The notes under the pieces were generated by a model, which ran no database searches, was not told the origin of the DNA, and saw only the letters and a program-made list of their open reading frames with translations. The position numbers and the translations under genes were made by a program. This document shows positions 1 to 25,854 of a stretch of DNA of 25,854 nucleotides, piece by piece; positions within the stretch are counted from its first letter, which is position 1; the number at the start of each line of letters is the position of its first letter. The DNA lies in the IMG/VR virus record IMGVR_UViG_3300020352_000032, positions 1 to 25,854 of that record, one strand, 5' to 3'. The stretch comes from a virus. Lineage: Duplodnaviria; Caudoviricetes.

Positions 1-1
1 G

Positions 2-1267
2 GAAGAGCTAAGCAATGCGAACGGTCCTGAGCACGAAATAGTTAGCTGCAACGAAATACTAAACAACGAGCCATATGGAAGCCCTGGGGCGCAATATACT
101 GACCTTGCTTATGCAGGCATCAGGCTAAACAGCGGCGTCGAGTGGTCAAGCTTTAGTGAGCTTTCGGCTTATTTTAAGGAAGGCGTTACAGTTTTAAAAG
201 CGCCGTTTGACGTTGACAGTCCCTTCGAGCCCACAAACCTGTTACCAGAGATTGCTTACGACTTGCTAACAAATACAAAGTATGGCGTTGGCGAAGTCGT
301 AGGCGCAGGTCAGGTTGATGCAAATGAAATGGAAGAAGCCACAAAATTCTGCAACGCAAACAGGTTGTTTTGGGACGGTGTTATTGGCGAGCGCGTCAAC
401 ATAAGAGAATGGATCTACGAAAACGCTGGTTACTGCTTATTGCAATTTAGAATTAAAGGCGGACGCTTTAGCCTGTACCCTGACGTACCGTTTGATAGCG
501 CGGGGCTAATAGCCAAAACCCAAAAAATTTCGCCCAAAGTTTTATTTACTGACGGCAACATGAAGGACTTGCAGGTAAGTTTCTTGTCCCCGGAAGAGCG
601 CCAATTGTTTAAAGCAACCGTTTTATGGCGGCAAGAAACAACAAACGGCTTTCCGCAAACCAGGACAGTAACTGTACGCTTGAGCAGCGGCGAACAGGGT
701 GGTTCAGATAACGACCCAGAAGAAACATTCGACATGGCGGGATTTTGCACGAGCCAAGAGCACGCAGAAACATTTGCCAAGTACGCGCTAAAGACGCGCC
801 AACTGGTGGATCATGGCATCAAGTTTCAAACAACTCCTCAGATGGCGATGGGACTGGAACCCGGCGAATATTTTCAGGTCGCTTCTGCAGTTACCCATTC
901 TGACACTAACCTTGGCAGCCGTTTGAACAACGGATCCATCGACGGCGAAGGTAATGTCATTGGTCTATCTATAGACAATGGGACTTATGACGTGCAGTAT
1001 TGGAAGCCTGGAACGTCAGGGCTAAATACTGACAGGCTCCAAGTCGCAAACGGAAAAACTTCTAGTTCTACACTGCGAAACTCAATTTTTGCGGTTTCTA
1101 GGCAGAACAACCCTCAGACCCGTGTCTACAAGCTGGAAAGCCTGACCTATGCAGAGGATGGTCTTGTAGAAGTAGCAGGAAGCGTCGCCCCGCTAACTGA
1201 AGGTGGTTTGCTAGCAACTTTAGACTGGGGAGACAATGATGACCACTTTGAAGTGGGGGCTGCCTAA
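2..1267 (+). CDS. Tail tip / host-specificity (lambda gpJ-like central hub) protein, 5'-truncated
   Basis: Frame is open from position 2 (EELSNANGPEHEIV...), well upstream of the track start at 263. Contains 'PEIAYDLLTNTKYG', 'FWDGVI', 'FCTSQEHAETFAKYAL', 'GIKFQT' and 'LEPGEYFQV', typical of Tip-attachment-J/phage-tail_3 proteins. Confidence 0.75.
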   Translation, partial: EELSNANGPEHEIVSCNEILNNEPYGSPGAQYTDLAYAGIRLNSGVEWSSFSELSAYFKEGVTVLKAPFDVDSPFEPTNLLPEIAYDLLTNTKYGVGEVVGAGQVDANEMEEATKFCNANRLFWDGVIGERVNIREWIYENAGYCLLQFRIKGGRFSLYPDVPFDSAGLIAKTQKISPKVLFTDGNMKDLQVSFLSPEERQLFKATVLWRQETTNGFPQTRTVTVRLSSGEQGGSDNDPEETFDMAGFCTSQEHAETFAKYALKTRQLVDHGIKFQTTPQMAMGLEPGEYFQVASAVTHSDTNLGSRLNNGSIDGEGNVIGLSIDNGTYDVQYWKPGTSGLNTDRLQVANGKTSSSTLRNSIFAVSRQNNPQTRVYKLESLTYAEDGLVEVAGSVAPLTEGGLLATLDWGDNDDHFEVGAA

Positions 1268-1668
1268 TGACAGTTACATTCCAGCCTGAAGACCTTCGCC
1301 CGTCTGCCAGATCCTATAAGCCTGGAACGTACCCACAAACGTTTTTCCAAGCACTTAACGGCTCTACAACTGTCGTTCAGTTTGGTGCTCGTAATTTTAA
1401 TGCCGAGCTGACCTTACAGTTTTCCAACATCGAAGACACTGCGGCAAACACCATCATCGGGGTTTATGAAAGCGCAAACGGCACATGGGATTATGTCGAT
1501 TTTGAGAACAGCAAAGCCATGGATGCAGCAGGCAGCGCAATGCAGTCACGAATGAGAGAAGGCTCCCCATTGAAATGGCGCTTCAAGGAACCGCCAACAG
1601 TCACCTATAAATTTCGTAATCGCTGCGACGTGTCTTGCACCTTTACTGCTTTCCTTGATGGCGCTTAG
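1267..1668 (+). CDS. Minor tail protein (distal-tail / lambda gpM-like)
   Basis: TAATG overlap with the upstream gene. 133 aa, beta-rich, with 'PSARSYKPG', 'LTLQFSNI' and 'WRFKEPP'; lies in the tail module. Confidence 0.6.
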   Translation: MTVTFQPEDLRPSARSYKPGTYPQTFFQALNGSTTVVQFGARNFNAELTLQFSNIEDTAANTIIGVYESANGTWDYVDFENSKAMDAAGSAMQSRMREGSPLKWRFKEPPTVTYKFRNRCDVSCTFTAFLDGA

Positions 1669-1681
1669 ACTAGAGATACGA
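1666..1681 (+). promoter_or_regulatory. Putative -10 promoter element (TAGACT-N5-TACGA)
   Basis: TAGACT ends 24 nt before ATG 1695. The same CTTAGACT-N5-TACGA string with the same spacing precedes ATG 3024. Confidence 0.5.
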
Positions 1682-1694
1682 TTTCTTACCCGCA

Positions 1695-2129
1695 ATGGCT
1701 TTTTCTAGCGGCATCAACGGAAAACTTTATTTTGGTGCATCGATCACCGCTGCAACGCTAGTGGGGCAAGTAAAAAACTGGACATGGGCTGTATCTCAAC
1801 CTGTTCTAGACACCACGTCACTTGCTGACACTGACAGAACAGTTATCCCTAGCGTCCGTTCAACCACTGGTTCATGCAGCCTGCACTATTACGGGAGTAG
1901 CTCAACAGCATCGATTTTGATCAATAAGATCGTGAAAACAGGCGATGCACTGGGCAGTGGTGTTAATGCCGAATCTACTCAGGTAACTTTTAAGCTTGAA
2001 GTTGACGAAAGCACCATTACAATTCCGGCTTACATCACTAACGCCTCGATGAGTTGCTCTGTGGGCGAGGTGGTTTCGGTTGAGCTTTCGTTCGAGGCGG
2101 ACGGAGCCGCTGTCCAAAATAGCTTGTGA
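1695..2129 (+). CDS. Tail tube-fold protein
   Basis: 'SGINGKLY...VGQVKNWTW...LDTTSLADTDRT...STTGSCSL...ITNASMSCSVGEVVSVELSFEADG' matches the pattern of siphovirus tail-tube proteins. Confidence 0.65.
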   Translation: MAFSSGINGKLYFGASITAATLVGQVKNWTWAVSQPVLDTTSLADTDRTVIPSVRSTTGSCSLHYYGSSSTASILINKIVKTGDALGSGVNAESTQVTFKLEVDESTITIPAYITNASMSCSVGEVVSVELSFEADGAAVQNSL

Positions 2130-2132
2130 TCC

Positions 2133-2972
2133 ATGTCCGTTTATCTAGGCTATGAAGGCGACGTCGAGCTGCAACGTGTCGAGACAGGTCGCGGGCTTCG
2201 TAGTGAGCTTGCGCCATCTGATGTCAATGTTGCCCGTAAACGCTTCAGCGTAAATTTTGCGCTTGGAGCGTTAATTACTGGCGACCTGATCACGATCGCA
2301 ACCAATAACGGCTCAACGCTAGAGCTGGTCAGTGGTCATAGTTACCCGGACTGGACAGGTTACGTTCATATTGACGAGGTTGGCGGCATAAGGCTTTACA
2401 GCACTTTTGCGCTTGCGTTGGCAGGCGAATTTACTAATTCATTGGCATTAGTTGCGCCTAGCACCACAGAGCAAATAAAAATCACGACACGAACCGACAA
2501 GTTCAAGTGTGTTGCTCAGGTCAAGAGCTTCGACATGACCACAAGCAGGGAGCTAGTGCAGACCACATCCCTGTCCCAAGAATTTCAAAGCCAGTATGAG
2601 GCTGGATTGATCAGCGGCCAAGGCCGGATGTCCTGTTTCTGGGAGCACCAAACAGGCACCTCTGAAACGCTTGAATTTTCGGTCTACCTGGCGCGTCTAG
2701 TCCTTCGGCTGCAGCAGGGCGCAAGATTCAGGGGCAAATTCTATATCTACAAAAACGAGCAAAACAATTCGTCCGTCTGGTACGAGTGTGATTGCATCGT
2801 TAGTAGCGTTCAGGTATCTGTTGCACCTGGGGAAGCAATTGTAACTGAAGTTGACTTTGTGACAACTGGATTGATCACGCTCCGTGAATACTCAGCAGCG
2901 AACAGCTACATCGTTCAAGAAGACGCGAACAAGATTCTGCTGGAAAGCAATCAGAGCGGCGCTTTGCTATAG
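2133..2972 (+). CDS. Virion structural protein: tail-tube fold with an inserted domain
   Basis: C-terminal half parallels the upstream tube protein (VAQVKSFDMTTSRELVQTTSL...ISGQG...IVSSVQVSVAPGEAIVTEVDFVTTG). Ends in a 'IVQEDANKILLE' motif. Confidence 0.6.
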   Translation: MSVYLGYEGDVELQRVETGRGLRSELAPSDVNVARKRFSVNFALGALITGDLITIATNNGSTLELVSGHSYPDWTGYVHIDEVGGIRLYSTFALALAGEFTNSLALVAPSTTEQIKITTRTDKFKCVAQVKSFDMTTSRELVQTTSLSQEFQSQYEAGLISGQGRMSCFWEHQTGTSETLEFSVYLARLVLRLQQGARFRGKFYIYKNEQNNSSVWYECDCIVSSVQVSVAPGEAIVTEVDFVTTGLITLREYSAANSYIVQEDANKILLESNQSGALL

Positions 2973-2994
2973 GAAGAACCTGACTAGCAGCCCT

Positions 2995-3010
2995 TAGACT
3001 GGTGGTACGA
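2995..3010 (+). promoter_or_regulatory. Putative -10 promoter element (TAGACT-N5-TACGA)
   Basis: Intergenic, 24 nt before the fibre ATG; twin of the site at 1666. Confidence 0.5.
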
Positions 3011-3023
3011 GTACAGAACCTGA

Positions 3024-6000
3024 ATGCCTGATCTAGAAATTTCCCAGCTACCGCAATTAGAAGGTTCTGACCTGCAAGGCACTGACCCTATTGCGATAGC
3101 AGACGTTTCAGCCTCTGAAACAAAGAAGCTAACAGTTGCAGACTTATCGACTTATGGCGTCACGTTTATCTCTGACGACACAATTTCAGGCGACAAAATT
3201 ATCAGCCTGATTGGGACAAAGCTAGTAGCAAACTCGGTCACAGCAAGCCAGATTGCGTCAAACGCAATTGGCAGCAGTGAGCTTGCTGATTTATCTGTAG
3301 ACACCGCAGCCATCCAGGATGGGGCGATCACCAACGTCAAGCTGGCCAGCGGTATTGACGGCACGAAGATCCTTGCGTTGTCGGTTGGTGATGCAAAAAT
3401 TGTTGACATCGACGGCGCCAAAATACTAACGGGCACCGTTACGGCAGAACAGCTAGGGGTCAACTCGGTTACGGCAACAGAGTTATCTGATAATGCTGTT
3501 GATACCGCTGCTGTCGTAGACGGAGCAATCACGAACGTCAAGATAGGTATCAACATTGATGGCGCTAAAATACTTGCCGGATCAATAAGCTCTACTCAAC
3601 TAGCGGCTAACAGTGTTACGGCTTCTCAGCTAGCTAATTTATCGGTAGACACTACTGCTATTCAAACCGCAGCAGTAACAGACGCCAAGCTTGCCACCGG
3701 AATCAGTGGGACAAAACTTACTGACGGAACCGTTAGTGACGCCAAGATTACTGGTCTCGATGGGGCAAAATTAACGGCAGATTCCGTAGATACAGCGCAG
3801 CTCGCAGCGAATTCAGTTACGTCAGTCGAGCTAGCGGCTAACAGTGTTGGTTCGCCTGAACTTTCAGACGCATCAGTAGCCACTGCTGCTGTAATTGATT
3901 CTGCGATTACAGACGCCAAACTAGCCTCAGGAATTAGCGGCAGCAAACTTACTGACGCAACTATTAGCGACGCAAAAATTATTAGTCTTGACGGGAGTAA
4001 ATTAACGGCAGATTCCGTAGATACAGCGCAGCTTGCAGCGGGCTCAGTTACATCAACTGAACTGGCGGCTAACAGCGTTGGTTCGTCTGAACTGGCTAGT
4101 TCATCAGTAGGCACTGCAGCAGTACAAGATTCTGCAATTACAGATGCTAAATTAGCTTCAGGGATTAGCGGCAGCAAGCTTACTGATGGAACTATTGGTG
4201 ACGCCAAGATTGCTGACCTTGACGGGAGCAAATTAAACGCCAACTCTGTAGACACAGCGCAACTTGCGGCAGACTCAGTTACATCAACTGAATTAGCAGC
4301 AAACAGCGTTGGCTCATCTGAACTTATTGACCTATCGGTAAGTACTGCAACCATTCAAGATGCAGCTATAACCGACATTAAATTAGCAAGCGGAATTAGC
4401 GGCACCAAGATAACCGATGCAACCATTTCAGACGCAAAAATCAATGGCCTAAGCGGCGCAAAAATTGCCGATGATTCAGTAACCGCTATTAAGCTTGTTT
4501 CAGGCATAAGCGGCGCAAAACTAACTGATGCTTCGATTAGTGACGCTAAAATCATCGGCCTTGACGGTGCAAAACTAACCGCAGACTCCGTAGACACAGC
4601 GCAACTTGCAGCAAGCTCAGTTACAAGAGCTAAATTAGCGGCAAATAGTGTTGGTTCGTCTGAACTTGATGATTCATCAGTAGACACTTTAGCCGTACAG
4701 GATTCTGCAATTACAGATATTAAATTAGCTTCAGGCATTAGCGGTAGCAAGCTAACTGACGCAACTGTTGGCAATGCCAAGATCACTGATCTTGATGGAG
4801 CGAAACTAAATGCAAATTCTGTTACCGCTACTCAAATTGCAGCTAATGCAGTCGGGTCATCAGAACTGGCGGCTAACAGCGTAGACACTGCTGCTGTAAT
4901 TGATTCTGCGATTACAGACGCCAAGTTGGCCTCAGGAATTGATGGAGGCAAACTTACAGCAGGCACAGTTGCCAGCAGTCAATTAGGAGCGGATTCTATA
5001 TTAACAGACAAGATTCAAGACGGCGCAATTACTGACGACAAAATAAGCAATTTTATTAACGGGGCAAAGCTAAGTGCTAGTACCGTTCCAAACACCGCCT
5101 TAGGGACCGTCACTGATCGAGGCTTAAACCAAAGCACCGGCAGCATTGGGATTGCAAATGTCGTCACGCCCAGTACGCAGGGCGGAATTACTTGGGACAG
5201 CACAGGACTGATCACTGCAGCAACAGGGTCAATTCCGTCAGCGGATTTACCTGTTGCAACGGCCACCACACCCGGCGCCATTTCAGTTCCTGCGGCTGGC
5301 GGGTTAGCTGTTGACGGTGCTGGTGCGGCTTCTATTGCCAACTCAATTACTGCTGCCACAAAACGCGGCATTGAATACGACGAGCACGGCAGCATTATTA
5401 GCGTCACCGATGTCGTTCCAGCAGCTGGAATCCCGCTTGCCACTAATAGCACGATTGGGGGCGTACAAGTACCAGGGCCTGAAATAACCGTAGATGTTAG
5501 TGGTGCGCTTTCCTTAGGCAATTCTGGTGTAACTGCTGACACCTATCCAAAAGTCACCGTTAATGCTAAAGGCGTTGTCACATCAGGCAGTTCTCTAGAA
5601 GCGTCAGACATCCCTGCTTTAGATGCAAGCAAAATCACGAGCGGAACATTTGGATCAACGTTTCTTGCCACTAATAGCGTTACAGCATCGCAGCTCGCTG
5701 ACTACGGCATTGCGAAAATCAGCAGTAGCCAACCAACCCCAGAATTTGCGGGCCAGCTTTGGGTCAACCCAACAGACCGAACAGCTTATGTTTGGGTCGG
5801 TCAAGTCGAGCCGCCTGAAGGTTATTACCTGCCGCTAAACAATGAGTTTGGAGCACAAGCCAACCTGCGTTTTGGTGGCACCTATAACGCCAGTAACAAC
5901 ACGATCGCGAGTTTAAACAACTACGGTTCAGAGGCTGGCTTGACTGTTGGATCCGCGCTAATCGCACCAACCTCAGCAAGCTCTGGTGTTTACCTGCTTG

Positions 6001-6341
6001 TCACGACTGCTGGAACAGGTACATCCCCGGCACCTGCTGTTGCGCTTGATGTTGGCGACTGGATTTTAAGTCCAGGGTCTGGGGCCACCTGGACCCATGT
6101 AAATCTGATCGGCGCAGGCATTAGCGTCATTGATGCAGGAAGCGTCACTTATGACGGCACTGGTTTAACGCCTGCGTTTACTGGTGTTGCAGATGCCGGA
6201 GCAGCCATTGACGCGCTGTGGGGCCGAACCCAAATCGCAACGCTTGCAGTAAAGGGGATTGTGCTTGAAAGCACCGAGGTAACTGTTGACAACAGCACGG
6301 GCGCAATGGCCGTGGGGGTTGTTGATGAAGGCTCGTATTGA
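3024..6341 (+). CDS. Long tail fibre protein (proximal), repeat-rich
   Basis: 1105 aa. N-terminal 'ISQLP...D...ETKKLTVADL' fibre-attachment motif; 10-residue LAANSVTxxE-type repeats; 'YPKVTVNAKGVVTSG' and 'LDASKITSGTF' fibre motifs; ends VVDEGSY. Confidence 0.85.
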   Translation: MPDLEISQLPQLEGSDLQGTDPIAIADVSASETKKLTVADLSTYGVTFISDDTISGDKIISLIGTKLVANSVTASQIASNAIGSSELADLSVDTAAIQDGAITNVKLASGIDGTKILALSVGDAKIVDIDGAKILTGTVTAEQLGVNSVTATELSDNAVDTAAVVDGAITNVKIGINIDGAKILAGSISSTQLAANSVTASQLANLSVDTTAIQTAAVTDAKLATGISGTKLTDGTVSDAKITGLDGAKLTADSVDTAQLAANSVTSVELAANSVGSPELSDASVATAAVIDSAITDAKLASGISGSKLTDATISDAKIISLDGSKLTADSVDTAQLAAGSVTSTELAANSVGSSELASSSVGTAAVQDSAITDAKLASGISGSKLTDGTIGDAKIADLDGSKLNANSVDTAQLAADSVTSTELAANSVGSSELIDLSVSTATIQDAAITDIKLASGISGTKITDATISDAKINGLSGAKIADDSVTAIKLVSGISGAKLTDASISDAKIIGLDGAKLTADSVDTAQLAASSVTRAKLAANSVGSSELDDSSVDTLAVQDSAITDIKLASGISGSKLTDATVGNAKITDLDGAKLNANSVTATQIAANAVGSSELAANSVDTAAVIDSAITDAKLASGIDGGKLTAGTVASSQLGADSILTDKIQDGAITDDKISNFINGAKLSASTVPNTALGTVTDRGLNQSTGSIGIANVVTPSTQGGITWDSTGLITAATGSIPSADLPVATATTPGAISVPAAGGLAVDGAGAASIANSITAATKRGIEYDEHGSIISVTDVVPAAGIPLATNSTIGGVQVPGPEITVDVSGALSLGNSGVTADTYPKVTVNAKGVVTSGSSLEASDIPALDASKITSGTFGSTFLATNSVTASQLADYGIAKISSSQPTPEFAGQLWVNPTDRTAYVWVGQVEPPEGYYLPLNNEFGAQANLRFGGTYNASNNTIASLNNYGSEAGLTVGSALIAPTSASSGVYLLVTTAGTGTSPAPAVALDVGDWILSPGSGATWTHVNLIGAGISVIDAGSVTYDGTGLTPAFTGVADAGAAIDALWGRTQIATLAVKGIVLESTEVTVDNSTGAMAVGVVDEGSY
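3220..5100 (+). repeat. Intragenic coding tandem repeat (10-aa units grouped into 77-aa / 231-nt units)
   Basis: TTAACGGCAGATTCCGTAGATACAGCGCAGCT occurs at 3771 and 4002, 231 nt apart. DSAITDAKLASGISGSKLTD-type segments recur. Boundaries are approximate. Confidence 0.9.
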
Positions 6342-6499
6342 TGGCAAAGTTTACTTATAACGGCGAATACCTGCCGCAAGGCGGCAAGATCGGTGAATTA
6401 CTGGTCAAAATAAGCAATGCCGACTACTACGTGCAGTACAAAACTCTGACTGAAATTATTGCTAAATACGATGTGGAGATAGACGAAGGCGAATACTAG
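6341..6499 (+). CDS. Small fibre-associated protein (52 aa, not in ORF track)
   Basis: TGATG overlap with the fibre stop. MAKFTYNGEYLPQGGKIGELLVKISNADYYVQYKTLTEIIAKYDVEIDEGEY; 'LPQGGKIGELLVKISNADY' resembles the phage-fibre PxGGxxGQxLxKxSxxDY motif. Confidence 0.75.
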   Translation: MAKFTYNGEYLPQGGKIGELLVKISNADYYVQYKTLTEIIAKYDVEIDEGEY

Positions 6500-6536
6500 A
6501 ATGGTCTAGTAACGCCGTCCGGTAAGGAGTTAAGGC

Positions 6537-8888
6537 ATGGCCACATACAAGCATATCCGCAGCAACGTTGACAGCAAGCGCCCCACCACAAGCTTGGCTG
6601 ATGGTCAAATTGCGATCAACACCAATGTTGCGAGCCCCGGTTTATTTTTCAAGGACTCCGCTGGAACGGCCCTTGTAAAAGTAGGCCCTGTGCATGTCGG
6701 TACAACAGCCCCAAATGCAAGCCCAGCGACTGGCGGCAGCACCGGAAATTCTACGGGTGAGCAATGGCTTGATACAAGTCTTAGCCCACCAGAGCTTAAG
6801 GTTTGGAACGGTAGTGCTTGGATAAGTTCTGGCGGTTCTGGCAGTTCCGTAACGGCTGGCGATGGAATCGACGTAACGGGTTCTGCTGTCAGCGTTGATT
6901 TAAAAGCCAACGGCGGCTGTGTCATTGAATCGACTGAATTAGCAGTTGATTTAGGCGCAAGTGCCATCACTGGAACACTGGCCATTGGTGATGGCGGAAC
7001 AGGCGCAACCACTGCGGGTGCCGCTAGGACAGCTTTGGGCGTTGCCATTGGAAGTAATGTCCAAGCCTACGACGCTGATTTAGCAGCTCTTTCAGGAATG
7101 CAGACAGGAGCCGCAACGGCTCTCGCTGTATTAACCAGCACCGAGGTTGCAATTTTAGACGGAGCAACGTTAACAACAACTGAATTAAATTACGTTGACG
7201 GCGTCACATCTAGCATTCAAACTCAACTTGATGCAAAGCAAGCAAGTGATGCTGAGCTGAGCATCTTGGCAGGGATGGCGTCAGGCACTGCCACTAACTT
7301 GGCGGCATTAACCGCAGCAGAAATTGCAATTTTAGATGGAGCAACATTAACAACAACTGAGTTGAATTATGTTGACGGTGTAACGTCAGGCATTCAGACA
7401 CAACTCAATGGGAAGCAGGCTAATGACCCGCAGCTGACTGCTCTTGCAGGTATGTCCGCAAACACTGCCACTAGCTTGGCGGCTCTTACTAACACGGAAG
7501 TTGACATTTTAGACGGCGCGACAGCTACGACAGCAGAACTTAACATCCTTGACGGAGCCACGCTAACGACAACTGAACTAAATTATGTCAATGGTGTTAC
7601 ATCAAGTGTTCAAACTCAACTTGACGCAAAACAGGCATTTGACGCGCAACTAACCACTCTTGCGGGCATGGCTGCAACCACTGCCACTAATTTGGCAGGA
7701 CTGACTGCGGCAGAGGTTGCAATTTTAGATGGAGCGACTGTAACAACCGCTGAACTCAATCACGTTGACGGCGTCACGTCTAACGTTCAGACCCAGTTAA
7801 ACGCAAAACAAACAAGTGACGCGCAGCTAACCACTTTGGCTGGAATGGCGGCAGCCACTGCCGATAGTTTGGCGCTTTTAACTGACGCAGAAGTCGAAAT
7901 TTTAGATGGAGCAACATTAACGACGACAGAGCTGAACTATGTCGATGGAGTTACGTCAAACATTCAATCCCAGCTAAATGCAAAACAAGCGTCTGATGCC
8001 CAATTAAGCACGCTTGCTGGGATGGCATCTGAAACTGCCACAAGTTTGGCAGCACTTACCGGAACAGAGGTAGCAATTTTAGACGGCGCAACTGCCACAA
8101 CAACAGAGCTTAATATTCTTGTCGGAGCAACGGTAACAACAGCTGAGTTGAATTATTCAGATGGAGTTACTTCCAACATTCAATCCCAGCTAAATACAAA
8201 ACAAACATCTGACGCTAAACTGACTACCTTGGCAGGGATGTCAGCAGGAACCGCTACCAGTTTGGCTGCATTAAGCTCGACAGAAGTAGCAATTTTAGAC
8301 GGCGCAACTGTCACCACAGGGGAGCTAAACAAGCTTGACGGAGTAACAGCAACAACAACTGAATTAAATTATGTAGATGGAGTTACGTCAAACATTCAGA
8401 CACAACTCAACGGCAAACAAACTTCAGACGCTCAGCTAAGCACTCTTGCTGGGATGGCCGCAGGCACAGCTACCAATCTGGCAGCATTGACATCGACAGA
8501 GGTTGCAATTTTAGATGGAGCAACATTAACCACTACTGAGTTGAATTATGTTGATGGGGTCACGTCAAGCATTCAGACACAATTAGACGCGAAACAGGCT
8601 TCAGATACGCAGTTAACTGCTCTAGCGGGGATGTCTGCGTCAACCGCGACAAACCTTGCTGCTTTGAGTGGGACAGAAGTTGCAATCTTAGATGGAGCGA
8701 TAGTCACAACAGCAGAACTCAACATCTTGGGTGGTGGGACGGCTGCAACCTCAACCACTTTGGCAGCCGCTGATAGAATGGTTACCAATGATGGTGGCAC
8801 AATGGTGCAAGTTGCTCTAAGTGACTTGGTCACATTTTTTGAAAACGGGGCCGTATCGGGCTTTTCTATTGATGGAGGCACATTCTAA
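6537..8888 (+). CDS. Tail fibre protein (second subunit), repeat-rich
   Basis: N-terminus 'KHIRS...KRP...LADGQIAIN...LFFKD' resembles the T4 gp37 N-terminal domain. Eight 'ELNYVDGVTSxIQTQL'-type repeats; ends IDGGTF. Confidence 0.85.
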   Translation: MATYKHIRSNVDSKRPTTSLADGQIAINTNVASPGLFFKDSAGTALVKVGPVHVGTTAPNASPATGGSTGNSTGEQWLDTSLSPPELKVWNGSAWISSGGSGSSVTAGDGIDVTGSAVSVDLKANGGCVIESTELAVDLGASAITGTLAIGDGGTGATTAGAARTALGVAIGSNVQAYDADLAALSGMQTGAATALAVLTSTEVAILDGATLTTTELNYVDGVTSSIQTQLDAKQASDAELSILAGMASGTATNLAALTAAEIAILDGATLTTTELNYVDGVTSGIQTQLNGKQANDPQLTALAGMSANTATSLAALTNTEVDILDGATATTAELNILDGATLTTTELNYVNGVTSSVQTQLDAKQAFDAQLTTLAGMAATTATNLAGLTAAEVAILDGATVTTAELNHVDGVTSNVQTQLNAKQTSDAQLTTLAGMAAATADSLALLTDAEVEILDGATLTTTELNYVDGVTSNIQSQLNAKQASDAQLSTLAGMASETATSLAALTGTEVAILDGATATTTELNILVGATVTTAELNYSDGVTSNIQSQLNTKQTSDAKLTTLAGMSAGTATSLAALSSTEVAILDGATVTTGELNKLDGVTATTTELNYVDGVTSNIQTQLNGKQTSDAQLSTLAGMAAGTATNLAALTSTEVAILDGATLTTTELNYVDGVTSSIQTQLDAKQASDTQLTALAGMSASTATNLAALSGTEVAILDGAIVTTAELNILGGGTAATSTTLAAADRMVTNDGGTMVQVALSDLVTFFENGAVSGFSIDGGTF
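7060..8730 (+). repeat. Intragenic coding tandem repeat, 59-aa (177-nt) unit, about 8 copies, some with a 13-aa insert
   Basis: GCAATTTTAGA at 7149 and 7326 (177 nt apart); eight GVTS(S/G/N)(I/V)Q cores. Boundaries are approximate. Confidence 0.9.
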
Positions 8889-8890
8889 AA

Positions 8891-9337
8891 ATGGCTATTC
8901 CAATTCGCCACAAAAGGGGCACTAGCAACCCTTCTGCTAGTGATTTCGCAAGCACAGCGGAGCTGCTTGTTAACACTACAGATGGGGGCTTGTTTACGAA
9001 AACAGATGGTGGGGTTGTCGTTGAAATTGCGGCAGCTGATATTCCTCAGAACTCAAAAACAGCTGCTTACACCCTTGTCATAGGAGATAGCGGGAAACAC
9101 GTCAACATAACAACTGGCGGAGTAACCGTTCCAAGCGGTGTGTTTAGTGCTGGAAATGTGGTCAGTATTTACAATGACAGTTCAAGTGATCAAACAATTA
9201 CGCAAGCTGCCAGTGTAACTTTACGCCTTGCCGGAGCTGCAACAACAGGAAACCGAACGCTGGCGCAATACGGGCTCGTGACTGTGCTTTGTGTTGCCTC
9301 AAATGAGTTTGTTATTAGCGGAGCCGGTTTAACATAA
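8891..9337 (+). CDS. Short distal tail fibre / adaptor protein
   Basis: gp37-N-like start (IRHKRGT..P......ELLVNTTDGGLFTK) fused directly to an 'AYTLVIGDSGKH...TVP...F..G...TLAQYG..T..CVASNEFVISG' fibre C-terminal domain. Confidence 0.75.
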   Translation: MAIPIRHKRGTSNPSASDFASTAELLVNTTDGGLFTKTDGGVVVEIAAADIPQNSKTAAYTLVIGDSGKHVNITTGGVTVPSGVFSAGNVVSIYNDSSSDQTITQAASVTLRLAGAATTGNRTLAQYGLVTVLCVASNEFVISGAGLT

Positions 9338-9984
9338 TGAGTATCCAACAAGCTTTATTTGCTCAAAATCAAGCACCGGGAGAGTGGCAAATTGTTGACT
9401 TCCACAGGTATAGCGCTGACGGGGCAACATTCACCTTAAACAACCTGCAGCAAAATGATCTTATTTTTGTGCATGTTGGTGCCGACACTGTAATTCCAGG
9501 CACCGTAAATGATAGTAATTTTACAACTCGTTCACAAGGAGGTATTAACAGTATTGGTTATATGATTAGCAGTTCAGTTTATAGTTCAGCGTCGTCAACG
9601 TTTTCTTTTACAATTTCAGGCACTCAACCAGATTACGGACTTGCCGTAGCTATTCGATCCCCAAATCGAACAGGGTCTTATGGCAATTTGGCCGTTAGGA
9701 CTTATGAATATGGGTATGGTACTCCTACGCACGCCAATGGAAGTGTCTTCGATGTGGCTGATTCTTTTCAACTCTTGTCAGCAATGGTAGATGACGACGA
9801 TGCTTCTCCTATGGGCAGTCCTACTGGCACCACTTTGATCGCTGAAGACGTAAATGCTTCCAGAGGGTCCATAGGACTTGCGTATCAGATCATCTCAACG
9901 GCAGGTACTTATTCGTGGGGTTCATGGACTACGACCGGCTCAGATAGCTATTTAACTGCAATTAGAAGCATAAGAGAAGTTTGA
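9337..9984 (+). CDS. Putative receptor-binding / adhesin tip protein
   Basis: TAATG overlap with the upstream gene; last gene of the fibre cluster; Ser/Thr/Gly/aromatic-rich beta composition. Confidence 0.55.
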   Translation: MSIQQALFAQNQAPGEWQIVDFHRYSADGATFTLNNLQQNDLIFVHVGADTVIPGTVNDSNFTTRSQGGINSIGYMISSSVYSSASSTFSFTISGTQPDYGLAVAIRSPNRTGSYGNLAVRTYEYGYGTPTHANGSVFDVADSFQLLSAMVDDDDASPMGSPTGTTLIAEDVNASRGSIGLAYQIISTAGTYSWGSWTTTGSDSYLTAIRSIREV

Positions 9985-9987
9985 TCT

Positions 9988-10122
9988 ATGGATCGCCACA
10001 CGTTTGAAAATTGGAAGCGCGTCAAAGAGGCTTTAGAAAACGCGGGTAAAACTGACTGCATGTTCTACAAGCGTACAGTGGCGCTTTTATCTGGTAGACA
10101 AGATCCTTTATACTTGAAGTAA
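9988..10122 (+). CDS. Small hypothetical protein of cyanophage type (44 aa, not in ORF track)
   Basis: MDRHTFENWKRVKEALENAGKTDCMFYKRTVALLSGRQDPLYLK fills the gap. The ENW..VK.ALE..GKTD.MFYKR pattern is one I recall from cyanophage small ORFs. Confidence 0.7.
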   Translation: MDRHTFENWKRVKEALENAGKTDCMFYKRTVALLSGRQDPLYLK

Positions 10123-10136
10123 CAAAGCTAGGACTC

Positions 10137-10409
10137 GTGATTGAAATTTACGCTGCGATCCTAGGCGCATCCCTAGGCATTGCCGGGATGAGCGTTTCTG
10201 GTTTTACTAGACGTACCAGCGAAAGTCGTGAAGCGGTTATTCGCCTCACGGCTGGCGTTGAATCTATTGCAACAAAGCTTGAAGATCTACATCAAGACAT
10301 GAAGGCAGAAAAAGTGCAGGCAACTGCTGACCGCCGCGAAATCTACGAACGTCTTAACGACCACGGAAACCGCATCACCGTTCTGGAGTACAAAAGCCCA
10401 CAAGGCTAG
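10137..10409 (+). CDS. Membrane-anchored coiled-coil protein (holin or lysis-accessory candidate)
   Basis: GTG start; N-terminal hydrophobic helix (IYAAILGASLGIAGMSV) followed by a heptad coiled coil; located upstream of the lysozyme. Confidence 0.6.
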   Translation: MIEIYAAILGASLGIAGMSVSGFTRRTSESREAVIRLTAGVESIATKLEDLHQDMKAEKVQATADRREIYERLNDHGNRITVLEYKSPQG

Positions 10410-10432
10410 TATTAGGCAAAGTCCTGAACACT

Positions 10433-10585
10433 ATGAACATCGAAGAAATCCTGGGCCACCCCGCTTTCTGGGTTGTCGTCGCTGCTGCATCCGAGCTAAT
10501 TGGCATGAGCAAGCTAAAAGACAACAGCGTCATCCAGTTTCTGTTCACTGCAATCCGCAGCATTAAACCCGGAAAAAAGGGCTGA
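10433..10585 (+). CDS. Holin-like small membrane protein (50 aa, not in ORF track)
   Basis: MNIEEILGHPAFWVVVAAASELIGMSKLKDNSVIQFLFTAIRSIKPGKKG: hydrophobic helix, amphipathic helix and basic C-tail. TAGTAT -10-like box at 10407-10412. Confidence 0.65.
   Translation: MNIEEILGHPAFWVVVAAASELIGMSKLKDNSVIQFLFTAIRSIKPGKKG
10573..10579 (+). other. Putative -1 ribosomal frameshift heptamer A_AAA_AAG
   Basis: Codons read GGA AAA AAG GGC TGA, so the heptamer is in the X_XXY_YYZ phase. The -1 frame is open from 10567 to 10818. Confidence 0.6.
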
Positions 10586-10818
10586 TACCACCTGACGGTC
10601 GCTGGATCGTTCTGTTTAGCACCCGTTCCTTGTGGAACAACATAGACAAAGCCATCCAGCGCCGTAAATTTTACGCAACGCTGCCCAAAAAACTAGACCA
10701 AGCTGAAGAGGACTGGCACGCAACCCAGCCTGCCGCAGTACCACCTCCGCAGCGCCTTTACGACCTGCACCTTCGCGCACCATGGCATGAGCCCAAACAC
10801 CCCGGTCCACCTGAATGA
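10573..10818 (+). CDS. -1 frame extension of the holin-like ORF (track ORF 10630..10818)
   Basis: Bounded upstream by TAA 10564-10566 and contains no in-frame ATG. Reads KKGLIPPDGRWIVLFSTRSLWNNIDKAIQRRKFYATLPKKLDQAEEDW... Confidence 0.55.
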   Translation, partial: KKGLIPPDGRWIVLFSTRSLWNNIDKAIQRRKFYATLPKKLDQAEEDWHATQPAAVPPPQRLYDLHLRAPWHEPKHPGPPE

Positions 10819-11413
10819 TCTATTCCGCTACTACCGGAAACTGCCGCATCAGAGTGCTGCGCTAGTAGAGCTAGAAGCCGCAATTCTAAGTGTGCAGCCA
10901 GACATCCTTAACCGCGACCAGCCCTGGTACGGGACATGGATTTCAGCTGTAAACGACAAAAGTTACGGCGCCGCGGCGGAGCTTATAAAAGAATTTGAAG
11001 GTTGTCATTTAACTTCATATTTGTGCCCTGCTGGCGTACCAACGATCGGCTACGGGAACACCCGGTATCCCGAAGGCCAAAACGTAAGGCTGGGCGAAAA
11101 AATTAGCCAACAAAGGGCAGAAGAAATGCTGAACTTAGAAATACAACGCACCGCAGACATTCTTGAAACCGACATACCATTTTGGAAAAGCATGAGTTCC
11201 AACCAAAAGTCAGCTCTAATCAGCTTTGCCTTCAACGTTGGAGCGTACTTCTACGGCTTGCCAGGTTTTAGCACAATTAGCCGCGTACTAAAAAACCACG
11301 AATGGAACCAAGTACCTGATGCTTTATTACTTTATCGAAACCCTGGTTCGCACTTTGAGGAAGGACTACGGCGCCGCCGAATAGAAGAAGGCCGCATTTG
11401 GTCAACGCCGTAA
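10787..11413 (+). CDS. Endolysin, GH24 (phage lysozyme) family, with ~60-aa N-terminal extension
   Basis: 'LIKEFEGCHLTSYLCPAGVPTIGYG' (E-x8-C-x5-T catalytic pattern), 'ALISFAFNVG', 'GLRRRRIEE'. Confidence 0.92.
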   Translation: MSPNTPVHLNDLFRYYRKLPHQSAALVELEAAILSVQPDILNRDQPWYGTWISAVNDKSYGAAAELIKEFEGCHLTSYLCPAGVPTIGYGNTRYPEGQNVRLGEKISQQRAEEMLNLEIQRTADILETDIPFWKSMSSNQKSALISFAFNVGAYFYGLPGFSTISRVLKNHEWNQVPDALLLYRNPGSHFEEGLRRRRIEEGRIWSTP

Positions 11414-11475
11414 TTTTCCCGGCGTTACCATATAGACAGCTGCAAGTCGAATAGGTTGTTGCAGTCTATTGTGCG

Positions 11476-11790
11476 GTGGTAGTGGACCACCAGATCGACG
11501 GGACCGAATTAGTTCCCCGAAAGAAAGCCAAGGTGCGCTTTCGCGATCATATTCTGAAGCACTGGGACTATTGTTGCGCTTACTGTGCAGAGCCGCTAAA
11601 AAAGAACGCGACATTAGACCACGTAAAGCCAAAAGCTTTAGGGGGTCAAACCGAACGAACAAATTTGGTGGCATGTTGCGCTAAGTGCAACGGGAGTAAA
11701 AGCGCAACACAATGGCGTGAATGGTACAAGGATCAGCCGTTTTGGTCAGCGGAACGGGAAGCAGACATATCCGAATGGATCGAGGACTGA
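11476..11790 (+). CDS. HNH endonuclease
   Basis: CAYC...TLDHVKP...GG....NLVACCAKCN..K; GTG start at 11476 or 11482. Confidence 0.9.
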   Translation: MVVDHQIDGTELVPRKKAKVRFRDHILKHWDYCCAYCAEPLKKNATLDHVKPKALGGQTERTNLVACCAKCNGSKSATQWREWYKDQPFWSAEREADISEWIED

Positions 11791-11903
11791 AGCACTTTTG
11801 CGATAGTCTTTGCTTTTTGTTCGTTAGTCGTTTCGACGCATAAACCACCACCGGGCGTGCAGACTACAAACCACTGTTCAGGTGACGCCCGAATCTTGAC
11901 CAT
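11733..11903 (-). CDS. Hypothetical protein (56 aa, not in ORF track)
   Basis: MVKIRASPEQWFVVCTPGGGLCVETTNEQKAKTIAKVLQSSIHSDMSASRSADQNG; fills the gap at the end of the minus-strand block and overlaps the HNH 3' end. Confidence 0.45.
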   Translation of the reverse strand: MVKIRASPEQWFVVCTPGGGLCVETTNEQKAKTIAKVLQSSIHSDMSASRSADQNG

Positions 11904-12114
11904 ACCCTGGTCCGTTAGACGAGTTGCGGTATATGTGTTCTAACTGGTTTACCACTGGATTACTATCGCCGATGGGCATTCCATCAAAAGGATCGTTAGC
12001 GATAAAAAGCAACGGACCATCCATCTCTTTAACGGCGAGCATACCAATGCGCGGGCTACGCACCAGTACGTGCAGAGCGATGCGCTCAAACCAGTTTAAA
12101 AAGATGACTTTCAT
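11878..12114 (-). CDS. Hypothetical protein
   Basis: ATGA overlap with the thyX stop; same strand as the operon. Confidence 0.65.
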   Translation of the reverse strand: MKVIFLNWFERIALHVLVRSPRIGMLAVKEMDGPLLFIANDPFDGMPIGDSNPVVNQLEHIYRNSSNGPGYGQDSGVT

Positions 12115-12749
12115 AGGTTCAGTGTAGGAAAAACGGCTTCACACACCGTTGGAAAGCACTTTTTAAACACAGCTGCACATTGGAACGCAATTTGCCTGTG
12201 CTCCAGCTGTGTATCGTTATCAGCCCGCAACTGGATGTAATGCACCCAAGACCTCAAAGTCCCCTGCATGTAAAGGGTGGTAGGGGTACAGAGTGGCAGG
12301 ATACGTCTAGCCGTCTCCTTGGCAACGCCCCGTTCCAATAGGGTGTCATAAAACAGAAAGGCATCAGCAATGACGCGACCAGCACCTGCTTGGAAGTCTT
12401 CCTGATGTTTTGGGTGTAGGTCACTAATACTGTTCTGGCGATTTTTAGTGTCTTGGCGTCTGAAGTAGGGTATCTCAGCGGGCTGTGTCTTGCTGTATCG
12501 AGTAGAGAACTCCTGGAACGAAAAGGACCGGTGCCGCAATATCTGAGCGGCGATGTCTCTTTCAGTATCAATTTGAACGCACATATTGGCCATTTCAAAG
12601 GGTGACCAATGCTTGTGCTTAACGAGGTATCTAAGCAGCCCTGGTCCGGTTTCCCAATTGTCTTCGTTGGACGGGTTACTAACACGTGCCATGCGCACGA
12701 TCAGCTTTTCAGCGTCTGGGGTTGCCCAGACCAATTCAACATTGCTCAT
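12111..12749 (-). CDS. thyX: FAD-dependent thymidylate synthase
   Basis: 'ARVS', 'HWSPFE', signature RHRSFSFQEFSTRY (RHR-x7-S), 'KETARRILP', 'TQLEHR'. Confidence 0.96.
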   Translation of the reverse strand: MSNVELVWATPDAEKLIVRMARVSNPSNEDNWETGPGLLRYLVKHKHWSPFEMANMCVQIDTERDIAAQILRHRSFSFQEFSTRYSKTQPAEIPYFRRQDTKNRQNSISDLHPKHQEDFQAGAGRVIADAFLFYDTLLERGVAKETARRILPLCTPTTLYMQGTLRSWVHYIQLRADNDTQLEHRQIAFQCAAVFKKCFPTVCEAVFPTLNL

Positions 12750-12970
12750 GAATAAAGCGCAGAAATCAAACGTTGCACCACACTTTTTTTAGCGTGGTAG
12801 TGCCTAGCGCAATCGACGTGGTTTTTGTCCACCGGAATCTCTATCGAATACAAAAACGTAGAACAGACCGTACATTTTCTAACCCGTGTCTTCGCCACTT
12901 CGTGTGAGTTACGAGTGCTGATCATTTTTAAGACGCCGCTACCTGAGGCACCGCAATTAGGACACTCCAT
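12746..12970 (-). CDS. NrdR N-terminal-like zinc-ribbon protein
   Basis: MECPNCG...STR......RVRKCTVC....SIE; no ATP-cone. Start placed at 12970 by TAATG overlap with the sigma stop. Confidence 0.7.
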   Translation of the reverse strand: MECPNCGASGSGVLKMISTRNSHEVAKTRVRKCTVCSTFLYSIEIPVDKNHVDCARHYHAKKSVVQRLISALYS

Positions 12971-13830
12971 TACAGCGGCCCACAAGTACCAAGTTTTGCC
13001 AGCACATGAAGTTTTCTTAAGGCCCTATGGTACCTTTGCCTTACACGTTCTCTAGACATACCCAGGTCTTGTGAAACCTTTATGTAGGTCTGTGGTTCAC
13101 CACCATCAAAAGCAAAAACACGTTCCACGATGGTACGGTCCACGGGGTTTAGAGTCATCAATAGCCTGTCCACGGTGTCACTACAGAAAAGGTTGTCAAG
13201 CTTTTCCATAGGATGCTCACCATCAGTAATAAGCTCAACCAGGGTATGTTCTTGAGAATCCAGCCCGGTTCTAGGCTTATCCAAGCTAAGGCAGTCCTCA
13301 CTACGTTCCAAGTACTCCCGCAATCGCTTAGGGGTTGTAGCACAGTATTCTGCGCTTTCTTCTAGGGTGGGGCGTCTGCCATGTGACAACTCAAACTGTG
13401 GTGCCCACTGACGCAGCTTTGCCAGTATTTCCCCCGCATGGGACGGAATACGAATCATCCGGTCGTGATAGCTCAAATAACGGCTAATGGACTGCCTAAT
13501 CCACCAATAGACGTATGTGGACAAGGCGTAGCCACGCTCTGGGTCGAACTTTTTAATACCGTGAGCAAGTCCGATGTTACCTTCCTGCACAATGTCAAAC
13601 ATTTCTGTGCGCCTGGAACGTAATGTGTAACGTTTTGCAATAGATACAACAAGCCTCAGGTTGCAGTTGATGAGCTTTTGGTAGGCCCGCTTACCTGTTT
13701 TAATTTCTTTTGGGATGGGACTTTCAGATGTAACCCAAACCTGTACCTGCCGGGCCAGCAGTATTTCCTGCTCTTTGCTTAAGAGCGGATACCGAACAAT
13801 GTCCTTCAGATATTCACTAAAGCCGTCCAT
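12970..13830 (-). CDS. RNA polymerase sigma-70 factor, RpoD-like (cyanobacterial group 1/2 type)
   Basis: Region 1.2 (YLKDIVRYPLLSKEQE), region 2 (NLRLVVSIAKRY, DIVQEGNIGL, KFDPERGY, STYVYWWIRQ), region 3 (GRRPTLEE), region 4 (LGMSRERVRQ). Start placed at 13830 by TGATG overlap. Confidence 0.95.
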   Translation of the reverse strand: MDGFSEYLKDIVRYPLLSKEQEILLARQVQVWVTSESPIPKEIKTGKRAYQKLINCNLRLVVSIAKRYTLRSRRTEMFDIVQEGNIGLAHGIKKFDPERGYALSTYVYWWIRQSISRYLSYHDRMIRIPSHAGEILAKLRQWAPQFELSHGRRPTLEESAEYCATTPKRLREYLERSEDCLSLDKPRTGLDSQEHTLVELITDGEHPMEKLDNLFCSDTVDRLLMTLNPVDRTIVERVFAFDGGEPQTYIKVSQDLGMSRERVRQRYHRALRKLHVLAKLGTCGPL

Positions 13831-14042
13831 CAGTAAGAAACTTCCACAATGCTTGGTACGCAACCCATGCTGTCTTCGAGGCTACGTGCCACCTGAAAGG
13901 CTTTTTCAATAGTCACATAAGAGCAGGCATCTTCTGCTTTATCTGTCAAGCGGATACCGTTGTTTTTAGGGAAGTTCGCATAATAAGCTGCAAGGTACAA
14001 AGTTTGCGTTCCGTGTGTTGTTCTAAGTGCGTACCGAGTCAT
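13830..14042 (-). CDS. Hypothetical protein
   Basis: Coupled to the sigma start. ATG 14042 lies 26 nt downstream of TGTGCTACTCT. Confidence 0.65.
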   Translation of the reverse strand: MTRYALRTTHGTQTLYLAAYYANFPKNNGIRLTDKAEDACSYVTIEKAFQVARSLEDSMGCVPSIVEVSY

Positions 14043-14067
14043 GGGCTGGTAAGTAGTAGGCCCAGGA

Positions 14068-14078
14068 AGAGTAGCACA
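14068..14078 (-). promoter_or_regulatory. Extended -10 promoter TGTGCTACTCT
   Basis: TGn-TAnnnT; near-identical to sites at 17840-17850 (-) and 21827-21837 (+). Confidence 0.55.
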
Positions 14079-14090
14079 GTACAAAGACTT

Positions 14091-14357
14091 TTACTCGCTA
14101 CCTTCAGGAGCTTTACGTGACTTAATACGACCTTCCACTCGTTTGCGAACAGAAGCCCGCCAAGCAGCTTCATCCTTAGCAACTGCCTCGTTATAAATTG
14201 CAGCAGGGTATTCCCGTTCCAATGCTTTATAGACCGCGGTACGAATCCAGGCGGTGGGACGTGTGCTAGCCTTTTCAGCTAGGTCAAACAGCAATTTCGC
14301 CCTATGTGGGTCAAGAAGGATTTGCATATATGTTTTATTTCCGTGCCGAATCGCCAT
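14091..14357 (-). CDS. Putative ribbon-helix-helix DNA-binding protein
   Basis: 'KTYMQILLDPHRAKLLFDLAEKASTRPTAWIRTAVYKALE' has a strand-helix-helix CopG/Arc-like pattern. Confidence 0.55.
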   Translation of the reverse strand: MAIRHGNKTYMQILLDPHRAKLLFDLAEKASTRPTAWIRTAVYKALEREYPAAIYNEAVAKDEAAWRASVRKRVEGRIKSRKAPEGSE

Positions 14358-14380
14358 CAAGTAGTAGCCCATTAAATTTT

Positions 14381-14389
14381 AGTCTAGCA
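14381..14389 (-). promoter_or_regulatory. Extended -10 promoter TGCTAGACT
   Basis: TAGACT 24 nt upstream of ATG 14357; same hexamer and spacing as at 1666 and 2995. Confidence 0.5.
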
Positions 14390-14394
14390 TTGTG

Positions 14395-14601
14395 CTACCA
14401 AAGAAGCGCATTATCAACATGCTTACGCCAGCCAGTCTGCTGATCTTTACGAGCTTTTGTGCGTTGTTTACGACAGCCCCGCCTTATTTCCCTAGCACCT
14501 TCAAGGAAATTGGCTGCGCGGAGCAAATCTGCAGTACTGGCACGCGCTATCTCGTACTGCAAGAACTTCATGACTATCTGCCGCCCTGTCTCCGGTGGCA
14601 T
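14395..14601 (-). CDS. Hypothetical basic protein
   Basis: Helical, Arg/Lys-rich ORF on the operon strand. Start uncertain (14610, 14601 or 14571). Confidence 0.55.
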   Translation of the reverse strand: MPPETGRQIVMKFLQYEIARASTADLLRAANFLEGAREIRRGCRKQRTKARKDQQTGWRKHVDNALLW

Positions 14602-14698
14602 AAGCAGCATCCATCACTTCCGCAAGACTACGGTAACAACCTGTTTCCTGAGGGGTACGGAAGGACCATCCGTTGAGCGTTCGATAGATGCTGACCAT
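14501..14698 (-). CDS. Hypothetical protein
   Basis: ATG 13 nt after the polymerase stop; overlaps the next ORF by ~100 nt. Confidence 0.45.
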   Translation of the reverse strand: MVSIYRTLNGWSFRTPQETGCYRSLAEVMDAAYATGDRAADSHEVLAVRDSACQYCRFAPRSQFP

Positions 14699-14711
14699 GC
14701 TGCGCTACTTG

Positions 14712-16649
14712 TTAATGGATCTCAGACCAACGCTTTCCTATAGAGGGTTCAGCTAAAGGCGGAATGTCTCCCAACCACTTAGCTTCGGCGCTTTCCATTA
14801 CTTGTTTTAGCTGGTCCGCCCACTGCTGCGCCTTATCTTCACGAACTAGTAAGAGAATTTCATCGTGGATACAGCCCGCGATTTTTACCTCCTGTTCACC
14901 AGCTTTTAAAAGCTTTGGCCACAGGTTTCCTAGAGCGCATTTAAGGATGGCTGCACCAGCACCTTGGATTGGAGTGTTGCACCTAACCGTCAGGCGGTTC
15001 ATGTCACCTGGCAGAAAACGCCGCATGTCAGAGCCTGGGATACGAATTTCGGCCCACCGATTACTTGCTGTCTTTGATGCGTCTGCAGCATTCTGGTTTT
15101 GCCACTGCTTCACACCTGCATAAGTGTCCAACCATTGGTTACGAATTGTTGCAGCAGCCTCAACCGTCATGGTGACACCAGAGCTAGCGGCGTAATTCCT
15201 CAAGCCTTTAGCGCCTGACCCATACAGCAAACCAAAGTTTGCGCTTTTTGCGATCTGGCGGGAGCAACCAATGGCCTTAGCGGTAACCGTATGAAGGTCT
15301 TCACCAGCCTGGAACGCCTTGGTCATCTTTTCATCCTGCGCCACTGCCGCAGCGAGTCGCAGTTCCATCTGACCAAAATCCGCATCCACAAGCATCCAAC
15401 CATCAGGAGCCTCAACACATTGCCGAAACTCTGTATCACGGGGAATCTGCTGGTTGTTGGGTTTGATGCAGGACATACGGCCTGATTCCGCTCCAAGCTG
15501 GAGGTAGCTGGCACGTACAAAACCATCTGGGTCCATTTTTTCAAGGATCCCTTCAGCCATTTGACGACGCTTTTCACTTTTCTTCCACGCCAAATAGGTC
15601 TGTATGACATGGTGGTCCGCAGCGTAGTCCTGAAGTGCTGCCCTACTAGCACTAGGCTTACCCGTTTTATTGTCCTTTGGCACTGTCCCTAGAAGTGCTG
15701 TGAACTTTTCTAACAATTGCTTGGGACTATTTAAGTTAAAACCTGCTTCTAGCTTGGTCCCACGGCGAGCATCACCCGTAGCTTTTGGCCTGAGGTTAAA
15801 CGCTTTCGGCGTTGTTTCAATCTGTTCAATTTCCGCATACCACTTTTCGTAGTCTGAGTCGTCGTGCCCCATTTGCGTGACAAGGTCTCGAAGCTTTGAA
15901 AGTCTTTGAGTATTTGCTGCTTCTCTGGGGATCTTGTGTTCTGCCGGAAGCGCATTATCAAGTTCCCGTAGAAAGTCTCTACTGAGCGCATCAATGTCGT
16001 GTTGGTAATCATTACAAAGCTGCTCAAGACTGGTACGGTTCCAAGGAAGCCCGGTACGCCACATCTGGGCCATAGCGGGAAGTATTCTGCACTCTAATGT
16101 ATAAGCTACAGACAGCCTTGCGTTTTGTATTACCGATGTAAGTGGGTAGTCAAGCTGCATCAGCACCTCAACATCTTTAGCGGCATAGACCAACTGGTCT
16201 CGGTTTAAGACTGGGGCGCTCCAATCAGACCGCTGTTGTTCCTTGTCGAGTTCAATGCCTAGGACACGTTTGGCTACATGAGCCAGTCCGTGCCTGAGGT
16301 TAGGCGTTCCATTGTGGTGGAGCTTACTGGCAAGCATAGTGCAGCCAATCAGGCCACGCACATAGATGCCATGTTCTTGAAGCCAGCCAAGGTCAAACAC
16401 TGCGTTATGAGCTAACCAGTACCGCTCACCATTGGTAAAGAACAGGCGGAGCTTTTGCCAGCCATCCGTGTCTAGTTCAAAGCAGTCAATGATGACGATG
16501 GTTTTACTAACTTCGCAGCCCAGCTGGATCAAGCGAAGTTTGCCTATTTCAGGCTGTAGCTGGAGCGTTTCAGTATCGAAGGCGATAGAAATTGATGTCG
16601 AGATCCTGTGCAGGTGCTCGACACCAAAAAACAAGTTGTAGTCAGACAT
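14712..16649 (-). CDS. polA: DNA polymerase family A (3'-5' exonuclease plus polymerase, no 5'-3' exonuclease)
   Basis: ExoI DTET, ExoII HNAVFD, ExoIII YAAKD; GRMSC..PNNQQIPR; motif A DADFGQMELR; motif B RQIAKSANFGLLYG; motif C IHDE. Confidence 0.96.
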   Translation of the reverse strand: MSDYNLFFGVEHLHRISTSISIAFDTETLQLQPEIGKLRLIQLGCEVSKTIVIIDCFELDTDGWQKLRLFFTNGERYWLAHNAVFDLGWLQEHGIYVRGLIGCTMLASKLHHNGTPNLRHGLAHVAKRVLGIELDKEQQRSDWSAPVLNRDQLVYAAKDVEVLMQLDYPLTSVIQNARLSVAYTLECRILPAMAQMWRTGLPWNRTSLEQLCNDYQHDIDALSRDFLRELDNALPAEHKIPREAANTQRLSKLRDLVTQMGHDDSDYEKWYAEIEQIETTPKAFNLRPKATGDARRGTKLEAGFNLNSPKQLLEKFTALLGTVPKDNKTGKPSASRAALQDYAADHHVIQTYLAWKKSEKRRQMAEGILEKMDPDGFVRASYLQLGAESGRMSCIKPNNQQIPRDTEFRQCVEAPDGWMLVDADFGQMELRLAAAVAQDEKMTKAFQAGEDLHTVTAKAIGCSRQIAKSANFGLLYGSGAKGLRNYAASSGVTMTVEAAATIRNQWLDTYAGVKQWQNQNAADASKTASNRWAEIRIPGSDMRRFLPGDMNRLTVRCNTPIQGAGAAILKCALGNLWPKLLKAGEQEVKIAGCIHDEILLLVREDKAQQWADQLKQVMESAEAKWLGDIPPLAEPSIGKRWSEIH

Positions 16650-16658
16650 GGGTGGTCT

Positions 16659-17081
16659 TCAAAGAAGTGTGTATTCAGGAAGTGGGCCTGTCCATTCGGA
16701 CTCGTGTTGGCCTTCGGGACTGTACCAGCCGGTGTCATCTAAACGCCAGCCAGCTGTGCAACGCTTAAGGGCCTTGTAGTTTTCCCAGACAGGCTCTTCA
16801 GGGAAAGGATTGCCGTAGTCGTGTTCCCAGTCGTGCTCACTAATGCCGGTGGGCGTGTACCAGCCACCTTCGTCACCTTCCCAGCCCTCTGCGCTACGCA
16901 TTTTCCAAAGCTTCTCTTGGTCGGCCATAGCGCGATCAACTTGAGCAGCGTTTACAGCATAGTTATCGAACCAGGCAGCAACCCGAAGGTTGTAATCTGC
17001 GGCATCATTTTGTAAGTAGCTTGGAACGTTCTTGAGTTTTACGCTTGCAAAGGTGCTGGTGTCAAATGGGTGTGTAGACAT
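16659..17081 (-). CDS. Hypothetical Trp/acidic-rich protein with an internal duplication
   Basis: GWEGDEGGWYTPTGISEHDW and GWRLDDTGWYSPEGQHESEW. Confidence 0.7.
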   Translation of the reverse strand: MSTHPFDTSTFASVKLKNVPSYLQNDAADYNLRVAAWFDNYAVNAAQVDRAMADQEKLWKMRSAEGWEGDEGGWYTPTGISEHDWEHDYGNPFPEEPVWENYKALKRCTAGWRLDDTGWYSPEGQHESEWTGPLPEYTLL

Positions 17082-17083
17082 GA

Positions 17084-17320
17084 TTAAAGAGGAAAGGTTT
17101 CGTAAGAGGTTTGCAGGAGGTTTTTGATGATTACCTCGAGCTCTGCAACCCTATCATTGGAGTCAAGGTCGCAGATAATTGGGACTTCAGCTGTAAACCA
17201 TTTGTAACCACAGGCTGGGCATTTACGGCCCCGCACAATACTGCTTTCAAAACGAGGCTTGGTTTGGGTAACCCACCGATCACCTTTTTGCGGTGACCGG
17301 TTGCAGTCTGGACAATTCAT
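17084..17320 (-). CDS. NrdR N-terminal-like zinc-ribbon protein (second copy)
   Basis: MNCPDC...VTQT......IVRGRKCPACGYKWFTAE. Confidence 0.7.
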   Translation of the reverse strand: MNCPDCNRSPQKGDRWVTQTKPRFESSIVRGRKCPACGYKWFTAEVPIICDLDSNDRVAELEVIIKNLLQTSYETFPL

Positions 17321-17559
17321 GCAAGAGGGTCGTCATAAGGGTCAAGTTCAAATTCTGAAATCAGGCGGCATAAGTACCACCTGGCTTTGCGAAGGTCTTC
17401 AAGGCCATTTTTTTGGCGATACCTCCAGATGTATTTGATGCAGTTGCCGCGCAGATAACCAAAAAATTCATCGGTTGTCATTGCGGCTTTGATTGCTTCA
17501 ATACACTCCACGCCCTTAGAGCTTTGGTAGTGCGCTGGAGCGTTGACAGAATCAGTCAT
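17317..17559 (-). CDS. DUF3310 / SaV-like protein (related to T7 gp1.7 nucleotide kinase)
   Basis: 'DSVNAPAHY...ECIEAI...GYLRGNCIKYIWR...KNGLEDLRKARWYL'. Confidence 0.88.
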   Translation of the reverse strand: MTDSVNAPAHYQSSKGVECIEAIKAAMTTDEFFGYLRGNCIKYIWRYRQKNGLEDLRKARWYLCRLISEFELDPYDDPLA

Positions 17560-17815
17560 CAAATTCAATCGGAGGAATGACGCACCAATCAGTAATCCAG
17601 GGCAACATGCGTAGCACTTGTTCCTGTGTTGGTGCGTTTGTATGGTCTAATGGTTCGTCCCAGAGAATGACTGCTTGACAGTGAGCAGAGTCAAACTCGG
17701 GTGGATCTAGATGTGTTGCAGGTAAGACCTGAACAGCATCATCGACAATGGCCTGGACATGCAGGAGATCGGATCCTGTGTTGTAGCTGTAGCAGATTAG
17801 TTGAGCGTGGGCCAT
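17552..17815 (-). CDS. Hypothetical protein
   Basis: ATG 17815 lies 25 nt after TGTGCTACTGT; overlaps the DUF3310 start. Confidence 0.65.
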   Translation of the reverse strand: MAHAQLICYSYNTGSDLLHVQAIVDDAVQVLPATHLDPPEFDSAHCQAVILWDEPLDHTNAPTQEQVLRMLPWITDWCVIPPIEFDD

Positions 17816-17837
17816 GGTGGGGCTCCGAACGACTTGC

Positions 17838-18197
17838 TTACAGTAGCACACCAAGAACAACGAGAACGGCAGAATGCCCTGGAACGTATGTATATGTCAG
17901 ATGTTCCGCAATGCTGGGGAAGAACTCATGTGCATAGGTGCTCAAGACGCTGGCATCGATACCAGAATTGCGCGCAGTCTCTATGTCTCGTTCCAGGCGG
18001 CAGAAATCCTCAGGTGTGTCGTGATACAAATCTTCACAAACACTGATGGGTAGTAGGTTCGCTCCATACGCCGTATACCGCACAATTGCTAAATAAGGTG
18101 TCGGACCTCTTAGTTCGTCGTGCCTTATGGGAGCCCACTTTCGCATTGGACCGCAGTGCCTAACACCAGTCTGGCTCAGGAGCCAATCATTGAGCAT
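17838..18197 (-). CDS. Hypothetical protein
   Basis: ORF on the operon strand; start may be 18146 (MRKWAP...). Confidence 0.55.
   Translation of the reverse strand: MLNDWLLSQTGVRHCGPMRKWAPIRHDELRGPTPYLAIVRYTAYGANLLPISVCEDLYHDTPEDFCRLERDIETARNSGIDASVLSTYAHEFFPSIAEHLTYTYVPGHSAVLVVLGVLL
17840..17850 (-). promoter_or_regulatory. Extended -10 promoter TGTGCTACTGT
   Basis: 10/11 identical to the site at 14068-14078, with similar distance to the ATG. Confidence 0.55.
17852..17893 (+). repeat. Dispersed direct repeat, copy 1
   Basis: CAAGAACAACGAGAACGGCAGAAT-gcc-CTGGAACGTATGTAT; 39/42 identical to 22555-22596. Confidence 0.95.
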
Positions 18198-18221
18198 AAT
18201 GTAGTAGTGGGCATTTTTACA

Positions 18222-18419
18222 ATGGATCCAAACCGCGAATTTGTCTACGAGCGGTACGCCCGTAAAATTTCCAGCTGCGAAAACACGAAAGAACTGCAGG
18301 AGTTGGCCTGCAAGTTCTTTCGCCTTTACCTAACACAACAGGAAGTAGTGGAAGGTCTGATCAAAAAGGGCTGGCTACCCGATTTACCGGAACTAACTAA
18401 TGACCCTGACGCCCGCTAG
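18222..18419 (+). CDS. nblA: NblA-like phycobilisome degradation adaptor
   Basis: MDPNREFVYERYARKISSCENTKELQELACKFFRLYLTQQEVVEGLIKKGW: size (65 aa) and two-helix pattern resemble NblA. Lone + strand gene in a - strand block. Confidence 0.55.
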   Translation: MDPNREFVYERYARKISSCENTKELQELACKFFRLYLTQQEVVEGLIKKGWLPDLPELTNDPDAR

Positions 18420-18713
18420 TCGTTCGTTGTGAAAGGCATAACGTGCATTTCTATTGGCTGTAACCTGTTCAGCCGTTTGCTTAAAGCAGGCCCGTTTTGT
18501 TTCTACAGGAATACAGGAAAGGATTTTTTGCATTTTAAAAACAAAAAACTCTTCGTCTTCACTGACTTTTTCGGAGGATAAGCGGGACGCCTGAACTCCA
18601 TTGGATAGAGAGCTAACCATCCAGTAAGAAAAAACAGGCGATTCCAACAGATCCCTTAACAGGATGTTTTCAGAAGCTGCAAGGACGTTTTCGGGCAAAT
18701 CAAAGGTAGGCAT
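18393..18713 (-). CDS. Hypothetical protein
   Basis: ATG with TACTCT -10-like box at 18733-18738. Confidence 0.6.
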   Translation of the reverse strand: MPTFDLPENVLAASENILLRDLLESPVFSYWMVSSLSNGVQASRLSSEKVSEDEEFFVFKMQKILSCIPVETKRACFKQTAEQVTANRNARYAFHNERLAGVRVIS

Positions 18714-18754
18714 GGGTGTAAGTAGGTTTACTAGAGTAGTGGACCGTCAGAATC

Positions 18755-19288
18755 CTACACGAAGTCCTCGTCAAAGTCACCAGCCAAAAATTTATTTATC
18801 AGTTTCTTCAAAAAGTACGTCCTTTTTACATCTATAGCATCCAACTTTGCATCCATACGCTCCACCAAATCCGCAGGCATGTTGCTCACGGTAAAGGTTT
18901 GTTTCTGTGCTGGTCCGGGCGTAAGTAACTGCAACTTTTTACTTTCTGGTTTAAAAGTATTGAAAGAACTAATAAGCGTACCAAACGCTTTGTTGTCGTA
19001 TTTGGTGGACGGCTGCTGGGCAAGAACCCTAATCGTAGTGCCAGGCTCAATACTGGCGATAGTTTCATGTTGCTGCTGAAGGGGCATATCGCTATGGCAG
19101 TAACACCGCATACTTGTAGCAGGGTTATTTAAGCGATCATATATTTGAGCTGAAGGACTGATAATTATACCTTCTATGTACGGGCGTTTATTACTATCAG
19201 CAGCAGCAAAAGTTACGCAAACTTCAATGGGCAAGCTGTCTGCATACCTACCCACTTTGAAATTAAGTTCGGTTTCTTGCGACAGCAT
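18755..19288 (-). CDS. Hypothetical protein with C-terminal ribbon-helix-helix-like domain
   Basis: C-terminal 'QTFTVSNMPADLVERMDAKLDAIDVKRTYFLKKLINKFL'. TAGTAT box (19312-19317) 24 nt upstream of the ATG. Confidence 0.65.
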   Translation of the reverse strand: MLSQETELNFKVGRYADSLPIEVCVTFAAADSNKRPYIEGIIISPSAQIYDRLNNPATSMRCYCHSDMPLQQQHETIASIEPGTTIRVLAQQPSTKYDNKAFGTLISSFNTFKPESKKLQLLTPGPAQKQTFTVSNMPADLVERMDAKLDAIDVKRTYFLKKLINKFLAGDFDEDFV

Positions 19289-19333
19289 GTGAAGGTTTGT
19301 AAGGCCCTCACATACTACACAGACAAACCTAGG

Positions 19334-21730
19334 TCAGTCAGACCACTTGTTCCAGGCCGCGTCCATCAGGGCGTCTGATTCCTCCTTGGTACGGTCCATC
19401 TGCCTCGCGCGGGGATATTGCCCTGAGCGTCCAGTCTGGGCAGAACCCGCACCACCACTGGGTTCTGAGGCTGGACAGCCCCCCGCATCAAGTGCAATGT
19501 GTCCAGGCTCGGCATCCGCACCTAGTTCCAGGCTGGACACTTCTTCTTTTTCTGGGGTGCTGTCCACCCTGACATCCGTTCCAGTGGAAGGGTTTTCCTT
19601 AGGTGGACACACATACGCAACCTCTCCACACGCGAGGACAGCCTGGTACGTCTTTTTTCCGTACCTACCAGCCCCTGGAATCTCAGAAATAAGACCACGC
19701 TTTACCAACCGTTGGAGCGACTTCTGGATGGCGGCAGTTTTTCCACCCACCACTGGATCGGAATTGAGGTCTGTATTGGAAAATGCACGGGGGTGCCCAA
19801 TACGAAGCCTCTGGAGCACCTTGTCAGTGACGCTGGAAGGCGAGGTATTGCTGTCATCGACCTCTGGGGTGAAATCAGCCACGGAGAAGCTCAGGTCGTC
19901 CTCCTGGCGCATGATGAGCGCCGTGCCGGAGCGACCGAACCGCGATTTTTCAATGGTGATGATCCGGCTGTCCGCTAAAGCGGGACTTTTTTCCACTTCG
20001 TCTTTGCTGGGCTTACGAAGTGAAAGTGTGGTATCCACAGCATCCCGAATGGCAGAGGTGCCACGGAAACCGCCCTGTTTGTTGGCGTGATGAATGATCA
20101 GGATGGTTGTCGCTGGAAATAGAACCCCGTTATTCCTGGTCAGCCAATACAACGGCGTTGCAAAGTCACTTTTGTTTTCATCAAAAGCCCTACCACCAGA
20201 ACAACCAATCAGCGAGTCAATAACAACAAGCTTTGGTTGGACCTTTTCCATCAGCTTGATGAACTGGGCATAACGCTGGAGCGACCAGTCCGTGAGCAGC
20301 TTGGTCTTTTCATCCAACGGGTACTCAACCTCTTCCAACTGCTCTTTGAGCTGGAGAAGCGGCTGGTCACCATTCAGAAGCAGCACAGGGCCTTGCTGGA
20401 CTGGAACGTGCCTACCACGGACCACAAAGGGCGCTCCGGTAGCAATGTGCCGCGCCAAGGTCCAAGCAAACATGGATTTGCCATCACCACCAGCGCCATA
20501 GATCAGGGCAACGGAAGGGTGCGGAAGCACATCAGGGATCAGATATTCACGCTGACCCTCTAAGTCTTGGAGCGCAGCCACATCCATAAGCCCCTTAGCG
20601 CCTTCAAACTGGATCTGATCAACGATCAGCTTTTCAAGTGCAAACTGGTCCCGATAACCAGCATCAAGCGCCAAGCTATTTAGCTTGAAGTTCATTTCAG
20701 CGGGGTTATCCAGCTCCAAATAGGAACGAGCCTTTTGAATTACTTCCTCAAAGCACAATGAAACCCGCTGATAGAAAACAGACTTGGCTTCAACTTCATC
20801 AACAACTGAGCCGCAGCCATCACGGGTGAAGCGTGCCCGTTCTGGGTCGTAATGATCAGCCAGCCGGATGAGGCTTCCAAAGCCAAGACCACCTTGGGAC
20901 TTGAAGCCATTTTCCCAGCGGCTTTGGCAGGGGTCTTTGCCATCAGCCCAGTCATCTTCGTATTCCGAATCCTGAAGCGACCATTCACGCCACAGGTTGA
21001 GACCTTCATCACCAGGCAGGTCGGACTGGAGCATGGCGCCGATCTGCCACCAGAGCTGTTCAGAGCCGCGGCCTTGTGGCTGGATGACTGACAAACAGGA
21101 CTGAGCAATGGCAATCCGTTCTTCAGTGGAACGCATTGACCAGCGACCATCACGGAGGGACTTACCCACCTTTTTGTCGTTCTTAGCCTTGAACGACTGC
21201 TTCATACGCTCTAAGAGCCACTTAGGAGCCTCTGGAACGGCGTTTAGGTCACCTTTAAGCGTGTAACTACCACCAGCGGGGTAGGCACCGTTTAGAAGCC
21301 CTTGACGGCCCCAGAGCACTTCCCAGCCTTCACCGCTACCAGCAAGGCTGATGTCCGAGACCTCAGTCCAAAGTTCGGATGGAACGGTGAACAGAAACTT
21401 TGCAGCCGCTTTTTTAGGCGACTTAATGCGTGGAGCCTTGGCTAGGTCTTTGCCCCACTTGGCCTCAACAGCGCCGAGATTGGCATCAACGTCAAGGATG
21501 ACCAGCCCTTCAGAGCGTGGTCCTGTGAAAACACCAACAGCCTGGAACTTTTCAGGCTCACGTTCAATGACCATCGCCGTGGCTTCGGGCGACATCTTGT
21601 CGTGGTGCGCCCTACCAAGCGGATTTTTGCCACAGGCTTCACCGCCTTTTGGCATTGGAACGCCTTTTTTGTAGATAGGCGCTGTTGCCCACTGGTTCGG
21701 CAAAGACCGAACAAACGACAGCAGATTCAT
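19334..21730 (-). CDS. Primase-polymerase (AEP PrimPol) + PriCT-2 + RepA-like AAA helicase + winged-helix-like region
   Basis: 'GKNP', 'VGVFTG', 'LVILDVD' (PrimPol); 'WWQIGAML...LWREWS' (PriCT-2); Walker A GAGGDGKS, Walker B LVVIDS, 'IIHHANK', 'RGTSAI', 'EKSR'. Confidence 0.92.
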   Translation of the reverse strand: MNLLSFVRSLPNQWATAPIYKKGVPMPKGGEACGKNPLGRAHHDKMSPEATAMVIEREPEKFQAVGVFTGPRSEGLVILDVDANLGAVEAKWGKDLAKAPRIKSPKKAAAKFLFTVPSELWTEVSDISLAGSGEGWEVLWGRQGLLNGAYPAGGSYTLKGDLNAVPEAPKWLLERMKQSFKAKNDKKVGKSLRDGRWSMRSTEERIAIAQSCLSVIQPQGRGSEQLWWQIGAMLQSDLPGDEGLNLWREWSLQDSEYEDDWADGKDPCQSRWENGFKSQGGLGFGSLIRLADHYDPERARFTRDGCGSVVDEVEAKSVFYQRVSLCFEEVIQKARSYLELDNPAEMNFKLNSLALDAGYRDQFALEKLIVDQIQFEGAKGLMDVAALQDLEGQREYLIPDVLPHPSVALIYGAGGDGKSMFAWTLARHIATGAPFVVRGRHVPVQQGPVLLLNGDQPLLQLKEQLEEVEYPLDEKTKLLTDWSLQRYAQFIKLMEKVQPKLVVIDSLIGCSGGRAFDENKSDFATPLYWLTRNNGVLFPATTILIIHHANKQGGFRGTSAIRDAVDTTLSLRKPSKDEVEKSPALADSRIITIEKSRFGRSGTALIMRQEDDLSFSVADFTPEVDDSNTSPSSVTDKVLQRLRIGHPRAFSNTDLNSDPVVGGKTAAIQKSLQRLVKRGLISEIPGAGRYGKKTYQAVLACGEVAYVCPPKENPSTGTDVRVDSTPEKEEVSSLELGADAEPGHIALDAGGCPASEPSGGAGSAQTGRSGQYPRARQMDRTKEESDALMDAAWNKWSD
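19429..19609. repeat. Three consecutive inverted-repeat pairs of a GTCCA(G/C) motif; candidate replication origin
   Basis: GTCCAGTCT 19429 / AGGCTGGAC 19468 (inner CAGAACCC/GGGTTCTG); GTGTCCAG 19499 / CTGGACAC 19533; TGTCCACC 19561 / GGTGGACA 19602. The repeats are certain; the origin function is inferred. Confidence 0.6.
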
Positions 21731-21761
21731 TTGCTAAACTCCTACAGGGAAGTGTTTGTAT

Positions 21762-21796
21762 GCGCCCTAGAGTCTTGCCAACTCTGGGGCGCTTTT
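21762..21796. terminator. 12-bp stem-loop followed by TTTT on + strand; lies in the primase 5' leader on - strand
   Basis: GCGCCCTAGAGT-cttgcca-ACTCTGGGGCGC-TTTT (one G.T pair). Confidence 0.55.
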
Positions 21797-21797
21797 C

Positions 21798-21837
21798 ATT
21801 GTAGCGGACCTGTCCACCCTCATCAATGTGCTATATT
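21798..21837. promoter_or_regulatory. Divergent promoters for primase (GCTACAAT, -) and SSB (TGTGCTATATT, +) flanking a GGAC-CT-GTCC element
   Basis: TACAAT on - at 21798-21803; TGTGCTATATT on + at 21827-21837; intergenic between divergent genes. Confidence 0.55.
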
Positions 21838-21880
21838 GGCCAAGCACCGGGCAGTTCTAGCCCACAGCTAAAGCCATTCA

Positions 21881-22459
21881 ATGGGATTTTTAAAGAACAA
21901 AGAGGCCGTTGCAGGCGGCGCAGGCGGCGGTTATTTGAACCCCAGCAAGATCCAGGCAGGCAGCCAGGTTCGTTTTGCGTTGCTCGCCGAAGAGCCACTG
22001 GAATTTTATGAGTGCTGGGGCGAAGCTACAGACGGCACCGTAAGGCCATTCCGTTTTCTTGACGACCCATCACCTGCTGATGTTGAGCAAGAAATGGGGC
22101 CAGGATATTCACGCCGGATGAACCGTGAAGGCACTGGACCGGAAGTCGTCAAGTTTGCGATTGCTGTGCCCTGCTACAGCCACGAGTCAAGAACCATTCA
22201 AGTTCTGAGCATCACTCAGAAGTCGATCATCAAGGAATTTGACAGTCTTTCCCAGATGCCTGAATATGAAAACCTGATGGAATGGGACTTTGTCTTGAGC
22301 AAGGAAGGCTCAGGACTAAACACGGAATACACGCTTCGGCCTGTACCCCGTAAGTCCAGCCAAGCGGTACTGGATAAGACATGGGACGCAGCATTAAAGG
22401 CTGGTTTTGACATCACCAGGCTGATTTCCGGTGGTAATCCATTCAAGGAAGCTGCCTAG
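21881..22459 (+). CDS. Putative single-stranded DNA-binding protein
   Basis: 'GGYLNPSK...VRFALL', 'QVLSITQKSI', 'WDFVLSKEGSGLNTEYTLRP', C-terminal 'GGNPF' resemble phage OB-fold SSBs; located between primase and exonuclease. Confidence 0.65.
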   Translation: MGFLKNKEAVAGGAGGGYLNPSKIQAGSQVRFALLAEEPLEFYECWGEATDGTVRPFRFLDDPSPADVEQEMGPGYSRRMNREGTGPEVVKFAIAVPCYSHESRTIQVLSITQKSIIKEFDSLSQMPEYENLMEWDFVLSKEGSGLNTEYTLRPVPRKSSQAVLDKTWDAALKAGFDITRLISGGNPFKEAA

Positions 22460-22469
22460 CACCTAATAA

Positions 22470-22503
22470 GGCCCCGTGTTCCTATGGCACGGGGTTTTTT
22501 ATT
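22470..22503 (+). terminator. Rho-independent terminator
   Basis: GGCCCCGTG-ttcctatgg-CACGGGGTT followed by TTTTATT, 10 nt after the SSB stop. Confidence 0.85.
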
Positions 22504-22533
22504 GGCTATAGTAGATATGGGAAAGAGTATTTT

Positions 22534-22680
22534 ATGACCTCTAGGGAACAGGTACAAGAACAACGAGAACGGCAGAATAGGCTGGAACGTATGTATCTGG
22601 ACGATGGCAGAGACGACCCCAAGCACCCCTACCACAGACTGTTCACCGGACTTAAGCAAGGTACCGGAGACACAAATTGA
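22534..22680 (+). CDS. Small hypothetical protein (48 aa, not in ORF track)
   Basis: MTSREQVQEQRERQNRLERMYLDDGRDDPKHPYHRLFTGLKQGTGDTN; TATAGT box at 22507-22512, 22 nt before the ATG. Confidence 0.65.
   Translation: MTSREQVQEQRERQNRLERMYLDDGRDDPKHPYHRLFTGLKQGTGDTN
22555..22596 (+). repeat. Dispersed direct repeat, copy 2
   Basis: CAAGAACAACGAGAACGGCAGAAT-agg-CTGGAACGTATGTAT. Confidence 0.95.
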
Positions 22681-22810
22681 AACAGAATCCGACTCGATGG
22701 TACGTATCACGGTCGGCGATAAGGTCGGCTGGGTTAGTTCATACCACCTAATAGTCCCGAAGGAAAATCAGCTTATAAAAGCATGGTTAGCGAAACACAG
22801 GAAAGACTGA
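22604..22810 (+). CDS. Hypothetical protein
   Basis: Bridges the 48-aa ORF and the exonuclease; protein-like core 'VRITVGDKVGWVSSYHLIVPK'. Confidence 0.55.
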   Translation: MAETTPSTPTTDCSPDLSKVPETQIETESDSMVRITVGDKVGWVSSYHLIVPKENQLIKAWLAKHRKD

Positions 22811-23607
22811 ATAACCTAGGTAAAAATACCCTGGTACGTGATGATTCTGGCTCTTTCCGCGTGTATCGGGATGACGCTGGCAGCGTTTTTCACAGTGTTA
22901 CGCACATCCTCAAAGAAACGGCACCCGAATGGCAACAGCAAGCCTTGGAACGGTGGCTCACTAGACCGACTGCTAGTGAAGACCGAGACATGGCTGCAAA
23001 GCGTGGAACGCTTGCCCATGATCACGCGGAACGTCTACTACGAGTCACCAGAAAACTCGCCGTCCAAACCGCCAAAAAACGAAAAAGCCTAAAAGAGAAC
23101 AAGGAGGGCCTGGAACGTTGTCCACCAGCCATCACCAGCTGGGCCCTCGATAAGGCCATTCAAAGTGCACCTAGGGTTGCCTGGAGCGCATCAGGCTATG
23201 CACGCGGCCTACGTGGCTGGATCGAATCCAACCTTGCGGCCATTCATGCGATTGAATTTAGCGTCCGCCACCCGCTTGGTTTTGCTGGAACGGCAGACGC
23301 CCTGCTGGAGGTAAAAGACCGTAAAGGACTCTATGTAGTGGACTGGAAAACCAGCGTCCGCGAAAGAAACGAGGACATGTTACAAAACTACATAGACCAA
23401 TGCGGCGCATACTCGCTGGGACTACGCGAAAATACTGGCATTCAAGCGACTGGAGCGTTGATTGTGGTGGCACGTCGTACCGGAGCGCCGCAGGTCCGCG
23501 AGCTATCCGCACTAGAGCTAATCGGCGCCGAAACTAGGTTCAAGGAAAGGGTGGAACGTTATTTCTCGGGCCTTGCGGCCCTCGAAAACGCCATTCATTA
23601 CGAATAG
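22783..23607 (+). CDS. PD-(D/E)XK family exonuclease
   Basis: 'SVTHIL', 'RGTLAH', 'IEF', 'FAGTADAL', 'VVDWKTS', 'QCGAY'. Confidence 0.88.
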   Translation: MVSETQERLNNLGKNTLVRDDSGSFRVYRDDAGSVFHSVTHILKETAPEWQQQALERWLTRPTASEDRDMAAKRGTLAHDHAERLLRVTRKLAVQTAKKRKSLKENKEGLERCPPAITSWALDKAIQSAPRVAWSASGYARGLRGWIESNLAAIHAIEFSVRHPLGFAGTADALLEVKDRKGLYVVDWKTSVRERNEDMLQNYIDQCGAYSLGLRENTGIQATGALIVVARRTGAPQVRELSALELIGAETRFKERVERYFSGLAALENAIHYE

Positions 23608-23855
23608 CAGGACGCTAAAAATTCGCCTTTGCCGAGATCGCCGCATTCAATAGGCCATGGCCTAATTTGCCATTCAAGCAGCTGGAACGTGCTTCCACAT
23701 GCCGCCAGCGCACACCGGGTCGCGTGATGCACTGACGTGGATATTACGAAATATTGCGAGGTGGTACGTCCGTCACCCATGGTGAGCAACACAAGACGCG
23801 GACACGCAAAGAAGCGGGCTGCGTCCGCGGTTGGAGCATTGTTCACGCTAGGCAA
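23598..23855 (-). CDS. Possible hypothetical protein
   Basis: Longest ORF filling this gap; TTG start, no recognisable motif. Confidence 0.3.
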   Translation of the reverse strand: MPSVNNAPTADAARFFACPRLVLLTMGDGRTTSQYFVISTSVHHATRCALAACGSTFQLLEWQIRPWPIECGDLGKGEFLASCYS

Positions 23856-23866
23856 TGCAAAGTAAG

Positions 23867-23890
23867 GCCAGCCCCTAGGTTAGGGCTGGC
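23867..23890 (-). terminator. GC-rich hairpin, possible terminator
   Basis: GCCAGCCC-ctaggtta-GGGCTGGC directly after the stop of 23897..24106 (-); weak U-tail (CTTACTTT). Confidence 0.45.
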
Positions 23891-23896
23891 ACGATT

Positions 23897-24106
23897 TCAG
23901 CCGTGGTGGTTTGCCATCTTTGTTGATAATCTGTCGACGGTTAAATCGTGATGTTCTTTTAAATCTGAGGCATCGGCGTTAAAGCATCGACGCCAGAATT
24001 TAAGGTCCACATCCTCTAAAGCGTTGTCATGAAATTCAGCGTAAAAAGCCAGGGCGTTAACGATGGCAAACTTTACGTCTGCGTCGGATAGCGATTCTTT
24101 GTTCAT
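23897..24106 (-). CDS. Hypothetical protein
   Basis: ATG-started helical ORF downstream of the HTH gene. Confidence 0.6.
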   Translation of the reverse strand: MNKESLSDADVKFAIVNALAFYAEFHDNALEDVDLKFWRRCFNADASDLKEHHDLTVDRLSTKMANHHG

Positions 24107-24144
24107 TGGTTCGTGATTGGTGGCGGTGTGTGCCTAGTGGAAGC

Positions 24145-24414
24145 CTAGGAAAATTTTGCGAGTGTTGAGGCTGCTTTAAGCGCGATTTCATAGTTTTCGC
24201 ACTGTGTCGCTTTATTAAGAATCTGGAGGGTTGCCTTGATTGCAAGATCCCGTGGAGCGTTGCCGTCGGCGTCCAAATTGTTGGCCTCAGTAATCCACCG
24301 ATAGGCGGAAGTTTTCGAGACGCCCTGCCCTTCCAGGTAGCGAACAATCACCTGCCTGGGCTGGTTCGATTCTTGGAATGCGCGGATCTCCTGGATTGCT
24401 TCAACGCGTTGCAT
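24145..24414 (-). CDS. Helix-turn-helix DNA-binding protein
   Basis: 'RQVIVRYLEGQGVSKTSAYRWI' HTH pattern plus a C-terminal helical hairpin reminiscent of small terminase-like proteins. Confidence 0.7.
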   Translation of the reverse strand: MQRVEAIQEIRAFQESNQPRQVIVRYLEGQGVSKTSAYRWITEANNLDADGNAPRDLAIKATLQILNKATQCENYEIALKAASTLAKFS

Positions 24415-24420
24415 GACTAA

Positions 24421-24588
24421 GTGTTTTGGGTTTTGGGAATAACCAAGCCGAAAGGGTGGTTCGTGCTTGTGGTGGCCAGCCTATCACCAGTTGGGAATTT
24501 TTGGGAAAATTCCACGGTTTTGGTTTTTGGGGGTTGCGTTTCCTTCTACTGTGTGAGAGGATTAACGGGAACCCAACCAAGGTCACTC
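24421..24588. promoter_or_regulatory. Divergent control region with TTGGGAA repeats and two -10-like boxes
   Basis: TTGGGAA at 24433, 24491 and 24501; TGA-TAGGCT on - (24478-24486); TACTGT on + (24547-24552). Confidence 0.5.
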
Positions 24589-25239
24589 ATGCCTAGTTCA
24601 ATTGACAACGTTAAAGCCGACCCCACCTGCTGGGATTGTCCGGAGCTTGACACTGATCTTCACATTCTTAACAGCCTGGGGGAACCCGTAGCCTTGCCTG
24701 ATCACATCGACGCTAGCGATTGGGTCAGTGAGCAAGAACCCGCTTTGCTGCGCTGGTTCGCACGTGAAACCCATCAGCAGTATCGTTCCGAGCTACGAGA
24801 CAATACGTACAACTCGGATAATGATTTCACTGCAAATTTTGTTTTTACAATCTACGCTCCGGAAGATTGTTCCGATTGGTGCTGGCAGGACGATGTCTTT
24901 GTCACAGTGGAGAAACATCTAGGCGGGGATGCCCGTGGCAACTATGGCCATTTCAGCGTGTTTCGTGTTGACTCTATCGCTGAGTCTGGATTCTTAGATT
25001 GGGTTTGCGGCTGGTATGCGTCACCGTTGCCAGTCGATGCCGATGCTGAGTATCCCGACCTGGTGAGCTGGAATGAACGATTCTCTCAGGGTTACACCCA
25101 CTGGCCTACTGGTGAAGTTCGCGATGCGCTAGCGAGCAAGGAACCAGCCTGGTGCGATACCCACAAAGCTTGGGTGGCACGGTTGCAGGATGTCCCGTTC
25201 CCTGTAGTGCTGACACCAACTGCCCCCTATTACTGCTGA
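24589..25239 (+). CDS. Hypothetical acidic protein
   Basis: ATG 24589 preferred over the track start; Trp/Asp-rich with 'NTYN.DND' and 'HLGGDARGNY' motifs. Confidence 0.7.
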   Translation: MPSSIDNVKADPTCWDCPELDTDLHILNSLGEPVALPDHIDASDWVSEQEPALLRWFARETHQQYRSELRDNTYNSDNDFTANFVFTIYAPEDCSDWCWQDDVFVTVEKHLGGDARGNYGHFSVFRVDSIAESGFLDWVCGWYASPLPVDADAEYPDLVSWNERFSQGYTHWPTGEVRDALASKEPAWCDTHKAWVARLQDVPFPVVLTPTAPYYC

Positions 25240-25272
25240 ATTTTTTACATCCAAACCTAACATTTTTAAGTT

Positions 25273-25485
25273 ATGACTTATCACCAGTTTATGAACGACA
25301 CGGGCGAAGCCTACGGATCATTTGAAACATTTTGGACAGTAGAACAACATAACATTATCGGAGAGGAAATAGCTCCTTCCGGTTGGTACTGGCAAGCGTG
25401 CTTTCCCGGTTGCCTACCAGATGGCGATCCTAGCGGTCCGTTTGAGAGTGAGCAGGATGCAATCGATGACGCTAATGAGTATTGA
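25273..25485 (+). CDS. Hypothetical protein
   Basis: 70 aa; 'GWYWQACFPGCLPDGDPSGPFESEQDAIDDA'. Confidence 0.7.
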   Translation: MTYHQFMNDTGEAYGSFETFWTVEQHNIIGEEIAPSGWYWQACFPGCLPDGDPSGPFESEQDAIDDANEY

Positions 25486-25488
25486 ACG

Positions 25489-25854
25489 ATGGAACCGTTA
25501 ACTTTATTTCCTTATCCTGCCCAATCGTTAGAATTTTTGCAGCTGCACTATGTCAACAATTGTGGGTATCCCGAAGGTGCGACTACTAGCCTTTACCTGC
25601 ATCCCTGGGCTGAGCATGATCACATCGGCTTAGCTGGCGAAGCTGAAATCTTGCGTGATCCCTCAGATGACGGCTTCCGCGTTGTTCTTAAGGTCTACAG
25701 CTGGGCAGTTGCTCCCTTTGGTGATGGAAGCATTAACTGCTTCGATCGCTGTAAGTGCACAGCGCAATGGTGGGAATCTGGCGAGACGCTTAGTTCCTTC
25801 TATGACGCTGAAGCGCTGGCTTTATTTAGTTGGAAGCGCTGGCGAGAGACCGGA
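25489..25854 (+). CDS. Hypothetical protein, 3'-truncated (not in ORF track)
   Basis: ATG 3 nt after the previous stop; open to the window end (MEPLTLFPYPAQSLEFLQLHY...WKRWRETG). Confidence 0.65.
   Translation, partial: MEPLTLFPYPAQSLEFLQLHYVNNCGYPEGATTSLYLHPWAEHDHIGLAGEAEILRDPSDDGFRVVLKVYSWAVAPFGDGSINCFDRCKCTAQWWESGETLSSFYDAEALALFSWKRWRETG

Follow-up and report, generated by a model that had tools for sequence, protein, structure and literature searches.

A conserved slippery site very likely programs a −1 frameshift in a holin-like gene of aquatic cyanophages

In phage lambda, the dual-start holin/antiholin gene S105/S107 yields two forms from one membrane-protein gene, while G and GT of long-tailed phages are a soluble chaperone encoded between the major tail and tape measure genes. 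In lambda the latter pair is made in a ratio of 30:1 by −1 frameshifting (Atkins et al., PMC5009743), and the phage −1 frameshifts described so far lie mostly in tail chaperone, capsid and tail genes, PMC12846349 likewise dealing with a tail chaperone. Recoding has been tied to lysis functions in the MS2 coat-lysis case and in a Lactococcus phage lysin made from two overlapping genes (PMC10885494, PMC5009743), the former being attributed to termination by a later title in the reference entries of these papers, but these concern an RNA-phage lysis gene and an endolysin rather than a membrane protein with short and long isoforms. A search of open full text, as distinct from subscription genome papers and supplements, returned no frameshifted holin-like gene and no report of the cyanophage site considered here, and the word 'holin' is absent from the searched text of PMC10885494 (PRFect) and PMC5009743.

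Here we analysed a 25.9-kb virus record (IMGVR_UViG_3300020352_000032, 25,854 nt; the window), which carries thyX, tail genes and a lysis region together with genes for a sigma factor and a DNA polymerase. Because the cultured relatives of its short gene ORF1 (18 records) are all Synechococcus phages or cyanophages, with one uncultured phage in addition, a cyanobacterial host is probable. Like lambda G/GT, ORF1 is a short phage gene in which a −1 shift close to the 3′ end would occur at a low level and give a minority C-terminally extended form; its heptamers belong to the X_XXA_AAG class, and the same comparative logic serves to detect it (PMC5009743). Unlike that chaperone, whose gene precedes the tape measure gene, the 50-aa ORF1 product is hydrophobic and is encoded beside the endolysin. 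A tail assembly chaperone identity was ruled out by position, hydropathy and presence in T7-like podoviruses, and there was no PHROG tail match. The heptamer A_AAA_AAG is that of E. coli dnaX and IS3-family elements (PMC5009743, PMC4066793), and cyanophage hosts appear mostly to carry a single tRNA-Lys(UUU), but the ORF1 site lacks an internal Shine-Dalgarno (SD) sequence and a conserved 3′ hairpin, so that a far lower efficiency is expected than in dnaX and IS3. The likeness to lambda S105/S107 is that of one membrane-protein gene with two forms; in ORF1, however, these would differ by a C-terminal frameshift addition of 78 aa rather than by the start codon, and we detected no sequence relation of ORF1 to these holins or to that of T7 gene 17.5. 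The locus would thus represent a known mechanism in a gene class where we found it undescribed.

Shift site and coding selection in the −1 frame

ORF1 ends CCC GGA AAA AAG GGC TGA, and its −1 frame is shut by TAA at 10564-10566 and open from 10567 to 10818 (83 codons), with no ATG and a TTG at 10630. A slip at the heptamer is predicted to give a long form of 128 aa (49+79), the final 32 nt of the extension being overlapped by the endolysin gene, which starts at ATG 10787. Across the 33 ORFs of the window, A_AAA_AAG stands in phase at 3 of 7541 codon positions, the two besides ORF1 being in an HNH gene (11476-11790, codon 41 of 104) and in a primase-like gene (19334-21730, minus strand, codon 691 of 798); this rarity and the conservation described below speak against a chance occurrence. 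A 44-aa ORF (9988-10122) without a PHROG or Pfam match separates the tail genes from the lysis cassette.

Table 1 Features of the lysis region in the window
Feature	Coordinates	Strand	Basis
ORF1, holin-like membrane protein, short form, 50 aa; phrog_22542 (unknown function)	10433..10585	+	PHROG, hydropathy
Slippery heptamer A_AAA_AAG, tandem-slip phase, one codon before the ORF1 stop	10573..10579	+	
−1 frame extension, 79 codons after the shift	10579..10818	+	C-half homologous to phrog_3316
Weak, non-conserved local hairpin 3′ of the heptamer, candidate stimulator at most	10581..10620	+	
Upstream 90-aa protein (phrog_26178), second holin or lysis-accessory candidate	10137..10409	+	
Endolysin (phage lysozyme)	10787..11413	+	PF00959, E 6.9e-26; PHROG endolysin

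Homologous loci were drawn from IMG/VR, JGI metagenomes, GTDB and GenBank phages. ORF1 was matched in 438 of 460 records, the other 22 comprising 15 tRNA loci, 5 loci from myophages and 2 contigs that are truncated, and collapsing identical junctions left 261 distinct ones, which are related sequences whose counts do not represent independent events. An in-phase heptamer, defined as X_XXA_AAZ at most 4 codons from the ORF1 stop, was present at 238 of these 261 junctions (224 A_AAA_AAG, 13 G_GGA_AAG and 1 G_GGA_AAA), and at every one of the 238 a related extension lies in the −1 frame, detected by the full HMM in 227, by a C-terminal HMM in 9 and by the motif [LI]x[SA]P[WF] only in 2. As the extension HMMs were built from the same loci and several scans used extension queries, the share of junctions with an extension is inflated; codon choice at the junctions was unselected because the scans use degenerate back-translation. 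Of the 23 junctions lacking the heptamer, 19 are also devoid of the extension, which means that not every homologue has a long form, 3 carry the extension as a separate gene, and a single exception (L292) keeps an intact extension in the −1 frame behind a degenerate G_AAA_AAG, one base from its close relatives, which may reflect single-tRNA slippage or a recent mutation. None of the 261 junctions was fused in frame.

The codon that supplies the first base of the heptamer encodes 12 different amino acids, its final base always fitting. A proline at this position is coded CCA ahead of AAA AAG (22) and CCG ahead of GGA AAG (13), and elsewhere in ORF1 (130 loci) four-fold codons have A as third base in 344 of 1678 cases and the remaining Lys codons vary (AAG 208, AAA 86). 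The extension-less clade retains Pro-Lys-Lys but codes it CCA AAG AAA or CCA AAG AAG. Judged by these codon patterns, the heptamer is selected at the nucleotide level, beyond what the amino acids need. Since the representative of the extension-less clade (L155) nests in a supported group of heptamer loci, the ORF1 tree, short and weak at 50 rows and 41 columns and unsuited to ordering events, suggests that site and extension were lost jointly.

In culture, the heptamer with its −1 extension occurs in the siphoviruses KBS-S-2A, S-CBS1 and S-CBS3, in S-EIVl with G_GGA_AAG, and in the T7-like podoviruses WH11-B, S-B28 and 7B11-B with a shorter extension; the GenBank records of these seven phages never join the two frames. 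The site is missing from P60, S-SRP01, S-CBP1 and DSL-LC07, whose in-frame ORF1 is longer. The records of S-EIVl (L152, 1504-1644) and S-B28 (L151, 1501-1647) leave ORF1 without annotation.

Past the ORF1 stop, the synonymous share of single-base codon differences was 0.80 in the −1 frame against 0.21 and 0.08 in the other two (79 sequences, a set chosen by a pattern fixing four residues), and stops occurred in 0/79 sequences in the −1 frame against 9/79 and 68/79 in the others. In the extension columns outside the selecting pattern (D, F, T, R and S), the residue is kept in 72-79 of the 79. By these comparative measures coding selection acts on the −1 frame from the ORF1 stop onward. Start codons are scarce there: 84 of 130 loci have no ATG, GTG or TTG within the first 12 extension codons, and 98 have no ATG within the first 30.

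It could be supposed that the extension is a separate gene reached by re-initiation or an internal start such as TTG 10630, the heptamer merely encoding a needed Lys-Lys, and indeed its homologue has its own GTG or ATG in S-CBS2, S-CRES1 and S-CRES3, and GenBank calls internal starts for S-CBS1 gp23 and S-CBS3 gp22; but the former three phages lack the heptamer, a start codon equivalent to TTG 10630 occurs in only 18 of 130 loci with the residues upstream of it conserved, the codon overlapping the ORF1 stop is mostly CTG (85) or GTA (25), with CTA 12, TTG 5 and TTA 3 (130 loci), and Lys-Lys needs neither AAA AAG nor a preceding A, the G_GGA_AAG clade having a single Lys at the site, all of which makes this explanation very improbable. 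Slippage of RNA polymerase on the A run, adding a base to an mRNA that is then translated normally, would give an identical product and might suit the 12 of 223 loci with a run of 8-9; however, the run is 6 long in 199/223 loci and 3 long in 13 G_GGA_AAG loci, selection tracks codon phase rather than run length, and one RNA contig spans 10453-10694 without an indel (a weak point, as contigs drop rare variants), leaving this route hardly credible. The RNA runs consist solely of short contigs with small shares and bear on neither expression level nor slippage.

The initial annotation had proposed a programmed −1 frameshift at this position. Its coordinates for ORF1, the heptamer, the limits of the −1 frame and the lysozyme overlap all hold on a recheck of the letters; the heptamer and the −1 phase (238/261 junctions) and the residues upstream of TTG 10630 are all conserved, no start codon of the extension is conserved (130 loci), and the proposal passes every comparative test that it named. 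On this comparative basis the programmed −1 frameshift in ORF1 is very likely real, and tandem slippage of two tRNA-Lys(UUU) is its highly probable mechanism.

Stimulators, tRNA and shift rate

A strong anti-SD duplex 5-17 nt upstream of the heptamer was found in at most 3% of loci. The 3′ hairpin pointed out by the initial annotation does form in the window (−19.5 kcal/mol), marginally so, with a z of −1.56 and 19 of 200 shuffles as good, but it is not conserved: the RNAalifold consensus fold of 39 sequences contained 0 pairs (nested, local pairing), and the mean fold z was −0.9 3′ of the site (61 loci) versus −0.68 and −0.73 further downstream. The 'efficient' shifting that the annotation associated with A_AAA_AAG is unsupported here, neither an SD nor a conserved 3′ stimulator having been found. 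In E. coli, the best V_VVA_AAG heptamers without stimulators shift at ~0.3%, and the best 3′ context raises this up to 3.7% (Sharma et al., PMC4066793), while A_AAA_AAG and G_GGA_AAG count as highly shift-prone, a property tied to a single tRNA-Lys (Atkins et al., PMC5009743). Because no stimulator is conserved, the shift rate is probably low, in the order of 0.3-4%; ribosomes pausing at the neighbouring stop codon might raise it.

The tRNA-Lys complement was surveyed in a sample of 41 genomes of the likely host family, the one to which a MAG titled Prochlorococcaceae belongs. A tRNA-Lys(UUU) signature was present in 40 of the 41 and the CUU type in 3, possibly 4, as read by eye, and ARAGORN, run on 8 tRNA loci, confirmed 4 UUU genes and 1 CUU gene. 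In one genome (G034), tRNA-Lys(UUU) and tRNA-Lys(CUU) genes stand in tandem (L431, 1287-1557). Hosts carrying both tRNA-Lys types might shift less at A_AAA_AAG.

ORF1 and the module carried by its extension

Holins are small, have one or more membrane segments and end in a basic C-terminus, and ORF1 fits these features in size, predicted membrane segment and C-terminal charge. It comprises one hydrophobic segment of moderate hydrophobicity (max KD19 1.49 from residue 6) containing a conserved Glu, followed by an amphipathic helix and a basic tail; a model of an ORF1 relative has a helix at 10-25, and residues A18, S20, E21, N31, S32 and Q35 are invariant in 22 homologues. Because its charge is −2 in residues 1-9 and +5 in residues 27-50, an N-out/C-in topology is predicted. 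An ORF of the endolysin cluster comes next after 171 of the 196 heptamer loci for which a next ORF was called, the exceptions to endolysin adjacency including WH11-B, S-B28, 7B11-B and L335. In the three podoviruses, ORF1 lies between the tail fibre and small terminase genes, presumably the place of T7 holin gene 17.5. At L335 (152-546), the frameshifted gene stands alone, opposite in direction to tail-fibre-like genes and with no endolysin behind it.

The initial annotation's holin label is plausible from the position beside the endolysin and the one hydrophobic helix, but has no backing from family or fold: the only PHROG holin match of the ORF1 family is a weak one to phrog_1356 (E 0.012, 2 of 22 homologues), ORF1, the extension and the long form have no naming match in Pfam, NCBIfam or the ESM Atlas, and Foldseek gave 0 matches at E<=0.001 for them in its viral set. 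From gene position and hydropathy, the chances that ORF1 works like a holin are roughly even, and those of an N-out/C-in single-pass holin lie slightly on the favourable side. The upstream 90-aa protein, which combines a hydrophobic segment at its N-terminus with a charged C-terminal part, is an equally good holin candidate, and a homologue of it lies upstream at 168 of 213 heptamer loci versus 1 of 16 others.

The extension consists of an aromatic segment, a long helix, a Pro-rich linker and a C-terminal [LI]x[AS]PW motif. Prediction gives two helices, a short one and a long one, and a Pro-rich tail lacking structure. The AlphaFold models, among them that of the ORF1 relative, contain helices in no compact fold (pTM 0.34 and 0.35). 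Searched alone, the extension of the window had no PHROG match, while 6 of 55 extensions matched phrog_3316 (best E 8e-10), a family of cyanomyophage proteins of unknown function that includes S-N03 gp240, S-CAM7 gp243 and S-PM2 p161. Alignment of the extension profile to five myophage proteins by hhalign covered 45 columns (95.6%, E 1.1e-8), which are the C-terminal 45 columns of phrog_3316 including its LGG-x-[MI]-x-[LI]-x-[AS]PW end. The shared C-terminal part links the two families. In myophages the homologue stands alone as a gene, begins at a start codon of its own and has a separate hydrophobic N-terminus that bears no relation to ORF1. An annotated lysin lies within a few genes of the module in 3 of the 5 myophages, and no annotated lysis gene adjoins it in 2. 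In two phrog_3316 members, S-PM2 p161 (L418, 3001-3399) and S-CREM1 gp30 (L423, 2504-2923), a basic N-terminus leads into a lipobox-like hydrophobic stretch whose last residue is Cys, and a pair of Cys lies at the C-terminus; S-CAM7 and B3 have none of these Cys residues.

In siphoviruses, the extension homologue of S-CBS2 starts at a GTG that overlaps, in the −1 frame, the stop of ORF1, whereas S-CRES1 and S-CRES3 encode it separately behind ORF1, where it begins at an ATG of its own; none of the three has the heptamer, and their stand-alone forms show no obvious signal or membrane segment by inspection. A GC hairpin with a T run lies between the ORF1 homologue and the extension gene in S-CRES1 (L417, 2383-2410) and S-CRES3 (L422, 1639-1668), resembling an intrinsic terminator, and transcriptional read-through there could give the same kind of high:low ratio. 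At the protein level, 12 JGI contigs and 23 Logan/ENA contigs have a 131-aa in-frame fusion on record (P0062, P0069); a search for the DNA of this multi-contig fusion did not find it, and its nearest locus, the 98% relative L335, keeps the frameshift. Most single-contig 'fusions' are probable homopolymer errors and were set aside, P0009 and P0061, which cluster with 49-aa short forms, differing by one Lys at the site. A weak search found no extension homologue of 196 aa or more. From the sequences, separate, overlapped, frameshifted and fused forms all appear to exist.

Two-component spanins have an N-in membrane anchor, periplasmic helices and a lipoprotein partner. The frameshift may be real and ORF1 nevertheless not a holin, the two forms being another envelope-acting pair, such as a spanin substitute that works on the outer membrane or a factor directed at thylakoid membranes, with the upstream 90-aa protein as the holin. 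The anchor-helix-Pro-rich layout resembles i-spanins, no holin family matches beyond E 0.012, ORF1 is only moderately hydrophobic and keeps a conserved Glu, and the myophage homologues bring their own hydrophobic N-terminus, two of them a C-terminal Cys pair. Set against this, the charge pattern (N-out/C-in, where a spanin anchor is N-in with its helices in the periplasm) puts the C-terminus of ORF1, and so the extension, in the cytoplasm, the S-CBS2 and S-CRES stand-alone forms have no obvious signal or membrane segment, and neither ORF1 nor the extension matches a spanin family. We regard such a pair as unlikely, though it deserves weight.

The long form might instead be a true antiholin that delays ORF1 triggering, one of the two pairings put forward by the initial annotation. 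Dual-start holin/antiholin pairs likewise share a membrane domain and differ by a charged extension, and site and extension are lost together in one clade; but an inhibitor that acts one-to-one would be scarce at the predicted share of no more than a few percent, and the module also occurs in myophages, where the N-terminus is dissimilar to ORF1. This role is improbable, and a holin with an accessory fits better than a holin with an antiholin, given that other cyanophages encode the extension separately.

Proposed mechanism and significance

Taking these observations together, we propose that a small share of ribosomes would shift −1 at the conserved heptamer, by which two products would arise from a single gene: the 50-aa membrane protein, abundant and likely a holin, and a 128-aa form, rare and tethering a cyanophage-specific accessory module to the ORF1 membrane anchor. 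Sharing that anchor, the long form would likely join ORF1 oligomers and so place the module at the membrane as a lysis accessory. As a whole, this explanation is a good deal more probable than any other we weighed; for its most specific part, in which ORF1 oligomers contain the long form as a minority subunit, with the module on the cytoplasmic face tuning or assisting lysis, our support is tentative and somewhat short of even.

The frameshift site is widespread in aquatic cyanophages, and no cultured-phage record examined annotates the joined gene; the frameshift exposes a hidden, predicted protein and ties it to an unnamed myophage family. A broader and doubtful extrapolation is that cyanophages of all three tail types share an unrecognised phrog_3316-like lysis module, that the frameshift sets a holin:accessory stoichiometry, and that the module replaces spanins. 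If so, the module would reach the membrane by four routes, namely its own anchor (myophages), a separate gene beside the holin-like gene, the −1 fusion and a fixed in-frame fusion, and would serve a cyanobacteria-specific lysis step, for example disruption of the outer membrane or of thylakoids, that spanins would otherwise perform. How a programmed frameshift arises can be followed along the natural series of separate, overlapped, frameshifted and fused forms, and the extension gives a handle on how cyanophages break the cyanobacterial envelope.
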